This document shows positions 1-42,950 of a stretch of 42,950 nucleotides of DNA, piece after piece. This stretch comes from Methanobacteriota archaeon (GTDB lineage Archaea > Thermoplasmatota > Poseidoniia > Poseidoniales > Thalassarchaeaceae): the NCBI GenBank assembly GCA_002725475.1, contig PBPH01000045.1, forward strand, positions 1 to 42,950, read 5' to 3'. The position numbers and the translations under genes are program-made. Position 1 is the first letter of the stretch. Every line of letters starts with the position of its first letter. The notes below the pieces were generated by a model, which did not search any database, was not told where the DNA came from, and was given only the letters and a program-made list of their open reading frames with translations.

Positions 1-2
1 AT

Positions 3-1181
3 CCTTTTACTACAATTGATGCAAATGTTGGAGTCACATATATTGCAACTAATTCTCCATGTGCTTGTAAGGAACTACGAGATAAAATTGAGAGTAGTGG
101 CAGAAAAGTAGATTCATCACGAGATGGCAGCATTTGCGAACCAAGGACAGGAGCTTGTAATGATTTTTCAAGACTGGTGCCAGTTACTCTTGTAGATGTA
201 GCAGGCCTTGTTCCTGGCGCTCATCAAGGGAGGGGTCGAGGAAACCAATTCCTTTCAGATTTAGCAAGTTGTGATGCGTTGATTCAGGTGGTAGATGCTT
301 CAGGTGGGACTGATATTGAGGGTAATCCAATTGGTTCGGGAGGGTCAAGGCCCGAGGATGAATACAAATTCTTGGTAGAAGAGTTGGCTGCCTGGATTGA
401 TGGAATCATTTCCAACGGCTGGGATAAGGCAATACGTAGAATTCAGACTGAAGGCGAATCAGGATTGGTTAATTTCCTTCATGACCAATTGACAGGTATT
501 GGGGCATCTCATAATGATGTACTTTTTTCAATGGATTCTTTCCGGAGAGAAAATACAGAATTGCCTACAATTAATGTATGGGGTTCTGAAGAAAGGCGTT
601 CATTATCAGACACCATTCGTCGCCAGTTATTTCCTTTATATGTGGCTGCAAACAAAGCCGATATTGCCGATGAAGGCACATTTTCTTCATTGAAGAATGA
701 AATTGAATCAACCGGCGGTTTATTTGTTCCTTGTAGCGCAGAATCCGAATTGGCTCTAAGAAGAGCATCAAAATCTGGAGTGATAACATACACTCCAGGA
801 GAAATACAATTCGGAGTCGATCCTAATGCTAATTTGAACGATGCTCAGGAAAAAGGCCTTTCCGAATTGGCAGATAGGCTTCAAAGATTAGGGGGCACGG
901 GTCTTAATGACTTGCTTACACAAGTAGTATATCAGAGACTTGAGCGAATCGTCGCATTTCCTGTTCAAGATGAAACACACTGGGCTGATGGGGATGGAAG
1001 AGTCCTTCCCGATGCACTTCTAGTACCCAGCGGAACTACTGCTAAGGGTCTAGCTTACGCTGTTCATACAGATTTGGGTGATGGATTTATTCGAGCATCA
1101 GATGCAAGAACTGGAAGAATAGTTGGTGCAGATTATGAATTAGAAGATGGAGCAATCATCAAAATTCATGCTAAAGTGTGA
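3..1181 (+). CDS. ychF: YchF/Obg-family translation-associated GTPase/ATPase, archaeal type (5' truncated by window edge)
   Basis: Frame open from position 3 (PFTTIDANVG, G2); DVAGLVPGAHQGRGRGNQFL (G3); ANKAD (G4); C-terminal TGS domain (VHTDLG...GAIIKI). Confidence 0.93.
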   Translation, partial: PFTTIDANVGVTYIATNSPCACKELRDKIESSGRKVDSSRDGSICEPRTGACNDFSRLVPVTLVDVAGLVPGAHQGRGRGNQFLSDLASCDALIQVVDASGGTDIEGNPIGSGGSRPEDEYKFLVEELAAWIDGIISNGWDKAIRRIQTEGESGLVNFLHDQLTGIGASHNDVLFSMDSFRRENTELPTINVWGSEERRSLSDTIRRQLFPLYVAANKADIADEGTFSSLKNEIESTGGLFVPCSAESELALRRASKSGVITYTPGEIQFGVDPNANLNDAQEKGLSELADRLQRLGGTGLNDLLTQVVYQRLERIVAFPVQDETHWADGDGRVLPDALLVPSGTTAKGLAYAVHTDLGDGFIRASDARTGRIVGADYELEDGAIIKIHAKV

Positions 1182-1236
1182 GCTACCCTTGCCTGATTCA
1201 GGGGGATGAGCCTTAAATCGAATCATTTGCAAATAT

Positions 1237-2271
1237 CTATTCCAAATCACCAAAATCAGGTGCCGGAGGCACATCTAACTGTGCAGGCGTTTCAGGCTCT
1301 GGTGGTACTTCAGTAACAGGCTCTTCTTCAACAACATTAGCCTCAACAACTTCAATATCTTGGACCTTAATTGAATCCAAGAATGCAGTATTTTCATCAT
1401 CGCTGTAATCTATAGGGGTGCGTGATTTACCACCACCTAGGTTGCCGTAATCATAAGGAAGAACAAGTGAGATTAGAGTATGTTGTTCCATCCCTAACTC
1501 TCCAACAGTCTGAAGTCTGCGAAGTTCTAGTAATTCTGGATTCTTTGCTAGTGTGTGTGCTGCATGTGCTAGGTTCTTAACAGCCTCAACTTCACCTTCT
1601 GCCCTTCGAATTCTTGCTCTACGCTCTCTTTGTGCCTCTGCTTCTCGAGCCATTGCACGTTGCATGTCGCTGGGAATCACCACATCTGTGATATCGATTC
1701 GAGAGATGTCTATTCCAAGTGGCCGACTGAAGTTATCCAGTACATCTTCCATTCTATGTGCTATGGTTTCTCGCTTAGATAGTAATTCGTCCAAGGTGTA
1801 TTCTCCAATTACAACACGTAGTGCTGACATTGTTGCTTGACGAATAACACTTGCAGGATCACTGACAGCTAATACTACCTTAGCAGGATCAATTACCTTC
1901 CAGTATACAACTCCATCAACTTTGATGCTTACATTGTCACGAGTAATGCAAATTTGACCAGGGATGTTTTCTGGCCGATCTCTAATGTCCACAGCTAGGA
2001 ACGTATCTATAATTGGCCAGCGGAAAGCAACTCCGACGTTATTCACCTTCTTGAATTTTCCAAAACGGAATTTTACTGCCCTTTCGTATTGGTCTAGAAC
2101 AGCAATCCATCCTCTACGTGGCCAAGTACCGCGTGGGGGGTGGGCAGTGGGCTCTCCTCCTGAAGCAGCAAACATGCCACCCGCTGCTTTCAATCCAAGG
2201 ATCATAAGTGCCCCAAAAAATCCAACAGCAACGCCACAACATAACTCAAACATCATGTCTTCTACAGCCAT
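1237..2271 (-). CDS. SPFH/band 7 (stomatin/slipin) protein with acidic Pro-rich C-terminal tail
   Basis: N-terminal TM; QYERAVKFRFG, ITRDNVSIKVDGVVYWKV, MQRAMAREAEAQRERRA; ATG overlaps upstream stop (TGATG), SD GGAGGT. Confidence 0.9.
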   Translation of the reverse strand: MAVEDMMFELCCGVAVGFFGALMILGLKAAGGMFAASGGEPTAHPPRGTWPRRGWIAVLDQYERAVKFRFGKFKKVNNVGVAFRWPIIDTFLAVDIRDRPENIPGQICITRDNVSIKVDGVVYWKVIDPAKVVLAVSDPASVIRQATMSALRVVIGEYTLDELLSKRETIAHRMEDVLDNFSRPLGIDISRIDITDVVIPSDMQRAMAREAEAQRERRARIRRAEGEVEAVKNLAHAAHTLAKNPELLELRRLQTVGELGMEQHTLISLVLPYDYGNLGGGKSRTPIDYSDDENTAFLDSIKVQDIEVVEANVVEEEPVTEVPPEPETPAQLDVPPAPDFGDLE

Positions 2272-3068
2272 CACTTACCACCTCCTTTCAAGAATTCACC
2301 TAAAGGACCGCTAGAAAAATCTAGAATTGTATCAGGTAGCATCATTATTCGAGTGGCATTATTTTCCGCACCAACCTCAGAAAGAACTTGCAAACGTCGT
2401 AGTTCCATTAATGCAGGGAATCGGGCGAATAGTTCCTGCGCTTCTGCTAACTTAGACGCGGCTTCTCTCTCTGCCCCCGCCTTGATGACTCTGGCTCTTG
2501 CCTCTCTATCAGCTTCAGCTTCCTTCGCCATTGCTCTAGTCAAGTCGTGAGGAAGTTGCATATCTGTCAATTCAACGTGTAGTACGTGGATACCCCAAGG
2601 ATCTGTTGCATCATCTAGGTTACTACGAATGCGCTCAGCAACTTCTTCTCTCTCTTGGAGTGCAGTATCGAGTGGCACTGATCCAACAACATCTCTCAGA
2701 GCACCCATTGCTGCCATACCAATTGATGCGCGGGCATTGGTGACCTTGTTGACAGCATCCCCAGGATCTCTTACCCGATAGAATACAACAGCATCAATGC
2801 TTAGAGATATGTTATCCTTGGTAACCACTGATTGTCCAGGGACATCGTTGGTAAGCATTCTAAGATCCCATCTAACCAACCGGTCAAAGACTGGAATTAC
2901 AAATCGAATTCCGGGTTTCAAAACACCTTTATACACACCCAGTCGAAATACAACGGCACCTTCCCATTGCCTGATAATTTTTAGAAAACTACCAATCATC
3001 AAGATTAAAGCAAATGTTAGCACCATCATTGCAAAAAAAGTTGCAGCCATGTCTATCGGACAAGACAT
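2271..3068 (-). CDS. SPFH/band 7 (stomatin/slipin) protein
   Basis: N-terminal TM; QWEGAVVFRLG, VTKDNISLSIDAVVFYRV, TDPWGIHV, RAMAKEAEADREARA. Confidence 0.92.
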   Translation of the reverse strand: MSCPIDMAATFFAMMVLTFALILMIGSFLKIIRQWEGAVVFRLGVYKGVLKPGIRFVIPVFDRLVRWDLRMLTNDVPGQSVVTKDNISLSIDAVVFYRVRDPGDAVNKVTNARASIGMAAMGALRDVVGSVPLDTALQEREEVAERIRSNLDDATDPWGIHVLHVELTDMQLPHDLTRAMAKEAEADREARARVIKAGAEREAASKLAEAQELFARFPALMELRRLQVLSEVGAENNATRIMMLPDTILDFSSGPLGEFLKGGGK

Positions 3069-3115
3069 TACGTTATGATACTTAGTACTCCATTATCATG
3101 AAGAAAATTTTGGAT

Positions 3116-3859
3116 TCAAATTTTGAAAGCCAACCAATCTATTACTTGTTGCATAAATTTCGAATTATCTCCTTGTTCAATATATCCATTGGCAGCGATA
3201 TTACTGTCACCAATTACAAATAATCGGCCGCTCATTTCACTTGCCGCAGCTATTGTAAGCTCACCTTGAATTTCATCATCATCTAATTCTGAATCTAAGT
3301 CTAAGTCCCCAAAGGAAGAAGGAGATGTGGCTGCAACAGAAACTGCAGGTTCGCTAACTTGAAGAGAACACCCAGAGAAATAAATCAATTCGTTAATGTC
3401 TGAAGTAATTGGGTGTGAAGAAAAGTTTGTCACTCTGACATAATGGGGTATTTCTTCCTCTCCAAGAATAATACCTCCTAGTTCAACTTTCTGAGTAACG
3501 TTCTCTTGATGATCAGTGACTCTATCTTTTTGAATTTCAATGCCAAATGGTTTTGTAAATTCGTTTAGATAATCTACGTGTCCAAACAAATCGCCCCATT
3601 CGGCTAAAAGTAGCACAGATTTACCACTCCTTAGATGTGATTGAAGAGACATCATTTCTTCCACAGAGAATCGCTCTTTGGGAAATGGTATCACAACTAC
3701 ATCCCACGGAAGATGTTCACTGGTATCATATTCAGATTTGATAATTTCAAGTTCGTGATTTCCTTTTTCTAAAATAGAAGCAAGTGAAGAGAGGCCGTCA
3801 GCCTCAGGATTTGCCATCGAGGAACCCATGTGATATTCATCGAATCCGATGAGTGCCAC
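3116..3859 (-). CDS. GIFT (GldG/IFT52)/DUF4350-like domain protein without signal peptide
   Basis: IGFDEYH; DVVVIPFPKERFSVEE; GKSVLLLAEWG; LNEFTKPFGI; HPITSDINEL; GRLFVIGDSN; DNSKFMQQVIDWL; SD AGGTGA before GTG. Confidence 0.7.
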   Translation of the reverse strand: MALIGFDEYHMGSSMANPEADGLSSLASILEKGNHELEIIKSEYDTSEHLPWDVVVIPFPKERFSVEEMMSLQSHLRSGKSVLLLAEWGDLFGHVDYLNEFTKPFGIEIQKDRVTDHQENVTQKVELGGIILGEEEIPHYVRVTNFSSHPITSDINELIYFSGCSLQVSEPAVSVAATSPSSFGDLDLDSELDDDEIQGELTIAAASEMSGRLFVIGDSNIAANGYIEQGDNSKFMQQVIDWLAFKI

Positions 3860-3870
3860 TTATTTCACCT

Positions 3871-4545
3871 TCAGAGTTCTTCAGCCACTGCTGTAATATC
3901 AAGGGTGTATAGCACTGCTCTCCAAGATACTGTAACATCTTCATCACTGTCTATTACTCCCCCCACCAATCCAGCTGGACCAATTGTATTTACATCCATT
4001 GTAACTGATGTCAGCCATTCTCCTCTTCCACTGCCATTATCGTTCCATTTTGCTTCTATTTCAGATTTAGTCACGCCATCAGCAATATATCCCTCACCAT
4101 TGAATTCTGGAGTAATTTGTATTGAAAATTCAGCAGCAACCCCATTACAACTTCCAGATGCAGATTCATCATCAGGTGTTCCTGAAACTCCTGAGAAATC
4201 CGTCTCTACATCAACGGCGTCCATACCTGGCCCCGGTCCCGGTTCATCATTATCATTGCAGCTAACAGTAATCTCAACATATCCAATCATCATATCTGAT
4301 TCTAAATCAAAGTAGTAATCTCCTTGTTCCCCATCACCTAAGTTCATGGTTTCTTCTGAAGTCAAATTATCTTGAATGAAATTTACTTGCCATCTGGCTT
4401 TTGCACCACTTGCCCCACCACCAGTAGCATCAGCACTATTAGCCATCACAGAAAAGTAGGCAGGGAATACGATGGCAAAGACTACTGAAACTACCCAGAT
4501 AGTGATTGCTCTTTGCGAGCCGAACAACTTCTCGGACAACGACAA
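3871..4545 (-). CDS. Hypothetical N-terminally membrane-anchored acidic beta-rich protein
   Basis: TM at about aa 14-35, two Cys, acidic; SD GAGGTGA before TTG. Confidence 0.7.
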   Translation of the reverse strand: MSLSEKLFGSQRAITIWVVSVVFAIVFPAYFSVMANSADATGGGASGAKARWQVNFIQDNLTSEETMNLGDGEQGDYYFDLESDMMIGYVEITVSCNDNDEPGPGPGMDAVDVETDFSGVSGTPDDESASGSCNGVAAEFSIQITPEFNGEGYIADGVTKSEIEAKWNDNGSGRGEWLTSVTMDVNTIGPAGLVGGVIDSDEDVTVSWRAVLYTLDITAVAEEL

Positions 4546-4604
4546 ACCCTCACCTCAAATTAGGTGGGCCGCTCCTAAGTTATCAATGTGACACCGAAGG
4601 TGAT

Positions 4605-5123
4605 TCACTCTTCTTCATCCACTACTTCCCAATTTTCAGGTGGCCAATCAGGTAAATCAGAGGCTGGCCAGGCCCCTTTTTTGGTGTTAATTCCTTGTTT
4701 TCTGAACGTTTTCTTTGAGCGCCCCCAAACAGGTAATAGAAATCCAATAGTGGATCGTTGGCCAAACGACCATTTCCATGGACATTTGGGAAGTCTCGCA
4801 GTCCATTGTGCAAACAGAACTCGCCACTCTTCTTCAAGATGGTTTGGTATCAACCATTCAATCACAGTCAATGCTCCTGCGGAGCCTTGAACATGGCTAT
4901 ATGCTTCCATTGCAACATCTTTTAGAGGTCCATTTTCAATTACAAGACCAATAGTTCGAGCTCCCTGAGCTAAAGGAACAATCACGGCCCATCTGTCAAC
5001 TAATCTACTACCTTGTATTCTACGACCTGACCAATTTGCCTCTACCACCAGTTCTCGCAGTGCTCGAACTGCATCAGTTGGTGAGATGCAAGCCTCAACT
5101 TTGAGATGACGGGGTACGCTCAC
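4605..5123 (-). CDS. Hypothetical protein with Trp-rich basic C-terminus
   Basis: 172-aa ORF filling the gap in a minus-strand run; no family recognised. Confidence 0.65.
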   Translation of the reverse strand: MSVPRHLKVEACISPTDAVRALRELVVEANWSGRRIQGSRLVDRWAVIVPLAQGARTIGLVIENGPLKDVAMEAYSHVQGSAGALTVIEWLIPNHLEEEWRVLFAQWTARLPKCPWKWSFGQRSTIGFLLPVWGRSKKTFRKQGINTKKGAWPASDLPDWPPENWEVVDEEE

Positions 5124-5250
5124 ACCCAGCCCTCTAGTGTTTCAGTCATATCGATTTCCAACTTTAGTTCTGAAAACAAGGTATAGTAGCATCTACACTG
5201 CTTAGCATACCGCGAATAGCGGTGGGCGAATTTCATCGATTGTTTGTTAC

Positions 5251-5559
5251 TCAGCCAAACAGAGAGCCAAGACCCTCGAAGCCAGCGCCGTCATCTTCTT
5301 CTTCCTCTTCAGCAGCTGCTTCCTCAGCGGGAGCAGCGTCTGCAGCGGCAGATGCGGCAGCTGGAGCGGCCGCAACAGGTGCTGCTATAGCAGCACTCAT
5401 TGCTTCACCGATGTCAACGTCACTCAGACTGGCGACTAGTGCTTTCACACGTGCGTCGTCAGCAGATACGCCTGCGGCCTTTAGGACCGCACCGACATTC
5501 TTCTCATTGATCTCATTCTCAGCCGAATGCAACAACATTGCAGTATATACATATTCCAT
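5251..5559 (-). CDS. rpl12: 50S ribosomal stalk protein P1/L12
   Basis: [11 protein letters not shown] start, Ala-rich hinge, acidic stretch, GLGSLFG C-terminus. Confidence 0.97.
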
Positions 5560-5575
5560 TTTTTTTCACTTCCTT

Positions 5576-6586
5576 TTAACCAAATAGGTCTCCAAGTCCG
5601 CCAAAATTGGCATCCTCTTCTTCCTCCTCAGCCTCTTCTTCCACCGCTTCTTCCTCAGGAGCGGCTTCGGTTGGTGCTGAGGCGACAGCTGCTGCTGTAG
5701 CCCCAAGCATACTCGACAATTCTTCGTCGAGTGCTGAGGAATCTAATTGGCCTGCTAGGGCCATTGCCCGCGAGTTAGCGCGGGAGATGAATAGAGGCAT
5801 GGTTTCACTATTTGTAATTCCAGCCTCAACAGCAACAGAGAGTGCCTCACTCTTTGCCTTTGATATGAGTGTGTTCATAGTTTCTGGAGTGAACCAGCGA
5901 ATATTGCAAGCTACGTTGAAGGATGCTGACACTGCCTGGGCAATATTACTACGGAAGCCATCAAGGTCTAGGTCTAGATTTTCAGGTGGCATTAGCACTC
6001 CATCTTGAACAGCACCACAGAGGATAATTCCAATTTCGATAGGCTTGATTCCAAGTTTATCTAACATTAAACCTAATTCAACGGGTATTTCTTCACCTTT
6101 ATTGACTGCAGTAACAGTTTTTTGGATAATGACTTTTCCTTTGTCGATTTTTGCAGGAATTCCTACAGCTGATAATTCACCAACTATAGGGCCTGGTGCG
6201 AAATCAGTTTCTCCCATTTCAACAATGATGTCTTCAGGGGCAATATCTCCAGCCTTGGCTGAACGTCCAGTACGGGTTTTTTCCAATTCATTGAAAAGTT
6301 GGAATGGGCTTAGTACTGAGGTATGTACAATGACTGGTTGTTCAGCCTTGCTCATCATCTCCTCTAACATTGTAAGGTCATATCCTACTTCTTTCCAAGC
6401 TAGACGGAAAAGGCTCTTTTTGGCCATCATCATTGTCATACGATCTCTAAGCTCTCTTCTCATACCAAGCATTGCTGTAGCTGGCACTCCTGTCGTATCT
6501 ACAACCCCAAATACCCCGTCTTGCTGAAGCATTTCCACTAGTGAGGAAACGGTGTCTTTCTTCCAACTGGCTGCCTTAGGAATCAT
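5576..6586 (-). CDS. rpl10: 50S ribosomal protein uL10/P0
   Basis: WKK start, AKAGDIAPEDI, GETDFAPGP, GLGDLFG C-terminus; operon position. Confidence 0.96.
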   Translation of the reverse strand: MIPKAASWKKDTVSSLVEMLQQDGVFGVVDTTGVPATAMLGMRRELRDRMTMMMAKKSLFRLAWKEVGYDLTMLEEMMSKAEQPVIVHTSVLSPFQLFNELEKTRTGRSAKAGDIAPEDIIVEMGETDFAPGPIVGELSAVGIPAKIDKGKVIIQKTVTAVNKGEEIPVELGLMLDKLGIKPIEIGIILCGAVQDGVLMPPENLDLDLDGFRSNIAQAVSASFNVACNIRWFTPETMNTLISKAKSEALSVAVEAGITNSETMPLFISRANSRAMALAGQLDSSALDEELSSMLGATAAAVASAPTEAAPEEEAVEEEAEEEEEDANFGGLGDLFG

Positions 6587-7230
6587 GATGCTTCAACCTC
6601 CACTTTTACAGAAGGGCCCATACTAGTCTTGATGTATAGGGAACGAATGTTACCAGCGCCTCTTTCTAATTTTGAAGTTACACGCTTCCACATTTCCATA
6701 GCATTTGCAGAGATATCTTCTTCAGATTGGGAACGAGAACCAACAATAGTATGGAATGTAACTTTATCACGGCTTCTAATTATGGCTGTGCTTTCCAATC
6801 CTGTTGCTATTGCAGCGGGATCAACGTTGGGGGGTACTGGTCGAGGCATTTTTCCTCTTGGTCCCAGTACAATTCCAAGGAATCGACCAATCGTTGCCAT
6901 GTGAGGTACTTCAGATAAGAAAAAGTCATGTTTGTTAGCCAATTTTCTTGCTTTTTGTCTGTTGCCGCCCAAATCTTCTATTTTAGAGGGGTCAATAATA
7001 ACAAGGCCTGCCTTTTTTGCTTTAGTGGCCATTTCTCCACTAGCGAAAATAGCAATGCTGACATCCTTGCCCCTTCCACGTGGAAGGCGGACATTTTCTT
7101 CAATTCTGTTCGATGGATTTTTTAAATCCACATCTTTGATGGTGAAAGCCATCTCAATACTTTCGACGAATTTACGCTCGGGTGCTGTTTCCAGCGCCTC
7201 TTTGATTGCTGAATTTATTTGTTCTTCCAT
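6583..7230 (-). CDS. rpl1: 50S ribosomal protein uL1 (start re-called at 7230)
   Basis: RKFVESIE, LGPRGKMP, IKTSMGPSV; SD GAGGTGA just before ATG 7230. Confidence 0.96.
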   Translation of the reverse strand: MEEQINSAIKEALETAPERKFVESIEMAFTIKDVDLKNPSNRIEENVRLPRGRGKDVSIAIFASGEMATKAKKAGLVIIDPSKIEDLGGNRQKARKLANKHDFFLSEVPHMATIGRFLGIVLGPRGKMPRPVPPNVDPAAIATGLESTAIIRSRDKVTFHTIVGSRSQSEEDISANAMEMWKRVTSKLERGAGNIRSLYIKTSMGPSVKVEVEAS

Positions 7231-7243
7231 ATTTCTCACCTCT

Positions 7244-7270
7244 GCGGTCTGCGAGGTAACCCTCTCCCGC
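7244..7270 (-). promoter_or_regulatory. Putative uL1-binding autoregulatory RNA site (23S rRNA L1-site mimic)
   Basis: mRNA GCGG-GA-GAGG-GUUA-CCUC-GCAGA-CCGC: two stems around an asymmetric GA/GCAGA loop, 1 nt before the rpl1 SD. Confidence 0.7.
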
Positions 7271-7280
7271 AATTCGTGAA

Positions 7281-7586
7281 TCAACTGAATCTATCGTCAT
7301 ATTCTCCTGTTTTCACCTTCGTAATGAACTCTTTTGGCGTAATACCCTCAATATAGCATCGCATCGAGACACAAGTTCCCATGACTTCTAGCGATCTAGC
7401 TTTGACGTTTTTGCCAGTCAAATCAGCAGCTTTCTCATTTGAGATAGTAATGATTTGATCGAGTGTAATATTATGGACTGCTGGGTCTGAACCAGTATCA
7501 ATTTCGCCTTCCCAAGAACCGTTGAACTTAATGCCCTTTCCAATTACTGCTGTTCGAATTCTTCTAGCAGTCCAGTTGTCTGACAT
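7281..7586 (-). CDS. rpl11: 50S ribosomal protein uL11, C-terminal rRNA-binding domain only
   Basis: ITLDQIITIS, EVMGTCVSMRCYIEG, GEYDD match the uL11 CTD; canonical position between spt5 and rpl1; SD GAGGTGA. Confidence 0.88.
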   Translation of the reverse strand: MSDNWTARRIRTAVIGKGIKFNGSWEGEIDTGSDPAVHNITLDQIITISNEKAADLTGKNVKARSLEVMGTCVSMRCYIEGITPKEFITKVKTGEYDDRFS

Positions 7587-7627
7587 TGATTCACCTCATT
7601 GTTTGGGTTCCGGCCGACCTACTTCCT

Positions 7628-7643
7628 CTATTTAACCGCCGCG
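7628..7643 (-). promoter_or_regulatory. Putative promoter of the rpl11 operon (CGCGGCGGTTAAATAG)
   Basis: TATA-like TTAAATAG about 45 nt upstream of the rpl11 ATG, with a GC-rich upstream element. Confidence 0.5.
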
Positions 7644-7660
7644 AAAAACACAATCTTCGC

Positions 7661-8575
7661 TTAGGCAACACGCTCCGTAACTCGAACATTATCTGCTCGC
7701 ATTGTAATTGGGATGGGGACAGCCGCTTCGAACAGTTCAACTGTAACTTCTTCCTTTCCTTCAGAAACGGCAGTCACACGTGCTCTATTGCCCTTGAAAT
7801 GACCAACTCTAATTTCTACAATACTTCCTACTTCAATTCCTGCTGTAGCAGATTTTGGCTCGAGATAATTCGAGACAACATGAAATGGTGCTTCCCCCGG
7901 TAAAACCTTGGAACAACCTCGCATGGGCGTAGTAACTCCGCCTGCTCTGCCAATTAATTTCTCAACGTAGTGTTTTGCGCTAGCCTCAACAAAAATGTAA
8001 CCTCGCATCATTTGAGGATGAATCACTGAGAAAACCTCGCCTTGAACATCTTGCAAAGATCCAGTCCCAGATAATCTGGCACGAATTTCGTTTGCTATTT
8101 TTTGCTCTTGACCAATAGTGGTCTTGAGCATGAATAGGAATGCAGAAACGTCACCGTACATTTCCCCTAATTGGGGCACTGCCGCTCTCTCTTGCATGAC
8201 ACTTACATCGTCTGCCCCCTCAACTTCATCCGGGCTGAGTACATTGACAAATCCAGGATCTACCCAAACAGTATCATTATACAGTGATCGAGGAATAACC
8301 TCATTTGTTGTAGTAGTAATTAGAATTGGAGTTACATCATTTAATCTATTACCAAATTCGATACCACGTGGCTCACCCATTCTCACAAATGTAAGTGAAT
8401 CAGTGGGTATTGCGGTTGCTTCTTCAACTCTAGTTAGTACATGATCGACATCATTAGCGTCACCTACTCCATAGACTCCATCCCACATTCCATTGAAATC
8501 ACTCACTTCATCAGAGCGTTTCATCAGAAGCACCTTGTCAGCGTGGCGAATGAATACGATAAACCCATCAGACAT
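7661..8575 (-). CDS. spt5: Transcription elongation factor Spt5 (NGN+KOW) with N-terminal Nudix-like domain
   Basis: KTTIGQEQ, MRGYIFVEA, GSIVEIRVGHFKGNRARV, VTVELFEAAVPIPIT; extra ~145 aa N-terminal; SD GGAGGT before ATG 8575. Confidence 0.92.
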   Translation of the reverse strand: MSDGFIVFIRHADKVLLMKRSDEVSDFNGMWDGVYGVGDANDVDHVLTRVEEATAIPTDSLTFVRMGEPRGIEFGNRLNDVTPILITTTTNEVIPRSLYNDTVWVDPGFVNVLSPDEVEGADDVSVMQERAAVPQLGEMYGDVSAFLFMLKTTIGQEQKIANEIRARLSGTGSLQDVQGEVFSVIHPQMMRGYIFVEASAKHYVEKLIGRAGGVTTPMRGCSKVLPGEAPFHVVSNYLEPKSATAGIEVGSIVEIRVGHFKGNRARVTAVSEGKEEVTVELFEAAVPIPITMRADNVRVTERVA

Positions 8576-8600
8576 TTTCAGACCTCCAATAATTAGTATT

Positions 8601-8864
8601 TCAACCGACAAGCCATCCGAAGAATTTTGGTAGTTCAGTATCCATTAACCAGAGCATTACAAATCCGATGAAGCCTAGCACGAACATACCAATTCCACAT
8701 ACCCATACAGTTTGCTTGAATTCAGCCTTAGATGGTTTGCGAGCCATTCTCAAGATACGTGCCCAAGAACCCCTTCCAAAACTTCGAACCCAAGACTCAA
8801 ATTGGTCTTGTCTAGCTTGAACCCTTTCCTCAAAGGACTTGCTGGTTGACTCTGGACTGGACAT
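8601..8864 (-). CDS. secE: Protein translocase subunit SecE/Sec61-gamma
   Basis: RILRMARKPSKAEF followed by one TM; ftsZ-secE-spt5 order. Confidence 0.93.
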   Translation of the reverse strand: MSSPESTSKSFEERVQARQDQFESWVRSFGRGSWARILRMARKPSKAEFKQTVWVCGIGMFVLGFIGFVMLWLMDTELPKFFGWLVG

Positions 8865-8867
8865 GGC

Positions 8868-8886
8868 TGAACCCCTATAGGGTTCA
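8868..8886. repeat. Inverted repeat TGAACCCCTATAGGGTTCA in the secE leader
   Basis: 7-bp arms read directly; 3 nt from the secE ATG. Confidence 0.75.
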
Positions 8887-8924
8887 TGCCGACATAGGGG
8901 TCCTCTTTAACATCAGCGCTCAAT

Positions 8925-10061
8925 TCAATTGATGAATTCTAGACTCCGATTACGCATAGTTTGCATTTGTTGGTGAGCTGTTGCACCAAATATTTGCTGG
9001 CTTTTAACACCAGTCAAAACTAGCAGAACTCGTAACTCATTGCCCATATTTTCGTCTACAGTAGCGCCCCAAATGATTCTAGCGTAAGGATTGATGCGCT
9101 CACGAATTTCCTGGGCGCAACGCTCTGCTTCCCCAAGGGTTAGGGATGGTCCGCCAACGACATTGACCAAAGCTCCGCGAGCATCAGACACATCGATATC
9201 GAGTAATGGGGATGTTAGTGCCTCTATGGTTGCATCAATAGCCCTTTCAGCTCCAGTAGCTTCTCCAAGACCAATCATAGCCATCCCTCCACCATTTAGC
9301 ATCACACTTCGCAAATCTTCGAAGTCGAGATTAACCAGACCTTCTTTTGTAATCATTTCTGTAACGCCAGCAATCGAACGCATTAGTAATTCATCTGCTA
9401 CTCTGAATGCCGCTTCTATTGGCAAATCTCTAACTCCATCTACTTCAAGCAATTTTTCATTTGGCAATACCACTACTGTGTCACAAACTTCCCTTAATCT
9501 TTCAAGACCCCATTCAGCATTTTGCCTACGTAGAGTACCTTCGGAAGCGAATGGGTAAGTAACCACGGCTATAGTAAGGGCTCCAGATGCTTTTGCTAAA
9601 CGAGCCATAACATGTGCAGAGCCTGTTCCTGTTCCACCGCCAAGTCCGGTAGTAACAAACGCCAAATCACAGTCACTCACTATATTTGTTAGAGTTCTTT
9701 CAGATTCATAAGCAGCCTTCTCTCCTTTCTCAGGGTCTCCACCTGCACCCCGGCCACGTGCAGTTCTACCAATGAGTATCTTCTTTTCAATCCTTGAGCG
9801 AAGTAGATGCTGCGCATCCGTATTCACTGCATAACCAGAGATGTGATCACCTTCCAGCAATCCTTCATCCGATAGGCGTTGAACGGTATTGGAACCACAA
9901 CCGCCACATCCGAATACTCTAATTCTTGGTGCAAGACTAGCCAGCAATTCGACCAATTCTTCGTCTCCAGGAACGGTTTCTATACCATCAACAGGTTCCT
10001 GTTCTTCGGATGAAACTTCAGTTTCTTGCAGTTCTAACACACGGTCAATCAAATGGCGCAT
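8925..10061 (-). CDS. ftsZ: Cell division protein FtsZ (FtsZ1-type context)
   Basis: GCGGCGSN, NTDAQHL, GAGGDP, GLGGGTGTG, T7 loop NLDFED. Confidence 0.97.
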   Translation of the reverse strand: MRHLIDRVLELQETEVSSEEQEPVDGIETVPGDEELVELLASLAPRIRVFGCGGCGSNTVQRLSDEGLLEGDHISGYAVNTDAQHLLRSRIEKKILIGRTARGRGAGGDPEKGEKAAYESERTLTNIVSDCDLAFVTTGLGGGTGTGSAHVMARLAKASGALTIAVVTYPFASEGTLRRQNAEWGLERLREVCDTVVVLPNEKLLEVDGVRDLPIEAAFRVADELLMRSIAGVTEMITKEGLVNLDFEDLRSVMLNGGGMAMIGLGEATGAERAIDATIEALTSPLLDIDVSDARGALVNVVGGPSLTLGEAERCAQEIRERINPYARIIWGATVDENMGNELRVLLVLTGVKSQQIFGATAHQQMQTMRNRSLEFIN

Positions 10062-10215
10062 GACGTCAGCCTCACTGAAGTACGCTTAACCTTGACGCTG
10101 ACAAAGTGGTCTTGCAAGCATGTTATTAGACATCTTTACAATAACCGAAATCGATAATTACCCTCATTTTCAAGGGGATTTGTACCGAAGTTCAAAGTGG
10201 TAGCGGTGGTCAGCA

Positions 10216-13200
10216 GTGTTGATGAAGAATCGGGCGGTGTCATTGGTCTTGCTTTTACTCACCTCGACTTTTCTCTCGTTAATTCCATTGGATAGAGAAT
10301 TGAGCGAGTTAGAATTAATTGCGGAAACTGGTGCTAGTCAATGGAATTCTAATGATGAGCCAACCATTCAGAATGGTTGGTTTCCAGAGGTTTGGCAACC
10401 AGCAACAAAAGGCGCAGTATGGGATATAGATTTTAGTCCAGATGGAACAAAACTTGCTGCAGTTGAAATTTCCGACAACCGTCTATTTGTTTGGAATGTA
10501 AGTGACGGGCGAGTTCTACTTTGGATTCATCATTCCGACGCATTAGTTAATGTTGCTTGGCTATCCAATGATTGGGTATTGGTGGGCGATAATGGCATCA
10601 ATTGGTATTCGTATCAAGTTGTTGATGATGGCTCTTCAAAACCGAAAAACTCCACACAGATGAATTCGGGTCAATGGACGGATTCTTTGACAGGAACTTA
10701 TGATGGATGGCTCTGGGGCCTAGATGCTTCAATAATTAATTCAAAAGTTGTTTTCTGTGGTGATATTAATCATTTGAATATGGGCGGTGAAGTAGTAATA
10801 GCGGATATTTCGCACTTCATCGATGGCTCGCCAGCGAATGCACAAAATTTCTTTCCACAATATTGGGTTCCAGACTGCGCACTTTCTACGAATGGAGCTA
10901 CGGTAGCCGCTCTTGGCAGAAACATGACATCAACAGGTGGTAATGTTTCATTTCGAGATGTAGTATATGGCATTGGGTCGAATAACGGTAGTCTTCTTTG
11001 GGAGCGGCATGTAGCGGGCCCTAATTCTACAGCCTGGGCAATTACTTGGGAGCCAGGAGGTGGTAGTTACACAATTGCCTATAATCACCCATCTCCATCC
11101 CAACCCGGTCATTGGGAAGGTGTAGCATCTTCATATGCTGAAAGCGACGGAACTTTGTTTTGGTATTCCCCAATCCCTCAGAATGTTAGTAGTCTTGCGT
11201 GGCTTCCAGATGGTTCTTATCTTACAGTTGGATTATATGATCCTGGTAAAGTTTCCATTATCAATACCGCAGGCCAAGTTCAAACCGACTTTGGTTGGCA
11301 CTCTGTAATTTCAAACAATACTGGACAACCAGAAGATGTCAAAGCAGTAGCGACCGCGACTATATCTTCCTCGACAACCGCCAATCAATTGATTGCTTCA
11401 GCTGGTAAAGATGGTGGAGTGGAAATTTGGAAAGCTGACACCTCTAATTTTGAAATTCTTCCCTACCGTAGATTCGGTCCTAAATTAGTCAGAGAAATTT
11501 CGATATCCCCTAATCAAGACATGATTGCGATTGCTGAGTCATCAGGAACTTTAACAATTCGTTCAGGGACAAATGGTTCAATTCTGTCCCAATGTTTTCA
11601 CCCTGAATTTGGACAAGTAGTTTATTCAATTCCATTTGCAAAATCCGTAGGTTGGCAGCAATTCAACGAAGCATATGTAGGGTTTAGTGATGGCGTGATG
11701 ATGGCATGCAATTTAATGGGTAAATTTGCTTGGTTATTTGATTTAAGACAACATCAGACAGTGGGGGCATTTGGTAGAATTGACATTCATCCTCAATCGC
11801 CATATGCGGCTATATCTTGGTCATCTAACACAACTAACACAAATTTAGACGGACATATTGCAATCATTGACCCCTATTCTGGACAATTTCTCAAGGAATG
11901 GCAGTATGCTGAATCTCATTGGACAGTTTTGTTCAATGCTAACGGAAATTTGCTAGCATCAGCTAGCCAATCAGGGGCAGTTAGGTTTTGGAATACTAGT
12001 GATACTCAACCTCAAAATTGGTTTGACGAAGGATCACCGTATTCTCACAATGGATATGTTGGTGTTACAAGTTGGCTACCCGGTGTTGATATGTTGATAT
12101 CAGCAGGATGGGATAAAGAGATGATAATCTGGGATGTTATGTCTCAAACACAGATGCAATCAACAACTCTGATGCCCGAGCCATTTTCAGTCACCCCACT
12201 AATTGTTGAAGGGGTTATGGCTGTTGGAACTGGCGATGCCTCAACATCTTTACAAGGACAAATCGAATTTTATGATTTACAAAATAATACCCTTTCCAGT
12301 ACTTACGCTATTAATCACATTCCGCGTGGATTAGGTGAATTGTTTTCAGGCGACGCTCTTGCTCTAATGAACCACACGGGAACACTACTAATTTTGAAGA
12401 AAGATGCAGATGGTGATGGCTGGTTGGACTTAGAAGATGATTTCCCGAATGATCCAACACAACACTATGATGGCGATGGCGATGGTTGGGGTGATAATCA
12501 GAATTATCCCAATGGAGATGGTTGTCCTAATACGGTTGGAACGAGTACTCAGGATAGAAACGGATGTCCAGATAGTGATGGTGATGGATACAGTGATCCA
12601 GACTCATCGTGGCTTGCAAGTCCAAATGGTCTAGCAGATGCTTTTCCTAGCAACCCATCACAATGGTGGGACAGTGATGGTGATGGATATGGTGATCAGT
12701 ATTCATTTGAAATCGGAAATGATGGTTTTAGAATAGGAGAAGCCGGTGATGCCTTTCCAAATAATCCCTCTCAATTCCGTGATTTAGATGGTGATGGATG
12801 TGGTGATAACTATACCTATGGTAATGACAATGGTATGAGGATTAACGAAGCGGGCGATGCATTCATCTCAGATGCAACACAGTGCAATGATTTTGATGGT
12901 GATGGATACGGAGATAATTACACATTTGTCATTGGACAAGATGGTCTAAGAATAGAAAATGGAGATGCCTTTCCTACCGACCTTCTTGCATGGTCTGATA
13001 TTGATGGTGATGGTTGCCCAACAAATTCTGCAACAGGATTAACAATTGATTACTACCCAACAGATTCTCAATTTTGCAATGAAGATCTGCCCTTTTCCTT
13101 ACCTGAAAATTTGAATGCAATCATCACGAATTCTGAAAATCTTTGGCATGTACATATGACATGGTTATCTGCAGCAGAAAATACAGATTTGATTAGATTA

Positions 13201-13887
13201 GAAGTAGCTCTCACCGACAACGTATCATTACCAGGGGATTCAGATTATTTTTCAATTCAGGTTTGGACTACGATTACTCAAGTTGATGAAAATATTTCAG
13301 TTGATCCCGTAACAGGAATGAATAAAATTCACGTCCGTCTTACCGCAATTCCTGATGATGGGAGTTCATTGAGCAAAAACTGGTCAGCTATTTGGGTTGA
13401 TGTAAATATTAATGATCCAATTGAGAATACTTCCGAGAACAATAACAATCCAAACATTGACAGTGATGGGGATGGATTGATTGATTCAACAGACAATTGT
13501 CCAAATGACGTAGGGCCAACAGATAATCAGGGCTGTCCAATTATTTACGATGACACGACAAGTAACCAAAACGGTAGTGATGGGAATAAAGATACTGAGG
13601 AAACATCTCCACTTTGGTATATTGCAATTTTAATTGGCATCTGTGCTCTATTAGTTCTAATATTAATGGCAGTTAGGTACAATAGGAGAACTGATGAAAT
13701 TGTAGAAGGAGCATATTCGATGTCTCAATCAAACTCGTTTGCCCCACCATCCGTTCCTCCTTCACCAACGATGCATCCTCCTTGCAAGGCGTGTGGTGGT
13801 TTTGTTCAAGAGGTGATGCACCAGGGCAATCTATGGACATGGTGTCCATCATGCAGTGAATGGCAGGATTTTCTTGGAAAAAAATAA
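10216..13887 (+). CDS. Large surface protein: signal peptide, WD40-like beta-propellers, thrombospondin type-3 Ca-binding repeats, TM, cytoplasmic Pro-rich linker and Zn-ribbon
   Basis: VWDIDFSPDGTKLA, LISAGWDKEMIIWD; many DxDGDGxGD...DAFP repeats; TM WYIAILIGICALLVLILMAV; CKAC...CPSC. Confidence 0.85.
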   Translation: MLMKNRAVSLVLLLLTSTFLSLIPLDRELSELELIAETGASQWNSNDEPTIQNGWFPEVWQPATKGAVWDIDFSPDGTKLAAVEISDNRLFVWNVSDGRVLLWIHHSDALVNVAWLSNDWVLVGDNGINWYSYQVVDDGSSKPKNSTQMNSGQWTDSLTGTYDGWLWGLDASIINSKVVFCGDINHLNMGGEVVIADISHFIDGSPANAQNFFPQYWVPDCALSTNGATVAALGRNMTSTGGNVSFRDVVYGIGSNNGSLLWERHVAGPNSTAWAITWEPGGGSYTIAYNHPSPSQPGHWEGVASSYAESDGTLFWYSPIPQNVSSLAWLPDGSYLTVGLYDPGKVSIINTAGQVQTDFGWHSVISNNTGQPEDVKAVATATISSSTTANQLIASAGKDGGVEIWKADTSNFEILPYRRFGPKLVREISISPNQDMIAIAESSGTLTIRSGTNGSILSQCFHPEFGQVVYSIPFAKSVGWQQFNEAYVGFSDGVMMACNLMGKFAWLFDLRQHQTVGAFGRIDIHPQSPYAAISWSSNTTNTNLDGHIAIIDPYSGQFLKEWQYAESHWTVLFNANGNLLASASQSGAVRFWNTSDTQPQNWFDEGSPYSHNGYVGVTSWLPGVDMLISAGWDKEMIIWDVMSQTQMQSTTLMPEPFSVTPLIVEGVMAVGTGDASTSLQGQIEFYDLQNNTLSSTYAINHIPRGLGELFSGDALALMNHTGTLLILKKDADGDGWLDLEDDFPNDPTQHYDGDGDGWGDNQNYPNGDGCPNTVGTSTQDRNGCPDSDGDGYSDPDSSWLASPNGLADAFPSNPSQWWDSDGDGYGDQYSFEIGNDGFRIGEAGDAFPNNPSQFRDLDGDGCGDNYTYGNDNGMRINEAGDAFISDATQCNDFDGDGYGDNYTFVIGQDGLRIENGDAFPTDLLAWSDIDGDGCPTNSATGLTIDYYPTDSQFCNEDLPFSLPENLNAIITNSENLWHVHMTWLSAAENTDLIRLEVALTDNVSLPGDSDYFSIQVWTTITQVDENISVDPVTGMNKIHVRLTAIPDDGSSLSKNWSAIWVDVNINDPIENTSENNNNPNIDSDGDGLIDSTDNCPNDVGPTDNQGCPIIYDDTTSNQNGSDGNKDTEETSPLWYIAILIGICALLVLILMAVRYNRRTDEIVEGAYSMSQSNSFAPPSVPPSPTMHPPCKACGGFVQEVMHQGNLWTWCPSCSEWQDFLGKK

Positions 13888-13896
13888 CTACAATAA

Positions 13897-14712
13897 TTAG
13901 CGACTTGATTGAGAATATTCATGATAGTCTACAGTAGGTTGTAGTGAATCAATAGCAGATTGAAGACGTGCATTGGCAGCTTGTTCTCCACTCTCTATCG
14001 CGGCTTTTTGGGAATTGAGAGAGGCAAGCCTTCTTGCTAGACTTTCGGCGACATTTTTATTTAATCCAGAAGACGGTTGAACCCATCTTTCAAGAGAAGA
14101 AGCAATTCTCTGATAAGAAGTTGTAAGCCCATTATCTGAAATTAGAACAAACTCATTTTGTTCTCGCGAAAGTGGCCCAATAGATTCAAGAGTTTTGTCA
14201 AGTGATTTGGCTACCTTTGTGGCTTTTTTCAAGTTCCCTTTACATTTTTCATATGCCTCTATTGACAACAGATGTGCCTCAATATGACCCGCATTTGCGG
14301 CCCTCGAGAAACATTTGATAGATTTACGTAATTTATTGAATTGAAGAAATACTCTCCCCATTTGTATTTGATCTTGTAATTTCAAAATAGTTTGCTCTTG
14401 TGTAATTGGTAATCCACTTTTTCCTCTAAATCCATCTAACGACCTAACCTCCTTTTTGAGCTTCTTTGTGGCATTTAGGCACTTTTTCCATTTTTGTCGA
14501 ATTTCAAGAATATTGGCATAGTCTCTCAATGCAAGAACCAATAATTCTTGATTTTCCAGAGTTCTATTTTTACTCGACCATTTTGAAAGTAATAAATTTG
14601 TAAGTTCTTCAGCCATTACTTCAGCAATTTCAAGCCTACCATCTGCTACATAATGGCGTAATTGGTTTAGGACTTTGACAGGATCATCCATGCCAAACAT
14701 ACTATCCCTCAA
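13897..14712 (-). CDS. Hypothetical basic alpha-helical (TPR-like) protein
   Basis: 271-aa ORF; QMGRVFLQFNKLRKSIKCFSRA resembles a TPR helix pair. Confidence 0.6.
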   Translation of the reverse strand: MRDSMFGMDDPVKVLNQLRHYVADGRLEIAEVMAEELTNLLLSKWSSKNRTLENQELLVLALRDYANILEIRQKWKKCLNATKKLKKEVRSLDGFRGKSGLPITQEQTILKLQDQIQMGRVFLQFNKLRKSIKCFSRAANAGHIEAHLLSIEAYEKCKGNLKKATKVAKSLDKTLESIGPLSREQNEFVLISDNGLTTSYQRIASSLERWVQPSSGLNKNVAESLARRLASLNSQKAAIESGEQAANARLQSAIDSLQPTVDYHEYSQSSR

Positions 14713-14774
14713 TTATCCAGACGAGTCATCGTCCATTATCACTCCTATCATTTGATAGGTTTAGTTGAATGAAA

Positions 14775-17700
14775 TCATTTCTTACGCTTGACAACTTTAC
14801 GCTTAACTGATTTGCCACTCTTTGAAGGTCTTCTTCTCTTCTTTTCCTTCTTTGGTTCATCATCATCATCATCATCATCCCAATCGTCATCATCATCATC
14901 ATCATCATCGAAATCATCATCTTCGACAACTTTCTTCTCTTTCTTTGATTTTCGACGCTTCTTCTTTTGATTATCATCAGAACTGAAAGGGTCATCATCG
15001 CTGTCTAATTGTTTGGTTGCTTTCGGTGCTGCTTCAAGCTCAGCCAGCCCAGCATCGGCAGCGGCGGCACTATCTCCGCCCCCTCCTCCCATGAATTCGA
15101 GCATCCAATCATCTTCCTCGTCGTACTCATCATCATCATCCTTTTTCTTCTTTTTAGAGGGGTCCTGAGCTGCTAGAACACCTAACAATATGGCAAACAG
15201 AAGTAATAGAACATTGAAGGCTGCTACTGCAATGATAATGATATATGGTGGGCTAGTCAAATCTGGAGCAGCTTCTGGTTCAACAGTCTCTTCATCAAAT
15301 GGTTTGGTTCCACTTTCACAGAAAGTCATGCCACTGAGATTTTCATAACAGTGATCAACATAGAATGTGCCAACAAAATTTCTTTCATTTCCAGCAGTAT
15401 CTACGGCATGAATTTCGATTCTGTGATTACCTGGTTCAACGAACGTAGCGGAAGGTTCTTTCATATCGAAAATCAATGTGTTGCTTTCTACATCCATCGG
15501 TGTGACATCATTCACTAATTCCCATTCAGAAGGAATTTCATAGAATTCACGAACATCCACGAGTCTGAATTTAACTTCGACTAGGGCAACATCATCAGTC
15601 ACAACCCCATGAATTCTAACATCATCTCCATACAGGTATTTGCTACTTGATGATGGAGCAAAAAGTTCGATAGTTGGTGCAATAGAGTCTATTGACCAAT
15701 TGCTCCAACTCAATGTTTGAGAATTACCAACATCATCGATTAAGGTTGCTTCCACACACAACTCTGTAGTCTCCATTCCACTAGGAATCGGGAAATCCCA
15801 AATAAAGTGAGTATCAGAACTTAGGAAAGGAGTGGCTCTAGTTATTTCATTTTCAGGAGTAAATGTGCTTCCTTGAATATTGTCATAGTCACAAGTATGT
15901 ACATGAAGTAGTGGGAATTCAGCCAGAGGTTCATTACTGAAAATGCTCAAGCGATAGTCTCCACCTTTTAGAGCTCCATTCGCAACCCCATCTTCACCTT
16001 CAAGACCTATCAAAATTTCAGCACTTGCCCCCGTGGTATCTTCGTGTACTAACCATGTGTTTGAATTGTTTAGTAGAGAATCACGAGAATTGCCCCAATC
16101 ATCAGCAATAATCAATGCATACCAAGTGTATCTGTCGAGGTTTGAAGGGAGATAAATCTCCTGGACTACAGTAGTTTCCGCTGGGTGTGGTTCATAGTTA
16201 TGAATCAAAATTTCCCAACCAGCATCGTCAGAAATATTTCCAGTTTCATTGTCGGCGAATGGAACACCAAGATGTCTCCAAAGAGTATATGTTTCACCTT
16301 CCTCTGCTAGTGAATTGATCCAAGAGAGAATTACCTTATTTTGGCCACCATGTAATATTGGTAGAGCAAGTTGAACAGGTGCAGGTGCAAGTGTGTCTTC
16401 ATTGACTGCCAGTAAGATACAGTTTTGTTGGAATCTAGTGTCTTCAAACGTTGCACCAAGGTGGTTGTATCTTGTGACGGATGTAACGCAGTAGTAAGAA
16501 AGGCGATCTTTGTCTGGAGGAACTGGAACGTTGGCATACTGAACTCCGTCTGGTACCGTAGCAACTAGCGTAGCTTCAAGACTCAAGTTTGAAGACTCTG
16601 AAAGTCTAGTCCAAGCGTGCCAAACATGGTAGGATTCACCTTCAGCACCAACTTGATCAGTCCAAGAAACTCTAGTAACACCTCCACCGAGGTATTCTGC
16701 TTGAACGTTAGTTGGTTCAGCAATCCAGGGATCGAAAGCATTCTCCAATATTGGCCCATCTAATACAGAATTGTCGATCATACTATTGTGATTTCCTCGA
16801 GAATCAGCGATAGTAACAGCGTAGTAAGCATATCCAAGTGTTCCCCTCTCTACTTGGTAATCATATGTTTGAATTCCAGAAGGGACAGAAGCGATGTGTT
16901 CAACATATACATTTGAAGTATTGTTGAATTCAGTCCCGGATCTCCAAATATGATAAATGGCATTTGTCTCAAGAGTATTGTCGGTCCAGGTAATAGTTGT
17001 GTTTCCTGTACCACCTATTGGTTCAGCATTGAAAGTAGCATGAACACCGCCCAATAATAATCCAGGAGCCACATTATCTTCCCTTACAGGCCAGTTTGAA
17101 TCCATTGTATTGACTCCTCCTATGAAGCGAGTGTCTTCGTATCCAAGATAGAGATAAGTTACAGAATAGAAAGCATCTTCATCAGTGTTTGGAGGGACAT
17201 CGTAAGTAAAAGTTGAAACTCCTGCAGAAGCAGTTCCAACTAGAGTCTTAGGCAAGAAAGCCCAATTTTCTCTCGAAGCAGGCATTAGGTGTCGGTAAAT
17301 ATTGGATACATACGCGTTATCTCCAGACTCAAGAATACTGCCAGGTGATAGTTGATTAAGATTAATCCAATCAATTTTTGTTTGGCTAAGATCGGGATAA
17401 TATGTAGCATTGACAGAGAACGGGGCAGTAATGTCATGAGTAAATTCAAAAATTGGCATACCAATTTGCGAAACTCCTAGTTCCATATATGCAATCATGG
17501 TCCATGTACCATTCACTATGTCATGGTAATTAGTAGCAATTCCGTACCAAAATGTACCATTTTGAGATGGAGGCAGATTATATTCAAAGGTGTGGAATTG
17601 TCCAGGGCAACCTGATAATGGACCCACACAGGCAGAAACATTTCCAATGTATGGAACTTCACCATTGGCGATTGTCGTAGCGTTCATCTGCGCATCATGC

Positions 17701-17948
17701 CGGTAAATCAGATATCTAGAAGATTGCAACATCTCTGAAATATAGATTAAACCAGTTTGAACATTTTCCCACGTAATTGTAGTCGATTCAGTTTCTGACA
17801 TGAACATGGCGTTAACATTCTGTGCTTGCATATCTTCATCACTCACTCCACCTCCAGCAGCACTAACCGGCTGAACTGTTGATGACAGCAATGAGAATAG
17901 CAAAATTGCAGTAATCAAGTGTGATTTTACCTGTCGATTACAGCGCAC
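14775..17948 (-). CDS. Large surface protein with about five FN3-like repeats, Ig-like domains, TM and a charge-block cytoplasmic tail
   Basis: Signal peptide; repeats of the form NV.A....T.I.W...Y.I[YW]R; TM near aa 905-930; poly-D and poly-K/R blocks. Confidence 0.8.
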   Translation of the reverse strand: MRCNRQVKSHLITAILLFSLLSSTVQPVSAAGGGVSDEDMQAQNVNAMFMSETESTTITWENVQTGLIYISEMLQSSRYLIYRHDAQMNATTIANGEVPYIGNVSACVGPLSGCPGQFHTFEYNLPPSQNGTFWYGIATNYHDIVNGTWTMIAYMELGVSQIGMPIFEFTHDITAPFSVNATYYPDLSQTKIDWINLNQLSPGSILESGDNAYVSNIYRHLMPASRENWAFLPKTLVGTASAGVSTFTYDVPPNTDEDAFYSVTYLYLGYEDTRFIGGVNTMDSNWPVREDNVAPGLLLGGVHATFNAEPIGGTGNTTITWTDNTLETNAIYHIWRSGTEFNNTSNVYVEHIASVPSGIQTYDYQVERGTLGYAYYAVTIADSRGNHNSMIDNSVLDGPILENAFDPWIAEPTNVQAEYLGGGVTRVSWTDQVGAEGESYHVWHAWTRLSESSNLSLEATLVATVPDGVQYANVPVPPDKDRLSYYCVTSVTRYNHLGATFEDTRFQQNCILLAVNEDTLAPAPVQLALPILHGGQNKVILSWINSLAEEGETYTLWRHLGVPFADNETGNISDDAGWEILIHNYEPHPAETTVVQEIYLPSNLDRYTWYALIIADDWGNSRDSLLNNSNTWLVHEDTTGASAEILIGLEGEDGVANGALKGGDYRLSIFSNEPLAEFPLLHVHTCDYDNIQGSTFTPENEITRATPFLSSDTHFIWDFPIPSGMETTELCVEATLIDDVGNSQTLSWSNWSIDSIAPTIELFAPSSSSKYLYGDDVRIHGVVTDDVALVEVKFRLVDVREFYEIPSEWELVNDVTPMDVESNTLIFDMKEPSATFVEPGNHRIEIHAVDTAGNERNFVGTFYVDHCYENLSGMTFCESGTKPFDEETVEPEAAPDLTSPPYIIIIAVAAFNVLLLLFAILLGVLAAQDPSKKKKKDDDDEYDEEDDWMLEFMGGGGGDSAAAADAGLAELEAAPKATKQLDSDDDPFSSDDNQKKKRRKSKKEKKVVEDDDFDDDDDDDDDWDDDDDDDEPKKEKKRRRPSKSGKSVKRKVVKRKK
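14857..14921. repeat. (TCA)n trinucleotide tracts encoding poly-Asp
   Basis: Two interrupted TCA runs within the tail of the 1057-aa protein. Confidence 0.9.
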
Positions 17949-18056
17949 GCTAATCCCCTCCGTACGGGTTGGTGGTAAAGCAGCGGTTATGAGGCTGACG
18001 CAGAATGTTGCTCATATGCGTCAAATAAACATCAAATTATTTTTTTTCGACAATAT

Positions 18057-18072
18057 CGCCCCCTAGGGGGCG
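18057..18072. repeat. Perfect 16-bp palindrome CGCCCCCTAGGGGGCG
   Basis: Read directly; 2 nt past the stop of the CDP-alcohol phosphatidyltransferase gene. Confidence 0.85.
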
Positions 18073-18074
18073 CT

Positions 18075-18731
18075 CTATTCCATAATCAATTGCTTTCTTG
18101 CGGAGATAAAGCGAGTAGAAAAAGTGTAAATTCCTCCTATTAATGCTATGACTAGCACCGTTGACATGCCATTAAACTCACCGCCAAAGAATGGTATTTC
18201 TCCGATTCCTGATGTACCGCTAATAGCTTGCCAACCTGCAATTAATGCTCCAAAGACTGTCATCATCAACCGGTCAGCCCTGCTAAAACCTCGATAATTT
18301 CTACCTAAACCGACAGATTGTGCTTGTGTTCCCATGTATGAACCTAATAATGTAGCAAGTCCAGCCATATATCCGAGGTGTGGCGAATCAACCCAAGATG
18401 TATTGAGTCCAATTGCAACCAAAATCCCAGCATCTACTATTCGGTCAATTGTGTGGTCCAGATAATCACCATACCGAGAGTCCTTGTTGTGCTTTCTAGC
18501 AATTTGTCCATCCAATGCGTCACAAATCGCCGCAAATGCAGTTAATCCAACGGCAGAAAAAAGCAACATTCCACCAGCTTTATCATTCCCTGCAGTAGCA
18601 AATAACCATGCAGCAAATCCAGCAACAGCTAGACTAAACCAGGAAATATGATTTGGATCAAGGAATCCCAGTTTTGCCACCAATGGGTCTAATTTTGCAG
18701 TGGCAATATCTCTCAACTGTTCTAGAGCCAT
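18075..18731 (-). CDS. CDP-alcohol phosphatidyltransferase (archaetidylinositol-phosphate synthase/PgsA-like)
   Basis: PNHIS; DALDGQIAR...GDYLDHTIDRIVD signature; SYM motif. Confidence 0.9.
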   Translation of the reverse strand: MALEQLRDIATAKLDPLVAKLGFLDPNHISWFSLAVAGFAAWLFATAGNDKAGGMLLFSAVGLTAFAAICDALDGQIARKHNKDSRYGDYLDHTIDRIVDAGILVAIGLNTSWVDSPHLGYMAGLATLLGSYMGTQAQSVGLGRNYRGFSRADRLMMTVFGALIAGWQAISGTSGIGEIPFFGGEFNGMSTVLVIALIGGIYTFSTRFISARKQLIME

Positions 18732-18739
18732 TTTTTCAC

Positions 18740-19300
18740 CTATTCATGTAAGACTGATACCCAGTCAATCTGTTCCTCTGGGCCTTTAGGCTTGAATCCA
18801 TCTCTAATCCAGCATCCCATTTCCTCAAACAGAGCCCCAACACTCTGTTCCGTAGAGTTGAGCTCAAGACAAGGCAAATCACCCCATTCATGACTTTCAT
18901 TCCATGACCCTCCAAGAAGTTCCCACTCGCTGTTCTCCAAAATTTTTGATTCAACCCACCCTCTTTCTCGATTCCTTGCTGTTAGAATTTCTGGATTACA
19001 ACGTAGAATCACAATAGCATCTACGGGGAGGAGATGGGATAGATGGCCATCAACGAATGTTGTACCTGACGGTTTTTCATTCCATTTATCTCCAAGTTTC
19101 TCTGCTAGTTTTTCTATGTCGATAGGTCTTGCGTCATCAATCTCATCAATTTCTCCAATACAACCATATTCTTCTGCTAGTTGAATAACTTCTAATAATT
19201 CATATTTTGATCTTTGTGAAATGGCGTATTGAGCTAACGAACTCTTGCCGCATCCCGGTGTCCCGGTAATTGAAACGCGGCATCGGTCTAACTCAGTCAT
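18740..19300 (-). CDS. Adenylate kinase AK6/Fap7 family (start re-called at 19300)
   Basis: ITGTPGCGKS P-loop; hhhDGHLSH motif; LRCNP; RGW...KILEN.E. Confidence 0.9.
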   Translation of the reverse strand: MTELDRCRVSITGTPGCGKSSLAQYAISQRSKYELLEVIQLAEEYGCIGEIDEIDDARPIDIEKLAEKLGDKWNEKPSGTTFVDGHLSHLLPVDAIVILRCNPEILTARNRERGWVESKILENSEWELLGGSWNESHEWGDLPCLELNSTEQSVGALFEEMGCWIRDGFKPKGPEEQIDWVSVLHE

Positions 19301-19406
19301 TGACCATCCGTTGGTCGTTATGGTCATCAAGGTGATGGCGAAATCGGAGCAACTAGACTTAACAATTATACAGAGAGACCTCGCTATGCGTGGTAAGAGG
19401 GATGTT

Positions 19407-19658
19407 ATGATACGAACAACTGAAGCGACAGCCATTGTGTTGATAGTTGCTGAACCAGGAAGGGAGACAGAGGTATACAATGAGTTACAGGCAATACCCG
19501 AGGTGGCTGAGCAAATGCTTCTTTTTGGAGAATATGATTTGTATGTCAAAATAATTTGTGATGATTATGCATTACTGGGCAGTGTGGTGATTAACAAGAT
19601 AAGAGCAATTGACGGCGTCGATTCAACAAAGACATTAACCGCCGCATCAATGTTCTAG
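19407..19658 (+). CDS. Stand-alone Lrp/AsnC ligand-binding (RAM) domain protein
   Basis: AIVLIVAEPG, LFGEYDLYVKI, KIRAIDGVDSTKTL; no HTH; start re-called from 19245. Confidence 0.88.
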   Translation: MIRTTEATAIVLIVAEPGRETEVYNELQAIPEVAEQMLLFGEYDLYVKIICDDYALLGSVVINKIRAIDGVDSTKTLTAASMF

Positions 19659-19668
19659 ACGACTAATT

Positions 19669-20892
19669 ATGCGTAGGTTTCACGTACCTAATTACTCCCG
19701 CAAGTTTAACGAGAGGGGGGTATGGTATATTTCCGAAAACAATTCCATTGACATTAATGATGCTGAATTAGGCTGGTCTGGTGTTATAGATTTATTCAAT
19801 CCACGTAAATCTAAATTAGCCATAATGCTAATTTTTATTCCATTTGCGATATACTTCAATATCTTCGCACATAATGCTCCTCTAGCCTTCATTACTTCGA
19901 TAGTAGCAATAATGCCCCTTGCATATTTTATGGGTGTAGCAACTGAACAGATTTCTTTGAGGACCAATGAATCAATAGCAGGCCTACTAAATGCAACCTT
20001 TGGAAATGCTGCAGAGATGATTATTGCAATTCTAGCGGTTTTTGCTGCATCTTCTGCAATCAAATCAGGTGATTCAGATACTGCAAGTACAATGATTCAA
20101 GTTGTTCAAGCCTCGCTGATAGGATCTATTCTGGGTAATCTTCTGCTCGTATTGGGATTAGCATTTGTATGGGGGGGGATACATCACAAGGTTCAGAGTT
20201 TCTCATCCGGGCAAATGGGTGCTAACGCTTCTCTTCTTTTGTTGGCAGTAATTGCTCTAATTCTCCCAGCTGCATATCAGTACACTGGTAATGGGCATGA
20301 AGAAGCAATTATCACCCTATCTAGGCTGACTTCAATCGTTTTACTTGCGATGTATGGTTTGTTTCTTGTTTTTCAATTTCGAACTCACACCGACTTATTC
20401 GCAACGGACGGGCATCACCATGATGAACCACCAATCATGGGTCAGCGTCAGGCTGCTATCCTATTGATTGGAGCTACAGTGATGGTAGCATGGATGGCTG
20501 AAATTATGATTCATTCAATCGAATCAGCAGCTGATGAATGGGGGTTACCTACTCTTTTTATTGGAGTCATATTGCTTCCACTATTTGGTAATGCGGCAGA
20601 GCATTTCACAGCGGTTCATGTGGCTGGAAAGGACAAGATGGATCTCGCCTTCTCCATTGCAGTTGGTTCCAGCACCCAGATTGCGGTACTCGTGGCTCCG
20701 GCTATGGTAATTATTGCGTGGCTCATTGAAGTCCCCCTTACGTTCCAGTTCGGTCTATTTGAGACGGTTGCAACATTCCTAGCAGTTCTGATTACCAACA
20801 CTATTGCTGCAGACGGTAAATCCAATTGGCTTGAAGGTGCTTTGCTATTAGCAACCTACACGATACTAGCCATGGCTTTCTTCTTATATTGA
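19669..20892 (+). CDS. cax: Ca2+/H+ exchanger (CAX/ChaA family)
   Basis: alpha repeats LNATFGNAAE and GNAAEH; GSILGNLLL; GSSTQIA; true start uncertain. Confidence 0.92.
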   Translation: MRRFHVPNYSRKFNERGVWYISENNSIDINDAELGWSGVIDLFNPRKSKLAIMLIFIPFAIYFNIFAHNAPLAFITSIVAIMPLAYFMGVATEQISLRTNESIAGLLNATFGNAAEMIIAILAVFAASSAIKSGDSDTASTMIQVVQASLIGSILGNLLLVLGLAFVWGGIHHKVQSFSSGQMGANASLLLLAVIALILPAAYQYTGNGHEEAIITLSRLTSIVLLAMYGLFLVFQFRTHTDLFATDGHHHDEPPIMGQRQAAILLIGATVMVAWMAEIMIHSIESAADEWGLPTLFIGVILLPLFGNAAEHFTAVHVAGKDKMDLAFSIAVGSSTQIAVLVAPAMVIIAWLIEVPLTFQFGLFETVATFLAVLITNTIAADGKSNWLEGALLLATYTILAMAFFLY

Positions 20893-20906
20893 TCAAATTT
20901 AAGTTT

Positions 20907-21608
20907 TTAATTTTGAGATTTTCCTAAGTTGCCAGTCCAATATCCCCATATTATAAATCCACTAATTAGTGAAATCATATGAGCTGAAGATGTGAAAATA
21001 CTGATTCCATGTAAAAAATGATTCCAAGATTCAAAACCAATTGCAATTGAAGGAACCACCCATTTATTCTTGGTTTGATGAGCAGATGCGCCGATAATTC
21101 CGTAGAAACCGGCAGAACCTCCCATCCAGTTGCGTGATAGACCACTAGCAAGGAGTTGACTTCCGGGCAAAAAAATTTCCAAAGTATTCATTATAACCGC
21201 CATTGTTATTGCAGTTATTGAGGTAAAGAGCATGAAAAGAAAATAGGTTTGTAGAAGTCCTTGTCGAAGTTCAAATGATTGTACAAAAATCATTAATCCA
21301 ACAGAAACGAAAATTATGTGTTCATTAGAATTATGAAATATAGGGGCAATTACTAGGGATGTGAAAAAATGCAGTGGGGCATCAAAAAGTCCAGTTGGCC
21401 AAAGCCCACCTATGCAAGAGGTCATGTCATTTGTATAGTCGCATGTTTTTTCTGGGCCGTTGCCCACAAAAATCCAAATTATCCATATAATTATCAGGTA
21501 AGTGAAACTAAATTTTCTAGATAGAAATATTTGGTAAGGCCGCAAACGTTTCCCGTTGATGTCACACCAAGGCCAAGACCAAGGAAAAACACCCCTTTTT
21601 CCATCCAC
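20907..21608 (-). CDS. Rhomboid-like intramembrane serine protease
   Basis: Multiple TMs; FHNSNEH loop; GGSAG (GxS); SAHM (catalytic His position); GTG after SD AGGTGA overlapping upstream stop. Confidence 0.6.
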   Translation of the reverse strand: MDGKRGVFPWSWPWCDINGKRLRPYQIFLSRKFSFTYLIIIWIIWIFVGNGPEKTCDYTNDMTSCIGGLWPTGLFDAPLHFFTSLVIAPIFHNSNEHIIFVSVGLMIFVQSFELRQGLLQTYFLFMLFTSITAITMAVIMNTLEIFLPGSQLLASGLSRNWMGGSAGFYGIIGASAHQTKNKWVVPSIAIGFESWNHFLHGISIFTSSAHMISLISGFIIWGYWTGNLGKSQN

Positions 21609-21612
21609 ATAA

Positions 21613-22902
21613 TCACCTTTGAGGTGGATTAATTCCGTCGTAATATTCTGCAACTGCTAATTCTAATTCCCCTATAATTTGATTTTCATTTAGAGTAAGG
21701 GTTTTCCCATCACGACGAATACAATTACCATCTACCCATACATCTAGGCATCTTGCTGTAGAATATAGTAGATTAGCAAGTAGTCGTCGGTCACCTATTC
21801 CACGGGGCCTCATACTGATATCATCTAGAGACCAAGTTACCCAATCATTGGAGCCCTTTGTTGCAAGTTGCCATGTTTCAGTTGGTGGTAAAATAGTAGC
21901 ATCCCAGTGATCATGGCGTTGAATAAGTGATGCAGATTTAGCATCAGATCTCATATCTAGTGAATTGTTTGAGGCAGCACCATCAGTGCCTAGCCTCACA
22001 TCTACCCCAGCCTCTTTCATTGCAGGATAGGAAAGAGTCCCTCCAGTAGCTAACTTTTGATTACTAACAGGGCAATGAACAGCGTGAGCGTTGTGTTTTG
22101 CAAGGATTCGCATTTCGCGTTTGGTTACCCAACCACAATGAGCACAAACAGTTCCTTCAGTGAAATAGTCAATTGAATCTAGATATTCAATAGGATACAT
22201 ATTGTGTTCAGCGTGACAGGCTGCTACTTCAGCCCGTGTTTCTGAGGTATGGATATGTAATCTAGATCCATATTTTCTTGACAAATCGCTTGCCCTTCTC
22301 AATACCTCTTCTGAACAGGTATAAATTGCATGAGTGGCTATGCCATATTCTACCCTCCCTTCAGCTAATTTTCCTGAACGAATCAACGATTCTAATTCAT
22401 TCAATACTCTACCACTATCAGGAGAGCCATCTTTTGAGGGGGGCCAATCAGTAGTTGGTCCGCACACAATTCCACGTATCCCTGAATCAGCAATTACAGG
22501 TGCAATCGCTTCTGGGAAATGGTACATATCACATGCAAAGGTAGTTCCAGAACCAATTAATTCAGCAACACCTGCCAAGGTTCCAATTTTCACAAATTCG
22601 GGTGTTACCCTCCTCTCAGTTGGGAAAATATTGCTTTCAAGCCAATCATTGAGAGTTAGGCCCTCCCCCATCCCTCTATTGAGTACCATTGGTAAATGGG
22701 TGTGCCAATTTTGCATTGATCTTGTAATTACAAGAGTAGAGCCATCAATAGTTTCTTGAACATCCTCATCTCCATTTGAGTAGCTCCATGTTCCATTTGG
22801 ATGTAGGATAAAATCTCCACGCATTATTTTGCAATCATGGTCTATAAGACAGCATTCAGTATAACGAATAACTCCACTCGAATCATCGACCACAACCATC
22901 AC
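21613..22902 (-). CDS. Amidohydrolase, MTA/SAH deaminase (MtaD/DadD)-like
   Basis: NWHTH, GTTFACDMY, HAIYTCS, HIHTSET, AHC, HCPVSNQKL, GTDGAASNNSLD. Confidence 0.85.
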   Translation of the reverse strand: MMVVVDDSSGVIRYTECCLIDHDCKIMRGDFILHPNGTWSYSNGDEDVQETIDGSTLVITRSMQNWHTHLPMVLNRGMGEGLTLNDWLESNIFPTERRVTPEFVKIGTLAGVAELIGSGTTFACDMYHFPEAIAPVIADSGIRGIVCGPTTDWPPSKDGSPDSGRVLNELESLIRSGKLAEGRVEYGIATHAIYTCSEEVLRRASDLSRKYGSRLHIHTSETRAEVAACHAEHNMYPIEYLDSIDYFTEGTVCAHCGWVTKREMRILAKHNAHAVHCPVSNQKLATGGTLSYPAMKEAGVDVRLGTDGAASNNSLDMRSDAKSASLIQRHDHWDATILPPTETWQLATKGSNDWVTWSLDDISMRPRGIGDRRLLANLLYSTARCLDVWVDGNCIRRDGKTLTLNENQIIGELELAVAEYYDGINPPQR

Positions 22903-22986
22903 CTACGAAGTGGGCGAGACGACTTTGCGCATCAGCATTGTTATGGCGGGGTTGAATAGAGCCGGCGTTTTCGATAAGTTTGTTCC

Positions 22987-23955
22987 ATGGCCGAAGACCC
23001 ATATCGTGTGCTGGGTGTATCTCCAGAAGCGAGTGACGCTGAGATTAAGCGCGCATATCGTAAACTCGCTAGACAACATCACCCCGATCGTAATCCCGAT
23101 GATGCCGCATCTGAAGGTCGATTCAAGGAAATTCAAGCAGCCTACGATTTAATCGACAATTCCGAAAAGCGCAGGAAATTCGATGAACAAAAGAGGATTT
23201 CCAATATGTTCGGTAGCGGTGCTGGTGGGGATTTCGGTAATTTTGAATTTAACTTTGAAGGGGGCGGGGGGATTGAAGATATTTTAGCGTCATTTTTCGG
23301 TGGAAAGGGAGCAAATCCCTACGCTGGCCAGAGTAGTGGAAGCATATTTGATCAAGGAGGCCGGCCACGTCAATCTCAGCAAACTAGGCCACAAAGGGGT
23401 TCTAACATTGACTCTCCACTTGACCTCAGTTTAGAAGAAGCTCAATCGGGGGTGAAGAAACCATTCACCATATCGAGGCGGAAAGTATGTGAAAAATGCA
23501 GGGGTGGTGGTTGTAGCAAATGTGGTGGCCAAGGAGTGATAAGAAAGACCAGTCAAATCACAGTTACAGTTCCTGCAGGGGCAGAACATGCTTCGGTAAT
23601 GAGATTGAAGGGAATGGGGCACCAATCACCAAACGGTCAAGCAGGAGATCTTCTACTTACTGTCAGGATAGATGCAGATGAAGGAAGAAGTTGGGAAGGT
23701 GGCCGCCTGATTCAGTTGGTAGAAGTATCTTACAGCACAATGATGCTTGGGGGGAAAGCAAGAATTCATACACCAGCAGGAAAGATAGTCGAAGTAGATG
23801 TCCCACCAAATTCACGTTCAGGAGACCGTCGCAGATTAAGAGGTCAAGGATACAACGGTGGCCCATTAGATGTAGAACTGACATTATCAGATTCAACAAC
23901 TCTCACTGCTGAGCAAGAAGCAGCGCTAAAGGCATTGAGAGATAGTGGGCTGTGA
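22987..23955 (+). CDS. dnaJ: DnaJ-family co-chaperone (J domain, G/F region, reduced Zn finger, CTD)
   Basis: DPYRVLGV, AYRKLARQHHPDRN, G/F-rich linker, CEKCRGGGCSKCGGQG, GDLLLTV. Confidence 0.88.
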   Translation: MAEDPYRVLGVSPEASDAEIKRAYRKLARQHHPDRNPDDAASEGRFKEIQAAYDLIDNSEKRRKFDEQKRISNMFGSGAGGDFGNFEFNFEGGGGIEDILASFFGGKGANPYAGQSSGSIFDQGGRPRQSQQTRPQRGSNIDSPLDLSLEEAQSGVKKPFTISRRKVCEKCRGGGCSKCGGQGVIRKTSQITVTVPAGAEHASVMRLKGMGHQSPNGQAGDLLLTVRIDADEGRSWEGGRLIQLVEVSYSTMMLGGKARIHTPAGKIVEVDVPPNSRSGDRRRLRGQGYNGGPLDVELTLSDSTTLTAEQEAALKALRDSGL

Positions 23956-23963
23956 AAACGAGT

Positions 23964-24647
23964 TCATCTTGGTTTAGGTAAAAATGGAATTAATCCATCC
24001 GCTAGGCTAGGAACATTTCGAGTTTGAATCCAAACGGTTCCTTCTCCAGAAAAGTGCATCACCAAACCTTCTCCTCCAAATGCCAATGATTTGAGACCAC
24101 CAACTCTACCAATATTATACTGTAATCCATTAGTAAATGCTACAACATGGCCAGTATCTATTGTGATAGTTTGTCCTTGCTGAATTTGCATTGGTTTAAT
24201 TGCCCCATATGAATTGTAGTATACTCGCCCAGCCCCCGTTGGACAGGTTGCGTGTATGAAGAACAAACTTTCACCACTGAACAATCCTTTCATTCCTTGA
24301 AATTTAGTATCAGTTTCCACATTCATAGTGGAGGCTAAGAATGATCCTCCTTGAATAAATAAGGGTTGATTTGGTTGAATATCAAACCAAGCAATGTCTC
24401 CTGGCATTGCTGGTGCAAGGCTAATCCATCCACCTTGTGGGCCAGCAGTAAATGTGTTCAAAAAGAATGATTCACCACCAAACGCCATTTTCTTGAGGCC
24501 TTTTAGGAAACCACCACTTGATTTTGTCTCCATTTCCACCCCTGCTTGCGCCACCATTCCCCCAGGCTCAACTTTGATTGCTTCACCTGGGTCCAAACTA
24601 ACGGTCAACATTGAATAACTGGGGTTAAACTCTAACTGTTCCTGCAT
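23964..24647 (-). CDS. TIGR00266/AIM24 family protein
   Basis: EPGGMV, GGESFFLNTF, GESLF, IDTGHVVAF, GGEGLVMHFSGEGTVWIQTR. Confidence 0.92.
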   Translation of the reverse strand: MQEQLEFNPSYSMLTVSLDPGEAIKVEPGGMVAQAGVEMETKSSGGFLKGLKKMAFGGESFFLNTFTAGPQGGWISLAPAMPGDIAWFDIQPNQPLFIQGGSFLASTMNVETDTKFQGMKGLFSGESLFFIHATCPTGAGRVYYNSYGAIKPMQIQQGQTITIDTGHVVAFTNGLQYNIGRVGGLKSLAFGGEGLVMHFSGEGTVWIQTRNVPSLADGLIPFLPKPR

Positions 24648-24686
24648 AAATCTATCCTGATATATTTACTCTATTATGCTTTTTAC

Positions 24687-26078
24687 TCAATCAGCATGTA
24701 CGTCGTTGACGTCTAGCCAAGTTACTTCACAATCCAATTCTAACAATCCAGCGATGCTCGGAACAGTTCTCCCCTCATCTCCATGAACCAATTCTTTGAC
24801 ATAAGTTCCACTTTGAACTCTGACATCCATTTGAATTTCACTTTCATCTGTGATAATATTTTCAATACTTACCACTTTACGATGCCTAACTTTGTCAGCT
24901 CTTCTATGTGCTACGCGCTGTGGTGTTTGTTGTTCTAGAGTAACCCCTTCCATTGAATTGATAGTTTCCTCAACCTTTTCAGCATCGTATTCTCCATGTA
25001 TAAGAAACCGGATAGTGTATGATTTTTCAGCGTCAGTTCCTTTGATTCTTGCCACTTCGGAACGTCTTGAATGGCGTAAATCACTAATTTCAATTCTGCC
25101 TTTCGATGTTGAATTTACTAGTTCCGCCATTTCTTCCAAATCAGCATATCTCCTTTTTGGGCCCTTCATTTCAACAACAAATGGTCTGCCTCGCCCAAGG
25201 CATCTAACGTCGATATCTTCTCTTCCCATTCCGTGAAATGCAGTGTCTCTGGCATCAAATGCGGCCCTCAGTGGTTCCCCAATCAAATCTTGAACGCTAG
25301 TGGCATATTGCTGGCCAGTTCCATCACATGATACACAACCCCCATCACGTCCTTTACAGGATCGACAGGGCCAACGAGTCTGAGGAATTCCTCTTTCCAA
25401 TTTTCTATATCTACCGTAGAGATAGAGCGAGCGTAATTCAATAGTCGGCTCAAGAGTTAATGTATCAATTAGTAGCATCACCTCTGGTTTTTCTTTCACT
25501 AAGGTAACGTCATTTAATTTTGAAGACAATTTAGTTCCCAAAGCGTCGTTAAAGGCAGATTTTAGCGCTTGGCTTCCGTTTGCTCCAAACTGAGTACGTA
25601 GATCATCTTCAGTAACAACCTGATCTTTGGCAAAATGGGCTCCTAGTTGCAACTTACTAAATTCAAATTTAATTAATTGATTTGATACTAATTCTGCAAT
25701 TGATTCAATATCAACGAAGAGGTCTTCACAAAATGGGCAATATTCGACACTTTCGTCTTTTTTTGCTCCTCTATTAATTGATTCGTCCCTCAACTCGGCA
25801 CCGATTTTTTCAATTTCTTCCCAATTGAATGGCTTTCCTGATAGACGAGCAATACAATGGTTACAAGCACCCATCATGACGAGATTATCCAACCCATCAT
25901 CTGACGGTGGTGGTGAATAAACAACTAATTCACCTAATTCTAAATCGTATTCACTTTCTTCTTCTTCTTCAACTTCTTCTAAAGGCACTAAATCAGCCCA
26001 AGGGTCGTAAGCAGAGCCATAACCTGCAGAAGCAAAATTGCTCCAATCATCATCTTCGGTATTCTCTTCTTCGGACAT
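24687..26078 (-). CDS. pus10: tRNA pseudouridine(54/55) synthase Pus10
   Basis: YGRYRKLERGIPQTRW, FHGMGREDIDVR (catalytic Asp), QQTPQRVAHRRAD, GTYVKELVHGDEGRT. Confidence 0.95.
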   Translation of the reverse strand: MSEEENTEDDDWSNFASAGYGSAYDPWADLVPLEEVEEEEESEYDLELGELVVYSPPPSDDGLDNLVMMGACNHCIARLSGKPFNWEEIEKIGAELRDESINRGAKKDESVEYCPFCEDLFVDIESIAELVSNQLIKFEFSKLQLGAHFAKDQVVTEDDLRTQFGANGSQALKSAFNDALGTKLSSKLNDVTLVKEKPEVMLLIDTLTLEPTIELRSLYLYGRYRKLERGIPQTRWPCRSCKGRDGGCVSCDGTGQQYATSVQDLIGEPLRAAFDARDTAFHGMGREDIDVRCLGRGRPFVVEMKGPKRRYADLEEMAELVNSTSKGRIEISDLRHSRRSEVARIKGTDAEKSYTIRFLIHGEYDAEKVEETINSMEGVTLEQQTPQRVAHRRADKVRHRKVVSIENIITDESEIQMDVRVQSGTYVKELVHGDEGRTVPSIAGLLELDCEVTWLDVNDVHAD

Positions 26079-26174
26079 TGTATGACCCTATGCCGCCGAA
26101 CGGGGAGACCGGTCGATTGCAAATCTCCGACTTGCTCCTCCTTCAAGAGACTATGCTATCTTTAGATGGGTGAA

Positions 26175-29100
26175 TTAGATCAATTTAGCATCTTTAAGAA
26201 CAGATCTATATGATATGATTCCTAACATTCCACAGGCAATAATCAAAGATGCAATTAAGGAGAAGAAAATCATTGCTGCCGAGAAGGTCCCAAATAGGGA
26301 GAAGAAGCCCATTGGTGATAGAGAGATTACTAGGAATCCAAGAATATCTGATGCTGCAGAGCCGATTAATGCTACACCAGATGCCCCACCAACGGCAATG
26401 ATGCTTGCTAGAACCGTTTCACCTCTGTATCTCTCTTCCCTGAATCTTTCAATTACATGAATCACATAGTCAATTCCCACACCAAGTGATAATGTTGCAA
26501 TAGCAACGGTTACCATGTTCAAACCATAACCTAGCAATGCAATCAGTCCATACAACCAAATTACTACTACTAGTATAGGTCCAGTAGTTAGTAGTGACAG
26601 GGCTAGAGAATCGTGACCCCAAACGACGCTAGCTATCAAAGCAAAGATGCCCACAATCATGGCAATCATTGATCCTGCAATCATTGAGGTCACAGACCAC
26701 GCCGCGAGTCCAATGGCGAGTGGAACAAAACCAAATGACAAGGTTGCCCAAAGTGCCCCACTCTCGACATTTATTTTCATTCGTTCTTTATTCTCCAATA
26801 CCGTGGGGCGGAATCCCCACCATAATGTCATTACACAGAAAATTACGCCTAGCAATAACGTTGATTGCATCTCATTTTGTAAAGATGAGGCTGCTACATA
26901 GCGAGCAACTGGCTCACCGGTAGCAATCGCCCATGTAACCGGAAATTCATCGTTGGAAAAAGCATCATCCAAGTTTCCCTTTGTTTTCATGTCATCATCC
27001 GAGAGGTTATCAAACGGGGATAAATCACGATATAGTTCTGCTAAAGCTTTCTCAACAATCGGAAATTGTTCGGGTTGTCTAAGTCCATAACGAAGTATCA
27101 TTCGTTCATAACGGGGGATACTACCATCTTCCGCTAACCAAGGTTTGTTTGGGTCTAGTGGTCGGTCAGGTGAAATGTATAGAGCCATAATTGTCGGCGG
27201 TAGTTGTGGAGTAGAATTTGTTTCTGGGATCCCATGAACGGAAACAAAACCAACTAGGAATCGTAGGCAATCCTCATCATCAACCATCGGCAATCCGAAA
27301 TTTGATCGATTACAGTTTACCCCACCTAGTGAATCAGTGGGGTCCCATCCTGCCTGTGCAAACTGAGTGATGTTGTTTGCCATTGCAAGAATTGCTAGAT
27401 TAACGAGGATATCGTACCCACCCAAATCTACATTCCCATCTGCCGAAATAGAAAATCTATCGGGATCATCAGGGCCACGGATATTCATATTTGCTCGAGT
27501 TTCAAGTATTGCAGAATACACGCGTGGGTCAACAACATCTCCTTCAATTAAAATTTCACCAGGTTCTCCTTCTGAATAGAAACGTGTGTTAACTAGGGAT
27601 ACAACAGTGGCGAAATCGGACTCCTCATCGAAGAAATCTTCCACTTTGAAATCCCCTTCAAGACTAAACATCATAGGTGCGGCTAATGTAGAAATTAGTA
27701 GTGCTACAATCACTACAAGGGGTCCCGCAATTGCCGAAGTTTTTGCTACATTTGCCAACCAATCACTAGGAACCAAGTGAATTGTTGAACTATCTTCAGG
27801 TTCTAGTTTCTCCCTTTTTTCCATCCATTTATCCACATCTAGTCTTACTATAGGAACCCACAAGCCTGTTAGAACAAAGGCTGAAAAAACACCAAGGGCA
27901 GCTTCTATTCCAAATGAGCGAAGAGCAGGGATATCTGAAACGAGATTAGCCGAAAAAGCAGCCATTGTAGTCATTGATGTTAGTAAAATTGCACGACCTA
28001 CGCGACTTACTGATATTGCGGCAGAACTATTACAATCCAATCCCTTTTTCCTTTCCTCTTTGTAACGGTGTAGGACATGTAAACTATCATCAATTCCTAG
28101 AGCAAGAATGAGTATTGGTAGTAGATTTGAGAATTGACTTCTCTCAATTAATGGATATCCAACGGCTTGACTTGCCTGTCCAATCCATCCAATGAGGCCA
28201 AACATCCATAATAGACTCAAACTCAAACCAGCTGATACAATACCAACATCACTCCAACGACGTAGGCTTGCCCAAAGAAGAATCAATACGACAAATCCCA
28301 TTAAAATTATTAGAGAATAACTCTCTAGTAATTCTCTATTTACTTCAACATTAATTCCTTCGGCAATTACAAAGGTTAGCGTTAAGTCATCAGATTCTCT
28401 CATTGAATTTTCTAATGATACTAACGCCCACTCCCATGAACAAGCTCCTTCACCTGACTCAATAGAGTTTAAACAAAATTCAGAATCTCTTTCGGGCGGG
28501 GTTGTAACTACCTTGAAACCATTCCATTTGTAGCCTGATTCTTTCCTTGCATCTATCCATTCTGAAGTCCATCCGGCATCTTCAGCATCACCCATGTCAA
28601 ATTGAATCAAAATCCATGTGGAACTTGCTGACCAACGTCCATTACCCCATGTAGCCCCATCCCAACTTCCATTTTTTGTTAAAGAACCGCCTATTGGCCC
28701 AATTACTCCATCCTCTGCGGCATGAAACCCTCGATCAATCGATAACCATCTAAGGAAAATACCATCACTACCTTCGATAATCCTTTGAACAGCAAGATCA
28801 ATGTGCGCTTGAGTTATTTGCGGATCATCAAAAGTAATACAATCTAATTCCCCACAATCAGTCCAATTTGTTTTTGGGGGAAGTGCTGCACCAAATGGGC
28901 TGAAGGTTGGTTTGGTTAGTATTGATTCTCCTGCCATGAATGAACGAATTTGGTCCGGGACAGTAATTACTCCATGGTACTGAACAAGTGTCACATCAGA
29001 AACGATTGGCCTATAGAATTCAGAAATTGGATTTGCTCTTGCCACCTCTGCTTTACTGTCAATTTCTCTCAAAACTGATAGATTTAATATCCCTCCAACT

Positions 29101-29417
29101 GGCTCAAAAACACCTCCTGCATCTCCAGAATAAGAAATCATTTCGTCAGCATAGATTAACCCCGGCTCAACACCATGCAATGAAGGGTCACGAATTGTGA
29201 CAGCGTACCCCACAACTTGTTCATTGGTGGGGAACTCGTTTTGAATTACTTCACGAGCGTCCAATTCAGGTGAATCCAGATTATATGATTCCATATCAAT
29301 TGGTGTTAGTGCATAAATCATTCCTGGAATCATCAATAAAGAAATTACTAGGATTGAAATATGAAATAGTCTGCGATTTGGGATGAGTAAATCAGCAACT
29401 CTATCGAAGTCCCGCAC
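26175..29417 (-). CDS. MMPL/RND superfamily transporter
   Basis: Two-repeat RND topology; ILALGIDDSLH and LGVGIDYVIH proton-relay motifs; large extracellular loops. Confidence 0.9.
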   Translation of the reverse strand: MRDFDRVADLLIPNRRLFHISILVISLLMIPGMIYALTPIDMESYNLDSPELDAREVIQNEFPTNEQVVGYAVTIRDPSLHGVEPGLIYADEMISYSGDAGGVFEPVGGILNLSVLREIDSKAEVARANPISEFYRPIVSDVTLVQYHGVITVPDQIRSFMAGESILTKPTFSPFGAALPPKTNWTDCGELDCITFDDPQITQAHIDLAVQRIIEGSDGIFLRWLSIDRGFHAAEDGVIGPIGGSLTKNGSWDGATWGNGRWSASSTWILIQFDMGDAEDAGWTSEWIDARKESGYKWNGFKVVTTPPERDSEFCLNSIESGEGACSWEWALVSLENSMRESDDLTLTFVIAEGINVEVNRELLESYSLIILMGFVVLILLWASLRRWSDVGIVSAGLSLSLLWMFGLIGWIGQASQAVGYPLIERSQFSNLLPILILALGIDDSLHVLHRYKEERKKGLDCNSSAAISVSRVGRAILLTSMTTMAAFSANLVSDIPALRSFGIEAALGVFSAFVLTGLWVPIVRLDVDKWMEKREKLEPEDSSTIHLVPSDWLANVAKTSAIAGPLVVIVALLISTLAAPMMFSLEGDFKVEDFFDEESDFATVVSLVNTRFYSEGEPGEILIEGDVVDPRVYSAILETRANMNIRGPDDPDRFSISADGNVDLGGYDILVNLAILAMANNITQFAQAGWDPTDSLGGVNCNRSNFGLPMVDDEDCLRFLVGFVSVHGIPETNSTPQLPPTIMALYISPDRPLDPNKPWLAEDGSIPRYERMILRYGLRQPEQFPIVEKALAELYRDLSPFDNLSDDDMKTKGNLDDAFSNDEFPVTWAIATGEPVARYVAASSLQNEMQSTLLLGVIFCVMTLWWGFRPTVLENKERMKINVESGALWATLSFGFVPLAIGLAAWSVTSMIAGSMIAMIVGIFALIASVVWGHDSLALSLLTTGPILVVVIWLYGLIALLGYGLNMVTVAIATLSLGVGIDYVIHVIERFREERYRGETVLASIIAVGGASGVALIGSAASDILGFLVISLSPMGFFSLFGTFSAAMIFFSLIASLIIACGMLGIISYRSVLKDAKLI

Positions 29418-29576
29418 TATTATCCCTAACCATTCCGCGAGTCCTCATACTCTTCAAACAACCTATTATCCGTTTTGAATTCCATTTTTCAATTTGATAT
29501 GAAGGGGTTGAATAAAGAGAACAAAATGATCAATATTTGACTCAAAGCCTCAAAATAGATGTTTGATTGAATCCGA

Positions 29577-29589
29577 CGCGCTTAATTAG
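29577..29589 (+). promoter_or_regulatory. Putative promoter of rpl21e (CGCGCTTAATTAG)
   Basis: AT-rich box ~25 nt before a hairpin leader and SD GGAGG; near-identical element at 30314-30328. Confidence 0.5.
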
Positions 29590-29606
29590 GGGCGGCAGGT
29601 CGCCGA

Positions 29607-29623
29607 GTTCCCCTTAGGGGAAC
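29607..29623. repeat. Hairpin GTTCCCC-TTA-GGGGAAC in the rpl21e leader
   Basis: 7-bp perfect arms read directly. Confidence 0.8.
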
Positions 29624-29637
29624 AATGGAGGCATCAG

Positions 29638-29928
29638 ATGCGCCGAACACATGGTACTCGTCAAGGAACCCGCACGATTGCTAGCCGTAGCAAGAAGGAG
29701 CGCGGTCGCCTATTCATTAGGAGGGTTATGCACCCTTACGAAATCGGTGATAATGTATCAATTGTAATCGATGGTGGTCAGCAGAAAGGAATGCCACATC
29801 GCAGATTTCAAGGCAGAACCGGTACAATATCAGGTAAGCAGGGCCGTGCATATGTTGTGTCTGTTAAAGATGGAAATAAAGCAAAGACAGTAGTCAGCCG
29901 GCCTGAACATTTGCGTCCAGCTGAGTGA
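29638..29928 (+). CDS. rpl21e: 50S ribosomal protein eL21
   Basis: KGMPHRRFQGRTG, GRAYVV, RPEHLRP. Confidence 0.97.
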   Translation: MRRTHGTRQGTRTIASRSKKERGRLFIRRVMHPYEIGDNVSIVIDGGQQKGMPHRRFQGRTGTISGKQGRAYVVSVKDGNKAKTVVSRPEHLRPAE

Positions 29929-29937
29929 GGTGATAAG

Positions 29938-30303
29938 ATGAGTGATGAACGTAGATACATAGATTATGCCACAGTTAGAGACGCACTAGAGGACGCTCAA
30001 AACCGTAGGGGCGAATTATCCTATGAGCAAAATATGGCACTAAACCACGCTACTTGGGCTGCTAGTGAAGCAAGAAACGGTATCGAGACAAGCACTGATG
30101 TGTTTAATCAACTTCTAACAGCATTAATGGAAGTTGATAAGTTGGAACCAGTTCCAGAGATTGCTGCAAAGATTGCAGAAATTATTCCAGTTCAAGCTCA
30201 AGATGTTAAGGCAATTCTCGCATCAAAGAGGGTTGTTATGGATGATAGTGAAGTCGAGCATGTAGTTACCATTGTTCGACAACATGTAGGATACGAGGGA
30301 TGA
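29938..30303 (+). CDS. rpoF: RNA polymerase subunit F (Rpo4/Rpb4)
   Basis: ELSYEQNMALNHA, IAAKIAEIIP; position after rpl21e. Confidence 0.88.
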   Translation: MSDERRYIDYATVRDALEDAQNRRGELSYEQNMALNHATWAASEARNGIETSTDVFNQLLTALMEVDKLEPVPEIAAKIAEIIPVQAQDVKAILASKRVVMDDSEVEHVVTIVRQHVGYEG

Positions 30304-30355
30304 AAGCGTTAAGCGCGCCCTTAATTGGTAATGCCTATTTCGACGGGTTGGTAGT

Positions 30356-30943
30356 ATGCAGGGCGGAAGCGACCGAGACAGCCGCGGAGAGGATTTACCG
30401 TGGGCAAATGAAACTCACTGCCGAGTTCTTTCACAGGAAGGGAGCGGCGAAGGTGGCGGAGTGATCAATTGCATCACAGAAAATCACCTTCATCTCATAA
30501 AAGCAAGAACCAAACCTGGTTGTGGCAATCTTGCTTCAGGGCAGAAATTAGCCTTCCCAGAAGATGAATCAAGTGAAATTGCCATGGTACTTGGTCGTGG
30601 AAGGTATCGGGAATTACCAAATACGGCACAATTAGCAATAGTTGATGTGGTTAAGCAAATATTGTCTGACAATCCAAAGCCCAGCCTCACATTTTACAAT
30701 AGAGCGGGGCCGGTATCTCTCAAATTCCATGCCTTTCAATTATTACCTGGTATTGGTCCTTCAAAAGCTCAAAAGATGATGCAGAGTAGAACTAGCATGG
30801 GTTGGTTTTCATTTGAAGAAGTTGATGAAGCCTGCGAAATTGATTCTTTACAATTGATTGCAGAGAGATTGGTTGAAGAACTGGAAGACCCAAAAATGGT
30901 ACCCAGTTTGCTTCAAAATGTAGTTCGAGTTACGGAAGTCTGA
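30356..30943 (+). CDS. DUF655 family OB-fold/HhH RNA-binding protein
   Basis: FYNRAGPVSLKFHAFQLLPGIG, F.SFEE; canonical position. Confidence 0.88.
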   Translation: MQGGSDRDSRGEDLPWANETHCRVLSQEGSGEGGGVINCITENHLHLIKARTKPGCGNLASGQKLAFPEDESSEIAMVLGRGRYRELPNTAQLAIVDVVKQILSDNPKPSLTFYNRAGPVSLKFHAFQLLPGIGPSKAQKMMQSRTSMGWFSFEEVDEACEIDSLQLIAERLVEELEDPKMVPSLLQNVVRVTEV

Positions 30944-30947
30944 GGAT

Positions 30948-31901
30948 ATGTCAGATTTGGTGCCGAATGGCAATGATGTAGTTAGTGAGTTAGTAGACCT
31001 TTTACTAGATAGGATTCATATTGACAAAGAACTTGGTCAACATTTTTTGATAAATGAAAAAATCCTACAAAGAGCAGTAGAAATTTCTGGCGCAGGCGCC
31101 GATTCTCATATTCTTGAGATTGGCCCCGGCCCTGGTACACTTACACATTTCCTTCTTGCACTTGGTTCAAAGGTTACTGCGATTGAGTTTGATGGAATGG
31201 TTGTAGAGCACCTACAAAGAGTACATTCTCAAGCAATTGAAAGTGGCCAACTTTGTTTGGTTAAAGGCGATGCTTTACACGTTGCTTGGCCCAAAGATTT
31301 GACACATGTTGTGAGTAACCCTCCATACCAAATTTCAAGCCCTTTATTATCAAAAATTGATAATTGGCAAAATGAAGCAAAACGGCGGGATGATAATGAA
31401 TTACAATCAGTAGTTTTGTTATTACAAGAGGAATTTGCCAGTCGTTTAACTATGGAATTTGGTATAGCATCTAGGGGCCCTCTTGGTATTAATATGGCCC
31501 TTAACTGGCAATGCTCTCTTGATTTGAAAGTCCCACCTCATTCATTTACACCACACCCAGAGGTGCATAGCAGATTGGTATTACTCAAACCTAGAAATTT
31601 GATGGATGAACTCGATATAGAGGTGGAACCTCGTTTGGTAAAGAGAATGGTCGATCATGCATTTGCAGAAAGGCGTAGGAAAATGAGAAACCGGCTGAAG
31701 GGCACACCTCGAAAAATAGAACGGGTTCCAAATTGGAATAGGAAAATTTGGAGGCAAGTTGCAGACAAATTATTGAGTGGTAAAGAAGACATTAATTTAG
31801 GGTCTGGTTGGGAAGATTTCAGGCCAGAAGATTTGGAAGTAAATGAATGGCTGATATTAGCTCAAAAGTTTGAACACATCAATAATGAATTAGTTGAATG
31901 A
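30948..31901 (+). CDS. rsmA: 16S rRNA dimethyladenosine transferase RsmA/KsgA/Dim1
   Basis: LGQHFL, LEIGPGPG, GDAL, SNPPYQISSP, F.P.PEV.S, RRRKMRN. Confidence 0.94.
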   Translation: MSDLVPNGNDVVSELVDLLLDRIHIDKELGQHFLINEKILQRAVEISGAGADSHILEIGPGPGTLTHFLLALGSKVTAIEFDGMVVEHLQRVHSQAIESGQLCLVKGDALHVAWPKDLTHVVSNPPYQISSPLLSKIDNWQNEAKRRDDNELQSVVLLLQEEFASRLTMEFGIASRGPLGINMALNWQCSLDLKVPPHSFTPHPEVHSRLVLLKPRNLMDELDIEVEPRLVKRMVDHAFAERRRKMRNRLKGTPRKIERVPNWNRKIWRQVADKLLSGKEDINLGSGWEDFRPEDLEVNEWLILAQKFEHINNELVE

Positions 31902-31977
31902 ACAATTTGTCAGTTTATCTGTTAAACGGGGGGTTCAAAGCAGACCCCCGGCTCCGGGAACATCGGGGGGATGACGC

Positions 31978-33066
31978 GTGGCGAAGAAGGACACCTATCT
32001 TGCACTCTTGAGAAGGGGGGTTGATGAGGTAACTGCTCAAACACTAGCAGATGCCGGCTTGACTATTGGGAAACTGAAAGATATTACAGAAGAACAGTTA
32101 GTTGGTAACTACGGTTTGAAAAAGAAAATCGCAAACTCAGTCATCGAAGTAATCAAATCTGGCCCTACTGGAGCAGGTTCTGAAAAGTTTCTTTCAAAGG
32201 TTCTTTCAACCCCTAAGAAGTTGGATAGGATCGACAAACAAAGATTACGCAGACAACAGAAAGATTACCTAGCAGAAATTATAGAGCAGAAAGAAAGAAT
32301 TAGAGAGGCTAAAGTTGAGGCTTTTCGAAGTAAGAAGTTGGTAATGATTAGGCTTGGTAAAAGTATAGAGTTGATTTGTAAATTAGAGAACAACCTTGAG
32401 GAAGAAGGCAAGTCAGAAATGCGTTCAAAAATCAATGATCAACTTGAAACACGTGGCTTGGAAGCAGCCCGTGACCATGAATTATTGAACCTGACTGGAA
32501 CGCCACAAGATATTGCTGATTTCCGTCGAAAGGTAGTTCCTGTGTTATGTTTGTACGCCTGCCCAGAGTGTGGCGAGGAGACCGATCCAGTTGGAGGGAA
32601 CTTGAATCAAGATAATCCGGAAGGTTGGAGTTTTATCTGTTGGGATTGTGAAACAGAATTTTCAGCACATATGGTTGATCGAGTAGAAACGTTCCTTAAC
32701 AACGGAAAGCACATTTCAATCGATGAGAAAAAGGGACCAAGGATTCCGATTGCCGTACGTCCTAAGGAATCCGCTTTACCATCGGTTGATGACATGCTCA
32801 GGGCCGATTTGGAACAAACCGGTGCTACTGCAGAGATGCTTGAAGCAGCAGTATCTGAAAGCAAGTTAACTGGTGGGTTGATGGATATCAATGACTGGAT
32901 AGATCAAACATTGGCTGCTAAGGGATACATCCAAGCTCAAGAAGATCGTGAAGATTTCATTGTAGCTACTGGTGCAGGCGCTACTAAATTCAACAAGTGG
33001 ATGAAGAAAGCGGGTCTCGTTTTCAATAAGCAAACTGGCCGTTGGACTCGCTGGTCAGATCGCTGA
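31978..33066 (+). CDS. Hypothetical protein: N-terminal HhH-like domain, coiled coil, C4 Zn-ribbon, Trp-rich basic C-terminal domain
   Basis: RGVDEVTAQTLADAG...GLKKKIANSV; CPECG...CWDC; SD GGGGGG before GTG. Confidence 0.7.
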   Translation: MAKKDTYLALLRRGVDEVTAQTLADAGLTIGKLKDITEEQLVGNYGLKKKIANSVIEVIKSGPTGAGSEKFLSKVLSTPKKLDRIDKQRLRRQQKDYLAEIIEQKERIREAKVEAFRSKKLVMIRLGKSIELICKLENNLEEEGKSEMRSKINDQLETRGLEAARDHELLNLTGTPQDIADFRRKVVPVLCLYACPECGEETDPVGGNLNQDNPEGWSFICWDCETEFSAHMVDRVETFLNNGKHISIDEKKGPRIPIAVRPKESALPSVDDMLRADLEQTGATAEMLEAAVSESKLTGGLMDINDWIDQTLAAKGYIQAQEDREDFIVATGAGATKFNKWMKKAGLVFNKQTGRWTRWSDR

Positions 33067-33093
33067 AGAATTTCTAGAATAGGTTGCACAGGG

Positions 33094-33306
33094 GTGCGTG
33101 ATTTAGAAAATAAAGGTATGAGTGTTGAAATGGATTCATTACTTGTTGTTTTCATCATATTTGATATCATGATTTTATTTCTAATCTATAGGTTCATGGC
33201 TAAGAAACTAGGAAATAAAATTGACTTGGTAGAGAAGAGACAGCGTTCTAGATGGGAAAGGGATGAAGCAAAACTGATTTCAGCATTTGAAAATGAAGAG
33301 GAGTGA
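33094..33306 (+). CDS. Small single-TM protein
   Basis: Hydrophobic LLVVFIIFDIMILFLIY followed by a charged tail. Confidence 0.6.
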   Translation: MRDLENKGMSVEMDSLLVVFIIFDIMILFLIYRFMAKKLGNKIDLVEKRQRSRWERDEAKLISAFENEEE

Positions 33307-33318
33307 ATAATTTCCTTA

Positions 33319-34323
33319 TCACCGTTGTTTTCCAATATAGCCCTTAACATATAGCCATAACAGCATGGTAAAACCAATGACTGCCATTACACCAAGAATA
33401 ATTGTCAAATCAATAGGGCCATTTCCAGCGCCAAATGATTCAACGTTCATTCCGAAAATACTTGCAACTGCAGTTATTGGTAGCATTATGGTTGCTATTA
33501 TGGTCAATAATCTCATTACTTCAGCAGCTTCAGCTTGTGATTCTGCTAATCTCATAGAGGTTTGAGAAATGTAAGTGTCACGAGTAGATGCTGCACCTGA
33601 ACTGTAATTCTCAACTCGCGTTCCAATAGAATGAGTCAAATCTGCAAGGTCACGATAGTAGAGTTTAGTTTCCTCGGTGATGAAGCCTTCATCAGAACGA
33701 AGCATCCTTTGGACTACTTCGTCAAGTGGTGTGGTTGATTTTGCAATCTCACGTAGGTCTCCTTTCATTTCATGCAGATTCTCCAGTAGATTTGGATATA
33801 CATGATGGGGATCAAAAACCTGGTCTTCTATTTCATCTAGTCGTTCTGATTTACGTATTAGCACTTTAGTCCAATCATCAGCTACAGAATCTAGTAGTTG
33901 ATAGAGTAGATATTCAGATTTCAATTCCCCACTTTTCTTGAAATCTTTTGATTTAATCCGTTTTCTAAATTCCGCAATACCTGGCATGTGTGCATGTCGA
34001 ACTGTGATTAACCACCCATCTCTGAGAAATGCACGCAAGTATTCAGTGTCAAGTTCTCTGTCCGCATCTCTAGCTTTGAAGGTTGTAAATTTGTGAGTAT
34101 CATACACGAAAACACGACTTGCAGGCTCCTCAAAACAATCGTCAACAGCTAAGTGATGAAAATTCATTTGACTATCAAGAAATTCTCTAGTGGATTCTTC
34201 TTCAGGTTGGAAAATATCTATCCAGCCACAGGAATTATTAGACATAAATGAAGGGAGATCGGCTAGAGATGTATCTTCCATATCAGCATTGATTTCACCG
34301 GTATGTACTCTCACTCGGGTCAT
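33319..34323 (-). CDS. corA: CorA-family Mg2+/Co2+ transporter
   Basis: WIDI..P, FHHLAVDD, two C-terminal TMs with the GMN signature. Confidence 0.92.
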   Translation of the reverse strand: MTRVRVHTGEINADMEDTSLADLPSFMSNNSCGWIDIFQPEEESTREFLDSQMNFHHLAVDDCFEEPASRVFVYDTHKFTTFKARDADRELDTEYLRAFLRDGWLITVRHAHMPGIAEFRKRIKSKDFKKSGELKSEYLLYQLLDSVADDWTKVLIRKSERLDEIEDQVFDPHHVYPNLLENLHEMKGDLREIAKSTTPLDEVVQRMLRSDEGFITEETKLYYRDLADLTHSIGTRVENYSSGAASTRDTYISQTSMRLAESQAEAAEVMRLLTIIATIMLPITAVASIFGMNVESFGAGNGPIDLTIILGVMAVIGFTMLLWLYVKGYIGKQR

Positions 34324-34421
34324 AGCACTCCCTCAGTATTCGGGTTTAGCGTTCTTTCTTAACTACAACGGGTCAAGTAATTTCCACTTTTCTTTGACTA
34401 TTTTGAATATATATTTCAGTT

Positions 34422-34724
34422 TCATTCATTGATTGAGGAATTCCATCGGTGAATATCTGGTACTTCAACAACTTCGATAAGGACGGAAGATATTTTTTTC
34501 TTTTGAAGTAACAAATTTCTAAGATCAATAAAGTCTAGTAGGCAGCAAGGACAGTGTGCCCTTGCGGGCTTTACTCGAAGTTGAACGGAACCATCTTCTC
34601 CCACTTGCATTGCTTTTAGGGCTCCACTTTCGTGTAATGTTGTCCCACTATGTGGCTCTTTCCAAGAGGAAAGAACATCAAGCAATTGCCGTTGAGCACC
34701 TCGTTGCACTCTACTCGCCATCAT
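34422..34724 (-). CDS. DUF59/FeS-assembly (MIP18-like) domain protein
   Basis: L...KEPHSG..LHESGAL, V.L.V.P...HCPCC. Confidence 0.55.
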   Translation of the reverse strand: MMASRVQRGAQRQLLDVLSSWKEPHSGTTLHESGALKAMQVGEDGSVQLRVKPARAHCPCCLLDFIDLRNLLLQKKKISSVLIEVVEVPDIHRWNSSINE

Positions 34725-34738
34725 ACCCCCTAGGGGGT
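34725..34738. repeat. Perfect 14-bp palindrome ACCCCCTAGGGGGT abutting the DUF59 start codon
   Basis: Read directly; includes the SD-like GGGGGT. Confidence 0.85.
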
Positions 34739-34760
34739 GTTGGCTTTCCGTCTTGCGCTC

Positions 34761-35555
34761 TCATATGTCAAGACTGAGAATATCTTCAATAGTGATAGAA
34801 CGAGCACCGTTCGCTTTGGCATTCTCTCCTGCTTGCTTTAGTATTCGATGTAGAAAACCCATTTTTGATAGATCATCCAACTTCTCAAGTGTAGGAATTA
34901 TTTCTGCAGGGTTCCCTCCAGTAAGAGATTTTTTCAAGCGATGTTGTAATTCTCCGGCTTGATCATAATAGAGTTCTAATAATTCTTCCAAGGCTTCACT
35001 TTCTACTTTCATCCCTGCAAAATTTCTGGCCATTTGCCTCATAGTTGCAGGGGTAATTACTCCATTACTTCCTCCAACTAGAGATTCTAATGGGTCATCA
35101 TGAATTAATGCAGGAGTTTGGAGAACTTCTACTTGTTTGGTTTGATTAACACCAAGATTTGAGAGTGCTTCCTCAAGATGTCGTGGTTTGATTGTCCCCA
35201 TGCGATGATTAGTACATACAGTTTCACAAGCCCTTAGTAAATTTCTGAGATAAGATTCCAATTCCTCGCAAGCAGCAGTAACTGCAGCAGCACCAACAGA
35301 ATCAACATGCTCAATTCTTTCTGTCATTAAGCCACGTGTTCGACTATATCCAAGCCTTGTACGAATAGGGTCATCCAAAGTTTTTCGTTCCGCATCTTGA
35401 GTCAAAGTTTCTTGCTCCATTCTAGGCACAACTTGATCAAGTTTAGCAACTAGTAGTTCAACAAGTTGGGTTTTTACTGCACCAGAAATTCGCAAATCTG
35501 TATAGGCCGAGGCGACGGTTGCAACATGAGATGGTGACCACGGTTTGGCGCACAT
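34761..35555 (-). CDS. Multi-histone-fold protein (three tandem histone-fold-like units)
   Basis: L1 motifs RIS / SVG / KVE..A and L2 motifs RKTL / MGTIKPRHL / RSITIEDI with intervening long helices. Confidence 0.75.
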   Translation of the reverse strand: MCAKPWSPSHVATVASAYTDLRISGAVKTQLVELLVAKLDQVVPRMEQETLTQDAERKTLDDPIRTRLGYSRTRGLMTERIEHVDSVGAAAVTAACEELESYLRNLLRACETVCTNHRMGTIKPRHLEEALSNLGVNQTKQVEVLQTPALIHDDPLESLVGGSNGVITPATMRQMARNFAGMKVESEALEELLELYYDQAGELQHRLKKSLTGGNPAEIIPTLEKLDDLSKMGFLHRILKQAGENAKANGARSITIEDILSLDI

Positions 35556-35628
35556 AACACCGCCTGTGAGTTCTCCCCCAATGAACCCTACGACGGTATA
35601 GAGAGGTTAGTTGAAGTGAAACTTAATT

Positions 35629-36870
35629 TCACCATTCTTGATGTAGTGGAATTAAATCGCCAGCAGTCAAGCATTCCATTCCATCATCTGTTCTAACCCA
35701 ACTATCCTCTAGTCCAATAGCACCTTCAGGGTAGATTACCTTTGGCTCAATTGCCATAGTTCCACCAATCGGCAACGGCCTTGGGAATCCTCGAGCAACC
35801 ACTGGAGTTTCGTCAAGGTGGAGGCCAATTGAATGCCCGAGGAATCTTGCTTGTTCTGGAGGCATACCCATGATGTGGTTTTCTTCACCAAACTCTCTAA
35901 CAACTTTCATTCCCTTTTCGTAAGCAATTTCGCAGGTATCTCCTCGTTCCAGTGAGCTGACTACCGTATTTTTTACTTCCAACATACTATCGAGCCGATC
36001 CATCCATTCACTGTCAAGAGGCCCGACGCTGAACATTCTAGTACAATCTGAAACATATCCTCGATGACAATGAACAATGTCTACTAACACAGGCTCTCCC
36101 GGCTTGATTCTATGGAATCCTGAACCATGGCTAGCAAATGGACTAGGGCCCGCTCCACCAATTGCTGAATCAAAATAGGAAGGAACCGATCCTGAACGGC
36201 CCGCTGCGATAACAACTCGGTCGCAATTCATTGGCCATTTTCTCATCATGATATGGCCCCCGAAACCAGCCACTCTGCTTACAGAATCTGCCGCCGCAGC
36301 TAATTCGATTTCTGAAATGCCTTCAGTGCCATCATGCATTATTTGCTCAAACATCCATCTGTTGATTTCACCACTTGCACGCATCTGTTCAATTTCCCAT
36401 CTACTTTTGCTCTCTCTTAATTTCCAAATTAGTTGAGTACAATCTTGTGAATCTCCTAATAATCCTTCATAGAATTTTATTAGAGAATGTTGCATTCTAC
36501 CATGTTGCATGGCTGGGGTGGACGTACAACCACGTTCTTTTAGTGCCGAATCCAATTCTTTTGAACGCGGATGATTTGCCAACTCAAATGGCGCCCCATC
36601 ATCTCCAGCTTCCCACTTAGCTCTGTCAAGACTTTGTTTGACCCAATAAACTGAGTTGACCCCTGATTCTTCACCACCAACTAGTAGTGTTCCCGCCTGC
36701 CGACCTCCTGTAAGCCAGTAGAGATCCACAGGATCATGAATCAACATAGATTCTATGCCGGCCTCAGAAAGTGCGGTGGATGTCAATTCAATACGTTGAG
36801 ATAACTCTTCAGTTGGAACCCTCCAATCATCACCATCGGGCCCCTCAATTGCTGAGATATCCCACTCCAT
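35629..36870 (-). CDS. Xaa-Pro aminopeptidase/prolidase, M24 family
   Basis: KSRWEI..MR, LVD...GYVSDCTR, GHSIGL, AIEP, GLED metal ligands. Confidence 0.92.
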   Translation of the reverse strand: MEWDISAIEGPDGDDWRVPTEELSQRIELTSTALSEAGIESMLIHDPVDLYWLTGGRQAGTLLVGGEESGVNSVYWVKQSLDRAKWEAGDDGAPFELANHPRSKELDSALKERGCTSTPAMQHGRMQHSLIKFYEGLLGDSQDCTQLIWKLRESKSRWEIEQMRASGEINRWMFEQIMHDGTEGISEIELAAAADSVSRVAGFGGHIMMRKWPMNCDRVVIAAGRSGSVPSYFDSAIGGAGPSPFASHGSGFHRIKPGEPVLVDIVHCHRGYVSDCTRMFSVGPLDSEWMDRLDSMLEVKNTVVSSLERGDTCEIAYEKGMKVVREFGEENHIMGMPPEQARFLGHSIGLHLDETPVVARGFPRPLPIGGTMAIEPKVIYPEGAIGLEDSWVRTDDGMECLTAGDLIPLHQEW

Positions 36871-37002
36871 ACAACCTTTCGGGATTGCTCAAAGGTCAAA
36901 GTGATTGGCTCTGAGAATGAATTATTAAGACAATTTTTAGCGTTTTGATAGTTATCCACATCAGTGGCAATAATCATAACATTATTCTCTCGGCTAAGAT
37001 GT

Positions 37003-37533
37003 ATGAATATAGAAGCCGATGATGAAGAAGAAAGGGAAAGGTTGCACAAATGCCTCCGCCTCAAGAAGGTGGTGCGTGCAGGATGGACTAGATTTCCAAT
37101 CGAAAATCCTGAATCGGTTGCCGCTCATAGTTGGGGTATGGCACTTACCGCACTATTGACATGCCCTCCCGAACTTGACAGGGAGAAGGTCATCACTCTA
37201 GCTTTGATACATGATTTAGCAGAAGTAATTGTTGGAGACATTACCCCTTTTGATGGTGTCTCCAAGGAAGATAAGAGAGTACAGGAGGAACAAGCCCTTG
37301 CAAAAATATTGGGTAATCATCCAAGATCAGATGAACTTCAAAGCATGTGGCAAGAGTTTGAAGATCGCACTACTCCAGAAGGAGAATTCGTATCTGACCT
37401 TGACAAATTAGATATGGGCCTCCAAGCAGAAATTTATGAGCAAGATTTCAATCTCAATCTAGATGAATTCACAATTTCATCACATCGATTAGTAAAAAAC
37501 CCAAATCTAGCATCATTGTTGAAAACATTCTAA
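37003..37533 (+). CDS. HD-domain 5'-deoxynucleotidase-like hydrolase (YfbR/HDDC2 family)
   Basis: LK.V.RAGW, ESVAAHSW, IHDLAE...GDITP, DLDKLD. Confidence 0.9.
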   Translation: MNIEADDEEERERLHKCLRLKKVVRAGWTRFPIENPESVAAHSWGMALTALLTCPPELDREKVITLALIHDLAEVIVGDITPFDGVSKEDKRVQEEQALAKILGNHPRSDELQSMWQEFEDRTTPEGEFVSDLDKLDMGLQAEIYEQDFNLNLDEFTISSHRLVKNPNLASLLKTF

Positions 37534-37542
37534 TGAATTAGT

Positions 37543-38778
37543 TCAACGAAATTTCTGAGCTGATAATTCCAAAGATTCGATTGCAGGCATTCTCTTACCA
37601 GCAAGGAAGGTTAAGCAAGAGCCGCCACCAGTGCTATTATGTCCGACTTTGTCATTCGCCCCTCTTTGATTAACCAGGGTTCCTGTATGGCCACCACCAA
37701 TTATCACAAAAGCATCACTTTCAACACAACTGTTGAGAATTTCAATAGTCCCAAAGGCGAAAATAGATTTTTCAAAATATGATGCTGGACCATTCCAAAG
37801 AACGCATTTTGCATCCATAATTGATGGCCTAATTTTCATTAATGTTCCAATTCCGATATCGTAAATAGGATATTCTGTTGGCAAATCCTCAACCAACAAT
37901 GGAACTCTTTTGTCTTCAACTTCAATGGCTAAATCGATGGGTAATTTCAGTTTATCGAGATGATTTTCTACAATCCAATTTGCCATATTCCAAGTGCGTT
38001 CGAATGCCGACCCAAGCCCGTCTTGAATGAAACCCTCGTTTTCATTGCCCAATTTTTTTCCAGATGCCCATAGCATTAGATTACCTACAACTCCAACAGG
38101 TAGAATGTTGTCAACAACACCTCTCTCAAGAAGGTTGCAGGCAATATCGAGTGAATCATCACATTTGATACCACCTAAAATCACTGTATATGGCCTAGGG
38201 GGGTTTTCAACAGCAGAACCCAAAGTGTCCAATTCGTGTTGGATTAATTTTCCTGCATATGAGGGCAAAACAGTACCAAATCCAGAGATTGTTGGTGAAT
38301 TTCTATGAGCACAAGCAAAAGCATCGCAAACATAGGCATCAGACACACTAGCTAATTTTTGAACAATTTCTGAAGCTCCTAATTCATCTAAACTTGCCTT
38401 TTTCATATCAGTCTCTTCGTGCCAGCCCCTTACATTGTCTAAAAATAGCATATCACCATTATTCATTCCACGAATAGCAGTTAATGCAATTTCACCACAA
38501 ACATCCGGAATAAATTCAACATTTCTTCCCAATAGCACACTCATTAACTCAGCGTGCCTTTCCATGGAAGTAAAGTCAGATTTACCTGGTCTGCTTTGAT
38601 GAGCAAGAAGAACAACTTTCGAACTGCCAAGCGTTCGCAAAGTAGGCATTATTGCCCTAAGCCTAGCATCATCAAGGAATTCATTGGTTTCTGGATTTAA
38701 TGGTGAATTAACGTCTACACGGACAAGAACGGTCTTGCCTGAAAGGTCTGCATCGTCCAGGGTCAGGAACGACCTCAT
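37543..38778 (-). CDS. pgk: Phosphoglycerate kinase (start re-called at 38778)
   Basis: VRVDVNSP, AHQSRPG, DAFACAHR, LGGIK, WNGP, GGGHT, STGGG; SD GGGGGT. Confidence 0.96.
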   Translation of the reverse strand: MRSFLTLDDADLSGKTVLVRVDVNSPLNPETNEFLDDARLRAIMPTLRTLGSSKVVLLAHQSRPGKSDFTSMERHAELMSVLLGRNVEFIPDVCGEIALTAIRGMNNGDMLFLDNVRGWHEETDMKKASLDELGASEIVQKLASVSDAYVCDAFACAHRNSPTISGFGTVLPSYAGKLIQHELDTLGSAVENPPRPYTVILGGIKCDDSLDIACNLLERGVVDNILPVGVVGNLMLWASGKKLGNENEGFIQDGLGSAFERTWNMANWIVENHLDKLKLPIDLAIEVEDKRVPLLVEDLPTEYPIYDIGIGTLMKIRPSIMDAKCVLWNGPASYFEKSIFAFGTIEILNSCVESDAFVIIGGGHTGTLVNQRGANDKVGHNSTGGGSCLTFLAGKRMPAIESLELSAQKFR

Positions 38779-38915
38779 TGTACCCCCGACTTGACACTTG
38801 CCTTTTATCCAAACGGTTGCAAATAGTAGTAATAATTGGAGATGATGGCATCGCGCGCAGCGTTTAGCGAACTCTATATCTACTATCAGTGGTCCTCGCG
38901 CGGAGTGGGGTTGGG

Positions 38916-39875
38916 ATGCCACATAATCGAGAGGGTGGAGCGGACGCACGTTCAAATTCGAGAGACGCGCGCGCAGTACCCCGAACAGCTAAAAAAAGAA
39001 GAGGAACCAAGACATCATCATTTGGGGTTTCAAAGCGAGAAAGTCACGATTCCTCTGAATTTTATGGTTCAACCCTTTACAACGGCTTGCCAAAAGAATC
39101 GGACACTGGTAAGGTGAACGCATTTCCAAAAGATAAGGAGAATCGTGTTTTTTGCGGTGATTCCAGAAATATGCACCAAATTCCAGATAATTCAGTCCAT
39201 TTGATGATAACTTCACCACCATACAATGTAACTAAAACATATGATGATGATCTTGCTTTATCAGAATATTTAGAATTATTGAGATCAGTATTTGATGAAT
39301 GCTATCGAGTATTGGTTCCAGGGGGGAGAGCTTGCATAAATGTCGCAAATCTTGGGAGAAAACCGTACATACCACTATCATCATTTATCAATCAAATAAT
39401 GATTGAAATTGGCTTTTTGCCACGGGGAGAGATAATTTGGAATAAATCAGCTAGTGCGGGAGTTTCTTGCGCATGGGGTTCTTGGAAATCTGCATCAAAC
39501 CCCACTCTGAGAGATGTTCACGAATACATTCTTGTATTTTCTAAAGGGAAATTCAAATTACACCGTTCAAGGGCAGAAAAAGAAGAAGGTAGGCAGGACA
39601 CCGTTGGAAAAGAAGATTTCATAGAGTGGACTAAATCAATCTGGACATTTCCAACAGTTAGTGCAAAGCGTGTAGGTCATCCAGCGCCATTCCCTGTAGA
39701 ACTCCCTCGTCGTTGTATTGAGATGTATTCTTTTGCTGGGGATGTTATTTTAGATCCATTTGCAGGTTCTGGTTCAACAGGGATTGCTGCGAAACAAAAT
39801 AATCGTAAATATCTACTATTTGATATAAGTAAAGAATATTGTGATTTAGCAGAAATGAGAATTTCAGAAACCTAA
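38916..39875 (+). CDS. Orphan beta-class amino-DNA methyltransferase (probably N4-cytosine)
   Basis: Motif IV TSPPY precedes HPAPFP and motif I LDPFAGSGST; no endonuclease gene adjacent. Confidence 0.9.
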   Translation: MPHNREGGADARSNSRDARAVPRTAKKRRGTKTSSFGVSKRESHDSSEFYGSTLYNGLPKESDTGKVNAFPKDKENRVFCGDSRNMHQIPDNSVHLMITSPPYNVTKTYDDDLALSEYLELLRSVFDECYRVLVPGGRACINVANLGRKPYIPLSSFINQIMIEIGFLPRGEIIWNKSASAGVSCAWGSWKSASNPTLRDVHEYILVFSKGKFKLHRSRAEKEEGRQDTVGKEDFIEWTKSIWTFPTVSAKRVGHPAPFPVELPRRCIEMYSFAGDVILDPFAGSGSTGIAAKQNNRKYLLFDISKEYCDLAEMRISET

Positions 39876-39936
39876 TTCTAGTTCTTTGCTTCTAATAGTT
39901 ACAATTCATTTTTAATGTAATGTTTTACAGGATAAT

Positions 39937-40698
39937 TTGAGTGTTATGAGAAGTAACCCGCTATTTCGAAAAATGTTTGGCGATTCATTTCCCTCAAGTT
40001 CTAATTTAGCAATTGATTTATGCAATAGAGGTGGGCTTACAAATGATTCTAAATTAATACATCTGGGTTGTGGCACAGGGGGTGTTTCTTCACTATTATA
40101 TTCCAGATTCAATTGTCAAATTATGGGCGTTGACCCCTCGGCCCAACTTATTGACATTGCAAATTCCGAAAGCGCCCGGGGAAGTTTATCATTTGACAAT
40201 TCCCCGTTGCACAAAACCCCTTTTTCTAACTCCGGGGCCACCCATATATTATCCGAAGCCAACCTATCAATTTATCAGCAACCAACTCTATTATTTGATG
40301 AAATTAAGCGTTGCCTAGGTTCCAATGGAATGCTATTAAATTCTGAATTGGTTATTACCGACTCAAGTCTGTTGGATGAGAGAGTCAACAAATTTCTAAG
40401 CACATCTATAGGATCTGGTTTATCTCGAACATTAGACAATTGGAAAATGCTTCTAAGAGAAAATGGTTTTGAAATCATCGAAACACAGATGGAGCCATCA
40501 ATTATGCGTTCAAATGGCAAGAAATTTCGTCGAGCATTGATGGGATTAAATTTACTCAGGAGAACTAAACAATTTTCTTTTTCTGATTTTGGATTGAGTT
40601 CCTTAGAAGATGATTTCGACTCAATAACTAAATCTACATTATCTGCTATTAATGATGGAATTATTACCTATGCTTCGTTCATTTCTCAACCGATTTAA
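39937..40698 (+). CDS. Class I SAM-dependent methyltransferase, divergent
   Basis: LIHLGCGTG, GVDPS, P...TPF, EIKRCL...G. Confidence 0.75.
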   Translation: MSVMRSNPLFRKMFGDSFPSSSNLAIDLCNRGGLTNDSKLIHLGCGTGGVSSLLYSRFNCQIMGVDPSAQLIDIANSESARGSLSFDNSPLHKTPFSNSGATHILSEANLSIYQQPTLLFDEIKRCLGSNGMLLNSELVITDSSLLDERVNKFLSTSIGSGLSRTLDNWKMLLRENGFEIIETQMEPSIMRSNGKKFRRALMGLNLLRRTKQFSFSDFGLSSLEDDFDSITKSTLSAINDGIITYASFISQPI

Positions 40699-40771
40699 AC
40701 AATTTTTGACTACGTCAAAAGGCATTCAACCAAGGGTGACAATAAAATGGGAGCCCTTTTGTGAGAAATCG

Positions 40772-42950
40772 ATGGGTAGCCGTTCAGTACTCTTCATTGC
40801 CGCCGTGATTTTCACATCACTTTTGTTGGGGATGAGCCATGGCAATGCGGAAAACGCTCTCGTCACAAGCCCGAATTACAGTAGTAAAATATCTCCTGCT
40901 GATGCATGGGTGACTTCTGCAGGAGGTTCTGGTTCAGATATGGCTTGGGACATGGTTCTAGATGGACAGGGCAATTCATTTGTCACAGGTTCTTTTTCGG
41001 GCTCAGCCACATTTGGCTCGACCACATTATCTTCGATAGGCGGTATCGATGGTTTCGTCGCAAAGATGGATAATTTAGGAAATTGGGTATGGGCATCTCA
41101 AATTTCAGGAGGATACGATGACTGGGGTTCAGGGATTGATGTTGATACAAATGGTAATGTTTACGTCACTGGCCCTTTCATAAATAATCAAGATTCCACA
41201 TCACCTTCGGTTCAATTGGGTTCTTATTCACTAAATGCCCATTCTCAATCATCCTACGATATGTTCGTTGGGAAATTAGATAGTAGCGGTACTTGGTTGT
41301 GGGCTCAAACCTCAAACAAGTTAACGGAACTTGATCAAGTCACTTGGCAATATGTTGAACAATTTGGACAGGTGTTACCAACTGACATCAAGGTATTCAA
41401 TAATTCAATAACCGTTTCAGGCTCCTACAATGGTAAGATTTACGCTTATTCTGATTCACAAGGTGATTGGTACTATGAGAGCACGAAGGATAATTCTGGA
41501 ATTACTACTACTGATGCATATGTTGGCTTCCTAGGTTTGGATGGAACTTGGGCCTCACAACATGGTTGGGGTGGTATTTCACAAAATGATGCTGCTACAG
41601 CAGTTGCCCCAAGCCCATCAGGTAATTACTGGTATATTGCAGGTTCTTTCGCAAATACAGTTGAATTTATTGGTGGCTCAACCCATTCTTCTAGTGGTGG
41701 CTCACAAGATATTTGGATTATGCAAATTACAGATGGCGGTGAAGTCGAGTGGGTAATTTCTGCAGGAGGTTCTGGGGCAGATACACTCAGAGATATGGTA
41801 GTAGATAGTTCAGACTCGCTCTACGCTGTAGGCGAGTTTGAAGGCTCTTTGGCTGCATTTGGCACTCATAGGCTCACCTCGAATTCAGGCGGTTCAGATG
41901 TTTGGGCAGGTAAAGTTGGCGTTTCCAATAATTGGCTTTGGGCCAAGCAAGGCGGTGGGGCAAGTGATGATATGGGGTTCTCAATAGCACTTTCACCAGA
42001 TGAATCTGCAGTTTATTCGGTGGGTCAAATTTCAGGGCAAGTAACCTTTGAAAATAGTGGTGCAAGTCAGCTTGCAACATCTAATGGACCATCAGATGCT
42101 TTCGTTGCCATTTCATCGTCTTCCACGGGTGAGTGGGAAGATGTGTTTGTTGCAGGGGGCCCTTCAGCAGGTGACCGTGCCTGGGCTATAGGAATAGACT
42201 CTCAGAACATTACTCACACAGCAGGTAGATTCAAGGGCACTAGTAACGGGTTGGCAGAGTTCGGATCTGATGACATTTCGAGTGCCGGTGATTTCGACAT
42301 CTTTGTTTGGAAAGGTCTCATAGAAGACGACGATGATGATAGAGTTGCTAATGAGGATGATGATTGCCCTCAGGTTTGGGGTAATGCTACCGTTTCACCA
42401 CACATTGGATGCCCCGATGCTGATGGTGACGGCTACGCGGATGTAGACGACACACATCCATCAGAACCAACTCAGTGGCGAGATCAAGATGGTGATGGCT
42501 TTGGCGACAATCCACTAGGTAATTTAGCAGATGATTGCCCTACAATTAATGGGACATCTACTATTGATTTGACTGGATGCATAGACACTGATGGAGATGG
42601 CTGGTCTGACCAGAGGGATGCATTTCCAATAGAACCCACCCAGTGGAATGACAGTGACGGTGATAATTACGGAGATAATTGGAATGACGATGAATTAACT
42701 CCAAATTTCGGGACTCTAGGATTGGGGGAGTATATTTTTGGCGCAATTGATATGGATTATTGTCCAACACTTCCTGGTGTAGATACATTTGACAACCCAG
42801 GATGTCCAGATTCTGACGGGGATGGCTGGTCTGATGTAACGGACGATTTCATCAATAATCCAACTCAATGGAAGGATAGTGATGGTGATGGTTGGGGAGA
42901 CAACTCATCAACAGGAGCAACTCAAGGAGACGATCTTCCATTTGATGAAA
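40772..42950 (+). CDS. Large surface protein with SBBP-like beta-propeller and thrombospondin type-3 repeats (3' truncated; absent from ORF track)
   Basis: Own translation: MGSRSVLFIAAVIFTSLLLG signal; AGGSGSD...DGQGNSFVTGSF repeats; DCP...GCPDADGDG repeats; same frame at window end (NSSTGATQGDDLPFDE). Confidence 0.85.
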   Translation, partial: MGSRSVLFIAAVIFTSLLLGMSHGNAENALVTSPNYSSKISPADAWVTSAGGSGSDMAWDMVLDGQGNSFVTGSFSGSATFGSTTLSSIGGIDGFVAKMDNLGNWVWASQISGGYDDWGSGIDVDTNGNVYVTGPFINNQDSTSPSVQLGSYSLNAHSQSSYDMFVGKLDSSGTWLWAQTSNKLTELDQVTWQYVEQFGQVLPTDIKVFNNSITVSGSYNGKIYAYSDSQGDWYYESTKDNSGITTTDAYVGFLGLDGTWASQHGWGGISQNDAATAVAPSPSGNYWYIAGSFANTVEFIGGSTHSSSGGSQDIWIMQITDGGEVEWVISAGGSGADTLRDMVVDSSDSLYAVGEFEGSLAAFGTHRLTSNSGGSDVWAGKVGVSNNWLWAKQGGGASDDMGFSIALSPDESAVYSVGQISGQVTFENSGASQLATSNGPSDAFVAISSSSTGEWEDVFVAGGPSAGDRAWAIGIDSQNITHTAGRFKGTSNGLAEFGSDDISSAGDFDIFVWKGLIEDDDDDRVANEDDDCPQVWGNATVSPHIGCPDADGDGYADVDDTHPSEPTQWRDQDGDGFGDNPLGNLADDCPTINGTSTIDLTGCIDTDGDGWSDQRDAFPIEPTQWNDSDGDNYGDNWNDDELTPNFGTLGLGEYIFGAIDMDYCPTLPGVDTFDNPGCPDSDGDGWSDVTDDFINNPTQWKDSDGDGWGDNSSTGATQGDDLPFDE

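Follow-up and report, generated by a model that had tools for sequence, protein, structure and literature searches.

In the archaeal order Poseidoniales (Marine Group II), the transcription elongation factor Spt5 carries an N-terminal domain with a complete Nudix fold, and the alignments show that the catalytic Nudix box of this domain has been dismantled. We think that the Nudix-like domain probably binds something at RNA polymerase (RNAP) and does not cut nucleotides. We describe the fusion protein as it is encoded in a 42,950-nucleotide stretch of DNA from one genome of the order (contig PBPH01000045.1), which we will call the window. The features of the gene and of its neighbors are given in Table 1.

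Archaeal Spt5 is regarded as a minimal protein that contains just the NGN and KOW domains, and Poseidoniales, which are uncultured, are among the ocean's most abundant archaeal orders. The whole order appears to have swapped the minimal Spt5 for a version with a rigidly joined and strongly conserved pseudo-enzyme domain beside the pocket that binds RNAP. Were this domain to bind a metabolite or a nucleic acid, it would give archaea a new way of controlling transcription globally. We found no description of this fusion in the literature outside of subscription journals on archaeal Spt5, Nudix proteins, and Poseidoniales or Marine Group II, or among the papers listed on domain architectures of Nudix and NusG.

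Table 1. Features of the Nudix-like-Spt5 fusion gene and its neighbors, with positions in the window.
Feature	Position	Strand	Basis
Nudix-like-Spt5 fusion, whole gene, 304 aa	7661..8575	minus	ATG 8573-8575, stop 7661-7663
Shine-Dalgarno-like GGAGGT, 6 nt 5' of the ATG at 8575	8582..8587	minus	sequence inspection
Nudix-like core, aa 1-110	8246..8575	minus	AF2 pLDDT 74-94; Foldseek, VIA-align, hhalign
Nudix box remnant, aa 36-56 (G36...T48 R49 V50 E51 E52 A53 T54 A55 I56)	8408..8470	minus	alignments
Variable acidic insertion, aa 111-131	8183..8245	minus	identity among relatives; pLDDT 59-69
Last Nudix helix (aa 136-143) and junction motif M-Y-G-D-V	8138..8182	minus	AF2, alignment, VIA-align ranges to 145-149
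NGN domain of Spt5, with linker, aa 147-232, boundary approximate	7880..8137	minus	PF03439 147-210; PDB Spt5 alignments from aa 147
Spt5 KOW region, aa 233-304, boundary approximate	7664..7879	minus	PF00467 249-280; TIGR00405 through aa 302
SecE-like small membrane protein, 87 aa, upstream neighbor	8601..8864	minus	visual likeness to sister-lineage ORFs
Ribosomal protein L11 reduced to its C-terminal domain, 101 aa, downstream neighbor	7281..7586	minus	

The Spt5 part and the gene neighborhood

On the minus strand, the reading frame opens at position 8611, and from the ATG onwards it encodes 304 amino acids. The N-terminal residues that were quoted in the original prediction are found in this ORF. 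We compared 50 sequences of the fusion protein (from this genome and from 49 others), all of which aligned over residues 1-302 of the 304 and without a stop.

Residues 147-304 are a canonical archaeal NGN-KOW Spt5, as had been proposed. PF03439 (NGN) matches residues 147-210 (E = 1.9e-10; 41 bits, with a cut-off of 22.4), TIGR00405 matches residues 148-302 (E = 6.5e-33; 113.8 bits, with a cut-off of 69.95), and solved archaeal Spt5 chains match the C-terminal part with E values from 1e-26 to 4e-22. In the 304-aa protein, PF00467 (KOW) matches residues 249-280 with 17.4 bits, which is under its cut-off of 22.3; among 34 relatives, 29 have matches to PF00467 at E <= 10, the best at 6.1e-6.

The fusion gene lies within an ftsZ-secE-spt5-rpl11-rpl1-rplP0 cluster, and the same genome encodes Spt4 at positions 1028-1204 of contig C61 (PF06093; 42.7 bits, with a cut-off of 25). 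Both the secE-spt5-rpl11 context and the Spt4 partner that are expected of Spt5 are present. The SecE-like neighbor had no match in Pfam at 1e-5. Since Spt4 itself is present, we ruled out the idea that the N-terminal domain is a replacement for it. The fusion is the only copy of Spt5 that we detected in this genome (the assembly is 70% complete), so every elongation complex should carry the Nudix-like domain.

The other neighbor, ribosomal protein L11, is without its N-terminal domain throughout Poseidoniales. The co-distributed loss of this domain suggests a broader remodelling of the order's expression machinery.

The N-terminal domain has a Nudix fold

Residues 1-146 form a complete Nudix-fold domain that is homologous to Nudix proteins. 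The core elements in the AF2 model are strands at residues 4-11, 14-20, and 34-37, a helix at 43-54, and strands at 61-66, 70-74, 77-88, and 99-105. VIA-align superimposed the model on Nudix structures with Z scores of 13.0-14.4 and an rmsd of 2.2-3.4 A over 115-139 aligned residues. The 50 rows listed by VIA-align were all from the Nudix superfamily, non-catalytic members included. The aligned range of the model starts at residue 1-3 and mostly ends at residue 145-152 (up to 169). These ranges extend the Nudix region, which was originally put at about 107 residues, to around residue 145. Also, a Foldseek search found Nudix structures at E values of 1.5e-6 to 5.6e-5. The top structural neighbors include Ap4A hydrolases, NudI, RppH, and NudC.

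Profile comparisons agree with the structural ones. With hhalign, an alignment of 30 N-terminal domains matched seven standalone Nudix relatives from sister lineages with a probability of 98.4% (E = 4.3e-15). A search of 1.84 billion proteins with the profile of the N-terminal domain gave 442 matches at E <= 0.001. We scanned 10 of these: two were members of the fusion family, and the other eight, which had E values from 1e-14 to 1e-7 in the profile search, were all PF00293 (NUDIX). PF00293 had no match in the 304-aa protein even at E = 10; of 34 relatives, it matched just two (best E = 1.5e-4). A sequence search of solved structures gave nothing significant for the N-terminal domain (NudC was at E = 0.6 with the whole-protein profile and 0.03 with the N-domain profile). 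Overall, the domain has both the ~130-aa alpha/beta/alpha fold and the sequence homology that are expected of the Nudix superfamily, and the Nudix fold that was originally proposed for it holds up.

The search with the N-terminal profile also gave some short matches (47-207 aa). These may be partial sequences that come from short contigs.

Erosion of the Nudix box

The catalytic Nudix box, GX5EX7REUXEEXGU, is incomplete in all 50 sequences, and three of its four acidic positions are lost in every one of them. The position of the GX5E glutamate falls inside a deletion: the loop of the box is 2 aa shorter in the 304-aa protein than in the standalone relatives, and 2-4 aa shorter across the fusion family. 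Position 49, which corresponds to the glutamate of RE, is Arg in 47 sequences and Cys in the other three, and position 48 is never Arg (it is Lys in 2/50). The second glutamate of EE (position 53) is replaced by A, C, T, S, or V and is never acidic; at the first (position 52), 47/50 have E or D. The box was originally described as eroded except for EE. The erosion is borne out across the 50 sequences, but the retained pair is not: E52 alone aligns with a glutamate of the box, and E51 aligns with a variable X position. Judging from these alignments, the metal-binding Nudix box is dismantled in the fused form. Because the closest standalone relatives keep a full or nearly full box, this loss is specific to the fused form. 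Non-catalytic Nudix-homology domains (of the kind in NrtR, DBC1, and the C-terminus of MutY) have, by the definition in PMC5389931, a Nudix fold and a degenerate box and are part of a multidomain protein, as is the case here.

Other residues of the domain are fixed across the order, namely R10, R20, W31, D32, G33, T54, P83, Y99, W104, D106, Y140, and G141. The conserved arginines are R10 and R20 (50/50 each), R49 (see above), and R70 (45/50), and the glycines of the box region are retained. The remaining acidic residues are D32 and D106 (50/50 each), position 52, D39 (43/50), and D42 (38/50). Both D39 and D42 are unconserved in one of the three families.

As judged from its variation, the N-terminal domain is under clear purifying selection. 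The mean pairwise identity is 0.55 for the Nudix-like core, as compared to 0.67 for NGN and 0.69 for KOW, and among population variants in the N-domain part of the gene, 10 of the 11 variant sites are third codon positions.

Distribution and origin of the fusion

The spread of the fusion across Poseidoniales, a question that the original prediction had raised, is nearly complete: it was detected in 197 of the order's 201 genomes, including all 61 of high quality. In a sample of 151 genomes from the phylum, all 25 Poseidoniales had matches at 176-208 bits. For 40 other genomes in this sample, the matches were at 28-66 bits and lay in ORFs of 133-347 aa, except for one in a 671-aa frame with an internal stop. 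In five of five genomes from the sister lineages, Spt5 lacks the Nudix domain; these spt5 genes have open frames of 184-265 aa and a secE-spt5-rpl11 context. Among the genomes searched, the fusion is confined to Poseidoniales, and nearly all of the order's genomes carry it.

We propose that the common ancestor of Poseidoniales had a small Nudix gene joined onto spt5 at its 5' end. The fusion event would have taken place inside the secE-spt5-rpl11 cluster.

We considered two sources for the domain and rejected both. The first was a recent duplication of a Nudix gene within this genome; none of its four PF00293 loci has a match to the HMM of the N-terminal domain (E <= 10). The second was a standalone relative beside spt5 in the sister lineages. 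The relatives there are found on different contigs and in different surroundings.

The junction and the probable place of the domain on RNA polymerase

After the Nudix-like core, there is an acidic stretch with a net charge of -5 over residues 110-133. It varies from 7 to 25 aa in relatives and has a mean pairwise identity of 0.24 (0.06 between families). The acidic stretch was originally taken for a linker between the two domains, but it sits before the last helix of the fold according to the AF2 model, VIA-align, and the alignments. It is a variable loop within the Nudix fold, ahead of the last helix.

The last Nudix helix runs directly into strand 1 of NGN, without a linker, and the residues at the junction hardly vary (Y140 and G141 in 50/50, V143 in 49/50). 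Residue 147 aligns to residue 2 of Spt5 from M. jannaschii, and Ala-4 of that protein is described in PMC2896526 as lining the pocket that grips the coiled-coil of the RNAP clamp. Given the offset in this alignment, the Nudix domain would end about 6 residues from the position that aligns to Ala-4. In the account given in PMC3094117, the NGN domain closes the cleft of RNAP, and the upstream DNA and the non-template strand pass along Spt4/5. The original prediction implied a site near the RNA exit, and attachment to NGN without a linker, so close to the Ala-4 position, weakens that idea. The AF2 model itself gives no interdomain geometry because residues 144-244, which include NGN, are poorly modelled (pLDDT < 50; pTM 0.50).

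Potential functions of the Nudix-like domain

We lean towards the view, by a modest degree, that the domain is a putative non-catalytic binding module, that it is held at the RNAP clamp's tip, and that it tunes the engagement of Spt5 with RNAP. Canonical nucleotide hydrolysis would have been given up, and the domain would serve for binding instead. The most likely ligand would bear phosphate: either a nucleotide-type metabolite or a strand of DNA or RNA. Arginines, in place of metal ions, would grip the ligand, and its binding would tune how Spt5 engages RNAP in each round of elongation. Nucleotide binding or sensing by the N-terminal domain, which was part of the original prediction, is possible.

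A bolder proposal, which we consider unlikely, is that the domain is a putative gate on the cell's sole Spt5: a nucleotide-type metabolite or the non-template DNA strand, bound by the arginines that took the place of the metal site, would switch the engagement with RNAP on or off. Such a gate may have co-evolved with the loss of the N-terminal domain of L11. If this is true, then there would be genome-wide control of elongation that responds to the state of a metabolite or of the DNA. The bacterial counterparts in this role would be autoinhibited RfaH and control by ppGpp, but the gate would be made from a Nudix fold.

As a tentative alternative to a binding module for phosphate-bearing ligands, the domain could be a pure protein-protein adaptor that binds no ligand. 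It would enlarge the interface between Spt5 and RNAP at the clamp or would dock another factor. For instance, it might compete with TFE, or it might contact the ribosome or a termination factor. An invariant junction of zero length, right beside the pocket that binds the clamp, is what an adaptor might have. Also, PMC5389931 describes non-catalytic Nudix domains that can bind other protein domains, and PMC3223566 describes the clamp as contested by TFE and Spt4/5. However, the conservation of R10, R20, R49, and R70, along with the glycines of the box region, is closer to a preserved phosphate site than to a flat interface.

It is quite improbable that the domain is a non-canonical hydrolase at RNAP, whether for NTP sanitation or for the processing of caps or 5' ends. 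Such an enzyme would use D32, D39, D42, E52, and D106, which are the acidic residues that are conserved near the box; enzymes such as the Ap4A hydrolases and RppH are among the top structural neighbors, and NAD-capped RNAs are described in archaea in PMC10663502. Against this, the GX5E position is deleted, the glutamate of RE is usually Arg, and the second glutamate of EE is never acidic. The conservation of two of the putative catalytic residues (D39 and D42) does not extend to every family, and the loss of the box is restricted to the fused form, while the standalone relatives keep it. The proposed position at the tip of the clamp is also distant from the RNA exit. In particular, the processing of RNA 5' ends (decapping or pyrophosphatase activity), which the original prediction had put forward, is unlikely, given that most of the acidic positions of the box are gone and that Arg usually occupies one of them.

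The start codon and the reading frame

We also considered whether the Nudix-like domain is a dispensable appendage, so that an internal start at Met139 would also yield an Spt5 of canonical length, with the long form as a minor or regulatory product. This is very improbable. Position 139 is Met in 46 of the 50 sequences and Leu in the other four, and in the window, the purine-rich sequence GGGGAA is immediately 5' of codon 139. However, just 0-2 nt separate this purine run from the ATG. When the junction sequences were inspected, the residues that it encodes varied from family to family, so the run is not conserved as a site for ribosome binding. Position 139 is also Met in some of the standalone relatives, where it is a plain residue of the helix. 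An internal start is also at odds with the purifying selection on the N-terminal domain and with the strong Shine-Dalgarno sequence ahead of the ATG at 8575.

At the level of the DNA evidence, we reject the idea that a separate Nudix gene and spt5 were falsely joined by assembly or annotation, because the frame is unbroken in all 50 sequences from different genomes, the N-terminal domain is present in nearly every genome of the order, nearly all of the matches listed have open frames of ~290-390 aa (some of the few shorter frames begin less than ~150 nt from the end of a contig), and contigs from other sequencing runs (X3, 7951-8700; X5, 7600-8321; X6, 8081-8176) span the domain junction with 0 differences and 0 indels. 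The original prediction of a single frame for the Nudix part and Spt5 is thus confirmed, and a stop between two genes, which it had raised as the opposite outcome, is not seen in the 50 sequences or in the contigs from other runs.

We looked for evidence of transcription in one RNA run. The sole contig was of 265 nt (positions 7792-8056) and had 15 differences; it comes from a relative and does not prove that this gene is transcribed.

Comparison with known systems

Solved archaeal Spt5 proteins (P. furiosus 3P8B/3QQC, M. jannaschii 4ZN1, and T. kodakarensis 9BCT) share the NGN-KOW domains and the gene cluster with the fusion. Their chains are 147-163 aa and begin at NGN, whereas the fusion has ~146 additional residues at its N-terminus. 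In the sister lineages, the N-terminus of Spt5 is merely a short acidic tail, in contrast to the Nudix fold of the fusion.

Eukaryotic Spt5 recruits the capping enzyme, and the original prediction drew on this analogy. Contrary to that analogy, the fusion protein is without pointers to 5'-end chemistry. Like the fusion, eukaryotic Spt5 has a region that was added N-terminal to NGN. PMC3094117 describes this region as acidic. Unlike the N-terminal part of the fusion, it has no Nudix fold.

Small Nudix hydrolases that are encoded on their own in archaea (PF00293; for example, those of 136 aa and 133 aa at loci L036 and L072) are homologous to the fused domain across the whole fold, and the A2 HMM matches standalone relatives with E values of 1e-15 to 1e-11. 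The standalone and fused forms have the same motif in the C-terminal helix and the same structural neighbors (Ap4A hydrolase, NudI, and a MutT-related protein). In the standalone proteins, the box is complete or almost so (GX5E, R/K/T-E-U-x-EE-x-GU), and their genes are not adjacent to spt5. In contrast, the box is lost from the fused form, which has gained D32, R49, Y99, D106, and Y140-G141. Other Nudix relatives are fused to IF-2B.

Two other Nudix folds that are not hydrolases are also structural matches to the fused domain. The C-terminal domain of MutY/MUTYH (Z = 13.1) has a Nudix fold without being a hydrolase and is part of an enzyme that is bound to DNA, a DNA glycosylase. There is thus precedent for the action of a Nudix fold on nucleic acid.

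The other is the Nudix domain of NrtR from Shewanella, solved with ADP-ribose (3GZ8), which is one of the top structural matches and aligns to the model with Z = 14.1 and an rmsd of 2.4 A over 123 residues. In NrtR, the partner of the Nudix domain is a winged helix. NrtR is a bacterial DNA-binding repressor, while the partner in the fusion is an RNAP-bound elongation factor. As in the fusion, the Nudix fold of NrtR serves a transcription protein instead of being a free hydrolase, and PMC5389931 describes NrtR as an ADP-ribose-dependent regulator.

A fused Nudix-Spt5 gene in a conserved cluster

The fused gene encodes a 304-amino-acid protein, and a GGAGGT lies 6 nt 5' of its ATG (see table). 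All of its neighbors share its strand: upstream come ftsZ and a small ORF that is secE-like, and downstream come rpl11, rpl1, rplP0, and the gene for an acidic stalk protein. (The small ORF has no match in Pfam; the secE-like label reflects its likeness, by eye, to ORFs from the sister lineages.) These surroundings are the classical archaeal secE-spt5-rpl11 cluster. Elsewhere in the window, the ORF that adjoins ftsZ has multiple WD40 or beta-propeller matches, and three ORFs did not match any Pfam family (E <= 1e-5).

Amino acids 147-304 are an ordinary Spt5. This region matches PF03439 (NGN; E = 1.9e-10) and TIGR00405 (113.8 bits versus a cutoff of 69.95), and alignments to solved archaeal Spt5 chains begin at aa 147 (E = 1e-26 to 4e-22), which confirms the normal NGN-KOW Spt5 of the original prediction. 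We found one Spt5 in this genome, which is 70% complete, and Spt4 was found as well.

Features of the fused gene, its protein, and its surroundings (nt, window positions; aa, positions in the fused protein; tallies are across 50 fused sequences)
Feature	Position	Strand	Observation
Fused gene	nt 7661-8575	minus	frame open from 8611; ATG at 8575; stop at 7661-7663
rpl11	nt 7281-7586	minus	directly after spt5; 101 aa
ORF adjoining ftsZ	nt 10216-13887	plus	1223 aa
ORF without Pfam family	nt 14775-17948	minus	1057 aa
ORF without Pfam family	nt 13897-14712	minus	271 aa
ORF without Pfam family	nt 4605-5123	minus	172 aa
Junction	nt 8135-8149	minus	crossed by X3, X5, and X6
Contig X3	nt 7951-8700		same study as a possible source sample
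Contig X5	nt 7600-8321		other study
Contig X6	nt 8081-8176		other study
NGN match (PF03439)	aa 147-210
TIGR00405 match	aa 148-302
Acidic stretch	aa 111-131		7 to 25 aa long among 50 relatives
Last helix of Nudix-like fold	aa 136-143
Box Gly (GX5E)	G36		Gly in 49/50
Box Glu (GX5E)			within a 2-aa deletion; 3-4 aa in most third-family members
Box Arg (REUXEE)	aa 48		Arg in 0/50, Lys in 2
Glu of "RE"	aa 49		Arg in 47, Cys in 3
First Glu of "EE"	aa 52		Glu/Asp in 47/50
Second Glu of "EE"	aa 53		Ala/Cys/Thr/Ser/Val in 50/50

The N-terminal domain is a Nudix homolog

Amino acids 1-146 (the N-domain) have no match in sequence searches of Pfam, NCBIfam, or the PDB. An AlphaFold2 model of the fused protein, with 34 relatives as input, had pLDDT of 74-94 in aa 1-110 and of 77 in aa 131-140; over aa 144-244, which include the NGN domain, pLDDT was below 50, so the model is uninformative about interdomain packing. 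Foldseek matched the model to Nudix hydrolases (E = 1.5e-6 to 5.6e-5). With VIA-align, all 50 of the matches listed were Nudix-superfamily chains (Z = 13.0-14.4, rmsd 2.2-3.4 Å, 115-139 residues aligned). These include RenU, NudI, a MutT-related archaeal protein, Ap4A/Ap6A hydrolases, and RppH, as well as the non-catalytic Nudix domain of NrtR (Z = 14.1) and C-terminal domains of MutY/MUTYH (Z = 13.1). The aligned part of the model starts at aa 1-3 and ends at aa 145-152 in most rows (up to 169), and small Nudix chains are covered nearly from end to end.

A profile of 30 N-domains aligned to seven standalone Nudix genes from sister lineages with 98.4% probability (hhalign, E = 4.3e-15), and it had 442 matches (E <= 0.001) among 1.84 billion representative proteins. 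Ten of these matches were scanned: two are members of the fused family and eight are PF00293 proteins, four of which are fusions of Nudix with an IF-2B-family domain. Two clusters of matches, from Nanoarchaeota and Halobacteriaceae MAGs, carry the source name "NUDIX domain-containing protein". In the ESM Atlas, 23 of 30 feature hits were to NUDIX clusters, which we treat as a lead only. As originally predicted, the N-domain has a Nudix fold, by comparison of its model with Nudix structures, and it is a Nudix homolog by sequence profiles.

The N-domain's closest relatives outside Spt5 include proteins with an N-terminal NUDIX domain and an IF-2B-family domain (PF01008), namely P0115, P0134, P0137, and P0141 (413-533 aa). 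One such cluster is named from Halobacteriaceae MAGs. These relatives may hint at the N-domain's ancestral substrate class.

The original prediction had a domain of ~107 residues followed by an acidic linker, and these boundaries need to be revised. The fold requires its C-terminal helix, which lies inside the VIA-align structural alignments, and the acidic stretch (net charge -5 over aa 110-133) sits between the last strand and this helix. Because the stretch varies in both length and sequence (mean pairwise identity of 0.24, and 0.06 between the two large families), it is an insertion loop within this fold. The helix is followed by the motif M-Y-G-D-V, which leads straight into strand 1 of NGN, with a linker of zero residues. 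This junction is conserved, with Y140 and G141 in 50/50 sequences and V143 in 49/50.

The Nudix box is lost

We took the register of the box from hhalign and tallied each position across 50 sequences: the protein from this genome, the 29 best loci of an order-wide search, and 20 loci picked to span all three families. Because box elements are absent across this tally, the fused proteins lack the defining feature of Nudix hydrolases. The box is indeed eroded, as first proposed, but its EE is not kept: only the first Glu remains acidic. In contrast, standalone Nudix relatives retain both GX5E and (R/K/T)-E-U-x-E-E-x-G-U. Other residues of the fused proteins are fixed in all 50 sequences (R10, L16, R20, W31, D32, G33, T54, P83, Y99, W104, D106, Y140, and G141), and R70 is conserved in 45.

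Distribution and origin of the fusion

Our searches detected the N-domain in 197 of the 201 Poseidoniales genomes, including 61/61 high-quality genomes. By family, and leaving out this genome, it was found in 98/99, 2/2, and 96/99. Among the matches listed, nearly all of the N-domains are in open frames of about 290-390 aa, and some of the few shorter frames begin within ~150 nt of a contig end; 51 further matches from the order are outside this set. The closest named homolog (83% identity) is from a MAG of Candidatus Thalassarchaeaceae, a family of Poseidoniales (Poseidoniia, Thermoplasmatota). Source records name the relatives only as "transcription elongation factor Spt5" or "NusG".

Some fused relatives have an additional N-terminal SAP domain (PF02037): 8 of 81 homolog matches, and 4 of 34 relatives (best E = 3.9e-13). 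In the SAP-bearing proteins (P0005, P0021-P0024, and P0026-P0028), an acidic spacer lies between SAP and the Nudix-like domain. In other members of the fused family, SAP is absent and the N-terminal extension is long and acidic, and at three related loci (L016, L017, and L019) the open frames reach 370-389 aa. The window's own protein has neither SAP nor a long acidic extension.

Elsewhere in the class, we found only weak matches to the N-domain (E = 1e-8 to 1e-4, 26-34% identity), in 13 of 45 genomes and in open frames of 124-219 aa; one genus had no match in 32 genomes. The secE-spt5-rpl11 arrangement is also seen in 5/5 sister-lineage genomes, and there the only N-terminal addition to Spt5 is a short acidic tail. 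When 151 genomes from across the phylum were sampled, the 25 belonging to the order (including this one) all scored 176-208 bits across the whole N-domain profile. Another 40 genomes had a match, with scores of 28-66 bits; the majority of these matches span only about profile positions 1-117, and the ORFs that hold them are 133-347 aa long, except for a 671-aa frame that contains an internal stop. This genome's four ordinary Nudix genes do not match the N-domain HMM. The simplest history we infer is that, in the order's ancestor, a small Nudix gene of the type found across the phylum became joined to spt5 at its 5' end, and that catalysis was lost afterwards.

A shortened ribosomal protein L11

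The product of the adjacent rpl11 matches only part of the C-terminal domain of L11 (PF00298 positions 27-65 of 69, 27.3 bits). It lacks the N-terminal domain (PF03946), unlike a sister-lineage L11 of 156 aa, which has both domains. PF03946 was not found in this genome (best 12.9 bits versus a cutoff of 32.9) or in any of three near-complete genomes from the order (two are single contigs). The control genomes had it in 14/14 cases, as did 2/2 sister-lineage genomes, where it adjoins spt5. Across L007-L062 (loci of the order), the L11 ORF after spt5 has 90-104 aa from its first Met in the 44 loci where it was found, versus 156-160 aa in all five sister-lineage loci. The distribution of this loss equals that of the Spt5 fusion. 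To our knowledge, the N-terminal domain of L11 is otherwise universal, and we found nothing about its loss in the literature that we searched.

Position on RNA polymerase and possible function

In the alignment to M. jannaschii Spt5, residue 147 of the fused protein pairs with residue 2, and by offset, M149 corresponds to Ala-4, which lines the pocket that binds the RNA polymerase clamp. The A4R substitution in this Spt5 abolishes binding (PMC2896526). NGN closes the cleft, and Spt4/5 lies alongside the path of the upstream DNA and of the non-template strand (PMC3094117). Given that the N-domain joins NGN without a linker, ~6 residues before the aligned pocket residue, it should be located at the tip of the clamp, close to the bubble's upstream edge. 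This argues against the originally implied location near the RNA exit.

Nudix domains that are not catalytic are known from multidomain proteins, where their ligands are small molecules or partner domains (PMC5389931). Together with the loss of the metal site, including the Glu-to-Arg swap, and with several fixed arginines, this leads us to lean towards a non-hydrolytic binding module. It would bind a nucleotide-type metabolite or a strand of nucleic acid, and it would tune the engagement of Spt5 with RNA polymerase. We are highly confident in the structural and evolutionary parts of this reading and in the loss of the box.

Since partner domains are among the known ligands of such domains, the N-domain could be a pure protein-protein adaptor, which we consider possible but rather unlikely. 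A non-canonical enzyme is more doubtful still: hydrolases among the top structural matches speak for it, and the loss of the box speaks against it. It is very improbable that the N-domain is dispensable, with translation starting internally at Met139: sequences of the Nudix-like core have a mean pairwise identity of 0.55, and those of the helix and junction 0.58 (NGN, 0.67; KOW, 0.69), and variants are at third codon positions in 34 of 37 places in the fused ORF and 10 of 11 in the N-domain part. Finally, the fusion is almost certainly not an artefact, as the frame is unbroken over aa 1-302 of 304 in 50/50 sequences and contigs from other public sequencing runs (X3, X5, and X6) cross the junction with 0 differences and no indels, which bears out the predicted single frame.

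We found no description of a Nudix-Spt5 fusion in the literature that we searched, which did not cover subscription journals. The putative binding module and its Spt5 both belong to known families. In the sister lineages (L065-L069), a strongly acidic tail of about 15-35 aa precedes NGN in the canonical Spt5; on a small scale, this tail parallels the N-terminal region of eukaryotic Spt5, which is also acidic.

Follow-up and report, generated by a model that had tools for sequence, protein, structure and literature searches.

The orphan methylase CcrM of Caulobacter is cell-cycle-regulated under CtrA and GcrA, makes m6A and has GANTC sites in its own promoter. Other methylases repress themselves, and some of these carry a dedicated N-terminal helix-turn-helix. 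CcrM is described as a conserved alphaproteobacterial orphan (PMC8919816). In the bacterial CfrBI system a single own site lies in the shared M/R promoter region, its methylation regulates expression and the methylase inhibits its own expression (bioRxiv 10.64898/2025.12.04.692298); the same regulation is the subject of Beletskaya 2000, going by the title cited in PMC3874152. EcoRII, SsoII, MspI and LlaDII, which are m5C or other bacterial R-M enzymes, appear among the titles cited in PMC3874152 as methylases that bind, and so repress, the promoter of their own gene. Among archaea, M.ThaI of the ThaI R-M system of Thermoplasma acidophilum makes m4C at CGCG (REBASE listing in PMC11033074; supplement of PMC8919816), and the persistent orphan m4C methylases HG1 (CTAG, Halobacteria) and HG12 (CGCG, Nitrososphaera) are reported with a function called unknown (PMC10609329). 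The Poseidoniales are not included in that archaeal R-M survey, and it makes no mention of a self-site promoter cluster.

The Poseidoniales methylase described here shares features with each of these systems. Like CcrM it is a conserved orphan that lies among core genes and whose promoter contains sites for the enzyme itself, an arrangement which suggests that expression is coupled to the methylation (replication) state; unlike the bacterial m6A enzyme it is archaeal and predicted to make m4C, and the homology between the two is confined to the PF01555 fold (6pbd, E = 6.5e-10, C-terminal 66 aa). As in CfrBI, a divergent promoter region holds the methylase's own target, but CfrBI is bacterial, sigma-70-dependent and has one site and a nuclease partner, whereas here the promoter is of the archaeal BRE/TATA type, there are two to eight sites, the methylase is an orphan and the glycolytic partner does not own the sites. 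An enzyme acting as its own repressor, as in EcoRII, SsoII, MspI and LlaDII, would be an alternative route to the same feedback, and with cognate sites clustered across BRE/TATA and the transcription start this would be possible; the N-terminal extension of the Poseidoniales enzyme is, however, short, basic and poorly conserved, in contrast to the helix-turn-helix of some self-repressors. Like HG1 and HG12 it is predicted to be a four-base palindromic m4C orphan and is vertically kept taxon-wide, with the same predicted target as HG12, but no consistent self-site cluster was seen at the seven Nitrososphaeraceae loci with orphan CGCG methylases, where CGCG occurs 4, 2, 0, 0, 0, 1 and 3 times in -200..+30.

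Gene content and promoter elements

The window, meaning the whole 42,950-base stretch of DNA that was analysed, carries the methylase among housekeeping genes (L1, L10, Spt5, FtsZ, KsgA, Pus10 and DnaJ), with pgk and a class I SAM methyltransferase gene as its immediate flanks. The features of the locus are:

37543..38778, minus strand: pgk (phosphoglycerate kinase; PF00162, 4.5e-97), the divergent neighbour, a syntenic anchor and not the owner of the tracts
38801..38810, minus strand: inferred pgk TATA box GGATAAAAGG, a conserved block ~25 nt before the pgk ATG, its role taken from position only
38852..38858, no strand: tract 1, CGCGCGC, 8 nt upstream of the methylase BRE-like element
38866..38882, plus strand: inferred methylase BRE (AGCGAAC) and TATA box (TCTATATCTA), by archaeal promoter grammar, not mapped
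38897..38902, no strand: tract 2, CGCGCG, 17 nt past the TATA box
38916..39875, plus strand: orphan M.ThaI-family beta-class DNA methylase of 319 aa, predicted to be N4-cytosine-specific (PF01555, 1.3e-51)
38966..38974, no strand: tract 3, CGCGCGCGC, codons 17-20 (D-A-R-A) in a poorly conserved N-terminal extension

In an alignment of 17 orthologous spacers the conserved block CCTTTTAT/CATTTTA lies at the pgk TATA box, and as this box is only ~25 nt from the ATG, a leaderless pgk mRNA is suggested. The TATA-like sequence that the sequence-only reading had placed at 38875 was found there as TATATCTA (38875-38882), and the methylase BRE/TATA is kept in the genus as TGCGAACTCTATAAGAA in the spacer alignment. 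The methylase begins with the conserved ATG at 38916 rather than the GTG at 38889, and the block GGGG[T/C][T/C]GGGATGCC is invariant. Tract 2 would fall within, or border on, the initially melted region and the presumed start of transcription. Sequencing runs containing the locus comprise 20 of DNA and 0 of RNA.

The methylase and its predicted target

The PF01555 (N6_N4_Mtase) match is full-length, covering profile positions 1-220 of 221, and the motifs stand in beta order, catalytic motif IV preceding SAM motif I, with TSPPYN ~190 residues ahead of DPFAGSGST, an FxGxG-type SAM motif. S-P-P-Y is typical of m4C enzymes. The family match, motif order and housekeeping neighbours bear out the original description of a beta-class SPPY methyltransferase among core genes. 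The best solved relative is 2zie (3e-33). Over 297 aa the enzyme is 56% identical to the methylase of another Thermoplasmatota genome (G198), which directly follows a full-length PF15514 'Restriction endonuclease ThaI' ORF (1.8e-126, 420 bits), and it was assigned to the M.ThaI family because this neighbouring ORF matches Pfam ThaI. The identities of relatives are bimodal, running from 54 to 100% and then at or below 43%, and ThaI-type nuclease homologues adjoin 14/37 non-Poseidoniales orthologous loci. When the G198 methylase was used as the query against genome contigs, 21 relatives from other phyla were recovered; homologues from Nitrososphaera share 62-63% identity with the G198 enzyme.

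Since the Poseidoniales methylase belongs to the same protein family as M.ThaI and is close to a ThaI-linked methylase, sharing its PF01555 domain, beta order and SPPY motif, the same target and modified base are predicted for it. It differs from M.ThaI in having no nuclease across 101 genomes, a fixed place beside pgk, an N-terminal extension of ~22 aa and a promoter full of CGCG. Published methylomes point the same way: in the SMRT supplement of PMC8919816 the Ca. Poseidoniia MAG CM1_5m.P78 has CGCG m4C at 4910/8402 sites, and its orphan methylase is listed with M.ThaI as top REBASE match (46.9%) and with motif detected 'Yes'. The same source gives CGCG m4C and an M.ThaI-like orphan methylase (53.6%) for CM1_5m.P47 (Euryarchaeota, 42% GC), and its supplement likewise gives CGCG m4C for P1, P2, P3, P8 and P9. 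With a ThaI-linked homologue on the one hand and Poseidoniia methylomes containing M.ThaI-like orphans on the other, the target is therefore very probably CGCG, as m4C. The initial proposal of CGCG or GCGC, probably m4C, is in this way strongly supported by homology and methylomes, and CGCG would be preferred to GCGC; isolated CGCG is enriched 2.6-2.8x in the spacer versus 1.1-1.2x for isolated GCGC. Avoidance of the target was also considered as a diagnostic and was rejected, being weak (observed/expected 0.78 for CGCG and 0.99 for GCGC).

CG tracts in the window

The three (CG)n tracts were confirmed by direct reading and counting at the positions first given for them, which are those listed above, and the reported seven overlapping CGCG (at 38852, 38854, 38897, 38899, 38966, 38968 and 38970) and six GCGC within 123 bp were reproduced. 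The window as a whole contains 36 CGCG and 54 GCGC. All four of its CGCGCG words are inside tracts 1-3, as had been stated; the claim that no other such run exists does not extend to the other-register alternating 6-mer GCGCGC, which occurs at 23049 and 30313. When the window was simulated 1000 times with a first-order Markov model, no 123-bp stretch had more than 5 CGCG (a value seen in 3/1000) and 7 was never reached. The 288-nt spacer has 7 CGCG, whereas its 1000 dinucleotide-preserving shuffles averaged 1.87 and 0/1000 reached 7. As neither procedure ever gives 7 CGCG, a chance origin of the tract cluster is excluded.

Across the whole 1.52-Mb assembly there are 94 alternating runs of at least 6 nt, and 7 CGCG per 123 bp is reached at a single other place, C109:2229-2372. 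Most other CGCG clusters are in tRNAs, in other GC-rich non-coding stretches or within genes. CGCG as a genome-wide promoter element was ruled out, since 17.5% of sites fall in the 12.9% of sequence that a crude ORF-based gene call leaves as non-coding, which is a mild excess only.

The methylase is a persistent orphan

The ThaI nuclease domain PF15514 was found in 0/101 Poseidoniales genomes, 55 of which are at least 90% complete, and a nuclease homologue lies next to the methylase at 0/32 Poseidoniales loci; the early claim that there is no nuclease partner was upheld. Having no cognate ThaI-type nuclease, the locus does not belong to a ThaI-type R-M system, although a nuclease from some other, unrecognised family may be encoded elsewhere. 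Orthologs are present in 35/37 genomes of family f3 with at least 85% completeness. In family f1 the overall figure is 5/20; the methylase is found in all of genera g1, g3 and g8 and has been lost from the f1 genera g2, g5, g6, g9, g11, g12 and g13. All genomes are MAGs (G000 is 70% complete), and counts over relatives overstate independence because the relatives are kin. The pgk gene is divergent to the methylase at 27/32 loci, and at 17/20 further loci it is no more than 700 nt away. The methylase is a persistent, vertically kept orphan at a fixed chromosomal place.

CGCG sites at orthologous promoters

All 27 pgk-linked spacers measured have at least two CGCG sites, and these are grouped about BRE/TATA, the presumed start of transcription and the 5' end. 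When the spacer plus 5' end was compared with the rest of the loci, CGCG ranked first among the 256 four-mers, with an enrichment of 8.4x for 11 representatives and 9.0x for all 27 loci, followed by GCGC (5.1x) and TATA (about 3x). The words CCGG (0.5-0.7x) and GGCC (0.7-0.8x) are not enriched, and neither are TCGA and ACGT. Alternating runs of at least 5 nt show the strongest enrichment, 9.6x.

Twenty further f3 loci have two to six CGCG each, and together 86 CGCG in 5.2 kb upstream versus 60 in the remaining ~31 kb. A CGCGCG-containing run lies at -117 to -134 from the TSSFG-equivalent anchor at 18/20 of them, the exceptions being L146, with its only run at -66, and L156, which has GCGCG; in the 15 loci with both, this run is 23-25 nt from a GCGCG/CGCG at the BRE edge. 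The f3 equivalent of BRE/TATA is G[G/C]CGCGAAAGGTGATAWAG, with GGCGCGAAAGGTGATA as the BRE-overlapping version, and the gene starts as ATGGCGCGCG; the f3 methylase mRNA looks leaderless. The two families, whose spacers cannot be aligned, share a layout in which a CG run precedes BRE/TATA and CGCG sits on or close to the BRE, the transcription start or the start codon. A cluster of own sites in the core promoter is conserved among orthologs, in positions fixed relative to BRE/TATA.

It had been pointed out that the divergent pgk promoter shares the spacer. This is true of the arrangement, but the tracts belong to the methylase and not to pgk, because pgk loci without the methylase lack them and L026 keeps them at the methylase. 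The 300 nt upstream of pgk contain 0-2 CGCG at the 21 f1 loci that lack the methylase (9 in total, with no run of 6 nt or longer), as against 3-12 at nine loci that have it, and in L026, where a 1.3-kb insertion separates pgk from the methylase, the tracts remain by the methylase. A role of the tracts in pgk regulation was ruled out by the same 21 loci and L026.

These data also bear on whether the tracts are structural DNA, either Z-DNA-prone or hard-to-melt GC clamps, which buffer supercoiling between divergent promoters without a sequence-specific reader. Such a role would fit their place between divergent promoters, their disappearance when the divergent methylase is absent and the position of both CGCG and GCGC, as alternating CG, at the head of the enrichment list. 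We nevertheless hold it to be very improbable, as the runs span only 4-9 nt and several of the conserved sites consist of nothing but CGCG, GC-only words such as CCGG and GGCC are not enriched, positions are fixed to BRE/TATA rather than to the spacer, the L026 tracts stay at the methylase with pgk 1.3 kb off, and tract 3 is intragenic.

The earlier reading had proposed tract conservation upstream of orthologs as a check, and such conservation was found throughout the pgk-linked Poseidoniales spacers and the 20 f3 loci but did not hold for nuclease-linked, Nitrososphaeraceae or SAR202 loci, nor for tract 1 within the genus, where 10/13 orthologs are without it. Of 18 non-Poseidoniales Thermoplasmatota orthologs (7/18 with an adjacent ThaI-type nuclease), 13 have no CGCG in -300..+60, in DNA that is CGCG-poor. 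No CGCG cluster was found at the SAR202 and Dehalococcoidia loci, and the Poseidoniales copies that are not pgk-linked (L020 and L021) have 0-1 CGCG. A general rule that orphan CGCG methylases bear self-site clusters is ruled out by the Nitrososphaeraceae and by SAR202/Dehalococcoidia.

Conservation of the individual tracts

In the spacer alignment tract 1 is common to L013-L017 as TCGCGCGCA[A/G]CG[T/G]TT, and AT-rich sequence takes its place in L002-L012. At tract 2, CTCGCG is retained in 14/15 orthologs of g1 and sister genera; the tract is often reduced to bare CGCG (L002, L011, L012 and L016) and is lost in L017. At tract 3, ACGCGCGCGCAGT is identical in 14/17 aligned orthologs while its flanks vary, L013 having one substitution and L014 and L015 having diverged. 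Among 109 amino-acid-invariant columns with 4/6-fold degeneracy only four are codon-invariant, and two of these are Ala18 (GCG) and Ala20 (GCA) of tract 3, where the Arg19 codon is also CGC in 12/13. The synonymous sites of tract 3 are frozen, showing DNA-level selection inside the coding region.

The same freezing could be expected if tracts 2 and 3 act in the mRNA, where the self-complementary CUCGCGC and GCGCG.AG would pair over ~63 nt, enclosing the Shine-Dalgarno-like GGGGUUGGG and the AUG, and so throttle translation. RNAalifold with 10 orthologs does draw a 7-bp helix, both arms of which are conserved in the genus. Every pair, however, is either invariant or broken, with no compensatory change; the single-sequence fold has z = 0.30, with 121/200 shuffles folding at least as well, and no known RNA family (Rfam) matched at 38000-39600 or at C109:1900-2800. 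Tract 1 is also upstream of the promoter, and for f3 the RNA reading fails because the sites stand upstream of BRE/TATA of a seemingly leaderless mRNA. An action in the mRNA is accordingly judged improbable.

Longer elements and a possible separate regulator

A further explanation is that the tracts are operators of a separate regulator which reads a longer word, approximately CGCGCGT[C/A] or its complement. The methylase target inside this word would then be incidental, or would make binding of the factor methylation-sensitive, as is the case for OxyR and Lrp at Dam sites. Across f3, CGCGCGTC is fixed 23 nt ahead of the BRE-edge GCGCG, forming the element CGCGCGTC-N15-GGCGCGAAAGG; its reverse complement GACGCGCG is tract 3, and CGCGCGTA is present in tract 2 of several orthologs. 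Outside the locus, a 63-aa coiled-coil gene at C109:2068-2259 has a promoter in which an invariant TATA is preceded, 18 nt upstream, by CGCGCGCGCCGCGCGTA and followed immediately by CGCG, a layout that is conserved in four genomes of the genus. This recurrence of CGCGCGT(C) or its complement in the f3 element, in tracts 2 and 3 and at C109 is accounted for by a separate sequence-specific protein no less well than by the methylase. The stronger enrichment of runs of at least 5 nt than of isolated CGCG, and the other orphan CGCG methylases that do without clusters, also favour it.

Against a separate regulator, the tracts are gone wherever the methylase is absent, the top four-mer is exactly the predicted target, and in some orthologs the site is reduced to bare CGCG. 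The locus has no candidate regulator gene linked to it. The assembly contains just 28 copies of CGCGCGT/ACGCGCG, most of them within genes and a handful between them, and (CG)3 runs are not enriched between genes, which hold 8/50 CGCGCG words against 12.9% of sequence called non-coding by the crude gene call. We consider such a regulator unlikely, though it deserves to be kept in view.

Proposed feedback at the methylase promoter

The balance tips modestly towards a self-sensing methylation feedback, as the earlier reading had proposed, on an archaeal promoter by an orphan M.ThaI-family methylase with its own CGCG sites. A promoter so packed with CGCG suggests that the methylase may control its own production by reading its own mark. 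In outline, the Poseidoniales methylase has lost its nuclease partner and sits divergent to pgk, and its core promoter has gained a conserved cluster of predicted target sites upstream of BRE/TATA, in f3 over the BRE edge or just past TATA, and at the putative transcription start, with further sites in this genus ~50 nt into the coding region. N4-methyl groups would project into the major groove at the BRE and the initially melted region, where TFB and RNA polymerase bind, and either these groups or the bound methylase might alter initiation at this promoter. Methylase synthesis could then track DNA methylation, for example rising while the sites are still un- or hemimethylated following replication and dropping again once modification is complete. 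Three points are inferred: where transcription starts, which sign the feedback has, and whether the basal machinery, the methylase or another protein reads the sites.

A wider version would make CGCG N4-methylation an epigenetic signal and the promoter its sensor, with a replication-coupled methylase pulse and, in this genus, a small regulon which includes at least the C109:2068-2259 gene. Whether TFB/RNA polymerase, the methylase or another factor is the reader, recognition of the conserved CGCGCGT(C)-type elements at BRE/TATA would depend on methylation, giving an archaeal counterpart of the CcrM oscillator. This we regard as rather unlikely.

To our knowledge methylation-based gene control is so far bacterial only (CcrM, Dam and CfrBI), and in the literature searched no prior description of self-site promoter feedback by an archaeal methylase was found. 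In a highly abundant order of planktonic, uncultured archaea the predicted target of the enzyme is the most enriched word in the enzyme's own promoter, with sites in contact with the BRE, the flank of the TATA box and the start site. The wider version, if true, would provide the first description of a methylation feedback loop at a BRE/TATA promoter of archaea, in a group that is among the most abundant in the surface ocean. If the feedback is real, it would extend methylation-based control to N4-methylcytosine and to the transcription machinery of archaea, which is eukaryote-like. It would also account for the safe and steady level at which an orphan methylase can be kept although no nuclease is present, and the locus offers a concrete, testable handle on why archaea keep orphan m4C methylases.

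CGCG tracts at the methylase promoter

Three alternating CG tracts flank the predicted start of the methylase gene and its TATA-like element, as determined by direct reading of the window.

38852-38858: tract 1, CGCGCGC
38875-38882: TATA-like element, TATATCTA
38897-38902: tract 2, CGCGCG
38966-38974: tract 3, CGCGCGCGC

The sequence-only reading had located all three exactly, and its statement that the window has no other CGCGCG run was borne out: by counting, the tracts hold 7 of the 36 CGCG and all four CGCGCG words, and the only alternating 6-mers outside them are GCGCGC words, in the other register, at 23049 and 30313. When the window was simulated 1000 times with a first-order Markov model, seven CGCG within 123 bp never occurred (maximum five, in three simulations), and in dinucleotide-preserving shuffles of the 288-nt spacer the mean was 1.87 CGCG, with 0/1000 reaching seven. 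The source assembly, G000 (1.52 Mb, 113 contigs, 70% complete, 42% G+C; the window is its entire contig C26), contains 94 alternating runs of at least 6 nt, and the same density of seven CGCG in 123 bp occurs at just one other locus, C109:2229-2372.

The methylase starts at the ATG at 38916 and not the GTG at 38889, as the conserved block GGGG[T/C][T/C]GGGATGCC shows. Transcription would start at or just past tract 2, based on the usual archaeal TATA-to-start distance.

The methylase, its probable target and mark

The ORF matches PF01555 (N6/N4 methylase, 1.3e-51), and its homologues carry the names Candidatus Poseidoniales or Poseidoniaceae in their sources. It is divergent to pgk and followed by a class I SAM methyltransferase gene; the remaining genes of the window are housekeeping genes. 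The end of the SAM methyltransferase gene is overlapped by 47 nt by a gene at 40652-42949 (+), which runs off the contig end; its product is a large secreted protein whose numerous Asp-rich, DxDGDG-type calcium-binding repeats resemble thrombospondin type 3 repeats by eye.

Homologues were sought in 250 further Thermoplasmatota genomes at least 85% complete (251 including G000), and their identities were bimodal, at 54-100% and then at 43% or less. The complete, single-contig genome G198 holds one 57% ortholog (56% over 297 aa against the window protein), directly 3' of an ORF of 216 aa with a full-length match to PF15514, 'Restriction endonuclease ThaI' (420 bits). Among 37 non-Poseidoniales loci, 14 have a homologue of this nuclease next to the methylase, against none of 32 Poseidoniales loci, and PF15514 was found in 0/101 Poseidoniales genomes. 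M.ThaI-like methylases from Methanobacterium, Methanoperedens, Chloroflexota and others (loci L061, L062, L064, L065, L069, L071 and L072) lie 3' of a different ORF, not a ThaI homologue, with a shared ...KE.TYE.KAE.FL.L... tail, which may be a second nuclease family paired with this methylase family.

ThaI cleaves CGCG and the M.ThaI product there is m4C, according to REBASE data tabulated in PMC11033074. The supplement of PMC8919816 lists CGCG m4C in the marine Euryarchaeota MAGs P1, P2, P3, P8 and P9, as well as in P47 (42% GC), whose methylase has M.ThaI as its top match (53.6%). For P78 (Ca. Poseidoniia) it gives 4910/8402 CGCG methylated as m4C, and an orphan methylase with M.ThaI as top match (46.9%, 'motif detected: Yes'). 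The combination of CGCG m4C and an M.ThaI-like orphan methylase in Poseidoniia is therefore already published at the level of MAG methylomes. From the ThaI-linked orthology and these methylomes, the window methylase very probably makes m4C at CGCG, which favours CGCG within the earlier proposal of an m4C mark at CGCG or GCGC.

G000 has one further PF01555 gene, also SPPY (C45:10251-11030, L032:1426-2205, 259 aa). It overlaps the stop codon of the preceding gene, for a secreted-looking protein of 352 aa, and is a candidate source of the GTAC m4C mark found in some Poseidoniia MAGs. A THUMP-type RNA methylase is also encoded, and no PF02086 (Dam-type) or PF00145 (C5) genes were found in this 70%-complete assembly. 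Its two most avoided four-mers are GATC (observed/expected 0.45) and AGCT (0.53), with CGCG much less so (0.78); GATC m6A and weak AGCT modification are among the Poseidoniia marks in PMC8919816.

Conservation of the sites in Poseidoniales

The methylase is divergent to pgk throughout Poseidoniales, and each of the 27 spacers measured, taken as the stretch between the pgk ATG and residue 60 of the methylase, carries at least two separate CGCG-containing sites (range 2-8). All compared genomes are MAGs and the relatives are all kin, so these ortholog counts are not independent. CGCG is the most enriched of the 256 four-mers in the spacers relative to the rest of the loci (8.4x in 11 representatives, 9.0x in all 27), followed by GCGC (5.1x) and TATA (~3x), and when only separable sites are considered, isolated CGCG is enriched 2.6-2.8x versus 1.1-1.2x for isolated GCGC. 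Alternating runs of at least 5 nt are enriched 9.6x; CCGG, GGCC, TCGA and ACGT show no spacer enrichment. A purely structural role, as Z-DNA or a GC clamp, is very improbable, as bare CGCG sites fit it poorly, other GC words are not enriched and the register to BRE/TATA is fixed.

Alignment within the genus shows conserved blocks at the pgk TATA, the BRE/TATA of the methylase (TGCGAACTCTATAAGAA), the start block, ACGCGCGCGCAGT and CTCGCG(CG), 17 nt past the TATA. Tract 1 is retained in L001 and L013-L017 alone among the aligned loci. The N-terminal extension that contains tract 3 is otherwise variable, and the synonymous sites of the tract are frozen: across 13 orthologs, 11 of 183 amino-acid-invariant degenerate columns are codon-invariant, and at 4/6-fold degenerate columns 4 of 109, including Ala18 (GCG) and Ala20 (GCA), while Arg19 is CGC in 12/13. 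Codon 9 (38940-38942, GCG) is a third codon-invariant alanine of the extension, outside any CGCG, in the conserved context (A/G)GCG(G/A)A, at which a small hairpin, GGAGC-N4-GCTCC, can form in some orthologs. Tracts 2 and 3 are predicted to pair; a role for such an mRNA helix is nevertheless improbable, as there is no covariation, shuffled versions fold just as well as the single sequence, and the sites upstream of the promoter would be left unexplained.

In f3, the other large Poseidoniales family, the spacer is unalignable with that of the window, yet the layout is common to both. The upstream element is (A/C)CGCGCGTC, and 19 of the 20 loci newly retrieved for f3 have a CGCGCG-containing run. 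A GCGCG or CGCG lies 23-25 nt past the element, overlapping the BRE edge in GGCGCGAAAGGTGATAWAG (15/20 loci); in loci without this site, one CGCG follows the TATA directly and a second occurs at the start codon (ATGGC[G/A]CGCGAA). The mRNA is probably leaderless, from an ATG ~27 nt past the TATA. Across these 20 loci, the 5.2 kb of upstream sequence hold 86 CGCG and the remaining ~31 kb 60.

The sites belong to the methylase promoter

Many genera of family f1 have lost the methylase (present in 5/20 genomes); g2, g5, g6, g9, g11, g12 and g13 lack it and retain pgk. Among 30 fetched f1 pgk loci, CGCG counts over the 300 nt preceding pgk are 3-12 in the nine with the methylase and 0-2 (nine in all) in the 21 without it, none of which has a run of at least 6 nt. 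In L026, a 1.3-kb insertion separates the two genes and the tracts remain beside the methylase. The sites therefore go with the methylase promoter and not with pgk. Loci from the f1 genomes without the methylase look CGCG-poor for their G+C (e.g. 4-5 CGCG in 4.2 kb at 53-55% G+C).

Of 18 Thermoplasmatota orthologs from groups other than Poseidoniales, 13 lack CGCG altogether in -300..+60, and the few with any are in DNA of 55-66% G+C. The expected conservation of the tracts upstream of orthologs holds at the pgk-linked loci of the order as multiple CGCG sites, and fails for tract 1 in L002-L012 and for most orthologs beyond the order. Nor is a self-site cluster a general trait of orphan CGCG methylases: seven loci of Nitrososphaeraceae, a lineage listed as persistent orphan group HG12 in PMC10609329, have 4, 2, 0, 0, 0, 1 and 3 CGCG in -200..+30, SAR202 and Dehalococcoidia loci have none, and L020 and L021, Poseidoniales copies unlinked to pgk, have 0-1. 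L020 (G011:C35) is a 66%-identical copy from the same genus, without upstream CGCG, and may be a replacement by transfer.

A second CGCG-rich promoter and the proposed regulation

The other dense locus in G000 is also a promoter.

C109:2261-2407 (L115): CGCG cluster, upstream of the gene below
C109:2068-2259, minus strand: gene for a 63-aa small coiled-coil protein without Pfam family

Here an invariant TATA (ACATTATATGC) is preceded at 18 nt by CGCGCGCGCCGCGCGTA and closely followed by a CGCG. Four genomes of the genus retain the cluster, with 9, 13, 8 and 11 CGCG over the first 500 nt past rtcB; it was not seen in other genera, with or without the methylase, and has no Rfam match. The arrangement of CG run, TATA and CGCG at this promoter favours the main rival, that a separate protein reads a word longer than CGCG, as do the enrichment of runs above bare sites and the fact that CGCGCGT(C) or its complement appears again at this second promoter, in tracts 2 and 3 and in the upstream element of f3. 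We consider such a protein unlikely, if the strongest of the alternatives. It would probably still be methylation-sensitive, so that this reading overlaps with feedback by the methylase.

Feedback is the simplest reading, and one that we favour by a modest degree. The conserved sites would lie at three kinds of position: 8-25 nt upstream of the BRE; at the BRE edge or between the TATA and the start; and in the initially melted region or at the start codon. TFB reads the BRE in the major groove, into which N4-methyl groups project. The initiation rate may depend on whether the promoter is methylated, or the methylase may itself set that rate by occupying its cognate sites. Feedback of this kind is described for CfrBI in bacteria (bioRxiv 10.64898/2025.12.04.692298), and titles cited within PMC3874152 indicate that several methylases repress their own promoters. 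We did not find in print a BRE/TATA promoter built around its enzyme's own target across Poseidoniales, and there alone. The methylase promoter would be a new archaeal, m4C, multi-site version of a kind of circuit known from bacteria.
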